Assembly (NCBI GenBank): GCA_041658665.1
Contig: JBAZZR010000002.1
Span: forward strand, 137,147 to 201,146
Length of the DNA: 64,000 bases
Reading direction: 5' to 3'
From: Patescibacteria group bacterium
Lineage (GTDB): Bacteria > Patescibacteriota > Patescibacteriia > Patescibacteriales > UBA12465
Shown here one piece after another: positions 1-64,000 of the stretch; position 1 is the stretch's first letter, and every line of letters starts with the position of its first letter. A program made the translations under genes and the position numbers. Under the pieces are notes generated by a model. It was given only the letters and a program-made list of their open reading frames with translations, had not been told where the DNA came from and did no database searches.

Positions 1-799
1 TCGCTTGCTTTCCCCAAAGTATTTCCCCGGTTTTTTCTGACATCAGAACCGCCGCCGACGCGCTAATACTCGGCGTAACACTATCTTGAGGCTGGCTCTT
101 TTTTATTTTCGACATAGCTATTTTAAGCGGCTCAATTTTTACTTTAACTAAACCGGCTCCCGGCGAAGCGATTTTTTGAAAAGCTTGATAATCTAAATCG
201 ATTACTCGATCAGGATGTTTAGATCGGTCCGGTCCCCAATCATTAATTACTACGTCGACGGTCTTATTATTATTAAGATTATAAACCCGCACAACCGATC
301 CTTTGTCAAAATCAGGGGAAGCGGCAAATAAACCTCCTTTAAATTTATACCAACTAGCCTGACCAACCGTTAAAATATCGGGATTAGATAAAACAATCAG
401 CCGACCGGTAGCGACGCCTAAATCAGCGCTCACATATTTTTCTTGAGGATTATCCTTAGTCACGACCGGCTGCCAACTAGCGCTATAATCATCATAAACA
501 AAAATCTGTTTAAGAAAATTGTTGGTCTGCTCATAATTTATTTTAACCTGCAGAATCTGCCCCGGATTATAAAAACCCCGCGAAGAAACAATATAACTAT
601 AAACGGGCGTAATTGCCGACCACTGCCAAGGTAAACCAGATTCAATTTTAGAAGCGGCGACTTTTAAAGTCGTCGAAGCCGTAAAAGCCGTTGCATCGTA
701 AATAAGCTGAAAATTTTCGGCGGCGGCCGCCCGCGTAAAAATCGGGCAGAGAATAATTAAGAAACTAAATAGCCAAAAATATTTTTTTAATATAATCAT
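1..799 (-). CDS. Secreted RlpA-like double-psi beta-barrel protein continuing into a D-Ala-D-Ala carboxypeptidase-like region (N-terminal part only; runs off the window)
   Basis: The minus-strand frame is open from ATG 799-797 to the window edge, so it has no stop and is absent from the ORF track. Signal peptide MIILKKYFWLFSFLIILCPIFTRAAAA. SWYKFKGGLFAASPDF..VRVYNLNNNKTVDVVINDWGPDR..VIDLDYQAF fits the RlpA DPBB pattern. The tail SASAAVLMSEKTGEILWGK resembles the start of S11 carboxypeptidases. Confidence 0.7.
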   Translation of the reverse strand, partial: MIILKKYFWLFSFLIILCPIFTRAAAAENFQLIYDATAFTASTTLKVAASKIESGLPWQWSAITPVYSYIVSSRGFYNPGQILQVKINYEQTNNFLKQIFVYDDYSASWQPVVTKDNPQEKYVSADLGVATGRLIVLSNPDILTVGQASWYKFKGGLFAASPDFDKGSVVRVYNLNNNKTVDVVINDWGPDRSKHPDRVIDLDYQAFQKIASPGAGLVKVKIEPLKIAMSKIKKSQPQDSVTPSISASAAVLMSEKTGEILWGKQA

Positions 800-804
800 A
801 ACGA

Positions 805-834
805 TTGACTAAAAACTAAGCTTAAGTTTATAAT
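805..834 (+). promoter_or_regulatory. Sigma70-type promoter for the tRNA-Gly/tRNA-Thr pair
   Basis: TTGACT (805-810), 18-nt spacer, TATAAT (829-834), about 22 nt upstream of tRNA-Gly. Both hexamers are near consensus. Confidence 0.5.
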
Positions 835-856
835 GATTAAAGTCGGGAATAATAAG

Positions 857-928
857 GCGGGTGTTGTATAATGGTTATTACGTCAGCTTCCCAAGCTGAA
901 GACGGCGGTTCGATTCCGCTCACCCGCT
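857..928 (+). tRNA. tRNA-Gly (anticodon CCC)
   Basis: Manual cloverleaf: acceptor GCGGGTG/CACCCGC, anticodon stem TCAGC/GCTGA with loop TTCCCAA, T arm GGCGG-TTCGATT-CCGCT. No CCA is encoded. Confidence 0.9.
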
Positions 929-947
929 CTTTCTAGACTTTAAATTC

Positions 948-1020
948 GCCGAGATAGCTCAGCTGGTAGAGCAACGCATTCGTAACGCGTAGGTCAGGGG
1001 TCCGAATCCCCTTCTCGGCT
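948..1020 (+). tRNA. tRNA-Thr (anticodon CGT)
   Basis: Manual cloverleaf: acceptor GCCGAGA/TCTCGGC, D arm GCTC-AGCTGGTA-GAGC, anticodon loop TTCGTAA, T arm AGGGG-TCCGAAT-CCCCT. No CCA is encoded. Confidence 0.85.
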
Positions 1021-1033
1021 CACTTTGAATTTT

Positions 1034-1462
1034 TTATTTAAAAAAATATCGCCACCACTTCAGCAGATTACTACTAATATCATTAGTAGCGCTATCGTTC
1101 AGATCGCTGGCCTGATTTTTTTTGTTATCAATAACAATAACGGCTTCACCCGGTTTTTTTAGATTCAAGTTTAAACGAGCCTGCTCCTCTAATGATTGTT
1201 CCGACTGTAAATAGAGAACTAAATCTCTCAGCTCTTGGTTTTTCTTTTCCGATTCACTAATTTGTTGCTCAACATCTTTAATTTCTTTTTCTACTAATAA
1301 GCGTTGGCTATACGTCCTGGCTAGAGGGAACATAATCGCCACTAGAAAAATCAAACCAATCATAGCTAAAAAACGCTGGCTAGACACTAGGCGATAAAAA
1401 AATCCTGGTTGGGTTGATCCGCCGATCCGCGTAATCTGCGAATGCATCTTAGATTTAGACAT
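1034..1462 (-). CDS. FtsB/DivIC-like septum formation initiator (single TM helix plus coiled coil)
   Basis: 142 aa. TM helix FLAMIGLIFLVAIMFPL is followed by a coiled coil (LLVEKEIKDVEQQISESEKKNQELRDLVLYLQS) and EEQARLNLNLKKPGE, the usual FtsB/DivIC layout. Confidence 0.6.
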   Translation of the reverse strand: MSKSKMHSQITRIGGSTQPGFFYRLVSSQRFLAMIGLIFLVAIMFPLARTYSQRLLVEKEIKDVEQQISESEKKNQELRDLVLYLQSEQSLEEQARLNLNLKKPGEAVIVIDNKKNQASDLNDSATNDISSNLLKWWRYFFK

Positions 1463-1541
1463 TTAATCTCATTATAGCAAACAAAAATCCCGCCGTGTAG
1501 TAGCGCGAGATCTAACCTAAAATAAATTTAATTGATAAAAA

Positions 1542-3134
1542 TTATCGAGACTTTGGTGTAACCCAAAACCCCATATACTTACCGGCCATTAATCTAATCT
1601 GGGCATCCAAACAAGGCACCGAACCAAAAATTATAATAATCACTGGAACGGCGACCCATTCTAAAGTCATAAAAATCTTTTTCCAAAATCTCTGCCGCTT
1701 CGGCGGGCTCGGTAGCAATAAAGCCGAAATAAGCGCTGAGAGAACTAAACCAATCATAGCGATATTCATCAAATTCTGAGTAACCGAGGGTAAATTACCG
1801 GATAAAACTGTTGAATTAAAACGGTCGCCACCGAATAAAAGCGGCAGCCAGCCAATCACGGCAATTATTAAAGCATTAGTCGCCCAAGCATAGAAACCAT
1901 AAATCTGAATAAAAATATGACTAAGGACTCGCCGGCGATCTAAGCCGGGATTATTCCAGCGTTTCGCTGAATTAAAGATTAAATAAGGAATATTTTCGCC
2001 ACCCCAAGCCCAGCGGCGCTGTTGTCGGTAGAGACTTTTTGCGGTTTTCCAAAAAGTTTCATCATGAGTTATATCCATCGATACCTCATAATTAATTGGC
2101 TCGACTCGATAACGAGTATTATAATACATAAAACAATGCCAAAAAATCCGAGAATCTTCAGAAACGTTAGTCGTAGACCAAAAATCAATTTCGACTAAAG
2201 CACGCCAAGTCATGGAGTGGGAAGAATAGGTAACTAAGCTTTCTTCACGTATTTGCATGATCATCTGCCAAAAAGTATTAGAAGAGGCCGCTACGCGCGA
2301 AAAAAATGGCGCCTGCCAAATATTATTTTGATAAACTGGAACAGGCTGATAACTAGCGTGATAAGGATCGCGAACGCTTAAAAATTTATAAGATAAGGCA
2401 AAAAAGTAGCCAGGCTTTACTACTGTATCAATATCAAAAACGCTAACTAGAATTTTCCCATAATCGATATTCTCGGCATCAATAATTTTCTCTTTAACTA
2501 CTCGAGAGGCCCAAGCCTGATTAGCTCCCTTACCTTTTAACTCTCCCACTAAGCCATCGGGATGAAAAGTAACGATTAATCGACCAAACTTATCGCTAAA
2601 TTCCTGCTCGATCAAAGAGGCTTTAAGATGCGCTTCTAAACCAGCTCGTTCCTCCATCGCTACCGCCACAATCATTTGAGAGGCCGGGAAACCATCATTA
2701 AGTAGCGCCCGCAAAGAAGTATTGATAATTTCGCTGCTTTCATTAAAAGTCGGTAAAACAATCAAATGATATAAATCGGGCCAAGCTAATCCTTGTTTCG
2801 CTAAAGAGTCGAGGGGAAGATCTGCCCCGATTTTCTTATTTTTTAGATCTTCACATTTTTCCCGCCAGTTGGTTTTTAAACCAAGACGCAAACGATGATA
2901 AGAAGTAATTAAAAAAATCGCCATGTAAACGACTAGAAGTAACCAATAAATATCAAAGGCGATAATAAAATAAGCTACCCAGACGGGCTGGAAATAAGAT
3001 AAAACTGATAAAATAAGCAAAGAAGATAAAGAGAGAAACCCGGGTAATATTTCTAATAATCGATATATTTTATAATCACGACCCGATAAATCCGAGGCTT
3101 TGCCAATTCTTAAATAATTAATAGTCTGACTCAT
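1542..3134 (-). CDS. Integral-membrane family 2 glycosyltransferase, processive (cellulose/chitin-synthase-like) type
   Basis: 530 aa. N- and C-terminal TM helices flank a GT2 core. It has an acidic FDIDT motif and a Q-x-x-RW-like motif (YRQQRRWAWGG). Confidence 0.7.
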   Translation of the reverse strand: MSQTINYLRIGKASDLSGRDYKIYRLLEILPGFLSLSSLLILSVLSYFQPVWVAYFIIAFDIYWLLLVVYMAIFLITSYHRLRLGLKTNWREKCEDLKNKKIGADLPLDSLAKQGLAWPDLYHLIVLPTFNESSEIINTSLRALLNDGFPASQMIVAVAMEERAGLEAHLKASLIEQEFSDKFGRLIVTFHPDGLVGELKGKGANQAWASRVVKEKIIDAENIDYGKILVSVFDIDTVVKPGYFFALSYKFLSVRDPYHASYQPVPVYQNNIWQAPFFSRVAASSNTFWQMIMQIREESLVTYSSHSMTWRALVEIDFWSTTNVSEDSRIFWHCFMYYNTRYRVEPINYEVSMDITHDETFWKTAKSLYRQQRRWAWGGENIPYLIFNSAKRWNNPGLDRRRVLSHIFIQIYGFYAWATNALIIAVIGWLPLLFGGDRFNSTVLSGNLPSVTQNLMNIAMIGLVLSALISALLLPSPPKRQRFWKKIFMTLEWVAVPVIIIIFGSVPCLDAQIRLMAGKYMGFWVTPKSR

Positions 3135-3137
3135 AGT

Positions 3138-3731
3138 TTAAAAGGCTCCCCTCTTTTTTAACTCAAAAAAGCATTCAGCGCAAGCCCGGACGTCAAAAAC
3201 CGCGTCATGGGCTTCCGGAAAACCATCTTTAAATAAATGCTTATATAACTCCGTTAAATTAGGCCATTTATAGCCCCCGCGCGGGCTAGGAATCTTACAA
3301 TAAGGAGCGCTCAATTTCATCGTGCATATTTTATTAACTAATGGGAAAGGACTCGACAATTTTAATCGTAAAATCTCTGAACCAGTTATTTTCTCATCGA
3401 AATCAATATTATGAGCCACTAAATTAGAAGCGCTCAACGCTTCGCTAATAAAGTGCTCTAAAGCTAAAGATAATTCTACTCCCTCCCGTAGCGCTCTAGC
3501 TTGAGAAATGCGATGAATTTTAGTGGCTTCTTCGGGAATAACAAAACCTTGCGGCTTAATAATATAGCTATGACTTTCCCAATGATGTCCGTCATTATCA
3601 TAAAGACTCCAGGCTAATTGGACGATTCGAGGCCAATTAGAAAAATCATCAAGCGGAGCTTGATAATTCTTGGGTAACCCCGTAGTTTCTGTATCAAAAA
3701 ATAAATACATAAAACCCAAAAATAATTTCAA
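3138..3731 (-). CDS. DEDDh 3'-5' exonuclease (DnaQ/epsilon-like)
   Basis: Exo I FFDTETTG, Exo II AHNIDFDEK, Exo III HDAVFDV. The ORF overlaps the upstream stop by 4 nt. An alternative start at M8 (3710) is possible. Confidence 0.8.
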   Translation of the reverse strand: MKLFLGFMYLFFDTETTGLPKNYQAPLDDFSNWPRIVQLAWSLYDNDGHHWESHSYIIKPQGFVIPEEATKIHRISQARALREGVELSLALEHFISEALSASNLVAHNIDFDEKITGSEILRLKLSSPFPLVNKICTMKLSAPYCKIPSPRGGYKWPNLTELYKHLFKDGFPEAHDAVFDVRACAECFFELKKRGAF

Positions 3732-5641
3732 AAATTATGATCAAGAGTAAATTCTTCTCCTTCCTTCATCTCCTGCTCTTCAGGCCCCTCTCCCTTTTCC
3801 TGGCTAGAAGAAACGGGAGCGACCGGCGCTGGAGCAGGTGAAATTTTAGCATTCTTGTCTAACTTAATTTCTCGCCCTCGAAAATCTCGAGGCGTTAAAC
3901 TTTTTAAATCATTCAAGGATAAGGAAGGAGTAGGCGTCACTTTATTAAAATTAGTTAATGACTGGCGTTCGACTTCTTTAGCTAAATGACGCTTCTCGAG
4001 CTCTAAGCGCTTTTCTTCCTTCTTCTGGCTCAAACATTCTCGACAATAGACGGGACGAACGCCATCCGGCTTAAAAATAGTGCTAGTTTCTTTACCACAA
4101 CTCGCGCAACTAGCGCTATAACCACTTTTTACCTGACGACTGGCTACTGGCCTCTGATTAGCCGCTACGTTAGTATTCTTGGGCTCGCTAGGCGCTGTCT
4201 GATAGACTGGAGGGGGGGGCGCTATTTTTGAACTAGGAACTGATGAAGGGGTTATTTTCTGACTCGCTGTTAACGACGAATTAGCCTGATTATTGCCCGA
4301 AACAGCTAGAGGAGCCTGACCCGTCGAAGAAACCATTTTTTTAAACGAAGCATCATCATCGGCACCATAATTATCGTGCCAGCTCATAATTTTCTCTTCA
4401 ACGGTTTCGCGATCGGAGGCATATTTTTCGCGCGAATAGTTAATAACCTTTTCCACATTACCTGTCTGCTCCTCTTCGCTAAGCGGCGGCAGACCGGCGG
4501 CTGAAAAAGGGGATGAAGAAATTCCATCAATCATTAATTTAAGATACATTTCATATTTTGGCAAATTGACTAAGTCTTCTTCCGTAAAAGTCGGCGTGAA
4601 TTCTTTCACTAATTCTTCCGCATCAGCCGCGCCGACGCGGAAGACCACCATCGTGCCGACATTACCAAAAACAGCCGGCTTTACTTTTTCACTCAACTGT
4701 TCGATATACTGATGAGCTAGAATCAAATTCAAACGATATTTACGCGCTTCTGATAAAATATTAGCAAAACTATCGGTCGAAAAATTTTGAAATTCATCAA
4801 TATATAAATAAAAATCCCGCCGCTCTTTTTCCGGTACATCAACCCGGCTCATGGCGGCCAACTGAATTTTAGTAATCATCATCGCGCCTAAAAGGGCTGA
4901 ATTATCCTCGCCAATCCGCCCTTTCGACAAATTCATGATTAAAATCTTACCATTATCCATAATATCCCGAATATCAATCGTCGACTTAACTTGACCAACA
5001 ATATTTCTCATTAAAGAATTGGATAAAAATTGACCGACTTTATTCTGAATCGGGGAGACCGCTTCCGAAGCAAACTTATCAGCGTAACCAGAAAATTCCT
5101 TTTCCCAAAAAGCTTTAACAACCGGATCTTTAATATTAGCGACGACCCGTTTACGATAATTTTTATCCGATAACATCCGAACAACTCCTAAAAGAGTCGA
5201 ACCCGGAAAATCTAAAATCGCTAAAATAGCATTACGTAAAATATATTCCAAGCGAGGGCCCCAAGAATCAGCCCAAAGTTTTTGAAAAACGCCAATCAGA
5301 CCCGAAGCGACTAGATGCCGCAAATGAGATTCAACTTGTTCGACGACGTTAAAGGCAATCGGGTGATGGATGTCGGAAGGATTAAAATAGACCACATCGT
5401 TAATCCGATTACTAGGAATATATTCGATTATTTTTTCTGCTAAATCACCATGCGGATCGACGACAGCGACGCCGTGACCAGCGCGGATATCATCGATAAT
5501 CATATTCTCTAAAATCGTCGATTTACCCATACCGGTCTTCCCAATCAAATACATATGCCGACGACGATCGTCAGTTTTAATTCCGAATCTTTTTGATTCA
5601 TTACGAAAAGTTGTTTTAGCGAAGACAGCAATATTATCCAT
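3728..5641 (-). CDS. Soluble FtsK/HerA/VirD4-TraD-superfamily P-loop ATPase (T4SS coupling-protein-like) with a C-terminal 4-Cys zinc ribbon
   Basis: Walker A GKTGMGKST, Walker B FYLYIDEFQNF, no TM helices. A Ser/Pro/Ala-rich linker leads to CASCGKETSTIFKPDGVRPVYCRECL and then a charged tail. Confidence 0.7.
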   Translation of the reverse strand: MDNIAVFAKTTFRNESKRFGIKTDDRRRHMYLIGKTGMGKSTILENMIIDDIRAGHGVAVVDPHGDLAEKIIEYIPSNRINDVVYFNPSDIHHPIAFNVVEQVESHLRHLVASGLIGVFQKLWADSWGPRLEYILRNAILAILDFPGSTLLGVVRMLSDKNYRKRVVANIKDPVVKAFWEKEFSGYADKFASEAVSPIQNKVGQFLSNSLMRNIVGQVKSTIDIRDIMDNGKILIMNLSKGRIGEDNSALLGAMMITKIQLAAMSRVDVPEKERRDFYLYIDEFQNFSTDSFANILSEARKYRLNLILAHQYIEQLSEKVKPAVFGNVGTMVVFRVGAADAEELVKEFTPTFTEEDLVNLPKYEMYLKLMIDGISSSPFSAAGLPPLSEEEQTGNVEKVINYSREKYASDRETVEEKIMSWHDNYGADDDASFKKMVSSTGQAPLAVSGNNQANSSLTASQKITPSSVPSSKIAPPPPVYQTAPSEPKNTNVAANQRPVASRQVKSGYSASCASCGKETSTIFKPDGVRPVYCRECLSQKKEEKRLELEKRHLAKEVERQSLTNFNKVTPTPSLSLNDLKSLTPRDFRGREIKLDKNAKISPAPAPVAPVSSSQEKGEGPEEQEMKEGEEFTLDHNF

Positions 5642-5665
5642 GGTGCTGAATTACTTAAAAAATAA

Positions 5666-5935
5666 TTATCTCAAAAATGATTGATAGGTATTAAGGACGT
5701 CCTTAAAAATAGGCGGTAAATAAATAAAAGCCAAAATAAGCGGCACAAAAATCAATAATAACCGCAGTAGGCTCCAAGCTTGTTGCCAACGGAGATATTT
5801 CTGGATCGCGCTAACCATTTTAAAAATTTCTTCGGTGCGCTCTAAGTTAGCTCGCAGTAACTTAGCTAAATCCGCCTGATCGCCAGAAGTTAAATTATTT
5901 TCTATTTTATTAGACATTATTTTACCATCATTCAT
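5666..5935 (-). CDS. Small membrane protein, function unknown
   Basis: 89 aa with a C-terminal TM helix (LLRLLLIFVPLILAFIYLPPIF), packed between flanking genes on the same strand. No family was recognised. Confidence 0.45.
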   Translation of the reverse strand: MNDGKIMSNKIENNLTSGDQADLAKLLRANLERTEEIFKMVSAIQKYLRWQQAWSLLRLLLIFVPLILAFIYLPPIFKDVLNTYQSFLR

Positions 5936-5937
5936 AA

Positions 5938-6696
5938 TTAACGGACTTCACATAATTTAACATATTTTCGACCAATGGTCGCTAAACCCTGCATCTCTAA
6001 ATCAGAATAGGCTTGTTTAGACTTATAATCACTGTTGACTAATTCCGTATCCGACTTAAATTTCTGCAAATACCATTTTCCCGCGCCTCTAATTAGGCGC
6101 CCCATTTGGTTAAAATCATCGGCTTGCAAGAGATCGGGGACAACCGTCGTTCGAAATTCATAAGGCAAGCCACTAGACATTACTATTTTAACACTTCTCC
6201 GTAAATTATTACAGTTAATAGGTACCCCGACAACCGCTTCATATTTAGTGAGCGGGGCTTTTAAGTCCATGGCGATATAGTCAATTAGTTTATCTTTAAT
6301 TAATTTTTCTACCATAACTGGATTGGTACCATTAGTGTCTAACTTAACTAAATAGCCCATGTCCTTAATAGTAGAAATAAAAAAAGGCAGGTCGGGGTGT
6401 AGGGTCGGCTCCCCGCCAGTGATGACTACTCCCTCTAAACGACCGAATCTTTCCTGTAAAAAAAGAAAAAGGTCATGGACAGATAGTGGAGAAAGACCTT
6501 TTTCTTTTTTATCGTCGAGCGAACCAGCGCCGGCGACATCAATAATATTTTTTTCGTCCGTTCCCTGACGGGGCCAGACAAGCATAGGGTTATAACAAAA
6601 ATGACAACGAAAATTACAGCCCTGGGTAAAGATAATCGCCGCTAAGTGATCGGGGTAGTCTAGGAGAGTTAATTTCTCCAAGCCACCGATTATCAT
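5938..6696 (-). CDS. nrdG: Anaerobic ribonucleoside-triphosphate reductase activating protein (radical SAM)
   Basis: CNFRCHFCYN radical-SAM cluster motif, GGEPTL SAM-binding motif, and a position directly downstream of nrdD. Confidence 0.9.
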   Translation of the reverse strand: MIIGGLEKLTLLDYPDHLAAIIFTQGCNFRCHFCYNPMLVWPRQGTDEKNIIDVAGAGSLDDKKEKGLSPLSVHDLFLFLQERFGRLEGVVITGGEPTLHPDLPFFISTIKDMGYLVKLDTNGTNPVMVEKLIKDKLIDYIAMDLKAPLTKYEAVVGVPINCNNLRRSVKIVMSSGLPYEFRTTVVPDLLQADDFNQMGRLIRGAGKWYLQKFKSDTELVNSDYKSKQAYSDLEMQGLATIGRKYVKLCEVR

Positions 6697-6708
6697 AAAA
6701 TTAAGCGG

Positions 6709-6846
6709 TTAATTATTAGTCTGATAAGTCTTACGGTCAACGTACTCAGACGCTTTACCGGGATTCCAATTTTTAGTCGGTGTCAGCCAACCAACAACTC
6801 GGCTATAAACGACACATTCCTGTCTTTGAGTTTGAATTGGGCTCAT
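6709..6846 (-). CDS. Uncalled 45-aa ORF carrying the class III RNR glycyl-radical motif (detached NrdD C-terminus)
   Basis: My translation: MSPIQTQRQECVVYSRVVGWLTPTKNWNPGKASEYVDRKTYQTNN*. YSRVVG(Y/W)..P...WN.GK is the NrdD radical loop as I recall it. The ORF is in a different frame from nrdD, starts 44 nt after its TAG and ends 12 nt before nrdG. Confidence 0.7.
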   Translation of the reverse strand: MSPIQTQRQECVVYSRVVGWLTPTKNWNPGKASEYVDRKTYQTNN

Positions 6847-6890
6847 ATATTTATTATTATAAATTAAAAATATTTAAATTACAAATAGTT

Positions 6891-8972
6891 CTAGCTCCGA
6901 ACATTTTTATCCTCAACCTCTACTTTATTCTCGACTTCCACTCCCATTACGCTTTCTTTATATCCAATTTCTTCGTCACATTTCGGACAAAATCTATGTT
7001 CCCCAGATAAATAACCGTGTTTAGGACAAATAGAGAAGGTCGGAGTAATCGTAAAATAAGGCAAACGATAATTCTCAACAATTTTTTTCACTAATTTTTT
7101 AGCGGTATCGCCATTAGATAGCCTTTCTCCTAAGAAACCATGCAAAACTGTGCCGCCCGTATATTTAATTTGTAAATCATCTTGTAAATCCAGGGCGGAA
7201 AAAATATCATCAGTGAAGTTAACGTGTAAATGTGAGGAGTTAGTATAATAAGGAGCAGCTCCTTTATTTTGGCACGCCTCGGTATTGGCACAAATAATTC
7301 CTGGATAGAGCTGCTGGTCTTTTTTAGCAAAACGATAAGTACAACCTTCTCCTGGAGTAGCTTCTAAATTATATAAATTATTAGTTTCATTTTGAAAATC
7401 CATTAATTTTTCCCGCATAAAATCCAAAATTTCACCAGCAAACTTATGGCCTTCTGGGGTAGAAACATCTTTACCCATTAAATTCATAGCCGCTTCATTC
7501 ATGCCATTAATACCGATAGTCGAAAAATGATTTTTCCAATAAAAACCAAAATGGGCTTTAATATTATCTAAATAAAACATGGAGTAAGGATAAAGATGAT
7601 CGTCCGTAAACTTTTCAATTATTTTGCGTTTAATTTCTAAACTTTCCTTAGCTAACTCCATTAAATATATTAAACGTTTTTTAAATTCTTCTTGGCTTTT
7701 TGATAAATAGCCTAGGCGCGCCAAATTAATAGTCACGACCCCTAAAGAACCAGTTAACGGATTAGCGCCGAAAAGGCCGCCACCGCGCTTGCGTAACTCA
7801 CGGTTATCAAGTCTTAAACGACAACACATCGAACGCGCGTCATCACGCTTCATATCGGAGTTAACAAAATTAGAAAAATAAGGAATACCATACTTGGCCG
7901 TCATCTCCCAGGCCGGCTTAAGACACTCCCTATCCCAATCAAACTCTTTATCAACATTATAGGTAGGAATTGGAAAACCAAAGACGCGACCCGTCGAATC
8001 CCCAGCCAACATAACTTCGGCGAAAGCTTGATTAAACATATCCATTTCTGCTTGAAAATCCTTGTATTTTTCCGGCATTATAGCGCCCCCAATAATAACA
8101 CTCTCTTCACCTAAAAGCGGCGAAGGAATAACATCTAAAGTAACATTAGTAAAAGGGGTCTGAAAACCAACTCTAGTAGGGACATTAACATTAAACATAA
8201 ACTCCTGCAGGCCCTGCTTAACATCTTTATAACTTAAATTATCATAACGAATAAAAGGTGCTAAATAAGTATCAAAATTAGCAAAAGCTTGTGCCCCAGC
8301 CGCCTCGCCTTGCATCGTATAGAAAAAATTAACAATTTGCCCTAAAGCACTTCTAAAATGTTTTGGGGGAGCGCTTTGGACCTTTTCGTCAACCCCTCGA
8401 AAACCTCGAATTAATAGATCTTTCAAATCCCAACCGCAACAATATGGAGCTAGCAGCCCTAAATCATGGATATGAAAATCACCATTAGTATGAGCGACCC
8501 TAATATTTTCTGGGTACATTTTATTTAGCCAATAACGAGCAGAAATCGAAGAAGCAATATAATTATTAAGTCCTTGAACAGAAAAACTCATATTACTATT
8601 TTCTTTCAAACGCCAGTCCGCTCGACCCAAATAATCTTCCATTAATTTATCGTCCGATGTCGCTTTACCAATATCACGTAATTGACGATGTTGATCGCGA
8701 TATAAAATATAGGCTTTAGCGATTTTGATAAGCTTATTGCTAATCAGTACTTCTTCGACTATATCCTGAACCTCTTCAACGGCCGGAATACTATTTTTAT
8801 GAAATTTTTGATTAAGTTCTAAAGACGTCTGGTCGGCTAACTTCTTAGCAAAATGTCGATCATCAACTCCGACCGAAAGAGCAGCTTTATAAATAGCCTT
8901 ACTAATCTTAGCTAGATCAAAGTCAACAATTTCTCCAGATCTTTTAATTAATTTCTTGATAGTCTCCGACAT
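6891..8972 (-). CDS. nrdD: Anaerobic (class III) ribonucleoside-triphosphate reductase large chain, lacking the glycyl-radical motif
   Basis: N-terminal ATP-cone, SMCCRLRLD active-site loop, LPYFTITPTFSICPKHGYLSGEHRFCPKC zinc site. Twenty-eight non-conserved residues (including VEVENKVEVEDK) follow before TAG. Confidence 0.9.
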   Translation of the reverse strand: MSETIKKLIKRSGEIVDFDLAKISKAIYKAALSVGVDDRHFAKKLADQTSLELNQKFHKNSIPAVEEVQDIVEEVLISNKLIKIAKAYILYRDQHRQLRDIGKATSDDKLMEDYLGRADWRLKENSNMSFSVQGLNNYIASSISARYWLNKMYPENIRVAHTNGDFHIHDLGLLAPYCCGWDLKDLLIRGFRGVDEKVQSAPPKHFRSALGQIVNFFYTMQGEAAGAQAFANFDTYLAPFIRYDNLSYKDVKQGLQEFMFNVNVPTRVGFQTPFTNVTLDVIPSPLLGEESVIIGGAIMPEKYKDFQAEMDMFNQAFAEVMLAGDSTGRVFGFPIPTYNVDKEFDWDRECLKPAWEMTAKYGIPYFSNFVNSDMKRDDARSMCCRLRLDNRELRKRGGGLFGANPLTGSLGVVTINLARLGYLSKSQEEFKKRLIYLMELAKESLEIKRKIIEKFTDDHLYPYSMFYLDNIKAHFGFYWKNHFSTIGINGMNEAAMNLMGKDVSTPEGHKFAGEILDFMREKLMDFQNETNNLYNLEATPGEGCTYRFAKKDQQLYPGIICANTEACQNKGAAPYYTNSSHLHVNFTDDIFSALDLQDDLQIKYTGGTVLHGFLGERLSNGDTAKKLVKKIVENYRLPYFTITPTFSICPKHGYLSGEHRFCPKCDEEIGYKESVMGVEVENKVEVEDKNVRS

Positions 8973-8974
8973 AT

Positions 8975-9433
8975 TTATTTTTTTTCATTAATTAGCTTAT
9001 TCAGTTCTTTTCTAAACTCATGAGCATCCTTAAAAGATTCATAAACGGAAGCATAACGAATATAAGCGACGGGATCGATTTTTTTCAAATTTTTCATCAC
9101 CATTTGGCCAATTTGTCGAGAGGTTACTTCCGCACTTTTTAAACGCTGTAAATCTCGCTCAATGGAATGAATTAATTTTTTAAAACGATCTTCGGTAATT
9201 GGCCTTTTCTCGCAAGATTTCTTTAGACCGCTAACCATCTTCTCACGATTATAATTTTCCCGGCGACCATCACGTTTAACAATAACTAAGTCTAAAAGCT
9301 CTATTTCTTCATAGGTAGAAAAACGAAAACCGCATTTTAAACATTCGCGGCGACGGCGAATAGATAATCCATCAGGCGCCACTCGAGAATCTACTACTTT
9401 CGTATCCAAATAGTAACAAATCGGACACTTCAT
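8975..9433 (-). CDS. nrdR: Transcriptional repressor NrdR (zinc ribbon plus ATP-cone)
   Basis: MKCPICYYLDTKVVDSR...RRRRECLKCGFRFSTYE is the canonical NrdR N-terminus, followed by an ATP-cone. Confidence 0.95.
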   Translation of the reverse strand: MKCPICYYLDTKVVDSRVAPDGLSIRRRRECLKCGFRFSTYEEIELLDLVIVKRDGRRENYNREKMVSGLKKSCEKRPITEDRFKKLIHSIERDLQRLKSAEVTSRQIGQMVMKNLKKIDPVAYIRYASVYESFKDAHEFRKELNKLINEKK

Positions 9434-9455
9434 AAAAATATGTTATATTGCAAAA

Positions 9456-9504
9456 ACCCTATATTTTGTGGCCTTCTAAAAAAATAGACCACTAAATGTT
9501 GTAT
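9456..9504. promoter_or_regulatory. Two tandem NrdR-box-like palindromes upstream of nrdR-nrdD-nrdG
   Basis: ACCCTATATTTTGTGG (9456-9471) and CCACTAAATGTTGTAT (9489-9504) were compared with the remembered consensus acaCwAtATaTwGtgt, matching about 13/16 and 11/16. Starts are 33 bp apart, 23-70 nt upstream of the nrdR ATG. Confidence 0.5.
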
Positions 9505-9600
9505 CTAATGATATTTTAGCAAAATTTATTCGTTCGGTCAATTTAGCTAATTTTAAAAAAAATATAATTTTTTTTTCAAGTTATCCACAGAAAATTATAA

Positions 9601-9634
9601 AATTAAAAGGCTGTCTATTTTCCAATAGACAGCC
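9601..9634 (-). terminator. Rho-independent terminator after the 308-aa orphan gene
   Basis: Perfect 11-bp stem GGCTGTCTATT/AATAGACAGCC with a 4-nt loop, followed on the minus strand by TTTTAATTTT. It lies 13 nt after the stop. Confidence 0.7.
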
Positions 9635-9646
9635 TCCAAGAAAGTT

Positions 9647-10573
9647 TTATTTAAATATTTGACCATTTTCCCAAAGAGCTAACGTTTCCGGGGCTAAAAA
9701 AGCCGATACTGAACCCGCGCAGCCAAAATATCCACTTACTGAATAAGCACCAAAAACAAGTTTTCCCTCAGAAAATCCAAATCCGGGGACTAAGGAGATA
9801 CTATCATTCTCTAGTCGAAATTCATCGCCCGGGCAATCAACGCTTAGTTCGTGGCCATCCACAAACCTATCGGGATTTTCTAAGATCATATCCCCTACAG
9901 AAGCGGCGTCTAACCCAAATTCGTTAACCGTATTACCAATTAATTCCCGAGAGTAATTAACCGATTGGCCAGCATGATAACGACCGAATTGAGCATCAAT
10001 TACCCAAATATCGCCTAATTGTTCTCTAGAAATTAAGGAGAGGGCCACTAAAGTTCTAGTTTGCTGGCCTAGCCTTTCTGAGGTTAGTTGGCCAGCTCGC
10101 CAATTACAAAAATGACGCGACTTTCTTATTTCTTTCAAAACTATTTGCAGCCGTAAAGCGTAACTATCAAAATTATTAACCCTAGGAAAATATTTTTGCG
10201 CCAAAGCTACCGGCGAAGCGACTGCGAATCTAGCCTCTGCGCCAGAGCAAAGCGGCCGCTTAGCAATAACTTCCTCATAAAAAATAAGAGAATCTTTAGG
10301 CGATAGTCTATATCTATTAGCCACTGAGACTATCTGTTCAAAAATAGATTTTGTCTCATATTTAGACGGGTAGTCACTAGTCGACACAGTCTGCTGATGA
10401 ATAAATTCTGATAAATTGTGCGGAATAATGTTAAGCGCTTTTCTTTTCCGAGTCCTCTCTGATTGAGTAAAATTCTGAGCACCGCCTTTAATCAAGGTGA
10501 GCCCAGATAGATTACCGCCATCCGTATTTTTAAACAAAAAATGCTGGGTCTGTTCTTCTTGATTAATAATCAT
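9647..10573 (-). CDS. Hypothetical cytoplasmic protein (no family recognised)
   Basis: 308-aa ORF with no TM helix or signal peptide. A GGAG lies 7 nt before the ATG. It has its own terminator and an upstream inverted repeat. Confidence 0.6.
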   Translation of the reverse strand: MIINQEEQTQHFLFKNTDGGNLSGLTLIKGGAQNFTQSERTRKRKALNIIPHNLSEFIHQQTVSTSDYPSKYETKSIFEQIVSVANRYRLSPKDSLIFYEEVIAKRPLCSGAEARFAVASPVALAQKYFPRVNNFDSYALRLQIVLKEIRKSRHFCNWRAGQLTSERLGQQTRTLVALSLISREQLGDIWVIDAQFGRYHAGQSVNYSRELIGNTVNEFGLDAASVGDMILENPDRFVDGHELSVDCPGDEFRLENDSISLVPGFGFSEGKLVFGAYSVSGYFGCAGSVSAFLAPETLALWENGQIFK

Positions 10574-10637
10574 TGTCTTACTCCAATCTTATTTAATTTT
10601 TGAATACTCAGAAACATTGATCTAGTCGCTTATCCTA

Positions 10638-10693
10638 TTATAAGATAAACGTTCTAAATACAAATAATTATACTCAGAACGTTTATCTTATAA
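10638..10693. promoter_or_regulatory. Perfect 17-18 bp inverted repeat bracketing a TATAAT (candidate operator/promoter, or ftsZ 3' hairpin)
   Basis: TATAAGATAAACGTTCT (10639-10655) pairs perfectly with AGAACGTTTATCTTATA (10676-10692). The 20-nt loop reads GAGTATAATTATTTG on the minus strand. Confidence 0.4.
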
Positions 10694-10755
10694 ATTTTAT
10701 ATTTTAAAGGACGTATTTTTATTTATATTCTCAATAAAATAATAATTATGAAGGG

Positions 10756-11949
10756 CTAGTTCATCTTCTTCCGAATAAACGCTGGGACGCTTAAATCATC
10801 ATCTTCCTTATCGCTAGATCTTTCCGCTTTTTTCTCTAGTGCCGGCTTAACCGGAATATTTTTAAACACCGAAAATTTCCCCTTATTTTTATCGACACTA
10901 CTGGTCGTAGAATTTGATTCTGACTCCGCCTCTTTTTCGGCAATAAAAGTATTCGGGGTGTAAGATTTCACTGACTCTGTCTTTTGACTCTTACCATGTC
11001 CATCAAAACCGGTCGCGACAACGGTAATTTTAATTTGATCCTTCATTTTTTCATCAACCACAGCACCAAAAATAATTTTAGCGTCCTCATCAGCGGCGGA
11101 AGTAATAACTTTAGCGGCCTCACTTACTTCATTCATACTTAAGTCTGGACCACCGGTGATAGTAAAGACAATACCTCGAGCCCCGTCAATAGACATATCT
11201 AGCAAATTGGAATTAATCGCTTCCTTAGCCGCTTCAACCGCCTTATTCTCGCCGCTCGCCATACCTATACCCATGAGAGCCGAACCGGCATTAGACATAA
11301 CCGCTTTAACATCAGCGAAGTCAGCATTAATAATACCAGGAACAGTAATAATTTCGGCAATCCCCTGAACGCCTTGACGCAAAACATCATCAGCTATTTT
11401 AAAAGCGTCTAATAAAGAGGTCCGCTTATCAATAACTTGGAGCAATTTATCATTAGAAATCGTAATAATAGTATCAACCTTATCGGCTAGTTCGGAAAAA
11501 GCCCGGTCGGCGATATTCTTACGTTGGCCGCCCTCGAACATAAAAGGCTTAGTAACGACGGCTACAGTCAAAGCCCCAAGATCTTTAGCAATTTGAGCGA
11601 CTATTGGCGAAGCGCCTGATCCCGTCCCGCCTCCTAAGCCACAAGTCACAAAAACCATATCACAATCTTTCAAAACTTCCCGAATCTCATTCTGAGATTC
11701 TTCCGCCGCCCCCTTACCTAAATCAGGATCCATGCCCGCGCCCAAACCGCGAGTGACCGTTTTCCCAATATGTATTTTTTCATTAGCTTTATTATAATGC
11801 AAAGCCTGAACATCGGTATTAATCGCCACAAAACCTACTCCCTTAATTCCACTGGTAACCATTCGATTAATCGCGCTACCGCCGCCGCCGCCGACACCGA
11901 CGACTTTTATCTTTGCAAAAGTTTCAATTTCTGGTTTTACTTCAGCCAT
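10756..11949 (-). CDS. ftsZ: Cell division GTPase FtsZ
   Basis: GGGTGSGASP tubulin signature, NTDVQAL, and a C-terminal DDLSVPAFIRKK peptide. Confidence 0.97.
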   Translation of the reverse strand: MAEVKPEIETFAKIKVVGVGGGGGSAINRMVTSGIKGVGFVAINTDVQALHYNKANEKIHIGKTVTRGLGAGMDPDLGKGAAEESQNEIREVLKDCDMVFVTCGLGGGTGSGASPIVAQIAKDLGALTVAVVTKPFMFEGGQRKNIADRAFSELADKVDTIITISNDKLLQVIDKRTSLLDAFKIADDVLRQGVQGIAEIITVPGIINADFADVKAVMSNAGSALMGIGMASGENKAVEAAKEAINSNLLDMSIDGARGIVFTITGGPDLSMNEVSEAAKVITSAADEDAKIIFGAVVDEKMKDQIKITVVATGFDGHGKSQKTESVKSYTPNTFIAEKEAESESNSTTSSVDKNKGKFSVFKNIPVKPALEKKAERSSDKEDDDLSVPAFIRKKMN

Positions 11950-11970
11950 AAAATTATCTATTTTAAATTA

Positions 11971-13230
11971 TTATTTGGGCATTATTTTATTCCACAAACC
12001 TTTAGTCTTCTCCAAAAGACCAGATAAATTTCTTTTTAAACTCCCCTCTCCTGAACCATCTCCCTCCGTATGACTGCCCCAAATAACCAAACCGAGAGCA
12101 GTTAAAAATTCGGGGTTCTTTACTTTATCGATAATCACACTAATGTTTTTAGCCGCCCCTAAAGCCGCCGGCAAACGTAATTTTCTTTTTGAGGCTTCGA
12201 CTAAACCGTCTAAATCAGCCCCGCCACCGACAAAAATAATTCCGGCCGGGAGCATTCCGGAACGATCAATTTTTTTAAATTCTTGATCGACTTTGTCAAA
12301 AATCTCCTCGACGCGGGCACTAATAATTTCCGCCAAATAACGACGAGAAATAATACTAATATCATCATTAACTTCCTCTTCTTTAACTAACTGGCTAACA
12401 TCTATCTCATCTTTCTTATCAATACTCTCAGCAATCGCCGTCCCGTACTCTCTTTTAATTCTCTCTGCTAAATTAATGGGGCAACGTAAACCAATAGCGA
12501 TATCGGCAGTAATATGTTCCGCGCCGATTGGTAAAACAGCCGTATGAATTAAATTGCGTTCTTCATAAATAGCTAAAGAAGTAGTGGAAGAACCTAAATT
12601 AAGGAGCGCGACACCCAGCTCTTTTTGTTTAGTGCTTAAAACCGCTTCCGCCGCCGCTAAAGGGGCAATCACTAAATCTTCTATTTCTAAACCGGTGCGA
12701 TAAATCGCTTTAGTTAAATTTTTAATCTGAGTACTCAAACCCTGGACAATTAAAGTCTCTACTTCTAAACGGATACCGTTCATGCCAATCGGATCTTTAA
12801 CGTCGCCTTGATTATCAACACCGAATTTAATCGGTATAACATGTAAAATTTCATAATTAACCGGCACGGCTAGCGCTCGAGCCGCCTCGATCGCTCTATT
12901 TACATCATTCTCATTAATCTCTCCATCACTACGACCCACCGCAACCACTCCTTTAGAGCGCTCACATTTAATATAAGGGTCGTTAATGCTTACCCATACT
13001 CGACTAATTGGTACGCCGACTAAACGTTCGGCTTTTTCCAGACAAGACGAAATTGAAGAAGTAGTTTCTTCAATACTATTAACAATTCCCCGGCTCACGC
13101 CGGCGGTCGGGCCAGAAACGGCCCCAATAATTTGTAATTCATCGCCGGCTGGGCCACTTATTTTCTGACCGATGACTAGTCTAATTGAAGTAGAACCGAT
13201 ATCGAGCCCAGCGATAACATTATCTTTCAT
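11971..13230 (-). CDS. ftsA: Cell division protein FtsA (actin-like ATPase)
   Basis: GLDIGSTSIRLVIG phosphate-1 motif, LNLGSSTTSLAIY, GGGADLDGL. It sits immediately upstream of ftsZ. Confidence 0.95.
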   Translation of the reverse strand: MKDNVIAGLDIGSTSIRLVIGQKISGPAGDELQIIGAVSGPTAGVSRGIVNSIEETTSSISSCLEKAERLVGVPISRVWVSINDPYIKCERSKGVVAVGRSDGEINENDVNRAIEAARALAVPVNYEILHVIPIKFGVDNQGDVKDPIGMNGIRLEVETLIVQGLSTQIKNLTKAIYRTGLEIEDLVIAPLAAAEAVLSTKQKELGVALLNLGSSTTSLAIYEERNLIHTAVLPIGAEHITADIAIGLRCPINLAERIKREYGTAIAESIDKKDEIDVSQLVKEEEVNDDISIISRRYLAEIISARVEEIFDKVDQEFKKIDRSGMLPAGIIFVGGGADLDGLVEASKRKLRLPAALGAAKNISVIIDKVKNPEFLTALGLVIWGSHTEGDGSGEGSLKRNLSGLLEKTKGLWNKIMPK

Positions 13231-13409
13231 AATACGGATAACTGCGCTAGCTTAAGAACTATTTATTCTCAGTCAAAATAGCTTCTTCCGCCTGCTTGTT
13301 AATAAAAGGATATTTTTAATTAAAAATAAAAATAAGACAATAGGCCAACAAATAATTACTGTTAATATTATACAAAATTTCTAAAAATTTAACAATTATT
13401 CAAGAACCT

Positions 13410-14174
13410 TTAAAAGAGGTTAATATACCAACTAATTATCTCCTGGCCCCAAATTAAAGTAATAATAGCGCCGATTGCCAAAAATGGTCCCAAAGCGATC
13501 CGTGACTGCCAAGCCTTGCGATGATAAAAAACTAAAAAAGAGCTAACGATGGCGCCACTAAAGTAGGCAATGAGCAGCGCCGCGACTAGATCGACTAAGT
13601 TAGGAAAAGTTAACCCTAAAAAAATACCTAAGTAAATATCTCCTTCCCCAACGCCTCGTTTTTTGGTTAAAATATATTGAATAAAAAAGAAAGCGCCGCC
13701 AATTAAAGCCGATACTATTAAAGTAAACCAGGCGTAACCTAATATTAAATTAAGAATAAAAACCAAGCCGCCCATTAAACAAACGAGTGCCACCGGTACT
13801 AGTTGCCAACGAAAATCATAAACAAAAATAATCACTAAAGAAATTATCAAAAACCAATCGCGCAGTAATAATACTAATAAATCCGGACTGACTGAATCGC
13901 GCTGCCAAACCAGTAAAAATAAAATCGCTGTTATAAGTTCGACAAGGGGATACTGCCAAGAAATCGCTACCTGACACTGGCGACAGCGGCCCCGCAAGAA
14001 AATAAAACTAATGAGAGGAATATTATCATACCAAGCAATCGGCCGACGACAATGCGGACAATAAGAGCGCCCCCCCAAACTTTCATTCTTATAAAGACGC
14101 CAAATCAAACAATTTAAAAAACTGCCAATGATTAGTCCAAAAATAAACACCATCGCCGAAAAGTAAATAGTCAT
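13410..14174 (-). CDS. Type IV prepilin peptidase (A24 family, PilD-like)
   Basis: N-terminal CPHCRRPIAWYDNIPLISFIFLRGRCRQC zinc motif, multiple TM helices, and GVGEGDIYL and GPFLAIG motifs. Confidence 0.9.
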   Translation of the reverse strand: MTIYFSAMVFIFGLIIGSFLNCLIWRLYKNESLGGRSYCPHCRRPIAWYDNIPLISFIFLRGRCRQCQVAISWQYPLVELITAILFLLVWQRDSVSPDLLVLLLRDWFLIISLVIIFVYDFRWQLVPVALVCLMGGLVFILNLILGYAWFTLIVSALIGGAFFFIQYILTKKRGVGEGDIYLGIFLGLTFPNLVDLVAALLIAYFSGAIVSSFLVFYHRKAWQSRIALGPFLAIGAIITLIWGQEIISWYINLF

Positions 14175-14182
14175 AATAATAA

Positions 14183-16567
14183 TTAATTATTGATTCTATC
14201 AGTATATTTAGCGCGTAAACTTAAGAGCGCTTGATCGTCAGGGGCTAAATTAATAGCTTTATCTAAATAATATAAAGCCTGATTAATATTTTTTTTCTCC
14301 CTATATAACTCGGCTAACGCGGCCGGCCAGTGGTAATCACTCGGTCCTCGATGCCAACCTCTTAAATTATACTTAATCGCTTCGTCTAAATTACCACGGC
14401 GATAATAAGTATCGGCAATTTTCTTTAACAGAGTAAAATCATTAAAATTGCTCTCATAAGCTAAACGAAAATATTTCTCCGCCGCCCCCTCATTTTTTTG
14501 TCGCTCAAAAGCCTCCGCTATTTTCTGATAAATCAAGTATTGATAATAAAGAACCTCCTGTCGATGTGATTCGTTCAAGCCTCGATCAGTTAAGCTTGGT
14601 AAATTCAAAAGAGCGGCCTCGTAAGCGGCTCGCGCCTCCTCAGTAAAATTCTGAGCGAGAGCGATATTCCCTTTTTCTAAATAAGCAGGCGGCCAATGAG
14701 GACTTAATTTTATTAATTGATCAATATAAGCTTGCGCCATGATAAAATTTTTAAGTACCCGGTTAATCTTAGCTTTAACTAATAAATTACGATAACTCGA
14801 GGCTGGTAGAGATTGATCTAACTCCGCTAATTTATCAGACACTACTTTCTTGGTCGCTAAATCACTAGCCGAAGGAAGCGCCTCGCTTAATTTATCTCCG
14901 AAAAAATTATCATAGGTCTGTTGATTAACCGGGTTCGGTCGTTGCGCCCTAAGATAATCGTATAAAACTAGGGAAGTAAAATAATCTGATCTAGCTAAAG
15001 CGGAATAAATCCGAGCAAAATAATAATCAGCTGATAAATCATTAAAGACGATAATAATTCGCCAAAAAATTAATAAAGCAAAAATAAAAATACCACTTAA
15101 TTTAATCAACCAATTAATGCGCTTAGACTTAAAAAAATCCTTTAAATAATTACTAATCACTAAAGAGGGTTCGTTAATTCCCTTTTGATTAACCTGAAGA
15201 GCGACTAACAGCGCCAAGAATAACCACAAATATATTTCTCCCGTTACAATAGTAAAACTAAATAAAAGAGAAAACAAATACATAAAAATTCCTAGAGCAA
15301 TGGCGCCTGATAACGCCCCGGACTTTTTATCAATTAAATTTTCTTTTATTAAACGACCAATAAAACAATAGAGAATAAAGTATAAAAGAAAACCCCAAGC
15401 CCCTAACGACAAGCCGAGATCGAGAATTAAGTTATGAGCACGATCGGCCGACTGACCAACCGGGGCATAAACTCCCCATTGGACATCATAATATTTAATA
15501 AAAACCTCAAGATTATTTTCCGGACCATATCCCCATAACGGCTTTTGACTGATAGCATCAATCGCGGCTCGATATAAATCTAGCCGCGCTGCCACCGAAC
15601 CTTCTTTAAAATTCCCTAAGCTAATTAGCCGGCCAGCCGAAAAATAATTAAAACTCCCTAATATTATTATAATAACTAAAAAAGAAAAAATTAAAATTAA
15701 AATTTTTTTTCTAACGGGCCAAACGGATAAAAAAAATCTATAGCTTAGAAAAAGGATTAGTCCAGCGACTAGGGCAATTAGCCCTCCCCGACTACCCGTT
15801 AGAAATAGACAAACGAGTTGAACAAAAATAATTAACAAATAAAAAAATCTAAACAAAAACCGTTGACTAAGTTTAAATAAATAGAAACTAAGAGGGATTA
15901 CTAACAATAGCCAAGAGGCTAAAAAATTAGGCTGGCCAAAAGTAGAAATTGTTCGGTGAGTTAAAAAAGGCGCTTCCGACCAAGTTAAAAAATCAATACC
16001 TAAGATTTGTAATAGGCCATAAAACGAGACCAATAGACTAGAAATAACCGCGGTAATAATAATTCGCTTAAAACGGCGCGCGATATTATCCTGGCTAATA
16101 TCTAAATTCGAACTATGATAGGTATTACTAACCGTTAAAATATTAAAGGTAAGCAAAATAAACCAAATAAAATAAAAAATGTAACTAATTATCCCGTCTT
16201 GACGTTCGAGCGACCCATAAAAACTCCGAACCGGATCAAGGGAAGTAAAAAGACTAATACCCAGACCAATAATAAAAATAGTTGGTATTAACCAATATTT
16301 TTTAATTAATAACCATAATAAAACTTGATAGTGGCGCCAATAAAAAATTAATTTGCCCACCGTCCCTAACAGGAGCAAACAAACCAAAACTTGAAAAAGC
16401 GCTAATTTATTAAATTCGAAAATATTATAAGTGGGGAACCAATAAGAAAACCACAAGGGGATCAAAAAGATCGTCGCTAAATAGATAAATTCAATGAATA
16501 AATCTAAAAATTCGCGGCCGTTTAAAACCCTTGAACGCTTAAATAACCAATTTTTTAGCTTAATCAT
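14183..16567 (-). CDS. Polytopic O-antigen-ligase/Wzy-like membrane protein with C-terminal TPR repeats
   Basis: 794 aa with more than 10 TM helices and a Wzy_C-like TGSRGGLIALVAGL motif. The C-terminal ~300 aa are TPR-like (YYRRGNLDEAIKYNLRG, YLDKAINLAPDD). Confidence 0.75.
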   Translation of the reverse strand: MIKLKNWLFKRSRVLNGREFLDLFIEFIYLATIFLIPLWFSYWFPTYNIFEFNKLALFQVLVCLLLLGTVGKLIFYWRHYQVLLWLLIKKYWLIPTIFIIGLGISLFTSLDPVRSFYGSLERQDGIISYIFYFIWFILLTFNILTVSNTYHSSNLDISQDNIARRFKRIIITAVISSLLVSFYGLLQILGIDFLTWSEAPFLTHRTISTFGQPNFLASWLLLVIPLSFYLFKLSQRFLFRFFYLLIIFVQLVCLFLTGSRGGLIALVAGLILFLSYRFFLSVWPVRKKILILIFSFLVIIIILGSFNYFSAGRLISLGNFKEGSVAARLDLYRAAIDAISQKPLWGYGPENNLEVFIKYYDVQWGVYAPVGQSADRAHNLILDLGLSLGAWGFLLYFILYCFIGRLIKENLIDKKSGALSGAIALGIFMYLFSLLFSFTIVTGEIYLWLFLALLVALQVNQKGINEPSLVISNYLKDFFKSKRINWLIKLSGIFIFALLIFWRIIIVFNDLSADYYFARIYSALARSDYFTSLVLYDYLRAQRPNPVNQQTYDNFFGDKLSEALPSASDLATKKVVSDKLAELDQSLPASSYRNLLVKAKINRVLKNFIMAQAYIDQLIKLSPHWPPAYLEKGNIALAQNFTEEARAAYEAALLNLPSLTDRGLNESHRQEVLYYQYLIYQKIAEAFERQKNEGAAEKYFRLAYESNFNDFTLLKKIADTYYRRGNLDEAIKYNLRGWHRGPSDYHWPAALAELYREKKNINQALYYLDKAINLAPDDQALLSLRAKYTDRINN

Positions 16568-16630
16568 TCCTTAATTATAGCAAATAAAAAAAGAGCTGAA
16601 AACCGCTCCTTTTTTGTTTCGTACTAATAA

Positions 16631-17542
16631 TTATTGTTTACGCTGGCGCGCTAAACTATCCCAAATAACCAAAGCGGGGCTAGCGATAAAAATCGAACTA
16701 TAAGTACCGATAAAAATACCAATAATTAGAGCCAGGGCGAAGTCTTTGATAGTGTCGCCACCAAAAAATAAAACCGCTAAAAGCGCTAAAATGGCCGATA
16801 ATGAGGTGTTAATTGAGCGAGTAATAGTTTGGTTAACACTATTATTAACCGTTGTCTCAAAGTCATCTCGACTTTTGGGTAAATTCTCCCGAATACGATC
16901 AAAAACAATAATCGTATCGCTGACGCTATAACCCAGAACTGTTAAAATAGCGGCGATAAACGGCGTATTAATTTCAATCCCATAAAAATGTCCGAGAATA
17001 GCAAAAACTCCTAAAATAAATAAAATATCATGGACGAGCGCAATAATAGCGGCGACACCATACTTCCAAGAAGCGACCGGCTTAGATACTTTATTAAAAG
17101 CAAAGGAAATATAGATGATAATCATGATAAAACAGATGATCGTCGCATTAAAAGATTTACTTTTTAACTCCTGCCCAATCGATGGCCCTACGGAGTTAAA
17201 TTGTAATTCGTTGAAAACTGCTCCTGGCTTGTCCTTAACCAAAGATTGCAAGCGCGCGACTGCGGCTTGATGCGCCTCCTCCGTATTTTCTTGAAAACGT
17301 AAAATAACCGAATTATTGGTCGGCTGAATTATCAAATTATGTAAATTAGCTGACTTAAGACTATCTTGTATTTCCGTTAAATTAGGTTGGTAATTTTTAA
17401 ATTCTACCTCTAATAAACTGCCGCCGGTAAAATCTACCCCAAAATTTAAACCCCAGACCATTAACGCTAAAATAGAAGCAACAATCGCTAGACTAGAAAG
17501 AGACAAAAATATTTTTCTTTTTTGGATTATCTGATAAGTCAT
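16631..17542 (-). CDS. secF: Protein translocase subunit SecF
   Basis: LNFGVDFTGG motif, GYSVSDTIIVFDRIREN, six-TM layout, adjacent to secD. Confidence 0.93.
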   Translation of the reverse strand: MTYQIIQKRKIFLSLSSLAIVASILALMVWGLNFGVDFTGGSLLEVEFKNYQPNLTEIQDSLKSANLHNLIIQPTNNSVILRFQENTEEAHQAAVARLQSLVKDKPGAVFNELQFNSVGPSIGQELKSKSFNATIICFIMIIIYISFAFNKVSKPVASWKYGVAAIIALVHDILFILGVFAILGHFYGIEINTPFIAAILTVLGYSVSDTIIVFDRIRENLPKSRDDFETTVNNSVNQTITRSINTSLSAILALLAVLFFGGDTIKDFALALIIGIFIGTYSSIFIASPALVIWDSLARQRKQ

Positions 17543-17597
17543 AAATATAGCTTATAAATTTATAAATTTTATAGACACCTGCCCTCACTAAACTAAA

Positions 17598-19163
17598 TTA
17601 TTTTTCTTCCTTCAAGCGACTTACGCCCAAAAGCCAAGTTCTCTTCTCGAGCCAATCGCCTAAAATAACCACTAATAAAGTATGGGTAATGACAATAGCG
17701 CTGAATAAAGAAACGGCAATACCGATAAATAAAGTTGTACCAAAACCTTGGACCGTCGAGGTGCCGAAAAACATTAAAATCAAACAAGTTAAAATAGTCG
17801 ATACGTTACCGTCACGAATAGACGGCCAAGCACGCTTAAATCCGTCGTCAACCGCTTGTTTAACATTCTTGCCCGCTTTTAACTCTTCCCTCGTCCGAGA
17901 GAAAATTAAAATATTAGCATCAACGGCCATCCCAATCGATAAAATAAAACCAGCGATACCGGATAAAGACAGGGTAATCGGTTTTAAAGCATAAAAAAAT
18001 AACAATAAACCAACGACAATAAATAACAAGGCTAAAGTGCCATTAAAAATTTTTAGTTCATTAAAAGTATAGAAAATCAAAGCAATCATAATAACCACCA
18101 AGACTAGTGATAACCACAAAGGCAGAACTTTAAATATCGCTAAAACAGTTAAACCATAAACTAATAAAGATAAAACCGATAAAAACCCGGGTAAACGATA
18201 ATACAAAATCATAAATATCGAAACCAGCGCTAAACCGATTAAACCAGCCTTCAAACTATTATCAATCGACTTAGCTCCCAAGCTAGCTTCGACTGTCTTT
18301 TGAGAAATTAAGGAAACCGGAACCGGTAAAGCCCCGGAATTTAATCTCTTAACTAATAATTTAGCTTCTTCAACATTAAAACGTCCGGAAATAGAAGCTT
18401 TACCGCCACTTATTTTATCATTAACCGTCGGCGCACTAATCACATAGCCGTCCAAGAAGATCGCGACTGGTTTCCCAATATTACGCGCCGTAATATCCTC
18501 AAATAATTTAGCCCCATCCGTATCAAATTCTAACGATACTTCTGGCGTGCCGTCATTAGGGTTAAATTGAACTGCCGCCCTTTTCAGATATTTACCGGTT
18601 AACTCAGTATTTTTCCAACTACTAGATAAATCTAGAGCCATCGGCGCCGAAGAAGCCGTGGTCGAACTCGCAATCGTAACATTTTGCACAACACTGCCCT
18701 GTTCTTTAAATTCTAAAATAGGCATTTCCCCAATAGTTTTTATAGCCTCGCTGACGTCCTTGACCCCGGCTAATTCAGCGATAATTTGATAATCGCCTCC
18801 CATACTCCGGTTAACCTGAATTAAAGGTTCGCTCACGCCAAAAACATTAACTCGACGCTCAATAACGTCTCGAGCCGATTCCATCGCTCCCGCCCGATCA
18901 GTCTCCGCAATATTCTTCAGGTCAGCCTGATAAACTAAATGAGCGCCACCCTGTAAATCTAACCCTAAACTAAAAGGAATATTATTAGTAACGGGCAGAA
19001 CCACAATATTATTAGTTCTAGCGGCCAAATTCTTAACGAAAGAATTGTAAAAATTTCCGCCGACCGTAATCGCGACGGTGATAGTAAAAATAATAATTAA
19101 GACCAAAACATACCAAGACTTGGCCCGGGACGACAATTTAGAAAATTTTTGAATAAGTGACAT
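17598..19163 (-). CDS. secD: Protein translocase subunit SecD
   Basis: LGLDLQGGAHLVYQAD, periplasmic domain, GMAVDANILIFSRTREE. Confidence 0.93.
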   Translation of the reverse strand: MSLIQKFSKLSSRAKSWYVLVLIIIFTITVAITVGGNFYNSFVKNLAARTNNIVVLPVTNNIPFSLGLDLQGGAHLVYQADLKNIAETDRAGAMESARDVIERRVNVFGVSEPLIQVNRSMGGDYQIIAELAGVKDVSEAIKTIGEMPILEFKEQGSVVQNVTIASSTTASSAPMALDLSSSWKNTELTGKYLKRAAVQFNPNDGTPEVSLEFDTDGAKLFEDITARNIGKPVAIFLDGYVISAPTVNDKISGGKASISGRFNVEEAKLLVKRLNSGALPVPVSLISQKTVEASLGAKSIDNSLKAGLIGLALVSIFMILYYRLPGFLSVLSLLVYGLTVLAIFKVLPLWLSLVLVVIMIALIFYTFNELKIFNGTLALLFIVVGLLLFFYALKPITLSLSGIAGFILSIGMAVDANILIFSRTREELKAGKNVKQAVDDGFKRAWPSIRDGNVSTILTCLILMFFGTSTVQGFGTTLFIGIAVSLFSAIVITHTLLVVILGDWLEKRTWLLGVSRLKEEK

Positions 19164-19334
19164 ACACTTTAATTAAATTAAGTAAAATATAGCCCGCTAA
19201 GCTTCAGCCTAGTCAGCTTGTTTTATATTAGCTTAAACTGGCTTTATCTTAGAATAGTTGAGAATAAAAATCAAGAGGGCTAGTAAGTAATACTAAATAA
19301 ATTAGAAATGCCTATAAGGGGTCAAGGAAACCAA

Positions 19335-19364
19335 TAAAAAACCGATTGTTGTAAAAACAATCGG
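19335..19364 (-). terminator. Rho-independent terminator after the T9SS-sorting-domain gene
   Basis: 9-bp stem CCGATTGTT/AACAATCGG with a 5-nt loop, followed on the minus strand by six T. It lies 41 nt after the stop at 19405. Confidence 0.7.
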
Positions 19365-19404
19365 CTTCCGGATGAAAATTTGACGCCACCGGATAGAAGA
19401 CATT

Positions 19405-21204
19405 TTACTTCATTAAAACCATTTTTTTGGTTTGAATAAAGTTGTTCGCTGTCAGGCGACAAAGATAGGCACCGCTCGCTAGTTGACTGCCGTCAAAATT
19501 AACTTGATAATTCCCCACGGTTTTTTCTTCATTAACTAATATTGCTACTTCCTTACCAAGAATATCGTAAACTTTCAAAGTAACGAAAGAATTCTCTGGT
19601 ACCGAATAACTTATTGTCGTTGAGGGATTGAAAGGATTCGGATAATTTTGGGACAAATTAAAGCTAATCGGTAAATTTTCGGTTGTTTCGACATCGGTAG
19701 TAGTGAGTGTAGAAATAGCTTCAACTTTATACTTCATATTAGCATCAGGCAACTTAACAACGGCCTGACCATTTATCACCTGAGCTACTTGAGCCCAGTA
19801 TCGACCATTAAATAAACCGGAAACATTAACAGCAAATCCTTGAGTTTTTATTGTTAATTCATCACCGGCTACTTCTGTAGAGTTTGGTACAACTACAGTC
19901 CCGCTACCAATTGGATGTTCAGACATTAATTCCCCAATACCGAGATTTCTCACTAAAATATTATCAGGATTATTAATATAAACCCTTAATAACCAAATTT
20001 CCAGGAACGACGGGACTGAGGACTTGAACAATAATACACCGCGCCCGACATTAACTCCTTCTGAAGAAAAGGTAAGCTCTGAGCTAAGAATCCCTGCTCT
20101 ATTATACTCGTCCTCTAAAATGATAACGTCTTTTTCGTTCACTGTTCCATTACCGTTAATATCCCCCCGAATACCGTCGATGCTTTGTAAGCCCAGCCAA
20201 TGAGTGTAAGATTTAACCGTCGGTTCTGAAAATTGAGGGGTATAAAGAATTGTCTCTAAATAATACGGGATTAAAACCGTCTCATTCGGTCTTAAATTAT
20301 TAAAACCACATATTTCCCCAAATCGGTAGCCGCTAGTACCCTTTTCCGGATCGTTACTAAACCAAGATAATGAGTAATTGTCATTTAAATAGTTTTCTGT
20401 TAATCGACCATTTCTAGACAAATAGTCATAATCACACAAACTATCTACTGCCCTCGGACTCGTGAAATGAAACTGATTGAAACTGAGGCTATTCCAAAGC
20501 CCAATATTCATTCGGAAACTGTTAATAGCCTGCGGCAGTAAATTGTCCGGGGCTAGTTGAAAGTAGCCGTATGTCCAGAACAATTGTTCGGGTAAAATAT
20601 AGAGAGTATCGTTTTTCGTCTGGGGTTCAAATATTAACTCTACATGAGTTTTATTCGGATCTACAAATGAAAAAAAAGATCCATACGTATCTACCGGGTA
20701 GATATAGTTTTCCATGGCTTTTCCACCACCTTTTACTTCGCTAACGCGGGGTAAAATACTACCATCGCCTTTGATACCTAACAAATTAAAGGACAATGTT
20801 TTACTGCTATTAGCGGGAATTGTTAAATTAAAAGAAAACTGACATGAATGTATCCCCTCGGGTAATAAAGCCGAACCCAACATCACACTTTGGCACCCTA
20901 GATTAACCTGATCAATCTTCGGCATGTTGTCATATGAGTACTGTTGACTCACCGAAAATATCAGTGAATTAATAACAACTTCTTTGTCCCCAGCTGTTAT
21001 TACGACGGCCATGACTTTTAAATTATCGGGGATCTGATCAACGATACCCGGCCTCTCTTGCCAAGGAGAGTCAGGACTTAGGGAGACTGTAAACAATTCT
21101 CCATTAGTAGAAGGGGGAAGAATCTGCGCTCCGGCTTTACCAGAAAAACCCGATAACAAGAACAGAACAACAAAAAATACGAAAGAAACTGTGAACTTTT
21201 TCAT
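19405..21204 (-). CDS. Secreted protein with a dockerin/EF-hand-like loop and a C-terminal T9SS (Por) sorting domain
   Basis: Signal peptide MKKFTVSFVFFVVLFLLSGFSGKAGA; DINGNGTVNEKD; C-terminal LSQNYPNPFNPSTTISYSVPENSFVTLKVYDILGKEVAILVNE..LASGAYLCRL..KKMVLMK. AAGGAG lies 6 nt before the ATG. Confidence 0.8.
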   Translation of the reverse strand: MKKFTVSFVFFVVLFLLSGFSGKAGAQILPPSTNGELFTVSLSPDSPWQERPGIVDQIPDNLKVMAVVITAGDKEVVINSLIFSVSQQYSYDNMPKIDQVNLGCQSVMLGSALLPEGIHSCQFSFNLTIPANSSKTLSFNLLGIKGDGSILPRVSEVKGGGKAMENYIYPVDTYGSFFSFVDPNKTHVELIFEPQTKNDTLYILPEQLFWTYGYFQLAPDNLLPQAINSFRMNIGLWNSLSFNQFHFTSPRAVDSLCDYDYLSRNGRLTENYLNDNYSLSWFSNDPEKGTSGYRFGEICGFNNLRPNETVLIPYYLETILYTPQFSEPTVKSYTHWLGLQSIDGIRGDINGNGTVNEKDVIILEDEYNRAGILSSELTFSSEGVNVGRGVLLFKSSVPSFLEIWLLRVYINNPDNILVRNLGIGELMSEHPIGSGTVVVPNSTEVAGDELTIKTQGFAVNVSGLFNGRYWAQVAQVINGQAVVKLPDANMKYKVEAISTLTTTDVETTENLPISFNLSQNYPNPFNPSTTISYSVPENSFVTLKVYDILGKEVAILVNEEKTVGNYQVNFDGSQLASGAYLCRLTANNFIQTKKMVLMK

Positions 21205-21331
21205 TTTGGACTCCTTTTGATTATTGAATTATTTATTTAATATTAGTAAAATTATTAATAAAATTACCTATATATTTGGGAAAGATCGCTTAACTGATAA
21301 ACTATACTACACATCGTTAATATTGTCAATA

Positions 21332-21360
21332 TTTAAAAAAATAACAGTTTTAAGTATAAT
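21332..21360 (+). promoter_or_regulatory. Possible clpP promoter
   Basis: TTTAAA (21332-21337), 17 nt, TATAAT (21355-21360), 48 nt before the ATG. AT-rich DNA makes chance matches likely. Confidence 0.3.
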
Positions 21361-21407
21361 TAAACTCTAGAATATAAAAATCCCGCTTAAACGGGAATTA
21401 TAATAAT

Positions 21408-21995
21408 ATGCCATTAATCCCCACCGTTATTGAAAAGGAAGGCCAAATCGAAAGAGCTTATGATATTTATTCCCGCCTTCTAAAAGATCGAATAATCTTT
21501 CTCGGCGAGTCTATCGACGACCACGTAGCCAATATCGTCATCGCTCAACTATTATTTTTAGACGCGGAAAATAAAGATCAGGATATTAAATTCTATATTA
21601 ATTCGCCGGGCGGTTCAGTGACGGCGGGTTTAGCAATTTATGATACGATGCAATATATTAAATCTGATGTCTCAACTATCTGCGTCGGCTTAGCGGCCTC
21701 CATGTCGTCGGTCCTCTTGGCGGCCGGAAAAAAAGGAAAAAGATTCGCTTTGCCAAACAGTGAGATTATGATTCATCAAGTTATGGGCGGCGCCGAAGGA
21801 CAAGCTTCGGATATAAAAATTCGCGCTGAACATATTCTAAAAACTAAAGACAAGATGAATAGAATATTAGCGTCCCACACCGGTCAAAAAATAACCACTA
21901 TTGAAAAAGATAGTGATCGGGATAATTTTATGACTGCGCCAGAAGCTCTTAAATATGGTCTGATTGATAAAATACTCGGACAACTAGTTAAATAA
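21408..21995 (+). CDS. clpP: ATP-dependent Clp protease proteolytic subunit
   Basis: [11 protein letters not shown], catalytic [11 protein letters not shown] (Ser), IMIHQVMGG (His), and typical length. Confidence 0.97.
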
Positions 21996-22010
21996 ATTCT
22001 CAACTTAAAA

Positions 22011-22038
22011 CTCCGGCTACCTCGCCGGAGTTTTTTAA
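22011..22038. terminator. Terminator between convergent clpP and the surface-protein block (stronger on the plus strand)
   Basis: 8-bp GC-rich stem ACTCCGGC/GCCGGAGT with a 6-nt loop, followed by TTTTTT on the plus strand. A short A-run on the other side allows weak minus-strand function. Confidence 0.75.
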
Positions 22039-22069
22039 AATATAACTAATATTGAACTAGCCAATTAAT

Positions 22070-23086
22070 TTATTTAATTGTTAGCGAATTAATAATTAAT
22101 TTAAAAATATTAGGATAAACTAAACGCTGTTCGAGCGCCGGAATATAAGAGACCACGATAATATTATTATGTTTCTTATCAGTCAAATAAAAATTAAAAT
22201 CATCCTCGCCCATTATCCCCTCCCAAGTAGCCCCATCTCGCAACTTATCATAAGCGACTACGACATTAGGGAATGATTCTTCGTACCAACTCAAAATACT
22301 AGCTTGCGTAGGATTATCTTGAATAGAAATCTGGACTAAGGATTCATCCGGCGCGGTAAAAATAACCGTAGCCTCGTTATTTAAAACTTTAACCGGCCAG
22401 TTTTTTGGATGAATTAAATCAAACGAAAAAAGTTTATTCTTATAAACAGTTAAATTTAAATCCGCGGCTAATTTACCGCTCCCCGCCGGATTATAACCAC
22501 TATTTAGTTCCGCTAAATCCGAATAAGTATCGCCGTCAGAATCAGCTAACATAATCGATGTCCCTAAAATCGTTTCTTCTTCATCATTTAAACCATCGCT
22601 ATCTGAATCCGCGATCGCTAGCGCGCTAGTATTATTAAAGGCCGCCGGATCATTAATATTAATCAGAGGGGTACTACTAGCTATCTCAGCGGTGCTAGAA
22701 GACAAAAGCGATAAATCAAAGGCGGGAGCGGGAGAAATCTCGACGGTTGAGGTTGCAATCAGCGCGGCGCTAGTTGCGACGACGGGGGCTTGAATTACTA
22801 TTTGATTGGGATTAGTTTGAGCGCTAGGATAAATAATAAACTTATAGCTCACATACACGACCACCCCGATAAATATTACTCCCGCAATAATAATTAATAA
22901 ACCAAAAAATTTAAAATTATTGAGCGGTTTTTGTAGTTGATAATTGGAAAAACTAGGTGACATTATCCCTTTAGTTCTAGGTGCCACCGCTTTTAATTTA
23001 CTGGGGCTAGGCATGTTATGGACGATCAAGTCCCGATGGACTCGAGGATCCAACTCTTGATTGGCGTTTACTTTTCGGTTTTTCAT
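22070..23086 (-). CDS. Membrane-anchored protein with thrombospondin-type-3-like Ca-binding repeats
   Basis: Start moved to MKNRKVNAN (cat at 23084-23086) to avoid overlap. It has a VHNMPSP motif, the TM helix FFGLLIIIAGVIFIGVVVYV, DSDSDGLNDEEE..DSDGDTYSDLAE..GYNPAGSGK, and a C-terminal ~130-aa domain. Confidence 0.6.
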   Translation of the reverse strand: MKNRKVNANQELDPRVHRDLIVHNMPSPSKLKAVAPRTKGIMSPSFSNYQLQKPLNNFKFFGLLIIIAGVIFIGVVVYVSYKFIIYPSAQTNPNQIVIQAPVVATSAALIATSTVEISPAPAFDLSLLSSSTAEIASSTPLININDPAAFNNTSALAIADSDSDGLNDEEETILGTSIMLADSDGDTYSDLAELNSGYNPAGSGKLAADLNLTVYKNKLFSFDLIHPKNWPVKVLNNEATVIFTAPDESLVQISIQDNPTQASILSWYEESFPNVVVAYDKLRDGATWEGIMGEDDFNFYLTDKKHNNIIVVSYIPALEQRLVYPNIFKLIINSLTIK

Positions 23087-23100
23087 AAATCTTAAAAAAC

Positions 23101-23295
23101 TTATCGCCAAAAAATTAAAATAGCCACTAAAATCATCAAACCAAAAATAAGGGCAGCCAAAAACAGCCATTTTTTAAAATGGCTATTAGCGGTCTGCGGC
23201 ATAGTATGGAGATTTAAAGATAAATGCGGTAAATTTTTTGCTCCCAGAACACCCGACCGTGCGGCTGACTTAGTATTTAATCTATTATCTAACAT
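23101..23295 (-). CDS. Possible 64-aa membrane protein
   Basis: An LHTMPQ motif plus the TM helix WLFLAALIFGLMILVAILIF mirrors the N-terminus of the next gene. It may be a real micro-protein or a duplicated gene fragment. Confidence 0.35.
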   Translation of the reverse strand: MLDNRLNTKSAARSGVLGAKNLPHLSLNLHTMPQTANSHFKKWLFLAALIFGLMILVAILIFWR

Positions 23296-23358
23296 AGAAC
23301 AATTCCCTAATCTTTTTTAACAAGAGATAAAAATTAATTATTTCTCAAGGAAAATCGC

Positions 23359-24147
23359 TTAAATTGTAGGCGTACTACTCGCTGTGGCTGGCATTTTACC
23401 AGGGCCATTAGGATTATAGCCATTTTTAACTTCCGCTCCATCTAAATAACTATCACCATCGGAATCAGCGCTTAAAGGATTGGTTTGATATATTTTCACC
23501 TCCTCATAATCACTTAAAGTATCACCATCCGTATCAATTACGTTAATATTAGTACCGGCCAATCTTTCTTCAACATCAACTAAACCATCATTATCCGAGT
23601 CAACTGATGAATTAACCGGGGGAATTACTTCTGAAGAGGTCGCCCCCAGAGTATCAGTACCAAGCGGCTTAACCGCCGGAGTATTGACGCCGGGAATCGA
23701 AGGAATCTCTCCGGCTTGGCTATTTGAGGTTGTTTCATTAGATCCGCCAGTCGGAGCCACGAAAGAACCGTTTTCTTCCGGCGTCTTTTTCACCTCCGAA
23801 GAATTATCAGTTTTTGGAGCGACTGCTTCTGGAGTTATGTCTGGATTAGTAACTGAAGCGGAAAAGAAATTTCGATAAACTAAATATCCCCCTAAAAGCA
23901 GAACCGCCGCGATCAAAACCCCTAAAACAATTTTAAACCATTTATTATCATAAACGACTGACGATAACTCCTCCGAAATATTTTCGCCGGACGCTAAACC
24001 AACTTTATGGGTATCAATCGCCGAAGCGGCTTGACCGGCACCATGCGAATTAGCTTGGGCATTATCCGTTGGTTTATCGGTTTCGGCAAAAATATCGTCA
24101 ACGGCCGAATGACTTTGATTATTAGTAGGATTTAGATTATTAAACAT
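23359..24147 (-). CDS. Membrane-anchored protein with thrombospondin-type-3-like Ca-binding repeats
   Basis: 262 aa. TM helix IVLGVLIAAVLLLGGYLVY, a Ser/Thr/Pro linker, then DSDNDGLVDVEE..DTDGDTLSDYEE..DSDGDSYLDGAE..GYNPNGPGK. Confidence 0.65.
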   Translation of the reverse strand: MFNNLNPTNNQSHSAVDDIFAETDKPTDNAQANSHGAGQAASAIDTHKVGLASGENISEELSSVVYDNKWFKIVLGVLIAAVLLLGGYLVYRNFFSASVTNPDITPEAVAPKTDNSSEVKKTPEENGSFVAPTGGSNETTSNSQAGEIPSIPGVNTPAVKPLGTDTLGATSSEVIPPVNSSVDSDNDGLVDVEERLAGTNINVIDTDGDTLSDYEEVKIYQTNPLSADSDGDSYLDGAEVKNGYNPNGPGKMPATASSTPTI

Positions 24148-24210
24148 ATTGTTTGATTATTATCTATTTTATTATAACTAATAAGCAGATTTTTGACTAG
24201 AACCATTAAT

Positions 24211-24558
24211 CTATTTAGCTGATTCTAGCGCCGGCGGACTAATTGGCCCGATTTTAGACGGATTAGTTACGATATCACTATCGTTATTAATAACCTTATA
24301 AACGGAAACCTCCCCATTCGCTTCACGCCCCAAAGCCTGAACTTTTAAGTTTGAAGAAATGCCTAATTTAGCTTTTTCTGTTTTATTGAGAAAGTCCGGA
24401 GCGCTAGCCGAAGGTTGGCGATCAATATTGGCTACCGGGGAAAGGCCCCCTTTTTTAGAAAAAACGAACAAACCAATTAATAGAATTATAATTATAAAAG
24501 CTAAACTACTAAAAATAATCAATTTTTTTTTGCTGTTTAACTTACCAAGCAATACCAT
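24211..24558 (-). CDS. Small N-terminally anchored membrane protein
   Basis: 115 aa with the TM helix LIIFSSLAFIIIILLIGLFVF. Co-directional, 42 nt after the 1074-aa gene. Confidence 0.5.
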   Translation of the reverse strand: MVLLGKLNSKKKLIIFSSLAFIIIILLIGLFVFSKKGGLSPVANIDRQPSASAPDFLNKTEKAKLGISSNLKVQALGREANGEVSVYKVINNDSDIVTNPSKIGPISPPALESAK

Positions 24559-24600
24559 AATATTAAAATTAATAATAACAAAATAATTCAGAAACTTTTA

Positions 24601-27600
24601 CTATTCAACAATAACTTTTTTAACGGAAAAATCGTCAATATAAAAATCCGAACCAGCAAAGCCATTATTAGTAGTTGAGCCATAATTCATGTTAACGCCA
24701 ATTTCAATTTGCGGCCGACAGCCACCCGTCGGACAGGCCGTATAAGGAGTCGTCGAGGATATTTTAGCTACCCAAGAAATCATTTCGTCGCTATAAACAA
24801 AGCCCGAACTATATTTTTGCCAGGCGACATAACGACCGCTCTCAATCGGCGGCATATGTTCCATACCAACGAAACATTTCTTTTGATAAGGCGCTTGCAA
24901 ACAACAATGTCCCGGCTGATCCTGACATAAATCGCCAGCCCACTCCGCACAAGGATTGATAATATTAGGATTCTGACAAGTAAAACTAGAACCGGAAGCG
25001 CTACAACCCGGTTTCAAAGCACCCGGCTCATTAAAACTCGCGCACTGCTGTTCCCAACCTAAACTCGGAGCTAAAGCAACACTAATATTATTAGTCGTCG
25101 TCCCTCGATAATAAAAAGATACTTGATAAATATCGTCCTTCTGAAAAGGCAACTTATCCATTTTATACACTAAATTAGCCCACATGACTCGATTAGTATT
25201 CGGCCAAACCAGAGTTGTCCCCTGAGCGTAAACGGCCGGGGCGACTGGATGACTATAATCTACTTCTGCAAATTCGCATTGGGAAGAATGGCTCTTTTTT
25301 TTAAATTCACAAAATTTATAACTGGGGCTGCCGTAAGCTAGATTTAAATCTTCACAAGTAGATTTATTGCAGGTCCCCGGATAATTATAACCAGGATCTT
25401 GATGCAGCCAAGCGCTCTTTTCGCCGGAACGATGAAACGCCGTGCTAACGCCGGTCGAAGAGTGACGTTGGCCGCCACCATCCCAATTTATCGGAAAACC
25501 ATTAGCGGCGGTGGCCTCGAAATCAACATTAGTCAAAACATCGCTAGTCACACAAACCCCGCAATCAACCGGACAACTCCAACAATTCTCGCGGCTAGTA
25601 CCGTTCACTAATTTTTGGCAGTAACCGTCGCCGCAATAACCACCCCCCGTTAACGGCGATTTAAAAACACAATAATTATTTGTCAAAATCGGATTAGGGG
25701 TAGTACTCCCCACACCAGTCTGGCAACCATATTGTAAATTAATACTACTATTATCAACGATATTAGTTACTCCTTCTAGCCCGTCACAATCTTCGCGACC
25801 ATCATTATACAAACCACCGCGTCCTTCTAAATTAGGTGATTGTTTTATTCCGTCGCCACAATAATTATTAACCTGTAAAACAAAAGATTGAGTAGAAGAG
25901 GCTCCGTAATTATTAGCGGTTTTTATATTAATAAGCGAAGAGCTCGTGGCCGTCGGTATGCCGGATATAATATTATTAGCCAAACTAAAACCCGTCGGCA
26001 AGCCATTAACCGAATAATTTAAAGCATAATTTCCTTGCGTAAGCGGACCTAAAGTACAGCTATAAGGCTGATCTTCGCGCGCTGAAGTTTCACAATTAAC
26101 ATTTAATAATGGATTATTGACCACCACTTTAATCTTGAAATTCTTAATGGCGGAATTATTATATTTATCAGTCGCAGTTACTTTATAAACAAAATCCGTA
26201 TCTTGATAAAATTTCTGGTTAGTGGGGACTAGACCCGCGTAGGCAACTTTATACCTATCGGCACCGAGCGGACTAAAAGTCTTAGTTAAATTATTTAATA
26301 AATTAAAAGACCCCGGAGGTCCAGAAACTAAATCCACGTTATAAGCGCTAGCCGGATTATTTAAATTAGCACTCGAAAACAAAAAATTATAATTGACTGG
26401 GATAGTGGGATCTAAAACGTATTCTCCGTTTTCTGCCTCGATAAAAGGCAAAGAGGACATAATCTTCAACGGTAAAGTAATGTTGATAATCCCATTATCG
26501 CGCCCATCATTAACTTCTAAATTGACATTATAAGTACCAGGCTCTCCGGCTAGCTGAGCATAAATCTTTTTCTGATTTGGATTACCGGTATCTTTTAAAA
26601 TCGGCGCTTGGTTCATCTGACCGCCATTTTTCCAACCGGTCCAACTTGTTCCCGTCGTAGTTAAACGCCAGGTTAGAGGATCATTATCAGAATCAATAAC
26701 TTCCACATAACCTGTAAACTCCTGCCGTGCTAAACTACTAAGAGATTGCGAATTTACCTGCGGCGGAGTATTAGAGGCATGCCCGCTATTAACTACTCCG
26801 GTAGCGAGCATGCAGGCCGAACTCAATAGCGGATCATTGGGATTAAAATGATAGCTGGTATCTTTAGTTTCTAAAGTAGAACAAAGGTTATAATTGGAGC
26901 CGCTACTACTCACCGCATAAACAAAGGCATAACTACCGGCCGGAAGTTGTAAGGAATTATTAAGCGGCGTGCTAACAAACCGATTAGTGTCTTTATTCCA
27001 ACAAGTTTTTAAATCATAGCCTGGACAAGCCCCTAAGCGATTAATTGGATCAACTAAACTTTGCGCCGAGACTAAATCGGTTAATAAAACCTGCGACCAA
27101 CTCGGCCAGGACGATAGACTGTAATTAACTAAGTAAGTGCCGGAAGATAAAAGAGGATAACGAGAATTTTTTTCTTTAAACTTCGCAATAGCTTCTTGAA
27201 GTTCGCCGATTCGTCCTAGCCGCCGCATATCGCGACTTATCTTAGACTTTAAACTATCACAGAAAAAATTAGCCGGACAATCCGTATCAACGGCACAATA
27301 TTTTTCGACTTTAAGGACACAGGAACTAGAGGCTAAACCAGAACTAGCGCACTGAGCTGTATTTGGACAATCAGCGTCACTGGCACAACTAAGCGCCGAG
27401 ATAGCGCAACTAGGAGCCGGGTTAGAACTTTCTAATAAATTACTATTAAACTTCCAATGAGAAACTAATTGGCCGAGAATATCGACGGTCTTAACAGCTG
27501 GCTCTTGATTATAAGAAATTAAATAGATATTAGTAAATATGCTGGTAGAAGTAACATTAGCCGCGTTAACATAAACCGTTCGGCCATCGCGAATCGCCTC

Positions 27601-27825
27601 ATAACCATCAACTAATAGGGATTGCGGAGAACCTTGGAACCCTTGGCTCTCATACCAACGTGAAATACTATAATGATTCGGATTAGGAATAATCCGCACG
27701 GCGATAGCATCGCTCATACTATTATTAGGTGCCGACTGAGCTAAAGATTGTCTGACTAATAATAAAGAGGAAAGGATAAAAATAGCGATTAGTAGATTGC
27801 GAGCTTGACTCTTTAAACTAAACAT
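24601..27825 (-). CDS. Large secreted cysteine-rich surface protein with Ig-like repeats and a CBM/lectin-like C-terminal domain
   Basis: 1074 aa. Signal peptide ..LLLVRQSLAQS; He_PIG-like segment (YSVNGLPTGFSLANNIISGIPT); CGDG..EDCDG Cys-rich repeat; C-terminal VDFEATAANGFPINWDGGG ... GSDFYIDDFSVKK resembles CBM4/9-type modules. Confidence 0.85.
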   Translation of the reverse strand: MFSLKSQARNLLIAIFILSSLLLVRQSLAQSAPNNSMSDAIAVRIIPNPNHYSISRWYESQGFQGSPQSLLVDGYEAIRDGRTVYVNAANVTSTSIFTNIYLISYNQEPAVKTVDILGQLVSHWKFNSNLLESSNPAPSCAISALSCASDADCPNTAQCASSGLASSSCVLKVEKYCAVDTDCPANFFCDSLKSKISRDMRRLGRIGELQEAIAKFKEKNSRYPLLSSGTYLVNYSLSSWPSWSQVLLTDLVSAQSLVDPINRLGACPGYDLKTCWNKDTNRFVSTPLNNSLQLPAGSYAFVYAVSSSGSNYNLCSTLETKDTSYHFNPNDPLLSSACMLATGVVNSGHASNTPPQVNSQSLSSLARQEFTGYVEVIDSDNDPLTWRLTTTGTSWTGWKNGGQMNQAPILKDTGNPNQKKIYAQLAGEPGTYNVNLEVNDGRDNGIINITLPLKIMSSLPFIEAENGEYVLDPTIPVNYNFLFSSANLNNPASAYNVDLVSGPPGSFNLLNNLTKTFSPLGADRYKVAYAGLVPTNQKFYQDTDFVYKVTATDKYNNSAIKNFKIKVVVNNPLLNVNCETSAREDQPYSCTLGPLTQGNYALNYSVNGLPTGFSLANNIISGIPTATSSSLINIKTANNYGASSTQSFVLQVNNYCGDGIKQSPNLEGRGGLYNDGREDCDGLEGVTNIVDNSSINLQYGCQTGVGSTTPNPILTNNYCVFKSPLTGGGYCGDGYCQKLVNGTSRENCWSCPVDCGVCVTSDVLTNVDFEATAANGFPINWDGGGQRHSSTGVSTAFHRSGEKSAWLHQDPGYNYPGTCNKSTCEDLNLAYGSPSYKFCEFKKKSHSSQCEFAEVDYSHPVAPAVYAQGTTLVWPNTNRVMWANLVYKMDKLPFQKDDIYQVSFYYRGTTTNNISVALAPSLGWEQQCASFNEPGALKPGCSASGSSFTCQNPNIINPCAEWAGDLCQDQPGHCCLQAPYQKKCFVGMEHMPPIESGRYVAWQKYSSGFVYSDEMISWVAKISSTTPYTACPTGGCRPQIEIGVNMNYGSTTNNGFAGSDFYIDDFSVKKVIVE

Positions 27826-27837
27826 ATATAAAACTTA

Positions 27838-30800
27838 CTAATAAAGGCCTTCAAGATTTCTAAAGATATAACATCGGTTGGTCCAATTAAAGGGCTGGGA
27901 ACAAGAATAGGAGTAACGACAGCGATTATTTTCTGTCTTTTGACAGGTCTTAACCACCCCGCTCGCATCTCGATAGTCGACCGCACAAAAAATATTATTA
28001 GTGGGAGGATTACAAGACATTCGACTATCAACTAAAATTTTTCCTTTAAACCACTGCGCACCCGAACGCAGCCAACTATCAGAACATTCTAGAACATTAT
28101 TAGAATCAACGTTCAGTTTTACCCAACAAGGCGTCCCGCTAGAAGTCAAAGAATCCGTAATAGTATCCCGCGGAATCTCCAACCAATAATTAAGATCACG
28201 CTGACAATAGGCAGTATTATAACCAGAAAAATTACTATTACAAGAAGCTGACCCATTAAAACCGTTTGGAGCGCCCAGCGCTTGGCCGCAAGAAATATCA
28301 TCCGCACAACAATTAAGCAATAGACAACCCGGAGTCGCTAAGCTAGAACAACCTTCCTTCAAAGACACTTGGCATTTTAATTCGGCAGATTTTTGACTCT
28401 CATTATTACTGGCATCAAGCGCGGTTAGGGCGAAATAATGTTTACCAACCGCAAATTTATCCGCAGAAAAAGTTTTCAATAAATCTTTCGCGGTAAAAGA
28501 CTCGGCATATTTACCAGAATTAATACCCCGTAATAATTTATAAGCAACAGCGTCATTAGTAGCCGGCCAGGTGAAGAGAATAGAATTACCGGAAACTTGA
28601 GCCTGTGGTCGACTAGGAGCGGCCGGCGCCGTCTGGTCGGTTGGTGTAACCGTTTTCTCATTAGATAAGCTACTTTCCGTACGATTACTCGATATAACAC
28701 TGACCTTAAAAATATAAGGAATATTATTAGTGAGCTGATTAATCGACGCCTGACAATTATTAACACCACCCGATAAAGTACAGACTGCCGAAGAAGCAAA
28801 TTCTAAAAAGAGCATATTCGAATCACCGGCTGGTAAATAGTATATTTTATAAGCCGAGACATCGGCCGCCTTAGAGCGCCAATTTATTTGAACCGTTTGG
28901 CCAACCCCCGTATCACTAACACCCACTAAATCGGATCCCGGTAAAATAGCCTCCCGGAAAAAATAGGACTCTTTCAAAACGTTCCAAATACAAAGTCCAT
29001 CTAAATTACCGTCGCCATTAGTATCGGCGCCACAAAGAGTATTAATATTAGAACAAGGTTGACGGTCAACACTACAGACTAGATTGCTGCTATTACCGCG
29101 AATAACCGCCTGATCAATGATCGCTGGTAAATCATCAAGCGTTCCAGCCGCTCCCGCGTCCCGACAATAATAAAATTTATAATTATAGTTCCCACAGTTA
29201 GGATCCAAAGAGCCCTGGCAAGTATCAACCCAAGGAGACCAACTCCCTGATGACTTAATCGGCGGCCACGGATTATTACAAAGAAAAATATAGATATCGC
29301 TAGACACGCTGGAATTACGTCCCTGAAAATAACTATTACAACATTTTTGTGGACAATTATCGCCTTGGCAAGAACAGGCGCCGCTATTACAACCCAGGGA
29401 AAAACGATCCATCTTAACTTCGGCTTTAACTTTAGTTTCAGCATCACTTATTCCCGTTTTAACACTCACTAAAATTTTATTCGGCTCTAAACCGGTGGCT
29501 GGAGCCAGGGTCGCTAAGTTCGGATTATTAACGGTGAAGTTCCAATCCCAAAAGTATCCCGTTACCGGTCTTAATAGCTGATCGTCTTGACTATAGGCCG
29601 CGGCGGCAAAAACTTTATCACGATCGGCGACCGAATCAAAAGTCGCCGCTGCCGAATTATTATCATCTTCATTCAAATCATTATCAGCCGTTTTAAAAAG
29701 ATAAGATTCCGGACTCAACTGAACCTTATCAATAGCACAAAGGCCGGAATTAGAAGCCGCCGACATGGTCGAGAATTTAATAATCTGTGAATTCTTATAA
29801 CTACGGTTATTAAACATAATCGATTCTCCGGCCACATATAAACTAGTTTCCGCATTAAAATAGCCTAAACCATTAAAACCAATTTTAGCTGAACTTAAAA
29901 CTCCAGTTTGACTATTTAAACTCGCATCGCCAAGAACAATAAAATAATAATTAGTCGCCGGGTCAAGAAGACTCTGGGGAGTGAAAATTAAAGACGTCTG
30001 ATTATTACTATCTTCTCCCGACACTGTCCCTGGCACCGCACAATATAATTTATTAGAATCCGGAACATCGGCTAAAGCAGTTGTACCGAAATAATTTACT
30101 ATTTTTTTAAAGACAGATTTAACGCTAGACCAACTAAATAAACTATTTTTCGATGCCGCCGCTAATCGTCCGCTGATTAAATCATCCGCGGCAGCAAAAG
30201 TACCCTCCGGACAAGGGCCATTACTATAATCTTTCTCGGCCAATAATAAGACATTATTACTAAAACTCGTAATGGACATCGGCTGATCAAAATTTACTTT
30301 AATCGCCGCGTTTCGACAGACTTGCTGCGCTAAATGATAAGGGGAAGTAGGAGAAACTATATTCGGACGAGCCTGACAACAGGTATCTGATCCACAACCG
30401 ACTAAAGAAGTCGAATCGCAATCATTATCACTAGAACAACCACAACATAAACCACGATTAGCTCCTGCGCAACTGCCTCGGTTAGGCTCACATTTTAATT
30501 TAGAATTAAGCACCGTACAAGCATCATTAGCCGTGCCGGGTTGGCAACAACAAGTGCCACAATCCGGCGGCGTCGAACCAAATAAACCGTTGGATAATAA
30601 ACAAGCAAAACCCGGAAAATTACATTGACTGCTCGCACAAGTTGAAGTAGCCAGCCCGCCACAATACACGCCAGCCCCACTAGGCGGGTTAGTACAAGCA
30701 CTAGAACAAGAGTTAGTATTCTGGTATTTTCCATCTTTAACCGGATTAGCGGAGTCACAAGTAGTTGAACCGCCCGTATTTTTACAATTATAATAAGCAC

Positions 30801-33800
30801 AGTAGCCGGCATCAATATGGGAAGAATCAGTAATCTGCGCGCCTAAACGACAAGCCGTATTAGGGGCGGCTAGTGACTCCGTCACTAATTTTGAAAAAAA
30901 TTTTGAAGAATATCCGGTCGATAATGGCGCTAGATCTTTCATCGACGCTACTTTCCCGTCGAAACAACAACGACTATTTTTAGTACATTCCACAAAATCA
31001 GTAATACCCGAACAAGGATCAGATTTAGCACAATTATCAGTACAACTCTGAACGTTAGTATAATCACCAATTTTAACCGGGGTCGAGGAGGCGCATTTAG
31101 CGGGATCCCCCGGCGGCGTAGATGCCGGACTCTGACAATTATAATAAGCGCAATAACCGTAACCAGGTAAAGTAGAAGAGGCGGTAATTTGCTGCCCATT
31201 GCCGCCGACACAAATATCATCAGCGCTAGTTGCAGTTTTTCTTGAGTCAAGACAACAGGCACTACTATGACTAGTACAGTCTTGCCCGTTTAAACTAGAA
31301 CAATCCGAACAGACGCCACGAGGAAAATCTGGAGTGATATTACAAAATTGACCGCTATGACTAGAACAATTACAGGCAGCATCGCGCTCTTCCGGCGTAT
31401 CACCCGCGGCCGCGCAACCACCGCATTTACCTAAACCAGAATTAGTCCCATTTGGTCCATCGGTTATACTTTTATCGCTACCGCAAGTTCCCTCGCAGCT
31501 AAGCTGTCCTATCGTTCCTGACTTAGTTTTATAGGAACAACAATCCTGGGCATCTCGACCAATCGTGCAACAACAATCGCAAGTAGGTTGATCTATTTTA
31601 ACGCAGCTGTCTCCTTTATTATCATAATTAGATTTACAGCTAGCTCCCGACTGACAAAGTTTAGGCGAAAAACAACGACCCACGCCAGAAAAAGAAGTAC
31701 AACTTAGACCATCAACACAAAGAGAACAGTTAGAATTTGGATCAACACATTGATCATTAGGGGTTCGAAGCCAATTATCCGGACAGGAAGATTTTAAAGT
31801 TATCTGCCAATGTTTTTCCTGATTACAAATAGCGGTGCTAGAAGCAGCGACAGGGCTAGAAGCAGTCACTGTATAGTTAACAACCGTCGGCAGGCTACAA
31901 GATCCAGTCCGCTCTAAACACTGATCAAGGGAATTATTATAAACACACCGATTACTGCTACAACCCGGCAAAGAATTACAAGTATAATCGCAGGGGCCGA
32001 TAATTTGACCGCCGCCGCCAGCATAAGGCGAACAAGTGCCCGGAGTATTCGGGCAAGAAGATCCGGTCTGGCAAGAGCCATAATATTGAGCCAAGCCAGC
32101 ACAACTATAATCATAAGGATTAGGAGTAGAAGTTCCGAAACCGGTGTCAAAACTCCATTCAAAAACAGAAGTCGGAATATCAATAAAACACTGATCTAAA
32201 CTATTAACACAACGCCCTTTCTTATAGGTATTAGCCGGGCAACAAATCTGTAAGCCGCAATCAGAATTAGCGATACATTCACCAACAGAGAAATTTAATT
32301 CATTACCCGCCTCATTTTTTTTAATTACCTTAACGGGGCCGGTAATAGAACTAGTAGCCACCGTCGTTTTAATAGAATTCGCTCGACCCGTTTGCTCAAT
32401 AGTTCCAGTCGCTGACCGCTCATAATTAAATTTAACTAAAGCTTCACTTTTAAGCGGACCAAAATATTCGCCCCAAAGAAGAACCGGCGACCCGATTGGA
32501 CCACGAGTCGGCTCTATTTTACATAAACTAGGTTTCAAATCTAAATTTTTATTAAATTTAAAAAAATTAGGAGTTAAACTAGTAATATCAATAGTAGTCG
32601 TACCAAATTTAATCTTAATCCCATATTCATCGGTACTTATCAACGCGGGGACCTTAACGATAATCTGATTATTATTCCAAACCGAATTAGCACAAACCTC
32701 TGGAAAATCATAAGAGGCTTCAGTCGAAGTTGCCCCGCTATAAAAATAAACTTGGCTCAAGCCGCGTAAATTACCAAAACCGCTTCCTTTAATAGTCACA
32801 TACTGACCAACATTACCACTTAGCGGGCTGAAGGAAGAAATAAAGGGGCCCGTCTCCTTTTCTGGATTTTTAACAAAACGTAAATAATTACTCTTTAAAT
32901 TAATATTATTTTTTACAAAACTACTAGAATCACCAGGTTTTATATTCGGTATTGTCGAGGTTCCTGATAAACCGTTAGAATTAGTAAACTGAGAATTTAA
33001 ACCAGAAATATTATTCTGATAATTACCGAAATAAGCCGTTCCCGAGTAGAGATTAATCCCCTGATAATTAACCGCCGAACTCAAAACTCCTCTTAAAGGA
33101 CTAAGATTACATAAACCGGGACGTTTAATATTATTAGCAATAAAATCGGGTATTTTCGGCCCATAATCATCGTTAGTCGCTTCAGTCGCACTATCTTTCG
33201 TCACAACCCAAAGCGGTCCGGCCGGCGCCCCATCTGGTACGGCGATAATAATTTCGTCATCGCGCCAGGTCTGGATACAATTAGGATTTAAAACCTGAGG
33301 ATCTAACCCTACTTTAGCGTTACTACCATTTCCAAAAAAAGCAACTGCCGAAGTCGCGGCGGAATATTCTCCAAAATTTTTACCAAAAATTGTAATGAAA
33401 TTATTGGCAGTACCATTAGGATCGGTTAAATTACAATTAGTACTACAGTCTTCATCTCGACTACAAGCTTTATTTTTATCTTCTTCGCAGAAGCCGCCAA
33501 CAGGGCTAACTTCGGTAATAACCGGCGGACCGTAGCAGGTACAAGTACTAGGATTACAAGTTAAATATTGGGCGCAACGATTATTATCCGGCGAGCAAGT
33601 TGGATTACTACTAGCATTACAGGAATCGCCTAAGTTTCCCTTAGGTTTACAACTGCAATCACCACCATCGCAATAATCTTGAGCGGCACAAATTTGATTA
33701 AGCGCCTGGCAACCCGGATTAGGACTGGAGTCACAACTAGCGGGTGGCGCAATAATACCACCGCAATCCGAACCAATACAGGAACCAAAAGATCCTCCGC

Positions 33801-34233
33801 CACAAATCATCGAACCGCCACAACCGCAAGAGCGAGTTTCTCCTTCATAACAAGTATTGCCTCCCGTCGTTGCTCCCATTAGCCGAGAAATGATAAAAGT
33901 AGCAATCGCCCAAGAAGATAAAATAATTACTAAACCAATTACGCCATTTTTTAAAATACTCCTAGCTGTCCTAATTTTTTCTTCATCGCCGCCGGAGACC
34001 AACCATAAAAATCCCGCATAAGCGATAAAGCCTAGAGCAATTACTCCTAAAAATCCTAAACCAATATTGATGATTCGACCGGCTAAAATTCTTGGTTCAC
34101 TAGAACTTAATGAACCGCCTAAACCGTTCCCAACAGCATTCAAACCAAAATTCTGAGCTAAGACTTGCTGCGCCACTAAAAAACCTAGGCCTAATAAGAT
34201 AAAAACTAACCAATTTTTTATTATTTTTTTCAC
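27838..34233 (-). CDS. Giant (2131 aa) cysteine-rich surface protein with a VirB2/TrbC-pilin-like N-terminal membrane module, IPT/TIG, Big_5-like and FN3 domains
   Basis: GTG start. N-terminal ~125 aa: signal peptide plus 2 TM helices with YAGFLWLVSGGDEEKIRTARSILKNGVIGLVIILSSWAIATFII. Three IPT-like units (PVITEVSP..ITIFGKNFG; FISSFSP..VTIKGSGFG; KIEPTRGP..LLWGEYFG). More than 100 Cys by my count. FN3-like segments near the C-terminus. Confidence 0.9.
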   Translation of the reverse strand: MKKIIKNWLVFILLGLGFLVAQQVLAQNFGLNAVGNGLGGSLSSSEPRILAGRIINIGLGFLGVIALGFIAYAGFLWLVSGGDEEKIRTARSILKNGVIGLVIILSSWAIATFIISRLMGATTGGNTCYEGETRSCGCGGSMICGGGSFGSCIGSDCGGIIAPPASCDSSPNPGCQALNQICAAQDYCDGGDCSCKPKGNLGDSCNASSNPTCSPDNNRCAQYLTCNPSTCTCYGPPVITEVSPVGGFCEEDKNKACSRDEDCSTNCNLTDPNGTANNFITIFGKNFGEYSAATSAVAFFGNGSNAKVGLDPQVLNPNCIQTWRDDEIIIAVPDGAPAGPLWVVTKDSATEATNDDYGPKIPDFIANNIKRPGLCNLSPLRGVLSSAVNYQGINLYSGTAYFGNYQNNISGLNSQFTNSNGLSGTSTIPNIKPGDSSSFVKNNINLKSNYLRFVKNPEKETGPFISSFSPLSGNVGQYVTIKGSGFGNLRGLSQVYFYSGATSTEASYDFPEVCANSVWNNNQIIVKVPALISTDEYGIKIKFGTTTIDITSLTPNFFKFNKNLDLKPSLCKIEPTRGPIGSPVLLWGEYFGPLKSEALVKFNYERSATGTIEQTGRANSIKTTVATSSITGPVKVIKKNEAGNELNFSVGECIANSDCGLQICCPANTYKKGRCVNSLDQCFIDIPTSVFEWSFDTGFGTSTPNPYDYSCAGLAQYYGSCQTGSSCPNTPGTCSPYAGGGGQIIGPCDYTCNSLPGCSSNRCVYNNSLDQCLERTGSCSLPTVVNYTVTASSPVAASSTAICNQEKHWQITLKSSCPDNWLRTPNDQCVDPNSNCSLCVDGLSCTSFSGVGRCFSPKLCQSGASCKSNYDNKGDSCVKIDQPTCDCCCTIGRDAQDCCSYKTKSGTIGQLSCEGTCGSDKSITDGPNGTNSGLGKCGGCAAAGDTPEERDAACNCSSHSGQFCNITPDFPRGVCSDCSSLNGQDCTSHSSACCLDSRKTATSADDICVGGNGQQITASSTLPGYGYCAYYNCQSPASTPPGDPAKCASSTPVKIGDYTNVQSCTDNCAKSDPCSGITDFVECTKNSRCCFDGKVASMKDLAPLSTGYSSKFFSKLVTESLAAPNTACRLGAQITDSSHIDAGYCAYYNCKNTGGSTTCDSANPVKDGKYQNTNSCSSACTNPPSGAGVYCGGLATSTCASSQCNFPGFACLLSNGLFGSTPPDCGTCCCQPGTANDACTVLNSKLKCEPNRGSCAGANRGLCCGCSSDNDCDSTSLVGCGSDTCCQARPNIVSPTSPYHLAQQVCRNAAIKVNFDQPMSITSFSNNVLLLAEKDYSNGPCPEGTFAAADDLISGRLAAASKNSLFSWSSVKSVFKKIVNYFGTTALADVPDSNKLYCAVPGTVSGEDSNNQTSLIFTPQSLLDPATNYYFIVLGDASLNSQTGVLSSAKIGFNGLGYFNAETSLYVAGESIMFNNRSYKNSQIIKFSTMSAASNSGLCAIDKVQLSPESYLFKTADNDLNEDDNNSAAATFDSVADRDKVFAAAAYSQDDQLLRPVTGYFWDWNFTVNNPNLATLAPATGLEPNKILVSVKTGISDAETKVKAEVKMDRFSLGCNSGACSCQGDNCPQKCCNSYFQGRNSSVSSDIYIFLCNNPWPPIKSSGSWSPWVDTCQGSLDPNCGNYNYKFYYCRDAGAAGTLDDLPAIIDQAVIRGNSSNLVCSVDRQPCSNINTLCGADTNGDGNLDGLCIWNVLKESYFFREAILPGSDLVGVSDTGVGQTVQINWRSKAADVSAYKIYYLPAGDSNMLFLEFASSAVCTLSGGVNNCQASINQLTNNIPYIFKVSVISSNRTESSLSNEKTVTPTDQTAPAAPSRPQAQVSGNSILFTWPATNDAVAYKLLRGINSGKYAESFTAKDLLKTFSADKFAVGKHYFALTALDASNNESQKSAELKCQVSLKEGCSSLATPGCLLLNCCADDISCGQALGAPNGFNGSASCNSNFSGYNTAYCQRDLNYWLEIPRDTITDSLTSSGTPCWVKLNVDSNNVLECSDSWLRSGAQWFKGKILVDSRMSCNPPTNNIFCAVDYRDASGVVKTCQKTENNRCRYSYSCSQPFNWTNRCYIFRNLEGLY
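33893..33939. repeat. 47-nt near-identical DNA segment, copy 1 (within the 2131-aa gene pilin-like module)
   Basis: ATAAAAGTAGCAATCGCCCAAGAAGA[T]AAAATAATTA[C]TAAACCAAT differs at 2 positions from 36656..36702. Confidence 0.85.
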
Positions 34234-34248
34234 AAATTTTAAAAAATT

Positions 34249-36996
34249 TTATTTGTTTAGCGGCAATGTCCCTAGACAATTTCCGTCTGATCCTAGTGTC
34301 TTAGTTTCTTCACCGAAACAACAAGAAGGTTTCTCATTACTAGTAAGACAACCGGGGCCGGCACTCGGTTTATAACAATTCTGATAAATATCTTTCACCC
34401 CAGAACCGACTTGAGCCTTATAAGTTACTGACTCGACAAACGGGGAATGAATAATGTTAGCCACCGTTAAATCAGGTTCTCCATCTAAAGGAGTAATGTC
34501 TTGATTACTGCTATTAATCCAATAGCCTAAAGAAGTCGGGGAGGAACTACGCAAGTTAACTAATTTATGCTCAGAAGTCGAAGAACCATTATTAATTAAA
34601 ACGCTACCGGTTCTCAGAGTACTATTAAGCATTAACGTCTTAAATTTAATTTCGAGAGGATCAGCTAATTTAACTTCTGTCCGTCCCTGAGTAGGCGTAA
34701 CCGAAATAATACTGGGAGGAGTTAGCATAATTTGATCATTAATATAAAATGACCATTGATAATTATCACGCTTACTAAGGTTAGTAGTCGAAGTAGCTAA
34801 ATAATTATCATTATAAGAACTAATCGGCCCATCGGCATAAGTATCACGATTGCCGTCCAGAGAATTCAAGGCTGTATCAACTATACCGCTTATCCCGTTA
34901 CCACCCAGACCATTTTGGTTATTTAAATCAGCTAAAGGATAATTTTTAGCGTCGGGATTTTGACAAACATTATAAGTTAAAGGCGGCGTAGAAGAACAAG
35001 ACTGATAAGGAGAAAAAATCGAACAATTTTCGGGCAGGCTGCAAGATTTTAAATCAGCGGCATTAAGCTCTACCCGCAGATGACTATTTTCTGGCAAACA
35101 ATAAATTTTTTCCCCACAACCGTTCAGACCGCACTCTTGATCGGAAATAAATTCCACAGTTTTATAACCATTACTAACTAAGAACTTACCCTCTAAAGAA
35201 TTGCCAACACACTGATCCTTCTCGCATTTATAAGATCGGCAATCTGAATTATTAGAACAATGTGCTCCATTACCGCTACTAGCCGCGGCGGCATTAATCA
35301 CTCGAATATACTTAGTAATTTTTGAAGCTAAACCAGATACGGTGACTGGGTTAACCGCCTCGCTAAAATTAATCTGGAGAGCCGAATTTCTAGACTTATC
35401 TTTTTTGTCTTTTATAATATAAGAAACTTGGCGATCCCGCCCACCCGCCATTTGGCTAATCAGTAAAGCGCCGGGATTAGTAGTAGACATTAAAAAGTCA
35501 TTACCGGATTGGCCAGCGACTTTAGCAGTTAAGTTTATTTTATTACCAGATAATTCCGCGCTGACAACTGAATCAGGGTTATGTAATTTAGCCTGAATAT
35601 TAGTCGCCTGGATATTTAAATTACAATTATTAGGAACAAGAATATTATTGTTAGCTGTCGAAGTTGCAAAAACATAAGTCGTTCCGTCGACTATTAAATT
35701 ATCGGCTGTTTGTTCTGGACTTATGTTAATTACCCAAGAACTGCCTACTGGATGTTGAGATGTCTTCAGAGTTAAATAATCAGTAAATACTACCTGACCG
35801 TTAGCCGCAAAATCCGCTGTCCCTAGAGAGGCGCCACTACCATCAAATAATTGAGCTTGATCTGGGTAGTCGGCTGGCACCGAAACTTCAAATTTAGATT
35901 TTGGACCATGATAATTTAAAGTTACTGTCGCTGTACCGGCTATGTTATTATGGACAATCGAATTAATTTTAGCGCCCGCGTAAACATGCGGACAGGCGTT
36001 TACGGTAATGGAGCCGACCGCCGGTTGAACCGAGTTTACTTCCTGAAAAAGATCTTTAATATTATCAGGAGTCGGAAAAACGCCTGCTAGAGATACCCGC
36101 GGCGGCGTCAGATCAAAATTACTATTTACCGTAAATTTCCAGTCGACAAAATCAGCCCGACAATTGCGAAACATCGAGGAATTATCCAATTTTTTAATAT
36201 TACTATTAAACTTTACAGAATAAGAAATATTTTCAGTCGGAGAGCCGAGAGGGCTAACCGGCATTATAACTAAAGTCGTACTACCACTAGCGACACTCAC
36301 TAGAACGTCAGTTAAATTAGAATTAGGGTTAGGGCAAGAATCAGAACAAGCATCACCTAAATCCGTCTTATATAATCTAATCGCTAACGGATTAATTTTA
36401 TTACAGCTAGCGGTATTGTTGCAAACACAGGACGCGCCAGAATTATCAACACAAACCGAATCAAGTTTTAATTCTTCCTTAAAAGTAATCATGATCGAGG
36501 TATTGCGAGGCACTTCCGTCTGATCATTTTCGGGATAAGTACTTTCCACCGTACAATCACCAATTGTCCCCGTCCCCGGGCTAGAAAATCCTCGCAGACT
36601 AGCCGACGGAGTAAACCCATTCTCGCCGCTGGTAGCGGCTAACAGTCGGCTAATAATAAAAGTAGCAATCGCCCAAGAAGACAAAATAATTATTAAACCA
36701 ATAACCGCGTTTCTAAGAATACCTTGGGCGGTACGAATCTTCTCTTCATCTCCGTCTGAAGTCATCCATAAAAATCCCGCATACATAATTACTAAAATCG
36801 CAATAACTCCTAGGAAACTCAGAATAATTTGAATAATCCGTCCTACTAAAAAACGCGGATCAGCCGCAGTTAAAGAGCCCCCTAAACCATTACCAACGGC
36901 ATTAGTACCGAAATCGGCCGCTAAAACAAAATTAGCCCCGACGACTGATAAGCAGAGGATAAAAATTAGCACAATTAATCGGCTTTTTTTAATCAT
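34249..36996 (-). CDS. Large (915 aa) surface protein with the same VirB2/TrbC-pilin-like N-terminal module and Big_5/SbsA-Ig-like domains
   Basis: The N-terminal ~125 aa align residue-for-residue with the 2131-aa protein (FG.NAVGNGLGGSL..GRII.I...FLGVIA...I.YAGFLW..S.GDEEKIRTA..IL.N.VIGL.IILSSWAIATFIISRL). Big_5-like CTVESTYPENDQTEVPRNTSIMITF and PPSIISVTPTQGRTEV. Confidence 0.9.
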   Translation of the reverse strand: MIKKSRLIVLIFILCLSVVGANFVLAADFGTNAVGNGLGGSLTAADPRFLVGRIIQIILSFLGVIAILVIMYAGFLWMTSDGDEEKIRTAQGILRNAVIGLIIILSSWAIATFIISRLLAATSGENGFTPSASLRGFSSPGTGTIGDCTVESTYPENDQTEVPRNTSIMITFKEELKLDSVCVDNSGASCVCNNTASCNKINPLAIRLYKTDLGDACSDSCPNPNSNLTDVLVSVASGSTTLVIMPVSPLGSPTENISYSVKFNSNIKKLDNSSMFRNCRADFVDWKFTVNSNFDLTPPRVSLAGVFPTPDNIKDLFQEVNSVQPAVGSITVNACPHVYAGAKINSIVHNNIAGTATVTLNYHGPKSKFEVSVPADYPDQAQLFDGSGASLGTADFAANGQVVFTDYLTLKTSQHPVGSSWVINISPEQTADNLIVDGTTYVFATSTANNNILVPNNCNLNIQATNIQAKLHNPDSVVSAELSGNKINLTAKVAGQSGNDFLMSTTNPGALLISQMAGGRDRQVSYIIKDKKDKSRNSALQINFSEAVNPVTVSGLASKITKYIRVINAAAASSGNGAHCSNNSDCRSYKCEKDQCVGNSLEGKFLVSNGYKTVEFISDQECGLNGCGEKIYCLPENSHLRVELNAADLKSCSLPENCSIFSPYQSCSSTPPLTYNVCQNPDAKNYPLADLNNQNGLGGNGISGIVDTALNSLDGNRDTYADGPISSYNDNYLATSTTNLSKRDNYQWSFYINDQIMLTPPSIISVTPTQGRTEVKLADPLEIKFKTLMLNSTLRTGSVLINNGSSTSEHKLVNLRSSSPTSLGYWINSSNQDITPLDGEPDLTVANIIHSPFVESVTYKAQVGSGVKDIYQNCYKPSAGPGCLTSNEKPSCCFGEETKTLGSDGNCLGTLPLNK
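36656..36702. repeat. 47-nt near-identical DNA segment, copy 2 (within the 915-aa gene pilin-like module)
   Basis: ATAAAAGTAGCAATCGCCCAAGAAGA[C]AAAATAATTA[T]TAAACCAAT encodes the shared IGLxIILSSWAIATFII helix. Confidence 0.85.
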
Positions 36997-37033
36997 GAAA
37001 ACAAAACAAAAAATTTTTAAATTATCGCCCTTA

Positions 37034-37042
37034 TGCTATAAT
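37034..37042 (+). promoter_or_regulatory. Extended -10 element (TGCTATAAT) for relA/spoT-like gene
   Basis: TGnTATAAT match 48 nt upstream of ATG 37090. It lies in the 93-nt divergent region shared with the surface-protein block. Confidence 0.35.
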
Positions 37043-37089
37043 TAGGATGAATTTATTATATCATAAAAGATAAAAAATAAAAAAGAGTT

Positions 37090-38568
37090 ATGACGATTGA
37101 TCGAATAATCAAAAAATTCCAAGATAACCATCCTGACGAAGACACAACTGTCCTAACTTTAGCTTATGAATTTGCCGAAGCGGCTCACGCTGGCCAAAAG
37201 CGTCGAAGCGGCGAACCATATATCCAACACCCTCTTCACACCGCTCATACTCTGGCCGAAATTAAAGCCGATGCCGCGACTATCGCTGCCGGCTTACTGC
37301 ATGACGTCCCTGAAGATACCGAGCATAGTCTAGAAGAAATAAAAATTTTATTCGGCCCAGAAATAGCGATGCTCGTCGAAGGGATCACTAAACTAGGTAA
37401 AATAAAATATCGTGGCATCGAACGTTATCGAGAAAACCTAAAAAAAATGTTTTTAGCCATGGCGGGCGATTTGCGCATCGTTTTTATTAAATTTTGCGAT
37501 CGGCTTAATAACTTAAGAACGATAGAAAATTTATCGCCGGAAAAACAGCAAAGAATTGCCCAAGAAACTCTAGAAATCTATGTGCCAATTGCTAATCTTC
37601 TAGGCATCGGCCGCTTAAAATGGCAAATGGAAGATATTTGTTTTAAAGTTCTCTTCCCTGACGAATTTCATGAATTAGAATATAAATATGAAGTAGAAAA
37701 AAAAGTCGAACGACATCGTTTCTTCCAAAAAATAAAAAAAATACTAAACCCAAAGCTTGAAGAGGCTGGTATCAAATACGAAATCGAAGTTCGCTTTAAG
37801 CATCTCTATAGCATCCACCGCAAAATGCAAGAAAAAGAAAGAAAATTTGACGAAATTTATGATGTCTTCGCTCTACGTTTAATTGTCCCGACCATTGATG
37901 ACTGCTATAAAAGTCTCGGCGTTATCCATACTTTGTGGAAGCCGAAACCTAACCGATTTAAAGACTACATCGCCGTACCAAAACCGAATGGTTACCGCTC
38001 TTTACACACGACTATTTTTGGTCCCGAAGGCAAGGCCACTGAGTTTCAAATCCGCACTAAGGAGATGCATGAAGAAAGTATTTACGGCTTAGCAGCCCAC
38101 TGGTACTATAAAACTCAACACGCCGCCACCAACTATAAGCCGCCCACCTGGATCCAAGAGATCATTGATATTCAAAAAGAGATCACCAACACCACAGAGT
38201 TTATTCAAAAAATAAAACTTGATATTTTTCGGGATCGCATCTTCGTCTTCTCGCCTAAGGGAGATGTCATTGAACTACCGGAAAAATCGACCCCGGTAGA
38301 TTTCGCCTATGCCGTCCATACTAATATCGGCAATAAAGCCGCCGGAGTAATTATTAATGATAAGCTGGGGCGCTTAGACCAAGAATTAAAAAATGGCGAT
38401 TTAGTAGAAATTATTACTGAAAAAAAACGTCCTTACCCTAATCGTGATTGGTTAAAATTTGTCAGGACTAAACGGGCGCGCGACCGTATTAAACAATTCG
38501 GCAAAAAATCAACGCTGGAAAGTATTAAAAAATTCCTACCCAATATCCGAAACAAAAATCGTCCCTAA
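37090..38568 (+). CDS. relA: Bifunctional RelA/SpoT homologue ((p)ppGpp hydrolase and synthetase plus TGS domain; no ACT domain)
   Basis: HD motifs HPLHTAHTLAE/LLHDVPEDT; synthetase RFKDYIAVPKPNGYRSLHTTI, EFQIRTKEMH; TGS IFVFSPKGDVIELPEKSTPVDFAYAVH. At 492 aa it is short. Confidence 0.92.
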   Translation: MTIDRIIKKFQDNHPDEDTTVLTLAYEFAEAAHAGQKRRSGEPYIQHPLHTAHTLAEIKADAATIAAGLLHDVPEDTEHSLEEIKILFGPEIAMLVEGITKLGKIKYRGIERYRENLKKMFLAMAGDLRIVFIKFCDRLNNLRTIENLSPEKQQRIAQETLEIYVPIANLLGIGRLKWQMEDICFKVLFPDEFHELEYKYEVEKKVERHRFFQKIKKILNPKLEEAGIKYEIEVRFKHLYSIHRKMQEKERKFDEIYDVFALRLIVPTIDDCYKSLGVIHTLWKPKPNRFKDYIAVPKPNGYRSLHTTIFGPEGKATEFQIRTKEMHEESIYGLAAHWYYKTQHAATNYKPPTWIQEIIDIQKEITNTTEFIQKIKLDIFRDRIFVFSPKGDVIELPEKSTPVDFAYAVHTNIGNKAAGVIINDKLGRLDQELKNGDLVEIITEKKRPYPNRDWLKFVRTKRARDRIKQFGKKSTLESIKKFLPNIRNKNRP

Positions 38569-38585
38569 AACAGGGGCGATTTTTG
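38558..38585. terminator. Bidirectional terminator between convergent relA-like and rpsU
   Basis: Stem ATCGTCCC/GGGGCGAT (8 bp, one G-U) with a 7-nt loop spanning the relA stop. TTTT follows on the plus strand and TTTTT on the minus strand. Confidence 0.65.
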
Positions 38586-38622
38586 TGAGTACTATTTTGA
38601 GTAAGTTTTTGATACTAAAAAA

Positions 38623-38859
38623 TTATGACATCCTCGCGCCACTTTCCGGCAATTTGCCGATTTTGCGTAAATATTCATTCTTTTTGCGTAACTGTAAACC
38701 AATCAGGGCGTGTTTTTTCTGAAGCTGCTTGGTTGTTTTAGGCTCGAGGTGTTTTTTAGATCGAGCTTTCTCCAGACGCTTACTGTTTTTCAAGCCTTTT
38801 TTAAATTTACGCAAAAAACTTTCAAAACTTTCTCCGGGTTTTTTCTTAAAATCTGCCAT
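38623..38859 (-). CDS. rpsU: Ribosomal protein bS21
   Basis: Start taken at MADFKKKPGE (cat at 38857-38859). GESFESFLRKFKKGLKNSKRLEKARSKKHLEPKTTKQLQKK parallels the S21 pattern E.F...LRRFKR......L.E.R.R..YEKPT..RK. Confidence 0.7.
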   Translation of the reverse strand: MADFKKKPGESFESFLRKFKKGLKNSKRLEKARSKKHLEPKTTKQLQKKHALIGLQLRKKNEYLRKIGKLPESGARMS

Positions 38860-40228
38860 AAAGTCCACCTTCCTTTCTATTATTAATTTTTTTCTCAATC
38901 ACTTTATCTTTTTTGGTCAATCTCTCCTGTATTTTCTTATAAACAACAGTTTCCTGCGCACCGGAATCCATATCACGCATTAAAATTGTGCCATCCATAA
39001 TTTCTTTTTTACCCAAGATCAAACTAGTTTTAGCCTGAATATTAACCGCCTCTTCTAACTGGGCCTTTAAGCTATCCGAACCAAATAATTGTCGGACCTT
39101 AAAACCAGCCTGCCGCAAACTTTCAAATAATTGCAACGATTTTATTTTGGCCTGATCGCCTAACTGAGCAATGAATATTAAATCATTTTCCTGATTATTA
39201 AGCAACTGGCTTTTATCTTTAATCCGAGCAATCGTTCTTTCTAAACCAATCGCGAGTCCCACTCCATAAGGGAACGGGCAGCCAAATTTTTCTACTAAGG
39301 AATCATAACGACCACCGCCGCCTAAAGCCATTTTCCCTAAAGCATTGCCATCATCATTAGTCGGCCAAAACTCAAAAACAGTGTCATTATAATAATTCAA
39401 GCCGCGAACCAAATAAGGATTAAAATTATACTCAATTTTTAACTCATCTAAAAACTCCAAAGTCCTGGAGAAATGTTCGCGACTTTCGGCCGACAAATAA
39501 TCAGCAATCTGCGGCGCTCCTTCCGCTAATTTTAAACACGCCTCTTCTTTACAGTCTAATAAGCTTAAACAATTTTTATTTAAGTTGCTTTTACAATAAT
39601 GGCATAATTTAGAACGTCGCCCTCTTTCCCGGTAAAAAGCCAATAATTTATTACAATATTCTCGACGACAGTCAGCTGTCCCGAGGCTATTAATTTGTAG
39701 TTGGGTCTTAATCTGTAATTCGCTAAAAAAATTAGCGGCCACCGCGATTAATAAGGCCTCCGATAGAGGCTTATTATCACCAATAATCTCTAAATTAACT
39801 TGAGTAGATTCTCGGTAACGACCGCTTTGTAATTTTTCGTGGCGAAAAATAGGCCCTAAAGACAACAGTTTAGCCGTCGCCATCGTTTCCGCAAGATTAT
39901 TTTCTAAATAAGCACGAATAATCCCCTGTGTCATTTCTGGCCGCAAAACCATTTTTTCATTTTTTTCGCCTTCGACAGAATATAATTCTTTACCAGTATT
40001 TTTCCGGGTTGATTTTTTATATAAATCTAGACTTTCCAAAACTGGAGTTTTAATCGGCATAAAACCATAAATCTTAGCTAACTCTTGTGCCTTATTAATT
40101 AGAGCCTCGAAATAACGACACTCTAAACCGACTAAATCTTTCATCCCTAAAAGACGACTAGATATTTTCTCACCCTTTCTCTCAGGAGCTTTAGGTAATT
40201 CGCTTAATTCTTTTTTTCTTCTAGGCAT
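38846..40228 (-). CDS. hisS: Histidyl-tRNA synthetase
   Basis: Class II motifs: KTPVLESLDLYKKS, LRPEMTQG, GPIFRHEKLQSGRYRE, GGGGRYDSL, plus a C-terminal anticodon-binding domain. Confidence 0.93.
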   Translation of the reverse strand: MPRRKKELSELPKAPERKGEKISSRLLGMKDLVGLECRYFEALINKAQELAKIYGFMPIKTPVLESLDLYKKSTRKNTGKELYSVEGEKNEKMVLRPEMTQGIIRAYLENNLAETMATAKLLSLGPIFRHEKLQSGRYRESTQVNLEIIGDNKPLSEALLIAVAANFFSELQIKTQLQINSLGTADCRREYCNKLLAFYRERGRRSKLCHYCKSNLNKNCLSLLDCKEEACLKLAEGAPQIADYLSAESREHFSRTLEFLDELKIEYNFNPYLVRGLNYYNDTVFEFWPTNDDGNALGKMALGGGGRYDSLVEKFGCPFPYGVGLAIGLERTIARIKDKSQLLNNQENDLIFIAQLGDQAKIKSLQLFESLRQAGFKVRQLFGSDSLKAQLEEAVNIQAKTSLILGKKEIMDGTILMRDMDSGAQETVVYKKIQERLTKKDKVIEKKINNRKEGGLYGRF

Positions 40229-40241
40229 ATATATTATTTAA

Positions 40242-40820
40242 TTAATATTGCGGCCAATTCTTAGCATCAAACCAAGTAATTCTATTTAAGGGCCAACCAC
40301 GAAACAGCACTTTTCCCGTTAAAAAACTATAATCAACCGCCCCGAAACTACGAGAGTCTTTGGAAGCATTACGATTATCGCCTAAAACAAAATACTCATT
40401 CGGCCCGACAACTATCTTAGACTCGCCCGAACTAAAAGTCTCTAAATCGGTCGGCAAATATTTCTCTTTAAGTGTTAAGCCGGCGGGATAGGAACTATTA
40501 AAAATAATAATTTCTCCATTTTTAATTTGAACCTCTTCGCCGGGTAGAGCAATTATCCGTTTAATAAAGTATTCCTGGGGATTACGAGGATAGCGGAAGA
40601 CCACAACTTGACCCCGCTCAGGCTTTTGGAAACGATAGCTTAACTCGTCGATGATTAAATATTCATGATCATAAAAATTAGGTTCCATGGAAGCTCCTTT
40701 AACGTAAAAAGGCTGAATCAAAAAATACCGAACCGGTAAGATAATGGCTAAGGATAAAACAACTACTTTAGAAATATCGAGAACAAATAAAAAAAATTTC
40801 TTCATATTTATATGATTCAT
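40242..40820 (-). CDS. lepB: Signal peptidase I
   Basis: GASMEPNF (catalytic Ser), KRIIALPGE (Lys), GDNRNASKDSR. Confidence 0.9.
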   Translation of the reverse strand: MNHINMKKFFLFVLDISKVVVLSLAIILPVRYFLIQPFYVKGASMEPNFYDHEYLIIDELSYRFQKPERGQVVVFRYPRNPQEYFIKRIIALPGEEVQIKNGEIIIFNSSYPAGLTLKEKYLPTDLETFSSGESKIVVGPNEYFVLGDNRNASKDSRSFGAVDYSFLTGKVLFRGWPLNRITWFDAKNWPQY

Positions 40821-40875
40821 GGCTTACTATATCAAAAAATGCATAAAAAATCAATCTAATGATTTTTACTAATAT

Positions 40876-42006
40876 TTAACAAATAAACATCACATCCCCA
40901 TAACTAAAGAAGCGATACTTTTGCCTAATAGCTTCCTGATAGGCTTTGTCAATCACCGGCTTGCCAGCGAGAGCGCTCACGAGCATAATCAAAGTCGATT
41001 TAGGTAAATGAAAATTAGTTATTAAAGCATCAATAATTTTAAATTTATAGCCGGGATAAATAAAAATATCCGTCCAAAAAGATTGGCTGCTTAAACTATC
41101 TTTTTTTACTTTTTCATTATTCGAACCTACCAAGTCACCACCTAACCGTTTACCCCAATCTAAAGACTCTAAAGTTCGACAGCTCGTCGTCCCAACGGCA
41201 ATAACTCGACCGCCAGCTCTTTTGATCTTTAAAATTTCTCGCTTAGTCTTAGCACTAACAATCGCGAGTTCACTATGCATTTTATGATCAATAATTTTAT
41301 CGGCCTTAACCGGGGCAAAAGTCCCCAGACCGACATGTAAAGTCACATACTCTATTTTTACGCCTTGAGCCTTAATTTTCTTCAATAGATCTTTAGTAAA
41401 ATGAAGCCCCGCGGTTGGCGCCGCCGCCGAACCGATCCGATGATTATCAGCAAAAACCGTTTGATAATTAGGCCTATCGCTGGCTAATCGTCTAGCCCGT
41501 TTAATATACGGCGGCAGTGGTATTTCGCCGATTTTATTAATAACTCTAAAAAATTTTTGACCGGTGATATTAAATCTAACTTGCCAAGTTCCATCGCCAT
41601 TATCTTTTATAATCTCGGCTTGCAATTCTGTGGAAATACTTTTAAAACTGGGTCCCACTCGCTTTTTCAATAAAATAAACGTTCCCGATTTAACTCGACC
41701 GCCGATTAAACACTCCCAAAGATTATTTCTTCCTCTGGTTGATAATTGCCGATGTAAAAAAATCTCCACCGCGCCGCCAGTCTCTTTTTTATAACCCAAT
41801 AAACGAGCCGGAAAAACCTTGGAGTTATTTAAAACTAATAAATCTCCCGGGCGCAAATAATTCCCGATATTAAAAAAATGCTGATGACTAATAGCCCCGG
41901 TTTTTCTATTCAAAACTAAAAGCCGCGAATGATCGCGCGGTCGAGCGGGGTTTTGCGCAATTAGCTCACTCGGTAAATAATAATCAAAATCTGATACCTT
42001 ATACAT
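40876..42006 (-). CDS. queA: S-adenosylmethionine:tRNA ribosyltransferase-isomerase
   Basis: FDYYLPSELIAQNPARPRDHSRLLVL N-terminus, GSAAAPTAGLHFT, TNFHLPKSTL. Confidence 0.95.
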   Translation of the reverse strand: MYKVSDFDYYLPSELIAQNPARPRDHSRLLVLNRKTGAISHQHFFNIGNYLRPGDLLVLNNSKVFPARLLGYKKETGGAVEIFLHRQLSTRGRNNLWECLIGGRVKSGTFILLKKRVGPSFKSISTELQAEIIKDNGDGTWQVRFNITGQKFFRVINKIGEIPLPPYIKRARRLASDRPNYQTVFADNHRIGSAAAPTAGLHFTKDLLKKIKAQGVKIEYVTLHVGLGTFAPVKADKIIDHKMHSELAIVSAKTKREILKIKRAGGRVIAVGTTSCRTLESLDWGKRLGGDLVGSNNEKVKKDSLSSQSFWTDIFIYPGYKFKIIDALITNFHLPKSTLIMLVSALAGKPVIDKAYQEAIRQKYRFFSYGDVMFIC

Positions 42007-42013
42007 ATAAGTA

Positions 42014-42604
42014 TCAAATTTTCTGACTAATTAATATCTTCCGCCTGATAAATAACATCATAATAAAAAAACTATTCGAAACAACTAAACTTCCCGGATA
42101 GAGCCAGGTCACTAAATTATAAGTCTCTAGAGCAAATAAACTGATAACCGTTCCGGTCATAGCCAGAATAAAATAAACCATTGTTTCCTCGTAGGGTTCG
42201 CGATAGGCTTTTCGAAATGTCCAAGAATAAGCTAAGGCGTCTACTAAGGTTGCCAAAATAACTGCCCATAAAGGATCATCAGTTAACCCCCAAAGCCCTA
42301 AACCCAGTAAGGCCCCGATAAGCGTTAACCAATCAAACAAAAACATTTTTCTCTCCCAGCGGTTAAAAGATAAAGCCACTATCACAAAACAAATCAGTGC
42401 GGTCAGTCCATTAGACCAAGCGCCCGGGCCAGCCCCTTTAACAATCTGCGCTAAGAAAGTGATCGCCCCTAGTAGTCCCCAAAGAAACCAAGAAAAAATA
42501 TGAGGCTTAGTTTTCCCCTTAAAAATATCCCGCAAATAGGGGATATAAGCTAAAGAAGCAACTAACGAAGAAACGATCCCTAAATATATTTTGTATTCTG
42601 GCAT
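42014..42604 (-). CDS. Polytopic membrane protein, function unknown
   Basis: 196 aa with about 6 predicted TM helices. No family was recognised. Confidence 0.55.
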   Translation of the reverse strand: MPEYKIYLGIVSSLVASLAYIPYLRDIFKGKTKPHIFSWFLWGLLGAITFLAQIVKGAGPGAWSNGLTALICFVIVALSFNRWERKMFLFDWLTLIGALLGLGLWGLTDDPLWAVILATLVDALAYSWTFRKAYREPYEETMVYFILAMTGTVISLFALETYNLVTWLYPGSLVVSNSFFIMMLFIRRKILISQKI

Positions 42605-42631
42605 GATAGTAGTTTGATCTGATAATCGGAT

Positions 42632-43690
42632 CTAAATCAATTTATCTGCCCCCGGTTCTTTTAAGCCAAGATGATGATAACCAAGCGCTGTCGCTACTCG
42701 CCCGCGTGGTGAACGATCTAAAAAGCCGAGTTGCATTAAATAGGGTTCATAAATATTTTCAATCGTCTCCATTTCTTCACCAGTCGCCGCCGCTAGAGTA
42801 TTGAGTCCGACCGGGCCGCCTTTAAATTTATTAATAATAACTTCTAAAATCCGCCGATCAACTAAATCTAAGCCCAACTCATCGACTTCGAGCATCTTAA
42901 AAGCTTCTAGACTGTCCTTTAAAGAAACCCGACCATCCCCCTTCACTTCACAATAATCACGAACCCGTTTTAATAAACGATTAGCGATTCGCGGCGTATG
43001 GCGACTACGTTTAGCAATTTCAATTTCCGCCTCCTCATCTATATTTATCCCCAAAATATTAGAACTACGCTGAATAATTTTTTTAAGATCTCCGACTTCA
43101 TAAAAATTTAAATGATGGGTAATTCCAAAACGATCTCGTAAAGGGGCGGACAAAAGGCTAGCGAGCGTAGTCGCACCAATAATAGTAAACTTTGGTAAGT
43201 CTAAACGTAACGTTCGCGCGCTTGGCCCTTTCCCCATAATAATATCTAGCGCATAGTCCTCCATCGCCGGATATAATATTTCTTCAACTATTTTCGGTAA
43301 GCGATGGATCTCGTCAATAAATAAAATATCACCTTTTTCTAAATTTGTTAAAATCGCCGCCAAATCACCACTTTTTTCAATCGCCGGACCGGAAGTTACC
43401 CGAATATTTGCTCCAATTTCATTAGCAATAACATGGGCTAAGGTAGTTTTGCCAAGTCCGGGAGCGCCATATAATAAAACATGTTCAATCGATTCATGAC
43501 GCTTCTGAGCCGCGGCGATGGTAATCGCTAAATTCTGTTTAATTTTTTCCTGTCCGACATATTCTTCTAAATTTTTCGGGCGCAACGATAAATCCAGGGC
43601 GTCGTCGCCCTGACGCTCAATCGGACTGATTAAACGATCGGGGACATTTATATTTGAATTCTTCATATAGTTATAGATTAAATTAACCAA
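42632..43690 (-). CDS. ruvB: Holliday junction branch migration helicase RuvB
   Basis: [16 protein letters not shown], Walker [20 protein letters not shown], winged-helix C-terminus. Confidence 0.97.
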
Positions 43691-43717
43691 AGATCTTCTG
43701 AGCTAAAAACCAAACCT

Positions 43718-46700
43718 TTAAACCTCCCTAAATTCACAAATCGAATTGAAATCACAAAAAGAACACAACCGCGAAGGCGTTGGGGGAAAGTCGCGCTTTT
43801 TAATAGCCGCAATCTCTGCTCTGACTTCTAGCTGTAATTTAGTAATATCTTTTTCTGTGGCCGTAAAAGAAAATTTTTCCCCACTTTCTAAATAATAATA
43901 ACTAAGACGACTAACTTTCTGCCCTAAAAATTCTTCTAAAAATAATTGGTATAAAATTAATTGTCGTTTATCTCTAAATTCTAATTTAGTTTTAGTTTGA
44001 CCGGTTTTATAATCCACTATTTCTAAAGTGCCGTCGCTTAGTTTATCGACTCGATCAATCGCTCCTTTAATAACATCCAGGCCAATTTTAAAAGAAAATT
44101 TCTTTTCTAAAAATAATATTTCGACCGGCGCGGCGGATTGATAAGCGGCGAGAAATAATTTTAAAGATTCTCGACCGCGCAACAGATACTTTTCTCTCTC
44201 GGCTTTATCTCGATAACCATCCGGCTGCCAAAATTCAGCATAAATTTCTAAAAGCCGCTTCTCGGTTAATAGGGCGGCGGGCCAATTATTATCTTTAGTC
44301 ATTTTTCCGCTCCGTCCATCGTTTAAACCCCCGAATAGATCACCTTGCCTCGATCGATGTTCGCTTAATAAGGGTAATAAAAAATTATAAAGAGTATTGT
44401 GCATGACCCGGCCAAAAATTAAACTAGCTTTATCGGTCGAGACCGGAATTTTTAAAATAAAAGCAAACTTATACTGGAGGGGACAAGTCGAAAAAGCCGC
44501 TAACTGTGAAAAAGAAAATTTACTGGGCAAGGGATATTGCTCAATTAGGGTCGCATGATCTGGCCGTTCTAATTCTACCGCAATTTCTCTAGCATTTAAA
44601 TAGTGTAAATCTCTTAAAAATTCATTTTTTTCGCTTAGCCCTAACTCCGGCGCTATATCGCTAACTAGGCCCATTTCTTCAATAAAACGCGACGGTTTTT
44701 TTTCTCGCGCGCCGCCGTAATCTTTAGCCCCCGTTAAATATAATCTATCTTTAGCTCTAGTCGCCGCTACATAAAATAAACGGCGCTCTTCTTCTAGGTG
44801 AATATCCGGGCTCACTTCAACCTTTTCTCGGACCAGCGCCTCCGGAATAGCTATTTTTTCGTTTCGACTAATAGTCGGAAATTTTTTATCCACTAAATTA
44901 ACTAAAAAAACATATTTAAATTCTAACCCTTTAGCGCCATGAACCGTCATAATTTTAACGACATCACTGTCAGCAAAATCTAACTTTAAAGCGCCAGTCT
45001 CGCCCGCTTCTAATTCTAGATTTATGGCTAATAAAAAATCTTTTAAACGTAAATCCGGCTCCGTTTCCTCTAACTGTTTTATTTTTTGATAAAATTGATT
45101 TAAATAAGAAAATAACTCTAAGTCGCGATCCCGGTCTAACCCGACGAGTAATCCGGAATCATAAGCAAAATGTAAAAATATTTTAGTGGGTTTAGCCGTC
45201 GTGGCCAACAACGAATGTTGAGATAAAAGATTAATCAATTTATTAATATTCTTAAGACTCTCAGCGCCTATTCCGGGGATGGCATTAATATTTTTAAGCG
45301 CTTCATATAAAGACCAAACCTTACGCGCCGCCATCTTATTAATATTAATCAAATCAGAATGGGAAACTTTAAAAGCTTCCATATTTAAAATTCGAAATAG
45401 GGCTGATGATTCGTGGTAATTATCCAATAAACGGAAGTAAGCTAAAATATCCAAAATCAGCGGCTTATAATAGAGCCCGCGCCAAGACATAAACTGATTG
45501 GGAATATTTTGACGATTAAACTCTTTAACATAGGTTTCAGCGGTATCGTTAGCTCTAACTAAAATAGCAAAATCCGACCAATTAATCTCGCCGGCCCCGG
45601 CTAAATATAGGGCCCTGATCTCTTGCGCCACAAAAGCCCTCTCCTCATCTTGATTAGTCAGTTGCCAAAAACGAACTGCGCGGGCGAGGGAGGGCTGGTT
45701 GTTCATTGCTCCTTTGGCGGCTAATCGTTTATTAATTTTCAATTTAGTTTCTAAACGATTCGGATTATTATGCTGAATAAATTTATAAGCATAATCTAAA
45801 ATTTCTTGTCGCGAACGATAATTTTCCGTCAAAATAATCTCCCGAGCTTCTTGATAATTATTCTTAAACTGCAGAATATTAGATAAAGAAGCTCCCCGGA
45901 ATTTATAAATAGCTTGATCGTCATCTCCGACCACGACTAAATTATTGTGCGGCGCGGCCAATAACCTCACTAATTCATATTGAGCAAAATTAGTATCCTG
46001 AAACTCATCAACCATAATATATTTAAATTTTTGACGATAAAATTTAAGAATATTGAGCCGCTCTTTAAATAACCGCAAAGTATAAATTATTAAGTCACCA
46101 AAATCTAAAAAATTATTTTCTAAAAGAAGCTGATTATAGGTATGATAAGCGTTAGCGAGTTCCCTAATTCGACCAATTTCCAGTTCTTCTCCCTCTTCAT
46201 CAGAATCAGTCATTTTTTTCATTAACTTTTTACCTTTTGTTTTCGCGGCCGTCTTCTTGACCGGAATAATTTTTACCTTTTTAGCCACTGGTCGGCCGCT
46301 TAAACGACTGTCTTGGTCAGATTCTATCTCTTCTGCATATTTTAAATATTCCGCGGCGGAAATATTTTCGTCTTTCAGACGAGAAAAATGTCGAATTAAT
46401 TCCGAAATAAACTTAGTCGGGTTACCAAGCGGGCGATAATAATCTAAAGTAAAGCGACTTAAGTTTTTCTTAATTAAAACCCATTGTTCGGTTTCCGTTA
46501 AAAGCTTAAAATTAGCATTCAGTCCAATATCCAAGCCAAATTCCCGCAATATCCGTTCCCCAAAACTATGAAAAGTATTAATCCATAAATCCGTATAACC
46601 ATAGGGCAGAATTTTATCCGCCCTTTCTGTCATTTCGCCCGCCGCCTTTTCCGTAAAAGTCAAAAGTAAAATTTCTTCAGTCTTTATTTTCTTGTCCAAA

Positions 46701-46834
46701 ATTAAATAGGCTAAGCGATGGATTAAAACCGTCGTTTTACCCGTCCCAGCGCCAGCCACGATTAAAAGTGGTCCCCGATCATGAATAACCGCTTCTTTTT
46801 GGGCATTATTTAAACTTGCCAATAATTCAGACAT
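43718..46834 (-). CDS. UvrD/PcrA-family helicase fused to a C-terminal Cas4/AddB-type PD-(D/E)xK nuclease with a 4-Cys cluster
   Basis: Helicase motifs GAGTGKTT, VDEFQDTN, TVHGAKGLEF. Nuclease tail: CPLQYKF ... IDRVD..LEIVDYKTG ... QLILYQ ... CSFCDFNSIC. Confidence 0.85.
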   Translation of the reverse strand: MSELLASLNNAQKEAVIHDRGPLLIVAGAGTGKTTVLIHRLAYLILDKKIKTEEILLLTFTEKAAGEMTERADKILPYGYTDLWINTFHSFGERILREFGLDIGLNANFKLLTETEQWVLIKKNLSRFTLDYYRPLGNPTKFISELIRHFSRLKDENISAAEYLKYAEEIESDQDSRLSGRPVAKKVKIIPVKKTAAKTKGKKLMKKMTDSDEEGEELEIGRIRELANAYHTYNQLLLENNFLDFGDLIIYTLRLFKERLNILKFYRQKFKYIMVDEFQDTNFAQYELVRLLAAPHNNLVVVGDDDQAIYKFRGASLSNILQFKNNYQEAREIILTENYRSRQEILDYAYKFIQHNNPNRLETKLKINKRLAAKGAMNNQPSLARAVRFWQLTNQDEERAFVAQEIRALYLAGAGEINWSDFAILVRANDTAETYVKEFNRQNIPNQFMSWRGLYYKPLILDILAYFRLLDNYHESSALFRILNMEAFKVSHSDLININKMAARKVWSLYEALKNINAIPGIGAESLKNINKLINLLSQHSLLATTAKPTKIFLHFAYDSGLLVGLDRDRDLELFSYLNQFYQKIKQLEETEPDLRLKDFLLAINLELEAGETGALKLDFADSDVVKIMTVHGAKGLEFKYVFLVNLVDKKFPTISRNEKIAIPEALVREKVEVSPDIHLEEERRLFYVAATRAKDRLYLTGAKDYGGAREKKPSRFIEEMGLVSDIAPELGLSEKNEFLRDLHYLNAREIAVELERPDHATLIEQYPLPSKFSFSQLAAFSTCPLQYKFAFILKIPVSTDKASLIFGRVMHNTLYNFLLPLLSEHRSRQGDLFGGLNDGRSGKMTKDNNWPAALLTEKRLLEIYAEFWQPDGYRDKAEREKYLLRGRESLKLFLAAYQSAAPVEILFLEKKFSFKIGLDVIKGAIDRVDKLSDGTLEIVDYKTGQTKTKLEFRDKRQLILYQLFLEEFLGQKVSRLSYYYLESGEKFSFTATEKDITKLQLEVRAEIAAIKKRDFPPTPSRLCSFCDFNSICEFREV

Positions 46835-46858
46835 ACTCTAATATTATAAGCTTTAAAG

Positions 46859-48061
46859 CTATTTGCCAACCCCTCCCGTGATTTCGATTTTTGATTGTCG
46901 GATATCTTTTCCCGCCTCGTCACTAAGCTGTGACCAGGCGACATATTTATTTAAAAAATTAATTTTATCTTCTCCGGACATAAGTTGTGGGATACTAGCT
47001 CTCGATTGCAAAGGAAATAAAAAAACCGTCGTCTGATTACCTAAAATATCCAATCCGATCGCTAACCCTTGCTGCGTATCCGGCGAGAAATACTGATCAA
47101 ATATAAAATTACCCAAAGAATAAAAAATTGGTTTATTCTGATAAATTTCCATCCCCTGCACTACATGCGGATGATGACCAATAATGATATCCGCTCCCGC
47201 TTCTATTAAAGCGCGGCCGATTGTTTGTTGATGTTGACTAAATTGATGCTGATACTCCGTCCCCCAATGAATATTAATTATTACTAAATCGGCCTGAACT
47301 TGAGCAGCCCGAATTAATTCAACCGCTTCTTTTAAATTAAAATCATGATAAACCATTGATAAACTAATAAAAGCGATCTTTTTACCTTTTATATCGACGA
47401 CTCTAAGCGAATTTTGATCGACCGCCGCATCAGCGCTACCACTATAATTTAAACCTAATTCGGTCAGATTTTTTCGCGTTTCCTCTAAGCCTCGCGCGCC
47501 CTGATCGGTAATATGATTATTAGCAATACTAAAAAAGTTAAAGCCGTACGACTGTAATTCCTGAATTCGGGCTGGCAAAAAAGCGAAATCATAGGCTTGC
47601 ACCGGATTATAATGTGCTCCTTGATTAGTCACTGCTCCCTCTAAATTAGCCCCCACTAAATCATGGCCGGCTAAAATATTCGGCGTAGAGCTAGCTAAAG
47701 CTTGCAATAAATAATTTAGATGAAGATTTTTAAGCTTATCGCCGACATGGCGATCTAACATCAAATCACCAAAAAATAACAAACTAATAGTTTGATCTAA
47801 ACGAGGAGAAGCCGAAGGCTTAATTAATCGTCTAGAGGAAGAAGCGTAATCCTGATTAGAAGAGGGACGCTCTTGGCTAGAAGAAGTGCCCTCCTGGTTA
47901 GAAGAAATTAAAACTTTATCAGGCGCAACCTTGTTTAAAACTACCGGATAATCCGATTGAAAAAATCGCCAATTTTTAAAAAATAATAATCCACTCCCGC
48001 CCGCGGCTAATAAAATTAAGCCAAGGACTGACAACCAGAGATAAGCAGATTTTCGCTTCAT
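46859..48061 (-). CDS. CapA/PGA_cap family metallophosphoesterase-like protein (membrane anchored)
   Basis: N-terminal TM helix; FFGDLMLDR, ANNHITDQG, GHHPHVVQG motifs typical of CapA. Confidence 0.8.
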   Translation of the reverse strand: MKRKSAYLWLSVLGLILLAAGGSGLLFFKNWRFFQSDYPVVLNKVAPDKVLISSNQEGTSSSQERPSSNQDYASSSRRLIKPSASPRLDQTISLLFFGDLMLDRHVGDKLKNLHLNYLLQALASSTPNILAGHDLVGANLEGAVTNQGAHYNPVQAYDFAFLPARIQELQSYGFNFFSIANNHITDQGARGLEETRKNLTELGLNYSGSADAAVDQNSLRVVDIKGKKIAFISLSMVYHDFNLKEAVELIRAAQVQADLVIINIHWGTEYQHQFSQHQQTIGRALIEAGADIIIGHHPHVVQGMEIYQNKPIFYSLGNFIFDQYFSPDTQQGLAIGLDILGNQTTVFLFPLQSRASIPQLMSGEDKINFLNKYVAWSQLSDEAGKDIRQSKIEITGGVGK

Positions 48062-48062
48062 A

Positions 48063-49340
48063 TTAAAATTTTAAAATCTTCTTTAATCGACTGGCCTGGG
48101 CCTGACCAATCACCGCTAAATTTAAATTATTATTTACAAAAATTTTCTGAGCCGTTTGCTGTAAATCGCTCGGGGTAATCTTATTTATAATTTTTAAGAA
48201 TTCACCGGGCGTAATTATTTGATGGCGTAAAATCGCTTGTCGGGCGTACCAAGTCGCTAAATTATCAGTGGCTTCCATCTGTAATAACGATTTTCCCGCT
48301 AAAAGATCCTTAGCTCTTTTTAGTTCCGAGGGACTGACTAGTTCGCTAGTTAATCGCTGGTACTCCGCTAAAATAATCTTTATCGCCGCTAGGGTTTTAT
48401 CTTTAGGCACACCCGCTTGCGTAGTCAAATAACCGGAATCCGAATAAAACTCACTGGCCGTCCGAACATAATAAGCTAAGCCGTTTTTTGCGCGTAAATT
48501 AATAAACAAACGCGAGCTCATTGATCCGCCTAAAATAATAGACAACAACTTAATCTTAAATTCTTCCGGGTGACCAATCGCTACTGTCCGAACGCCTAAA
48601 GACAAATTCACTTGATCGATTTTTTTATTTGCAATCTTTAAGCGCGGACTTCTCTGAACTTCTCTGACCGCTAATTTATCACTCCATTTATTCTTAGGCA
48701 CTGTGGCAAACAGCCGCGCGACGGCTTTTTTATCGGTCTCTTTAAAACCGCCAGCAATAATTATATAAATACTTTTAGTGCCATATTGCGTCTGAAAATA
48801 ACGTAAAAAATCAGACCGCTTAAAACGACGAATATTTTCTTTAGTGCCAATTGTTTCCCAACCGGCTGGCGCATCTCCGTAAAGACAGGTTTCAAAAATA
48901 TCTTCTACGTGCATGAGGGGATTATCTTCATACATATTTAACTCTTCGATAATCACTCCTTTTTCTCGCTCAATCTCGGCTGGTTCAAACTTAGAGTTAA
49001 GAAGCATATCGCTAACAATATCTAATGCCTCCTTTAATTTCGGAGCTGCCACCTTAATCCAATAACCGGTAAACTCTTTAGCCGTAAAAGCATTATATTC
49101 TCCCCCTAAAGAATCTAGCTCGCTTGATAAGGCTAAAGTGTCCGGTCGACGCTTTGTTCCTTTAAAGAACATATGCTCTAAAAAATGAGATAAACCATTG
49201 TTAGTCCGAGTTTCATACTTAGAGCCGGTTTTTATCATAATTAAAGCCGTAACCGTTCGCGCTCCCTTAACCGGAATAGTAATTAAGGGGATTTTATTTG
49301 ACAAAATATCAATTTTATATTTATTCATAATATTAAACAA
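48063..49340 (-). CDS. M16 family zinc peptidase (pitrilysin-like)
   Basis: Inverted zinc motif HFLEHMFFKGT (HxxEH) and two-domain M16 length. Confidence 0.85.
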   Translation of the reverse strand: MFNIMNKYKIDILSNKIPLITIPVKGARTVTALIMIKTGSKYETRTNNGLSHFLEHMFFKGTKRRPDTLALSSELDSLGGEYNAFTAKEFTGYWIKVAAPKLKEALDIVSDMLLNSKFEPAEIEREKGVIIEELNMYEDNPLMHVEDIFETCLYGDAPAGWETIGTKENIRRFKRSDFLRYFQTQYGTKSIYIIIAGGFKETDKKAVARLFATVPKNKWSDKLAVREVQRSPRLKIANKKIDQVNLSLGVRTVAIGHPEEFKIKLLSIILGGSMSSRLFINLRAKNGLAYYVRTASEFYSDSGYLTTQAGVPKDKTLAAIKIILAEYQRLTSELVSPSELKRAKDLLAGKSLLQMEATDNLATWYARQAILRHQIITPGEFLKIINKITPSDLQQTAQKIFVNNNLNLAVIGQAQASRLKKILKF

Positions 49341-49403
49341 ATTAAGCTATTAATAAATTAGTCTAGTAGCCAAGGCTATCTTATTTAAAACTTAGCATAT
49401 TCT

Positions 49404-49412
49404 TGCTATAAT
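49404..49412 (+). promoter_or_regulatory. Extended -10 element (TGCTATAAT) for radC
   Basis: The same 9-mer as upstream of the relA-like gene, 47 nt before ATG 49459. Confidence 0.35.
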
Positions 49413-49458
49413 TTAAAGGAAGCTAATAAAGAGGTAATTATTCTGCCCAAACAAAAAT

Positions 49459-50172
49459 ATGTCTTATAAAATTCAAGATCATGTGACGATTCTAAATCAT
49501 GGCCGACAATATATTATGCGGGTTAAAGACCGCCCCGAGGAAGAAAGGCCACGAGAAAAAATAATGCGCGACGGGGTCGGATCTTTAAGTTCGGCTGAAT
49601 TATTAGCCGTCATCTTGGGAGTCGGAACTAAAAAAGAAGAAGTATTTGCTATGTCCAGCCGTCTTTTAAGAGAATACGGGGAAAAAGGAATCGCCTATCA
49701 AAAAGATCCTCTTATAATTGAAAAAGATCTAAAAATCCCTAACGCTAAAGCCTGCCAGATAGTCGCCTGCTTTGAGTTAGGCCGTCGCTTTTATCAAAAA
49801 AAACCAGGCGGATCAATTACTATTCGAACCGCGGCTCAAGCTTTCGCTTATCTAAAAGACATGGGAAATCTGAATAAAGAACAATTCCGGGGACTATATT
49901 TAAATACTCATTATCAGCTTATCCACGATGAAGTAATCTCTCTAGGGACTCTGGAGGCCTCTCTGGTTCAGCCCCGGGAAGTTTTCCGACCAGCTTTGGA
50001 ATATTCTGCGGCCGCGCTTATTATTGCTCATAATCATCCCTCCGGAGTTCTTAAGGCCAGTAAAGCGGATGTAGAAATAACCGACAAACTAATCGCCGCG
50101 AGCAATATTTTAGGGATAGATATTTTAGACCACTTAATAATCGGCAAAAATAAATTTGCCAGTATTATTTAA
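49459..50172 (+). CDS. radC: RadC-like JAMM-domain protein
   Basis: HhH region LSSAELLAVILGVGT and JAMM motif IIAHNHPSG..S.AD. Confidence 0.9.
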   Translation: MSYKIQDHVTILNHGRQYIMRVKDRPEEERPREKIMRDGVGSLSSAELLAVILGVGTKKEEVFAMSSRLLREYGEKGIAYQKDPLIIEKDLKIPNAKACQIVACFELGRRFYQKKPGGSITIRTAAQAFAYLKDMGNLNKEQFRGLYLNTHYQLIHDEVISLGTLEASLVQPREVFRPALEYSAAALIIAHNHPSGVLKASKADVEITDKLIAASNILGIDILDHLIIGKNKFASII

Positions 50173-50190
50173 TATTTAGATAAACTTAAG

Positions 50191-50234
50191 ACTGGACGAG
50201 TTAAGCTTTAAAAGAGCCGGCTCGTCCAGTTTTA
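50191..50234 (+). terminator. Probable terminator after radC
   Basis: 10-bp stem ACTGGACGAG/CTCGTCCAGT (20-nt loop with an internal GAGCCGGCTC palindrome), followed by TTTTAATT. Confidence 0.55.
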
Positions 50235-50249
50235 ATTACTAGCGCCACT

Positions 50250-50531
50250 ATGCCAAAAAAATATAAAATTACGCCGCCGCTTTGGTTAATTAAAGATGAG
50301 GCCAGTATAAAATTTCATGTCAAAAGTCAGGATTATTTTGGTACGATGGCCACTGTTTTGTCTCTCTTAAGAGAACAAATTAAAAAAAGCGATATTAAAA
50401 ATACCACTTTGTTAGAAAAAATCCTAAATAATTTAGAAAAAGATTTACTATTACTCCAAAAAAATTATCACATTAAACCAAACATCAGGAAAAGAAAAAT
50501 AATACCAAAAGGCAAGCTTAATAGCCAGTGA
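50250..50531 (+). CDS. Hypothetical 93-aa protein (weak call)
   Basis: The ORF starts 16 nt after the radC terminator and its 3' end overlaps the convergent Wzy-like gene by 64 nt. No family was recognised. Confidence 0.3.
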   Translation: MPKKYKITPPLWLIKDEASIKFHVKSQDYFGTMATVLSLLREQIKKSDIKNTTLLEKILNNLEKDLLLLQKNYHIKPNIRKRKIIPKGKLNSQ

Positions 50532-51766
50532 TCTAATAGCATTAATATAATTAGAGCACCCAACATTGCTCCCGAATAAATATTGCGGCGCTCTTTTTTA
50601 AGAAGAAATAAAAAGATTAAGAAAGCTATTAGGGCGCCAAGGCCGCTTTCTGTCCATAATAATAAAAAGACATTATGCACCGGCTGATAGTCCCAAGCAG
50701 CTTTTTGATAATTATCTTGGCGTTCTGAGACGGCCACGTAATTCCCCGGGCCAACCCCCCACAGCCAGTTTTTCTGAATCAGTTCCTGCGCCTCAACTAA
50801 ATATTCCTGTCGCTCATTCCAAGATTTAAGTTCCAGACGGGTCGAAGCGTCGACTCGAGCTCCTAATAAATGACGATAAGGCACGGCGACAATAAAAATC
50901 ATTAAGACTGAAAAAAGAATTAATACGACAAAGCGACCAGAGACCCAATGGTCTTTTTTAAATAACAGGAAAATAAAAATATAAATAAGCCCGAAGGCGA
51001 AAGCTAGCCAGGCGGCGCGCGAAAAAGAAAAAAACAAGGCGCATAAAGAAGTAAAGTAAAAAATAAAAAGGAAAATCGATTCGCCCATCTCCGCGACCGA
51101 ACGAATCATTTTCTTTTTAGCTAATAAATAAGCAGCAATGATTAAAGCTAAAGCCAAAACGCCGCCAAAAATATTAGGATGATCAAAACTCCCATAAGCC
51201 CGGAGCCAACGACCAGAAGCTACTTCCACAACTGCCGCGCCCAAAGTGCTAGCATCATGATGCGCTAATCCTAAATATTTAAACACCGGTGTTTGTTGAT
51301 TTAAAAATTGATAAATACCGAGTATTGACTGGAGTAAAATACCGCCCAAAAAACTATACAATAATTTAACCTTATTTAAACTCGGCTCTTCATAATTACT
51401 AACATTCAACCCAGAAAATAAAAGATAAAATAAAGCTAAGCCAACTAAAAATAAAACATAGTAATAAAAAGCGAGCACTTGATCGCTGGCGACAAAAAAC
51501 GAAGCGAGGACAAATAAATCCAAACCCGCCAGCGACCACCATAAACCAGACACTGGTTCATCTTGCTTGTGTCGGCGAATTTTATAAATAAAAAATAACA
51601 CCAAAATAAAAAGCAATAAGACATGGCTTAAATATAAGCTAATTTCGTTAAAATTAGAGTTAGCCGGTCGCAAAATTATCTTAGTCTGCCAAGGCAACAA
51701 GAAGACGAATAAATAGAAAAGCCCTTCAATAAGTTGTCGAAAAAATTTGCTGAATTTTATTTCCAT
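50468..51766 (-). CDS. O-antigen-ligase/Wzy family polytopic membrane protein
   Basis: 432 aa with more than 10 TM helices and a Wzy_C-like FSFSRAAWLAFAFGLIY motif. Confidence 0.7.
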   Translation of the reverse strand: MEIKFSKFFRQLIEGLFYLFVFLLPWQTKIILRPANSNFNEISLYLSHVLLLFILVLFFIYKIRRHKQDEPVSGLWWSLAGLDLFVLASFFVASDQVLAFYYYVLFLVGLALFYLLFSGLNVSNYEEPSLNKVKLLYSFLGGILLQSILGIYQFLNQQTPVFKYLGLAHHDASTLGAAVVEVASGRWLRAYGSFDHPNIFGGVLALALIIAAYLLAKKKMIRSVAEMGESIFLFIFYFTSLCALFFSFSRAAWLAFAFGLIYIFIFLLFKKDHWVSGRFVVLILFSVLMIFIVAVPYRHLLGARVDASTRLELKSWNERQEYLVEAQELIQKNWLWGVGPGNYVAVSERQDNYQKAAWDYQPVHNVFLLLWTESGLGALIAFLIFLFLLKKERRNIYSGAMLGALIILMLLDHWLLSLPFGIIFLFLMFGLM

Positions 51767-52676
51767 ATTTTTCTAAAATTTCCTGACGATTATCATGTTC
51801 ATGAAACTTAAGTACCTGGTCATTAATGATAACATGCCCCGGCTTATTCCTCGCCACTCTAATCGTCTGGGGTAATATCTTTAATTGTAGCATCTTAGCA
51901 AAAAATTCCAAATAGTCAATTGCCAAAAACGACGGACGACTCAAATTAATTTTATCTGGCATCACCACCCTTAATTGGGGGCCATCTAAACCCGCCTCAT
52001 CTTTATTAACCGATAAAAACTGGGCATAGACCCCACCACGGTCATAAAGGGGAAAAAAATAACGACGCCAATAATGAAAATGGGGATCGAAAGCGGCGAT
52101 TTTTAAATTATCAAGATTGAGCTGGTCTTCAGTAATATAAAAACTTAAACAAACCCGATCGCGCTTAACTTTAATAGTCGGTCGCTTATTTAATAGTTTA
52201 GCTAAACCGGCACAATATAAACGACTTAACCAAATTCTTCCCGGCGCACTAACAATAAAAAAATCTAAATCGCTACCATCGCGTAAATTATGATCGCCAA
52301 AAGAATTACTTAAGGCAACTAGCCTAATAAAAGGACAAATTTTAAATAAATTAGCAAAGCGACGAGCGATTTTTAATTTACGACAACTATAATTATAGCG
52401 CTCCGCCCGAGTCGCCACAATAGAATCGCGCCCGACTAAAAAATAAAAACCATGCTGCTCGGCTACTTTAGGTTGTGCGGTCTGATCTGCCTGTAAGGCT
52501 CCAAGAATCTCCGACGGACTAACTAGCCGATCTAAATTGACCCAAATTTCATAAGTGGTTAAAGGATAGTCAAATAAATCAAAAAAAATAATCAGCTTAA
52601 CGACTGCCCGGCGCAAACCACTATCCGTTTGTAAATCATCACCAAACATGTTATTCATTATTTTTAGGTCGATCAA
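51726..52676 (-). CDS. Hypothetical protein, possibly nucleotidyltransferase-fold
   Basis: 316 aa. The GSDLDFFIV segment resembles the pol-beta NTase G[SG]..D.D motif. It overlaps both neighbours. This is a weak functional call. Confidence 0.5.
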   Translation of the reverse strand: MIDLKIMNNMFGDDLQTDSGLRRAVVKLIIFFDLFDYPLTTYEIWVNLDRLVSPSEILGALQADQTAQPKVAEQHGFYFLVGRDSIVATRAERYNYSCRKLKIARRFANLFKICPFIRLVALSNSFGDHNLRDGSDLDFFIVSAPGRIWLSRLYCAGLAKLLNKRPTIKVKRDRVCLSFYITEDQLNLDNLKIAAFDPHFHYWRRYFFPLYDRGGVYAQFLSVNKDEAGLDGPQLRVVMPDKINLSRPSFLAIDYLEFFAKMLQLKILPQTIRVARNKPGHVIINDQVLKFHEHDNRQEILEKYGNKIQQIFSTTY

Positions 52677-53763
52677 TATGCAAAACCTCTACTTGACCTT
52701 TAACCTCGGTAATTTTAGTCACATCTTTATCAATTTTCTTAAACTCTAAATAGGCATTATTATAATGATTGACAGTCGTCGACATAGAAACTCCTAATTT
52801 TTTCATAAATTCGTCATAACTACTAATATGCCGCTGTAATTTTTCGATATTTGCTCTAATTTCTTTAGCTTTTTCCTCAATTTGCATCGCCTTTAGTCCC
52901 TGCAGAACTGTTTGTAAATAAGCCAAAAAAGAGGTAGGCGAAACAATAATAACCTTTTTATCGCGGAAGGCATACTCAATTAAATCGCGCGTATTAACTT
53001 TAACTATGCCCACCGAATTAACTAATAAATCATAATAAATCGCTTCGGAAGGGATAAACATAAAAGCAAACTCTAAAGTATTCTCACTGGGTTTGACGTA
53101 TTTAGCTGTTTCATCAATTCGATTCTTTAAATCAGCCTTAAACTGAATTTCTAATTTTTTGCGAGTCTCTGCGTCAGTACAGTTAATTAATTTTTCATAA
53201 TTTTCCAGAGAAAATTTGGCGTCAATTGGGATAATTTTATCTTTTACAAAAACTACCGCGTCAACAATAGTCCCGTCTTTAAAAGGATATTGCATTTGGA
53301 AAGATTTAGGCGGTAAAACATTTTTTAAAGTTTCTTCTAAAAAATATTCGCCTAAAACGCCGCGCTGTTTAGGATTCTTTAAAATATCTTGTAAATTCTG
53401 GAGTTGCGCTGAAAAATTTACTACTTGCTTATTAGTTTCATCAAGTTTAGTCAACTTCTCGGTCACATCCGCAATCAATTTAGCCGATTGCGAAGTAATA
53501 TTTTGAACAATTTTAGCGTTTTGGCCGAATTGTTCTTGATTAGTGCGATGGGTTTCCGATAATTTACGGTCCAGCTCCTGGCGTAATTCACTATTTTGCA
53601 AGGAAAGTTGACTTAATTTTTCTGACTGCTGAATCAAGTGCTCGGTTACCGAATCAATTTTCTGGTCATTCTCTCCGCTTTTCTTACGCAATAATAAAAA
53701 AATCACAGCCGCAACGCCAAAAATTAATAGTACTAATAGAAATTGAATTAAATAGTTATTCAT
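52651..53763 (-). CDS. rmuC: DNA recombination protein RmuC
   Basis: N-terminal TM helix, long coiled coil, and a C-terminal RmuC nuclease-like domain (DAVVFVKDKIIPIDAKFSLENY, FMFIPSEAIY). Confidence 0.88.
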   Translation of the reverse strand: MNNYLIQFLLVLLIFGVAAVIFLLLRKKSGENDQKIDSVTEHLIQQSEKLSQLSLQNSELRQELDRKLSETHRTNQEQFGQNAKIVQNITSQSAKLIADVTEKLTKLDETNKQVVNFSAQLQNLQDILKNPKQRGVLGEYFLEETLKNVLPPKSFQMQYPFKDGTIVDAVVFVKDKIIPIDAKFSLENYEKLINCTDAETRKKLEIQFKADLKNRIDETAKYVKPSENTLEFAFMFIPSEAIYYDLLVNSVGIVKVNTRDLIEYAFRDKKVIIVSPTSFLAYLQTVLQGLKAMQIEEKAKEIRANIEKLQRHISSYDEFMKKLGVSMSTTVNHYNNAYLEFKKIDKDVTKITEVKGQVEVLHIDRPKNNE

Positions 53764-53817
53764 ATTCTCTTGGACTTAGCTACTAAATCCGGGGTAATAA
53801 ACAAGCAACTTTTTTAT

Positions 53818-54279
53818 TTACTCTACTTTTTTATTGTTTTCCCTCTTTAATAAATCTCGAATCTCTCCTAATAATTCCTGGTCTTTAGTTAATAGCTTAA
53901 TTTCCTCGGCTTTTTTCTCACCTTCAGCGACTATCGATTTTAACCGTGTCTTAAGCCGACCAATTAATTTAACCATGAAGAAGATGGCCACAGCGACTAT
54001 CAAAAAATCAAGGATATTCTGTAAAAATAAACCAATATTTATAGAAACGCTTGGGGTAACGACAGCGCCATTAGCCGCTTCAACCGCTTTCTTTAAAACA
54101 ATCTTGATATCGGAAAAATTTATGCCGCCCATAAGCAATCCTAAAGGCGGCATAATAATATCGGCTACGAAAGAAGAAACTATCTTGCCGAAAGCACCGC
54201 CGATAACGACCGCAACGGCCAGATCGACGACGTTGCCCTTGACGGCAAACTCTTGAAACTCTTTTAAATATTTTTTCAT
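53818..54279 (-). CDS. mscL: Large-conductance mechanosensitive channel
   Basis: Start at MKKYLKEF (cat at 54277-54279). [37 protein letters not shown] is canonical MscL. Confidence 0.93.
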
Positions 54280-54287
54280 AATTCTAA

Positions 54288-56819
54288 CTAAACCCAAGTA
54301 ACTCCTGCGACCTTATCGCCCTCATCTTTAAAACGCATTATCTTAACACCTTGTGTATCACGGCCTAAGACGCTAACGGACTTAAACGGCGTCCTAATAA
54401 CCTGTCCTTGTTCAGAAATGATAATAATGTCGCGATCAATCATATTATCAGCGTTAACTAAGAAAGCGTTGGTAATGTCTCCGGTCTTAGTCGTAACTTT
54501 AGCGGTCTTAATGCCGCTACCGCCGCGCCCCTGGATCTTATAGGCGTTAAAATCCGTGCGCTTGCCAAAACCGTGTGCCATAATAGTCAAAATTTGATAA
54601 TTTCTTTTTCTCTCTTTATCGGTTTTAGCAATACCCATACCAATAACTAAATCGTCTTTATGCAGCCTAATGCCATGAACACCAGCCGCACCGCGCCCCA
54701 TATCTCTCACATCCGTTTCTTTAAATCTAATTGCTTGACCTTTGGCGGTTACGAGCTGAATATGATCGCTGCCGGAAGTCGGCTTGACCCAAATTAATTT
54801 ATCATCATCTTTAATTTTAATAGCAATTAAGCCACTGCGCCGGACATTAGAAAAAGCACTTAACTCTACTTTTTTGACCAAACCCTTAGCCGTTGCAAAA
54901 AACAAATATTTACTAAAAATGGCTTTATCCAAAGGTAAAATAGAAGAAATTTGTTCACCCCCGATTAATTGTAAAAAATTCACAACCGGCGTCCCTTTAG
55001 CGATTCGGGAAGCTTGAGGAATTTCATAAACTTTTAACTGGAATACTCGCCCTTTAGTGGTAAAGAAAAGAACATCATTATGCGTCTGCGAAGAAAACAT
55101 AAATTCGACCATATCTTCTTCCTTCGTAGTCAACCCCATAACCCCTTTCCCGCCGCGGGCTTGAACTTTAAACGTATCCGGCTCTAATCTTTTAATATAA
55201 CCGTCCCGAGTCATCATCACTACTGTTTCTTCATTCGGAACTAAGTCCTCCATACTGAATTCTTTAATCCCATGAACAACAACCTGTGTACGACGCTCAT
55301 CGCCGAATTTATCGGCCAAAGCCTTTAATTCGTCCCGGACAATACCACGAATCCTCACTACTGATTTAAGAATCGTTTCTAATTCTTTAATTAATTTTAA
55401 CTTTTCTTTTAGTTCTTCTTCAATTCTTAATTGTTCTAAATTAGCTAAATTCTGCAGCCGCATTTCTAAAATTGCGACCGCTTGCCGATCTGACAATTTA
55501 AATTTTTTAATCAAATTAAGCTTAGCCACTTCTTTATCTTTAGAGGCTTTAATCGTCTTAATAACTTCATCAATATGCTTTAAAGCGATCATTAGACCTT
55601 CTAAAATATGGGCGCGGTCTTTGGCTTTATTTAAATCAAACTGCGTTCGCCGCCGAACTACTTCGGCTCGATGTTTAATGTACTCCTCTAAAATCATTTT
55701 CAACGTCAAAACCTTTGGTTGAATACCGTCAACCAAAGCGAGCATATTCAAATGAAAGGTTGTTTGTAAAGAAGTATGCTTATATAAACTATTTAAAATC
55801 TTTTTAGGATAAGCATCTTTTTTAATCTCAATCACAATCCGCACGCCATCTTTGTCTGATTCATCGCGCAGAGCTTTAATTCCTTCGACTTTTTTATCTT
55901 TAACTAAGTCGGCAATCTTTTCCACTAAATCCGCCTTATTAACCTGGTAGGGAATTTCTGAAATAATAATTCGGAAACCACCACTTTTTTCTTCTTCAAT
56001 TTCAGCCTGACCGCGGACAACAATTCCTCCTTTACCCGTCGCATAAGCGGCTAAAATTTCCTTATGATCATAAATTATCCCTCCCGTCGGGAAATCTGGT
56101 CCCTTAACAAATTGCATTAAATCTTCGATACTAGCCTCGGGATTAGTAATTAAATGATCAATCGCGGCCGCCAGTTCCTTTAAATTATGGGGCGGAATAT
56201 TAGTAGACATCCCGACGGCGATTCCCATGGTCCCATTTAATAATAAATTTGGTAATTTAGAGGGTAACAGACTCGGCTCTTGATGACTGCCGTCATAATT
56301 CGGAATAAAATTAACCGTATCTTTATCAATATCAAAAAGCATTTCTTCGGCCACGGCTGATAATTTCGCTTCCGTATAACGCATCGCGGCTGCGTTATCG
56401 CCATCCATAGAACCAAAATTTCCTTGACCGCGAACCAGAGGATAACGCATCGAAAAATCTTGTGCCATTCGTACCATCGAATCGTAAACCGCGCTATCGC
56501 CATGCGGATGGTATTTACCAAGAACTTCACCGACGACCGTCGCTGATTTACGGAATTTAGCGTTAGCCTTCAAACCGATATTCCACATCGCGTAAAGAAT
56601 ACGACGATGAACGGGCTTTAAACCATCGCGAACATCTGGTAAGGCACGCGAAACAATAACGCTCATGGCATATTCTAAGTAGGACTTGCTCATCTCATCA
56701 TAAATCGGCTGTTCTTCAACTAATCCGTAAGCGGTTTTTTTCCGCAAATTAGTAGTAATCGTCGATTCTGATTCTTGCTTACCAGACTTTTCTTTATTAT
56801 CTTTTATTGATTGGGGCAT
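54288..56819 (-). CDS. gyrA: DNA gyrase subunit A
   Basis: Start taken at MPQSIKD (cat at 56817-56819; the longer ORF to 56921 overlaps the upstream gene). [39 protein letters not shown] (catalytic Tyr), beta-pinwheel C-terminal domain. No gyrB lies adjacent. Confidence 0.95.
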
Positions 56820-56872
56820 AAAAATTAAACAAAAAACTAATAGTGTAAATACTAACCAAAAGATAAAATTAT

Positions 56873-57379
56873 TTAATAGGCAATAACTGTGATCCCCTCG
56901 CAACCGACCGGAATCTGACAAGGGCGGCTGAAACCGATAGTCGGCATACAGTTAATATAGGTCGGACAATTCTGTTTCTTATTAACTAGAGAACTGCTGG
57001 CCGGCTTAATCCCGTCGCTAGAAGAAGCTAGGGGCGGTAAATTCGACTTAGTAGTCGAGGGGACTAATTTATTTGTTTCTTGTAATAAATTCGCTAAAAG
57101 TTGTTTTCCGGCTAAATTATTTTTAACGGTATTATTCTCAATATTTCTATTTTTTTCTAATATTTTCAGTTGATCGGCGACGCCATTTAAAGTATCACTT
57201 AAACTATTCCTCAAATTAGCCCATTCTTGATTTTTCGATGTTCCGGCCGCGCCCTCTCGATAATCATTAGCCAACCATAAATTTTTTAAATTAAAACACC
57301 AAATAATCAACAGGCTAAAGATAAATAAAGCCCCGATAATTTTCAAAACCATTACTTTAACCTGGCGTTTCTCAGCCAT
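56873..57379 (-). CDS. Membrane-anchored hypothetical protein with a Cys-rich C-terminal tail
   Basis: 168 aa. TM helix [19 protein letters not shown], a coiled segment, and the tail [25 protein letters not shown]. Confidence 0.5.
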
Positions 57380-57382
57380 AAT

Positions 57383-57985
57383 TTATTCTTTAATCCCATC
57401 TAAATTAACATCATAAAGAATTTGCTCGACTATTAAACGATACTGTAAAATTTCATTCTGACCAAACCAAATTGGTATTTCTCGCTCTGCATCCGCCACT
57501 GGGTCGGAGCAATGGACTAAATTACGGACGGCTCGATCATCAATACTAGATAACTCATAAGAATCGAGGGTGTAATCACCACGAACAGTCCCGCCGTCTG
57601 AAGTTAGGGGTTCGGTTGAGCCCACTAATTTTTTCACAATGCCAACGGCCTGGTTGCCCTCCCAAATCATCGGAATAATCGGCCCGCAACTCATAAACTT
57701 AACCAAGGCCCGAATAATATCCTTACCATATTCAATCGCTTCTTTTTCGATCGGCAAAGCCGCCGCTCGTCTCTCCTCAATAGTTCTCTCCCCCTTCTTT
57801 TTAAACCATTCTTCATTCTTATCGTAGTGTTTCCAAAGTTGTTCCTCAGTCGCAAAGATAAGTTTAAGCGCCACTAATTTCAAACCGGTATTCTCTATTC
57901 GTTTAATAATCTCTCCCACTAAACCGCGTTGAACCGCGTCTGGCTTAAGAATTACGAAAGTTCTCTCTTTTTTAGGATTAATCAT
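57383..57985 (-). CDS. ndk: Nucleoside diphosphate kinase, long variant
   Basis: RTFVILKPDAVQRGLVGEII and NLVHCSD (catalytic His). 200 aa, with a ~45-aa insertion relative to the usual ~140-150 aa. Confidence 0.85.
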   Translation of the reverse strand: MINPKKERTFVILKPDAVQRGLVGEIIKRIENTGLKLVALKLIFATEEQLWKHYDKNEEWFKKKGERTIEERRAAALPIEKEAIEYGKDIIRALVKFMSCGPIIPMIWEGNQAVGIVKKLVGSTEPLTSDGGTVRGDYTLDSYELSSIDDRAVRNLVHCSDPVADAEREIPIWFGQNEILQYRLIVEQILYDVNLDGIKE

Positions 57986-58008
57986 AATTTCTATAAATTA
58001 AATAATTT

Positions 58009-58653
58009 TTACAGGCTTAAAATTACTAGCTCCATATCTTCGCTCGGCAAATCTTTTTTGGATATTTTTAGCTTCTCTTCATAACTCGGTGTTAAACCAA
58101 TCTCTTTAATAAACCGCTCTATTCCTTCAATATCTATTTTCAAATCCTTAGTCTTATAATGCATCGGGATAACTATGCGCGGCTCAATTTGAGAAATAAC
58201 TTCGACAGCCTTCTTAGCATCTAAAGTATATTTTCCGCCAACCGGAATAAGTAAGATATCCGTTCCCGCTAGTTTTTCCAGCTGAGCGTTATCAAGCGCT
58301 TGCCCTAAATCGCCTAGATGAGTAACAGAAATATCATCAATTTCAATACGATAAATTATATTAGCTCCTCTTTCCGCGCCATTTTTATCATCATGATAAG
58401 AATCAATCCCCTCAACCAAGACTCCTTTAAAATCATATTCACCGGCACAATCAATAATAAAGGGCTCGCCGCGTAAAGCCGCCACATTATTATGATCATG
58501 ATGCGCGTGAGAGACTGTAATAATATCCGTCTCGAAATTAGGAACCTTTAAACCAATTTCCTTGCTAAAAGGGTCAGTAGTAACCGTTACTCCGTCCGAA
58601 CCAATCTTGTCCTGAATTTTAAAGCAGGAATGTCCTTGCCAAGTAATAATCAT
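58009..58653 (-). CDS. Metallo-beta-lactamase-fold hydrolase (UPF0173-like)
   Basis: MIITWQGHSCF start, VSHAHHDH metal motif, ~214 aa. Confidence 0.85.
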   Translation of the reverse strand: MIITWQGHSCFKIQDKIGSDGVTVTTDPFSKEIGLKVPNFETDIITVSHAHHDHNNVAALRGEPFIIDCAGEYDFKGVLVEGIDSYHDDKNGAERGANIIYRIEIDDISVTHLGDLGQALDNAQLEKLAGTDILLIPVGGKYTLDAKKAVEVISQIEPRIVIPMHYKTKDLKIDIEGIERFIKEIGLTPSYEEKLKISKKDLPSEDMELVILSL

Positions 58654-58770
58654 ATAGCTAAAACAATAAAAATAGGTCTAATAACCTATTTTTAGTATAA
58701 CAAATAAATCAGTAGCGGTCAAACTAAAAACAACTAAAAATTACCTTAAAAATAGACAAAATACCTAGTA

Positions 58771-59649
58771 TTAATGAACCTTTAAAGGCGGAATTATAAG
58801 CTGAATACTCCCGGCTTGATCCGTTCTCTTAACGTTAATCCCTAATTGAGCCGCCCGAACCAAAAGGTCGGAATCAGGATGTCTAAATTTATTGTCAGCA
58901 CCAACAGAAATAATTAACCAAGCAGGTCGAACAACCTCTAAAAATCTAAAACTATTAGCACTTTTAGAGCCATGATGCGAGGCTTTTAAAATATTGGCTG
59001 TTAAATTAAGACTCGAAGCTAAAAGAGCTTGCTCAACTTGACTACTATTATCACCAGCCAATAAAAATTTCTGTCCTTGGCAATTTAAATTGGCTATTAA
59101 AGAATTATTCTCATTTTTTTTCACCCCCAGGACTCGGGGATTCAATAAATCTAGACTACAAGCGGCTGAAAAAAATAATTGCTGGCGACTCGTTAAAATC
59201 GTCGTCGGTATATCCTGAGCCTTAATAACGGCTAAAAGCTCCTCTAAAACGGGCGACCGGTAATCACTAGGAGCGTAAATTAAATGTTTAACTTTATACC
59301 TACGAATAATTTCAATCAAACCGGTAATGTGATCATCATGATAATGACTAAAAATTAGATAATCAAGCTGCCGGCGATAAAAAGGTAAAAAATCGCCCAA
59401 ACGCCGGAGAATTTTATTATCCGGCCCGCCATCAATTAAAATAATTCGGTCGGTCGGAGTTTTTATTAAAACAGAATCGCCTTGTCCGACATCTAAGAAA
59501 GTAACTGCCAAAGAACCGGCGGCGCTCGCTAAAATAAAAATTAAGGAAAACAAAACTAACGATAATGACAAAATACCACAAAAAATCAAAAAATACTTAA
59601 AAAATGATTTCTTAACTCCCGCTCGTAATTTTTGAATAATTAATAGCAT
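58771..59649 (-). CDS. ComEC/Rec2-type metallo-beta-lactamase domain protein (stand-alone, single TM anchor)
   Basis: FLDVGQGDSVLI, HYHDDHITG, LLAGDN and KASHHGS match the C-terminal domain of ComEC. The competence channel and OB domains are absent. Confidence 0.8.
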   Translation of the reverse strand: MLLIIQKLRAGVKKSFFKYFLIFCGILSLSLVLFSLIFILASAAGSLAVTFLDVGQGDSVLIKTPTDRIILIDGGPDNKILRRLGDFLPFYRRQLDYLIFSHYHDDHITGLIEIIRRYKVKHLIYAPSDYRSPVLEELLAVIKAQDIPTTILTSRQQLFFSAACSLDLLNPRVLGVKKNENNSLIANLNCQGQKFLLAGDNSSQVEQALLASSLNLTANILKASHHGSKSANSFRFLEVVRPAWLIISVGADNKFRHPDSDLLVRAAQLGINVKRTDQAGSIQLIIPPLKVH

Positions 59650-59749
59650 CCTCTCATTATAAAAAAAGAGAAATTAAAAAAATATAAAATAAAAATCACC
59701 TAAGAATAAATTTCGATCAATCATCTCATCATTAATTAGCAACCCCTTA

Positions 59750-59778
59750 CAAAAACCGCCCTGATTCCGCAGGACGGT
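59750..59778 (-). terminator. Terminator after the lysine-rich micro-ORF
   Basis: 9-bp stem ACCGTCCTG/CAGGGCGGT (one G-U) with a 6-nt loop, followed by TTTTT on the minus strand. Confidence 0.6.
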
Positions 59779-59837
59779 TTCTGTATAATTTTCAAATCAA
59801 ACAAATCTATTAATTAGTAATTAATAAATTTTAAAAA

Positions 59838-59957
59838 CTATTTTCTTTTTTTAGTCGCTTTTTTAGCTGCTTTCTTAACTACCTTTTTTACTACTTTTTT
59901 AGCAACTCTCTTTTTAGCCACTTTTTTCACCACTTTTTTAGCCGCTTTCTTTTTCAT
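59838..59957 (-). CDS. Uncalled 39-aa lysine-rich (xxKK)n micro-protein
   Basis: My translation: MKKKAAKKVVKKVAKKRVAKKVVKKVVKKAAKKATKKRK*. GGAGGTGA lies 4 nt before the ATG (GGAGG 7 nt before). A dedicated terminator follows downstream. The ORF is below the track size cut-off. Confidence 0.55.
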   Translation of the reverse strand: MKKKAAKKVVKKVAKKRVAKKVVKKVVKKAAKKATKKRK

Positions 59958-60063
59958 AATATCACCTCCCCTCTTAAATAAATAAAAATTAAAATTAAAA
60001 TATCCTAACTAAGTTAATTATATAACTAATTAAAATAAGTAGCAATAGTTTTTTCAAAAAAAA

Positions 60064-60097
60064 TAAAAAAATCCTCGCTTGATTCCAAAAGCGAGGA
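60064..60097 (-). terminator. Terminator after glyQS
   Basis: 9-bp stem TCCTCGCTT/AAGCGAGGA with an 8-nt loop, followed by a T7 run on the minus strand. It lies ~63 nt after the stop at 60160. Confidence 0.65.
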
Positions 60098-60159
60098 AAT
60101 TTTATTTTTGAAACTCGCGCCAAGACATTACCGACAAAAAATTTAAATGATTTAATAAT

Positions 60160-61554
60160 TTAAATCTGCGCCGCTAAAAATTTGGGCAATTCTTCAATAT
60201 TAATACGTTCCTGTTTCATGGTATCCCGGTCGCGAACGGTCACTTCATTATTTTCTAAGGTATCAAAATCAATAGTCACACAATAGGGAGTACCGATTTC
60301 ATCTTGCCGCCGATAACGCTTACCAATATTTCCGTTATCATCAAATTCACAACGCCAATTTAATTTTAATTCATTAAAGACAGCGCGCGCCTTAGCGACT
60401 AATTCCGGTTTATTTTTTAATAAAGGAAAAACTGCTACTTTAATCGGCGCTAAGCTTGGCTTTAATTTTAAGACTATTCTGACTTCTCCCTCTAAATCTT
60501 CCTCCTGGTACGCTTCGCTTAAAACCGCTAAAAAAGTTCGACCCACACCGGCCGAAGTTTCGACCACATGAGGGATGAATTTCTGATTCGTGGCGGGGTC
60601 GAGATAATTTAATTCTTGTCCCGAATATTTACTATGTTGCGTTAAATCATAATTACCCCGAGCGTGTATTCCTTCTAGTTCTTTAAAACCAAAAGGAAAA
60701 TTATATTCAATATCATAAGCCTCTTTAGCATAAAAAACCAAATTTTCATGCTTGTGCCATTTTAAATTACTAGAATCAATCCCTAAATCAAGATAAAACT
60801 GAAAACGAATCTGACGCCACTCTTCATAATACTTCAAGTCATCGCCTGGTTTCACAAAATATTGCATTTCCATCTGTTCGAATTCCCGGGTACGAAAAAT
60901 AAATTGTCGGGCAGTAATTTCATTACGAAAAGCTTTACCAATCTGAGCGATACCAAAAGGGATTTTTACTCTAGCCGTGTCGACGACATTTTTAAAATTA
61001 ACATAAATACCCTGGCAAGTCTCACCGCGCAAATAAACCGGTTCTTTACTCCAGTCCCCCGTAAAATTTCCTAAGTTGGACTGAACCAATAAATTAAATT
61101 TTCGACCCGGCGTAAAATCCGATCCACCACAGCTTGGACATTTTATTTTTTCTTTATTGGTATTAAAAATTTGATTAATTTCCTCGACGCTCATTTTCTC
61201 ATCGGCAAAAATCCCCGCTTCTTCTAGCATCGCGTCGAGACGTAGACGAGTATGACATTTCTTACATTCTGTTAATGGATCAGAAAATCCGGTCACGTGA
61301 CCAGACGCTTCCCAGATTTTCGGGCTCATAAAAATCGCCGAATCTAAACCAACGATATCGTCGCGCAATTGCGTCATCGCTTTCCACCACTCCTTCTTGA
61401 TATTATTAGCTAACTCGACACCATAAGGACCGAAATCGTAAACAGCGGCAAATCCTTCATAAATTTCGGAAGACGGAAAAATAAAACCACGCCTTTTTGT
61501 TAAAGATATTATTTTATCCATTTTATCTAGAACTTTTTTATTCATATTTTTCAT
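60160..61554 (-). CDS. glyQS: Glycyl-tRNA synthetase (homodimeric class II type)
   Basis: RRGFIFPSSEIYEGF, FRNEITARQFIFRTREFEQMEMQYF (motif 2), ETSAGVGRT (motif 3), C-terminal anticodon-binding domain. Confidence 0.95.
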   Translation of the reverse strand: MKNMNKKVLDKMDKIISLTKRRGFIFPSSEIYEGFAAVYDFGPYGVELANNIKKEWWKAMTQLRDDIVGLDSAIFMSPKIWEASGHVTGFSDPLTECKKCHTRLRLDAMLEEAGIFADEKMSVEEINQIFNTNKEKIKCPSCGGSDFTPGRKFNLLVQSNLGNFTGDWSKEPVYLRGETCQGIYVNFKNVVDTARVKIPFGIAQIGKAFRNEITARQFIFRTREFEQMEMQYFVKPGDDLKYYEEWRQIRFQFYLDLGIDSSNLKWHKHENLVFYAKEAYDIEYNFPFGFKELEGIHARGNYDLTQHSKYSGQELNYLDPATNQKFIPHVVETSAGVGRTFLAVLSEAYQEEDLEGEVRIVLKLKPSLAPIKVAVFPLLKNKPELVAKARAVFNELKLNWRCEFDDNGNIGKRYRRQDEIGTPYCVTIDFDTLENNEVTVRDRDTMKQERINIEELPKFLAAQI

Positions 61555-61557
61555 CTT

Positions 61558-63255
61558 TTACATTTCCTCAGAAATTTTTAAACCTAAAATTTTATAACCA
61601 TTAAACAAAACCTGACTGACCGATCTAATTAAAGATAGCCGGGTTACCTGTAAAACCGCCGTCGATTTTAAAATATTAACCCGATGATAATAATCATTAG
61701 AGAGCTGGGCTAATTCAAATAAATATTTAGCTAATTCGCTCGGATCATATTTCTGAGTCGTCTCTTTAATTAATTCCGGATATTTAGCGATCTTTAACAA
61801 TAACGCTTTTTCTGACGGTTCCGATAATAATTTTAAATCAACCCGCCTAAAAAATCGGCTAAGACCGGCTTTCCTTATAATACTCTTAAGTCTAGCGTAG
61901 GTATACTGTAAATAACAAGCGGTGTAACCGTCAAAACGCAAGGCCTCTTCAATATTAAAAGTAATCGTTTTAGCCGCCCCGACTTTAAGCATCTCGAATT
62001 TAATAATCGAAACACTGAGGTTTCCCACTACTTTAAGCAAACGATACTCGCTCCAACGGGGGTGACGTTTCTTAGTTTCGATTAATAATTTATCAACAAT
62101 TTTATTTTTTAACTCATCATAAGTTATAATATTCCCGGTTCGTGATGACATCATGCCGCCAGGCAAAGTGACAAAGTCATAGGATAAATGAGAAACCGCC
62201 GGCTGATAACCCGTCAACTCTAAAATTTTAAATAACTGCTTAAAATAGAGACTCTGTCGCACATCAATGACATAAATCGACTCATCTAAATGGTATTTTT
62301 TAAATTTTTCTGATGCTAAGGCTAAATCGCCGACCGGATAAAGAGCCGTCCCGTCGGATCGGATAATTGGTAGAACACCTAAATCATATTTTTCCAGATT
62401 AGCAATAATCGCCCCCTCGCTCTTAACTAAGACTCCCGTCTGAAATAATTCTTCGGCTAATTTTAATCCCGCGCTAATCACTTCACTCTCGTAAAAAATA
62501 TGATCAAATTTAATATCAAGTTCTCGATAAATAGAAGCGAAATAATCGATGCTCCACTGTCTAGAAATTTGCCAAAATTTATAATTGTTCCCTTGGCGGC
62601 TCTCAATCTCTTTCATTATCGCCGTCACGGCTTTTTTCCCTTCCGGATTATCGGCTAAGAGCTGGCTGGCCTTAGCATAGCAATGGCCTAAAAGATATCC
62701 TTTAGCTTCAGGACGTTCATCAAAAACAGGATTGTGCTGCCAATGCCAAATTGTTTTGGCAACATGAATACCGAAATCATTAACATAGGATACCGGAATA
62801 GTTACGTAACCACTGGCCTGAAGCAGTTTAACCACGCTATCGCCGTAAGAAATATTACGCAAATGTCCAACATGATACTCTTTATGTGTATTGCCATTAG
62901 AATATTCAACCATCACGCGTCGGTGACGACCCACTTGATTAAAACCATAATTCTCTCGCTGCGCTCTAATTTCTGAAATAACGGCGGCGGCTAAATAAAC
63001 GGGAGAAATAAAAAAATTTAAATAAGGACCAACTGCTTTAATATCTAAAAAATAAAAATTAAGGTTTGAATTATTTTTTAAATCATGAGCTAAACGCGTC
63101 GCTAACTCCGTCGGCTTAGTGTCTCGACTCTTCGCTAGTTCAAAACAAGCTAAACTTAAATCTCCTAAAGCAATATTAGGCGGATAAGAAAAATTCGCTC
63201 GCTCGAGCTCTAAAGCCGTGACTATTTTTAATTTTAAATCATCTAAAAAATACAT
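61558..63255 (-). CDS. argS: Arginyl-tRNA synthetase
   Basis: HVGHLRN (HIGH), MSSRTG (KMSKS-equivalent), DALR-type C-terminal domain. Start taken at MYFLDDLK (63255); the longer ORF to 63285 would overlap tyrS. Confidence 0.92.
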   Translation of the reverse strand: MYFLDDLKLKIVTALELERANFSYPPNIALGDLSLACFELAKSRDTKPTELATRLAHDLKNNSNLNFYFLDIKAVGPYLNFFISPVYLAAAVISEIRAQRENYGFNQVGRHRRVMVEYSNGNTHKEYHVGHLRNISYGDSVVKLLQASGYVTIPVSYVNDFGIHVAKTIWHWQHNPVFDERPEAKGYLLGHCYAKASQLLADNPEGKKAVTAIMKEIESRQGNNYKFWQISRQWSIDYFASIYRELDIKFDHIFYESEVISAGLKLAEELFQTGVLVKSEGAIIANLEKYDLGVLPIIRSDGTALYPVGDLALASEKFKKYHLDESIYVIDVRQSLYFKQLFKILELTGYQPAVSHLSYDFVTLPGGMMSSRTGNIITYDELKNKIVDKLLIETKKRHPRWSEYRLLKVVGNLSVSIIKFEMLKVGAAKTITFNIEEALRFDGYTACYLQYTYARLKSIIRKAGLSRFFRRVDLKLLSEPSEKALLLKIAKYPELIKETTQKYDPSELAKYLFELAQLSNDYYHRVNILKSTAVLQVTRLSLIRSVSQVLFNGYKILGLKISEEM

Positions 63256-63262
63256 AGTAAAT

Positions 63263-64000
63263 TTAATTAAGCCGTACTCGGACAAAATTGAATTTTCCTT
63301 TTTGGATAATTATTGAATCAATATCCGACCCAAATTCCAATTCTTGTTTCACATCTTTCATAACTACCATGGCTGAAGAATTAGTGGCCATTTTTTTTTC
63401 CATTTTAACTTTAATCGCTCCCTCGGTAATTTTTTGACGGCCCTCCGTTTTGCTTTTAACTAATTTTGTCTCGACTAACAAGTCGACGAGAAATTGCCGA
63501 GGCTTAGCCGTCAAATAAATATCCATCATTTCCGGTAATTCTTTGTTCTGAATAGTGTTCACAAAATGTTCTTGAGCCGACTGAGCCGCTTGGGCTCCTT
63601 TTTTCTCTCCCCCGCCAATAATCCGAGTTAATTCGTACGCTAATTTCATCTTTAAATCACGCGGATTAAGCTCTTTATCTTTCAGGCTGACCATCATCTT
63701 AGCAATCTCGGACATCGGTAAATTAGTACATAATTCAAAAGCGGTGCTAATCGCTCCATCCGGCCAAGACATTATCTGACCATAAATATTGTTCGGCTCT
63801 TCATTAAAAAACACCGCGTTACCCTCGCTTTTACCCATTTTTTTCCCTTCATCATCGGCTAAAAGTTTCAAAGTCATGACAAATTTTTCTTTATTTTTTA
63901 AAGTTTTGAGTAAAGTGCGGCCACACATCATATTAAACATCTGATCATTACCGCCGATTTCTAAATCGATATCTAAGGCGACGCTGTCATAAGCCTGAAC
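63263..64000 (-). CDS. tyrS: Tyrosyl-tRNA synthetase, C-terminal part (gene continues beyond the window)
   Basis: The frame is open to position 64000 (VQAYDSVALDIDLEIGGNDQMFN..). It has a KMGKS (KMSKS) loop and a C-terminal S4-like domain. Confidence 0.85.
   Translation of the reverse strand, partial: VQAYDSVALDIDLEIGGNDQMFNMMCGRTLLKTLKNKEKFVMTLKLLADDEGKKMGKSEGNAVFFNEEPNNIYGQIMSWPDGAISTAFELCTNLPMSEIAKMMVSLKDKELNPRDLKMKLAYELTRIIGGGEKKGAQAAQSAQEHFVNTIQNKELPEMMDIYLTAKPRQFLVDLLVETKLVKSKTEGRQKITEGAIKVKMEKKMATNSSAMVVMKDVKQELEFGSDIDSIIIQKGKFNFVRVRLN

Follow-up and report, generated by a model that had tools for sequence, protein, structure and literature searches.

How can a class III ribonucleotide reductase (RNR) work when its glycyl-radical loop is encoded apart from its catalytic chain? 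In the usual description of glycyl-radical enzymes, one chain both forms the barrel and buries the radical glycine within it, and in ordinary NrdD a hairpin and a C-terminal helix follow the zinc site on one chain. The locus that raises the question lies in the 64,000-nucleotide stretch of Patescibacteria DNA that was analysed here as a whole (the window), where the hairpin-forming loop is found on a short open reading frame (ORF) of its own.

Division of NrdD between two ORFs

The genes concerned all lie on the reverse strand, as do the features described below. nrdR (8975..9433), encoding a repressor with a Zn-ribbon and an ATP-cone (Pfam PF22811, 3e-20; PF03477, 9e-20), is directly 5' of nrdD in the same orientation. 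The nrdD large chain of 693 aa (6891..8972) carries an ATP-cone, a catalytic barrel and a zinc site, is devoid of a glycyl-radical loop and ends at a TAG stop (6891-6893). An AT-rich intergenic gap of 44 nt (6847..6890) separates it from a small ORF (6709..6846, stop TAA) that encodes 45 aa with the radical loop YSRVVGW and a C-terminal helix, and the radical SAM activase gene nrdG (5938..6696; TIGR02495 NrdG2, 7e-60) starts 12 nt after the small-ORF stop. Every coordinate in an earlier note on this DNA, which had reported the split nrdD, was re-read from the sequence and is correct. No second radical motif, second NrdD or other RNR was found among the large ORFs of the window, which upholds the description of nrdD as its only RNR.

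The NrdD family models fall into two clean parts, one for each ORF. PF13597 (Pfam NRDD, 562 positions) matches the large ORF over model positions 1-532 (E = 1.6e-180, 601.9 bits) and the small ORF over positions 530-562 (E = 2.2e-7, 30.4 bits, above the cut-off of 26.2 bits). The TIGR02487 model (581 positions) is covered from 1 to 549 by the large ORF and from 549 to 580 by the small ORF, and the large ORF scores 507 bits against this model and 1022.6 bits against NF006126. Compared with T. maritima NrdD (4COI), the large ORF corresponds to residues 103-610 and a small-ORF profile to residues 616-645; the profile was required for this alignment, as phmmer returned no match for the 45-mer among PDB sequences. 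In the NrdD models and in the T. maritima structure alike, the two ORFs cover adjoining stretches that do not overlap, and the 45-aa ORF matches the C-terminal region of NrdD, as the earlier note had supposed. Its description there as uncalled does not hold everywhere: the small ORF is annotated in this contig's ENA record, with a PF13597 match.

The ATP-cone occupies residues 7-96 of the large chain. Further on, the loop SMCCRLRLD (residues 381-389; 7806..7832), read from the sequence, is the SCCR motif of T. maritima-type NrdD, an enzyme in which this motif and a disordered segment after it have been described (PMC4493059); an AF2 model has low confidence at large-chain residues 384-406. The zinc-site segment CPKH-x9-CPKC (C649...C665; 6978..7028), whose last Cys codon is 6978-6980, is on the large chain and is invariant in the alignment of relatives. 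After CPKC(665) the large ORF reads DEEIGYKESVMGVEVENKVEVEDKNVRS-TAG, and the chain thus ends 28 residues beyond the zinc site; a DEEIGY motif (6960..6977) comes immediately after the last Cys, and then a C-terminal tail of 22 unconserved residues that contains a VEVENK/VEVEDK repeat (6894..6959). No radical motif was found anywhere in the large ORF. The barrel scores above the family cut-off and is accompanied by the zinc site and an adjacent nrdG, as expected of a class III NrdD, but the radical loop (xSRVxGY/W) is on the separate 45-aa ORF rather than on the same polypeptide. The small chain reads MSPIQTQRQECVVYSRVVGWLTPTKNWNPGKASEYVDRKTYQTNN, with Gly19 encoded at 6790-6792, and an in-frame TAA lies upstream of its ORF (6874-6876).

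Conservation of the split in related loci

The same arrangement was sought in 75 evaluable related loci, drawn from GTDB species representatives, where the large chains are 64-88% identical. nrdD is split in 75/75, and the radical loop is absent from every large chain. Neighbour-joining placed 76 of the 77 split large chains in a single clade, apart from fused relatives. The nearest of these (P0325-P0444; 696-698 aa; NF006126/PRK08270) share ~60% identity with the large chain along its entire length and have the same segments joined as CPKC-GSH-CEVYSRVVGY. Fused NrdD of the T. maritima type with SCCR and the split locus are alike in the ATP-cone, SCCR loop, zinc site, radical-loop sequence and nrdG partner; they differ in that the split locus has, inserted at this point, DEEIGY, the unconserved tail, a stop, a promoter between the genes and a fresh ATG plus ~10 residues. 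DEEIGY is conserved in the split clade only (D in 75, E in 70, E in 73, I/M/L in 71, G in 74 and Y/F in 72 of the 75 loci), and fused relatives have G-S-H-C-E-V-Y at its position. The large-chain tails of relatives are 8-50 aa long and unalignable. An origin of the tail from a duplicated radical domain that has since degenerated is not supported: hmmsearch with a small-chain profile against the 75 tails gave a median of -1.9, and shuffled tails gave -1.6.

Conservation resumes at the ATG of the small ORF, and the region upstream of it is unconserved in related loci. This ATG lies 10-14 codons upstream of a conserved Cys in all 75 loci, and 58 of the small ORFs start with MS. The dN/dS of the small ORF (~0.13), compared with 0.07 for the adjoining large-chain segment and ~0.41 for the large-chain tail, indicates that the small ORF is under purifying selection. 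The nrdG start usually follows 4-21 nt after it; NrdG has an insertion after its CX3CX2C motif that is variable in length, with no clear tie to the split.

The gaps average 21% GC in relatives, compared with 42% in the small ORF. In the window the gap contains a sigma-70-type promoter (6856..6884; -35 TTGTAA at 6884-6879, 17-nt spacer, -10 TATAAT at 6861-6856) that has 10 of 12 consensus matches in a promoter scan. The pattern TTGTA[AT]-N17-TATAAT occurs in the gap of 27/75 loci, with a 17-nt spacer each time, and in 0.5 +/- 0.7 shuffled gaps (maximum, 4). Because 9 nt separate the end of the -10 box from the small-ORF ATG, a leaderless or near-leaderless mRNA is implied; such a transcript would account for the rarity of Shine-Dalgarno-like motifs 5' of the small ORF, which are present in only 10/75 loci. 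The gap promoter also suggests that, in this sub-clade, the small gene is probably co-transcribed with nrdG, besides being read through from nrdR-nrdD.

These comparisons bear on whether the two ORFs are nevertheless expressed as one chain. In the window, AGC-TAG is followed 44 nt on by ATG-AGC, and the earlier note had seen in these matched codons a possible case of translational bypassing of the phage T4 gene 60 type, one of several kinds of recoding (with frameshift and readthrough) that would rejoin the ORFs. However, take-off and landing codons match in 1/75 loci, which is the window itself, so the AGC match is a coincidence, and a gap of about 4 to 290 nt is not the defined ~50-nt coding gap of such a system. 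Frame offsets of 0, 1 and 2 occur in 32, 26 and 17 loci, and in 30 of the 32 loci where both ORFs are in one frame they are separated by at least two stops. Gap length, frame and the identity of the stop codons differ from locus to locus; what relatives keep is the split, and neither the frame change nor the AGC pair. One locus (L165) has the order nrdD - nrdG - mini, with nrdG between both pieces and an nrdD that ends ...CPKCDAENSFLK*. Together with the conserved promoter and ATG at the small-ORF start, these observations leave recoding with virtually no chance of being correct. The probability of a decaying gene, which had been offered as a further reading, or of an assembly or sequencing error is equally negligible: nothing beyond the split itself points that way, whereas the same architecture is present in 75 independent assemblies and hundreds of protein clusters, both parts are under purifying selection and the catalytic motifs are all intact.

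Two further alternatives accept separate translation. Post-translational joining by a split intein or a ligase is brought to mind by the inteins that reside inside certain homologous large chains (P0118, L165 and L140), but it is extremely unlikely here, as an unconserved large-chain tail of 8-50 aa and the ~10 residues before the small-chain core offer too little space for halves of ~100 + 35 aa, no such halves are seen at the chain ends and neither ORF has a Pfam intein-family match. Alternatively, the large chain could be active without the peptide and obtain its radical from elsewhere, leaving the mini-protein as an optional spare part or regulator. Such spare-part use is plausible elsewhere, given the orphan mini-genes in viruses whose hosts carry fused NrdD (for example, ANMV-1). 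For the split clade we consider it very unlikely, because the radical loop is missing from the large chain in 75/75 loci and the mini-gene stays beside nrdD and nrdG clade-wide; moreover, we know of no radical-independent class III RNR.

A proposed two-chain reductase

Comparative evidence favours the remaining reading in the earlier note, an RNR of two chains, one of them a free peptide that bears the radical. In all likelihood, judging from the sequences of the split clade, the locus encodes an obligate two-chain class III RNR whose radical-bearing chain is made separately. The 693-aa chain would contribute the ATP-cone, the zinc site and a ten-stranded barrel that includes the SCCR cysteine loop, and the 45-aa chain, translated separately, would contribute a beta-hairpin with the radical Gly19 and a short C-terminal helix. 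NrdG would remove a hydrogen from the small-chain Gly19, the hairpin would be seated in the large-chain barrel and the radical would then move to an active-site cysteine, as in fused enzymes. We infer that the 45-aa chain functions in trans; because the large chain itself lacks a radical loop, the peptide would be an obligate subunit rather than a spare.

Movement of this part of the enzyme has precedents, as the radical domain of P. copri NrdD shows high mobility (PMC11226230) and the NrdD radical domain is expected to exit the barrel for activation (PMC4493059). Since MAFFT misplaced the small peptides and set the fused radical loops against the tail, a re-fused construct was modelled instead. 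The AF2 model of this construct has a pLDDT of 77.4, with the small-ORF part predicted as a hairpin plus helix (pLDDT ~80), and it matches class III RNRs best in structure; as an artificial single chain, the model is silent on non-covalent affinity. AF2 prediction of the true concatenation from a shallow alignment (29 close homologues) reached a pLDDT of 47.5 and was unusable.

Oxygen cuts glycyl-radical enzymes at the radical glycine. A speculative advantage of the split is that, after oxygen damage, a 45-aa chain could be remade instead of a 700-aa enzyme. A bolder form of the two-chain reading, which we put forward tentatively and with appreciably less confidence, is that the 45-aa chain may be a free, exchangeable cofactor that NrdG charges off-enzyme and that then docks and is replaced after oxygen cleavage; viral copies may in this case keep the host reductase charged.

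Stand-alone radical domains and known systems

Mini-proteins like this one, encoded on their own, are very common. Homologues of the small chain that stand alone form 51 clusters of 44-72 aa, and in a search of 1.8 billion proteins the best 150 cluster representatives were all 47-115 aa. Viral copies are of two sorts, consisting either of the radical loop alone or of a zinc ribbon plus the loop, and 70 of 80 viral loci with the mini-gene have no nrdD core within 4 kb. Carriage of the mini-gene alone by a virus would be sensible only if the mini-protein acts in trans. PHROGs holds no family for the mini-proteins, and the 144-aa ANMV-1 protein had been read as evidence for a virus-encoded RNR.

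The closest functional parallels are GrcA/YfiD of E. coli and Y06I of phage T4, which are likewise small stand-alone proteins, homologous to the radical domain at the C-terminus of a glycyl-radical enzyme. The 45-aa protein, with its own ATG and promoter, resembles GrcA/YfiD in this respect; both would be expected to be charged by the cognate activase and to complete the barrel in trans, and phage-encoded copies exist for both pyruvate formate-lyase (PFL) spare parts and NrdD mini-proteins. The comparison with GrcA/YfiD drawn in the earlier note is thus apt for a possible mode of working, but not for family membership: the sole Pfam match of the small ORF is NRDD (PF13597) and its NCBIfam matches are to NrdD models only, not to the PFL radical domain. 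It is also shorter (45 aa versus about 127 aa), and its parent enzyme in the window has lost the radical loop, which would make the mini-protein obligate rather than a backup.

Divided RNRs have other precedents, and the nrdA pair of Aeromonas phage Aeh1, at least, has reportedly been shown to function as two chains. RNR catalytic subunits encoded as two ORFs include nrdA-a/nrdA-b of this phage, nrdJ-a/nrdJ-b of Thermus phage phiYS40 and the fragmented nrdD of some phages (PMC3653736). These phage splits arise mostly from homing endonucleases, introns or inteins and cut through the catalytic core; as described, none puts the radical loop on a 45-aa chain and none is clade-wide in cells. Class I RNR (NrdA + NrdB) also keeps its radical on a polypeptide apart from the catalytic chain, but there is no homology, and NrdB is a metallo-protein with long-distance radical transfer, whereas here the loop would enter the barrel directly.

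A 2026 review gives spare parts as known for formate lyases only and leaves open their existence for other members of the superfamily (PMC13450708). The literature and curated family libraries that we searched, with a coverage mostly outside subscription journals, contained no account of a cellular NrdD that is split, or of a spare part for NrdD. Annotations routinely label the large chain as a complete NrdD, and they either overlook the mini-ORF or label it as a whole reductase, as in one small-chain homologue that NCBI names 'anaerobic ribonucleoside-triphosphate reductase'.

A large bacterial clade thus has an essential RNR, the only one within the window, in which a 45-aa chain of its own carries the radical loop. 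If the exchangeable-cofactor reading is true, this would be the first spare-part system outside pyruvate formate-lyase and the first obligate cartridge. If the small chain does function in trans, a 45-mer would be a natural minimal activase substrate, radical installation and docking would become separately studiable, and the viral mini-genes would represent a new class of viral auxiliary gene. Function in trans would also help to explain the upkeep of oxygen-sensitive reductases in ultra-small bacteria at oxic-anoxic boundaries.

The split nrdD operon and its conservation

The operon reads nrdR-nrdD-small ORF-nrdG on the minus strand, with FtsZ/FtsA genes upstream; other parts of the window, which belongs to a metagenome contig of 822 kb in ENA, encode GyrA, ArgRS, SecDF and RelA. 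Here nrdR (8975..9433) precedes the large nrdD ORF (6891..8972), whose 693 aa end in ...FCPKC(665)-DEEIGYKESVMGVEVENKVEVEDKNVRS-TAG. The small ORF (6709..6846; 45 aa, MSPIQTQRQECVVYSRVVGWLTPTKNWNPGKASEYVDRKTYQTNN) lies 44 nt past nrdD and carries the radical glycine, Gly19, within YSRVVGW, and nrdG (5938..6696) starts 12 nt beyond its stop codon. Reading the minus strand from 6100 to 7200 and listing its ORFs bore out all coordinates of the earlier note. The small ORF and the large chain also match the NrdD family models proposed there as a check (TIGR02487/PF13597), and they share these out between them. In Pfam NRDD (PF13597, 562 positions), the large ORF covers 1-532 and the small ORF 530-562, above the gathering score; in TIGR02487 (581 positions), they cover 1-549 and 549-580; and on Thermotoga maritima NrdD (4COI), the large ORF maps to residues 103-610 and the small-ORF profile to 616-645. 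The models divide cleanly, so the cut falls right between zinc site and radical loop.

The same arrangement is conserved among relatives, the closest being Falkowbacteria and other Patescibacteria in a GTDB species-genome scan with the large chain. A word-indexed search with the 45-mer recovered 51 protein clusters (34-72 aa, 59-93% identical to the query), all 51 carrying PF13597. The large-chain scan, with one genome per GTDB species, returned 80 loci, 75 of them analysable in full, and in 75/75 YSR[VI]xG[WY] sits on a short stop-to-stop ORF apart from the large ORF. Large-chain identity to the window is 64-88% across these loci, and the split shared by all of them excludes assembly error and recent decay, the latter one of the earlier readings. 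Selection is evident in dN/dS (Nei-Gojobori), which is 0.13 for the small-ORF core, 0.07 for the final 36 large-chain codons that end at CxxC and 0.41 for the large-chain tail past DEEIGY. One metagenome-assembled genome, CAYGLM01, holds two nrdD loci (L020 and L023, sharing 84% and 84-85% identity with the window), which could reflect strain mixing in the bin or real duplication.

Several features of the neighbourhood were also recorded. A strong 14-pair terminator-like hairpin (9606-9637, minus strand) stands just upstream of two promoter-like sites ahead of nrdR (9579-9550 and 9541-9513), and together these elements probably show where the nrdR-nrdD transcription unit begins. Compared with its fused-clade counterparts, the nrdG product contains a variable-length insertion (residues ~38-66) after CX3CX2C, with a long version in L079 and short ones in L063 and L165; comparing NrdGs from split and fused clades did not tie it clearly to the split. 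Immediately downstream of the operon, a gene encodes a 637-aa TraG/TrwB-like coupling protein with a C-terminal zinc-finger region (3728-5641, minus strand), and further along are a 2136-aa ORF and a 928-aa ORF that contains a T4SS-pilin domain (27841-34248 and 34252-37035, both minus strand). These genes may form a type IV secretion/conjugation-like system of the Patescibacteria type.

Recoding or two genes

The earlier note had also raised bypassing of the phage T4 gene 60 type, with the matched AGC codons on either side of the gap as take-off and landing sites. Across the 75 loci, the large-ORF stop lies about 4 to 290 nt from the conserved ATG (median 88), the frame offset is 0, 1 or 2 in 32, 26 and 17 loci, the stop codon is TAA in 55, TAG in 19 and TGA in one, and at least two stops separate the ORFs in 30/32 same-frame loci. 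At a single locus (1/75), that of the window, do the last sense codon and the codon following the ATG agree, so the AGC pair is a chance match; since the peptide begins Met-Ser, the second small-ORF codon encodes Ser (AGC or AGT) in ~60 loci, and the final large-ORF codon is free to vary. Variable gap, frame and stops, together with the solitary AGC match, rule out bypassing, and that reading is wrong. The orthologous loci retain the split itself; their frame offset varies, and the AGC pair is confined to the window.

The small ORF is an independent gene. Its conserved ATG precedes the conserved Cys by 10-14 codons, 58/75 small ORFs start with MS, the peptide is conserved from the ATG onward, and GC content is 21% in the gap (intergenic composition) versus 42% in the small ORF. 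In relatives, its distance to nrdG is usually 4-21 nt, with occasional overlap. The related lineage L165 (823-5162) has the order nrdD-nrdG-mini: its 1076-aa nrdD product, with an intein and a LAGLIDADG domain, ends right past CPKC (...CPKCDAENSFLK, then stop), and its mini-protein is 53 aa and of the YSRVVGF type. With nrdG between the pieces, no ribosomal trick could join them. Inteins also occur in other large chains (~1000-1100 aa; P0118, P0122, P0127, P0399, L140 and L157), assigned to PF14890 where a domain match is on record, and the gene family has therefore been invaded repeatedly by mobile elements.

The gap itself contains a sigma-70-type promoter motif, TTGTA[AT]-N17-TATAAT, in 27/75 loci, always with a 17-nt spacer, against 0.5 +/- 0.7 (maximum 4) in shuffled gaps. 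In the window, TTGTAA (6884-6879, minus strand) and TATAAT (6861-6856), which a promoter scan picks up as well, place the end of the -10 box 9 nt before the ATG, predicting a leaderless or nearly leaderless transcript; elsewhere this distance is 8-21 nt or 44-88 nt.

Ancestry, junction and predicted fold

The nearest fused NrdDs found (L159 and L162) are 60% identical to the large chain and belong to a widespread group of 696-698 aa in Marinimicrobia, Cloacimonas, Coprothermobacter, Thermotoga, ANME archaea and Altiarchaeota. Their junction reads CPKC-GSH-CEVYSRVVGY. In the split clade, CPKC is followed by DEE[IML]G[YF], an unconserved tail (8-50 aa in all after CPKC), stop codon, gap and M-SPIQTQRQE-C-VVYSRVVGW. 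DEE[IML]G[YF] (6960-6977 in the window; L002-L081) directly follows the last zinc-site Cys and is nearly invariant; fused relatives lack it, having G-S-H-C-E-V-Y at this position, and it may serve to dock the small chain. A midpoint-rooted neighbour-joining tree covering 77 split and 42 fused large chains, indicative and without bootstrap support, groups 76/77 split chains, L165 among them, in one pure clade, and the divergent outlier L157 may represent an independent split. The tail has no residual similarity to the radical domain, so an origin by duplication and decay is not supported.

Cysteines near the cut were noted separately. Cys11 of the small ORF (6816-6818), 3 residues before YSR, is kept in at least 90% of mini-proteins, and a Cys ahead of YSR is also conserved in fused relatives (CEVYSR); because the first zinc-site pair of this NrdD family is CPxH, not CxxC, Cys11 could be a putative metal ligand bridging both chains. 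In some sub-clades (L038-L043, L046, L051, L052, L054 and L070) both large-chain tails (...ERCSTC, ...NNPTCC, ...NCSEC, ...SCCES) and small chains (...ACSE, ...ENSCC, ...CSSCEE, ...KQFC) end in cysteines, and such endings might share a metal site or act as a redox shuttle; terminal cysteines are absent from the window's copy.

Modelling a true concatenation with a shallow alignment was unusable (pLDDT 47.5). When large-chain residues 1-668 were re-fused to small-chain residues 8-45 and the construct was aligned with 60 fused relatives, the model reached pLDDT 77.4 and pTM 0.77. Its small-chain part (pLDDT ~80) is predicted to fold into a beta-hairpin (673-678 and 681-684), whose tip carries the glycine, and a helix (690-698). 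The best structural matches are the S. thermophilus, P. copri, T. maritima and T4 class III RNRs (TM 0.6-0.75), and the low-confidence stretch after the SMCCR motif (384-406) corresponds to the post-SCCR segment disordered in the T. maritima NrdD crystal structure (PMC4493059). The model shows only that the sequences suit the canonical NrdD fold and is silent on chain binding.

Stand-alone mini-proteins and a probable two-chain reductase

An exhaustive profile search covering 1.84 billion cluster representatives returned 4242 matches at E <= 1e-3, of which 421 reached E <= 1e-10. The 150 best all fall within 47-115 aa and are nearly all Met-initiated, and in some matches a CxxC...CxxC zinc ribbon precedes the loop. 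In IMG/VR, 70/80 loci (L084-L163) hold a mini-ORF with neither NrdD core nor nrdG within 4 kb, 2/80 a window-like split and 4/80 a fused nrdD. Orphan mini-ORFs of viral contigs (these loci, L167, L082 and L083) are 43-136 aa; that of L158 shares 76% identity with the peptide of the window and adjoins a tail-fibre gene, and that of L167 is flanked by small terminase and portal genes. The archaeal virus ANMV-1 (L164 3686-4120, KP703175.1) has a 144-aa CDS that consists of zinc ribbon and radical loop only; it is annotated as a full anaerobic RNR and was taken as evidence for a virus-encoded RNR (PMC4372165). Such proteins (94-145 aa; also P0212, P0279, P0295, P0302 and P0311) are cut upstream of the zinc site. 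The viral mini-proteins look like NrdD counterparts of T4 Y06I/YfiD, and their genes may be auxiliary, supplying a radical chain to the host reductase.

With the split conserved and the small ORF independent, a two-chain RNR, the remaining proposal of the earlier note, is the best-supported reading; the split is real and conserved, and most likely works as two chains. The analysis demonstrates the gene structure and its conservation, selection on both parts, the promoter motif and compatibility with the fold. We infer that the small chain would be translated separately, associate with the large chain to complete its barrel as a heteromeric enzyme, and serve as NrdG substrate, with the radical on Gly19. 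Published work describes high mobility for the radical domain of P. copri NrdD, which comprises zinc site, buried Gly loop and surface tail (PMC11226230), and expects the NrdD radical domain to leave the barrel for activation (PMC4493059), making a detachable version physically plausible.

No dedicated mini-protein family exists in Pfam, NCBIfam or PHROG, and no split cellular NrdD or NrdD spare part was found in the full-text literature searched, which largely leaves out subscription journals. A phage RNR survey describes nrdD split by introns, inteins or unknown fragmentation and lacks the mini-protein arrangement (PMC3653736), and a 2026 review knows spare parts only for formate lyases (PMC13450708). 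The enzyme is of a known kind, class III RNR NrdD, of which the split form appears to be a new variant.

Oxygen cleaves the chains of T4 NrdD, E. coli NrdD and PFL at the radical glycine, so a split enzyme would have only 45 residues to replace, which would be the likeliest, if speculative, benefit. The central inference is cheaply testable by biochemistry and touches a question still open for glycyl-radical enzymes.
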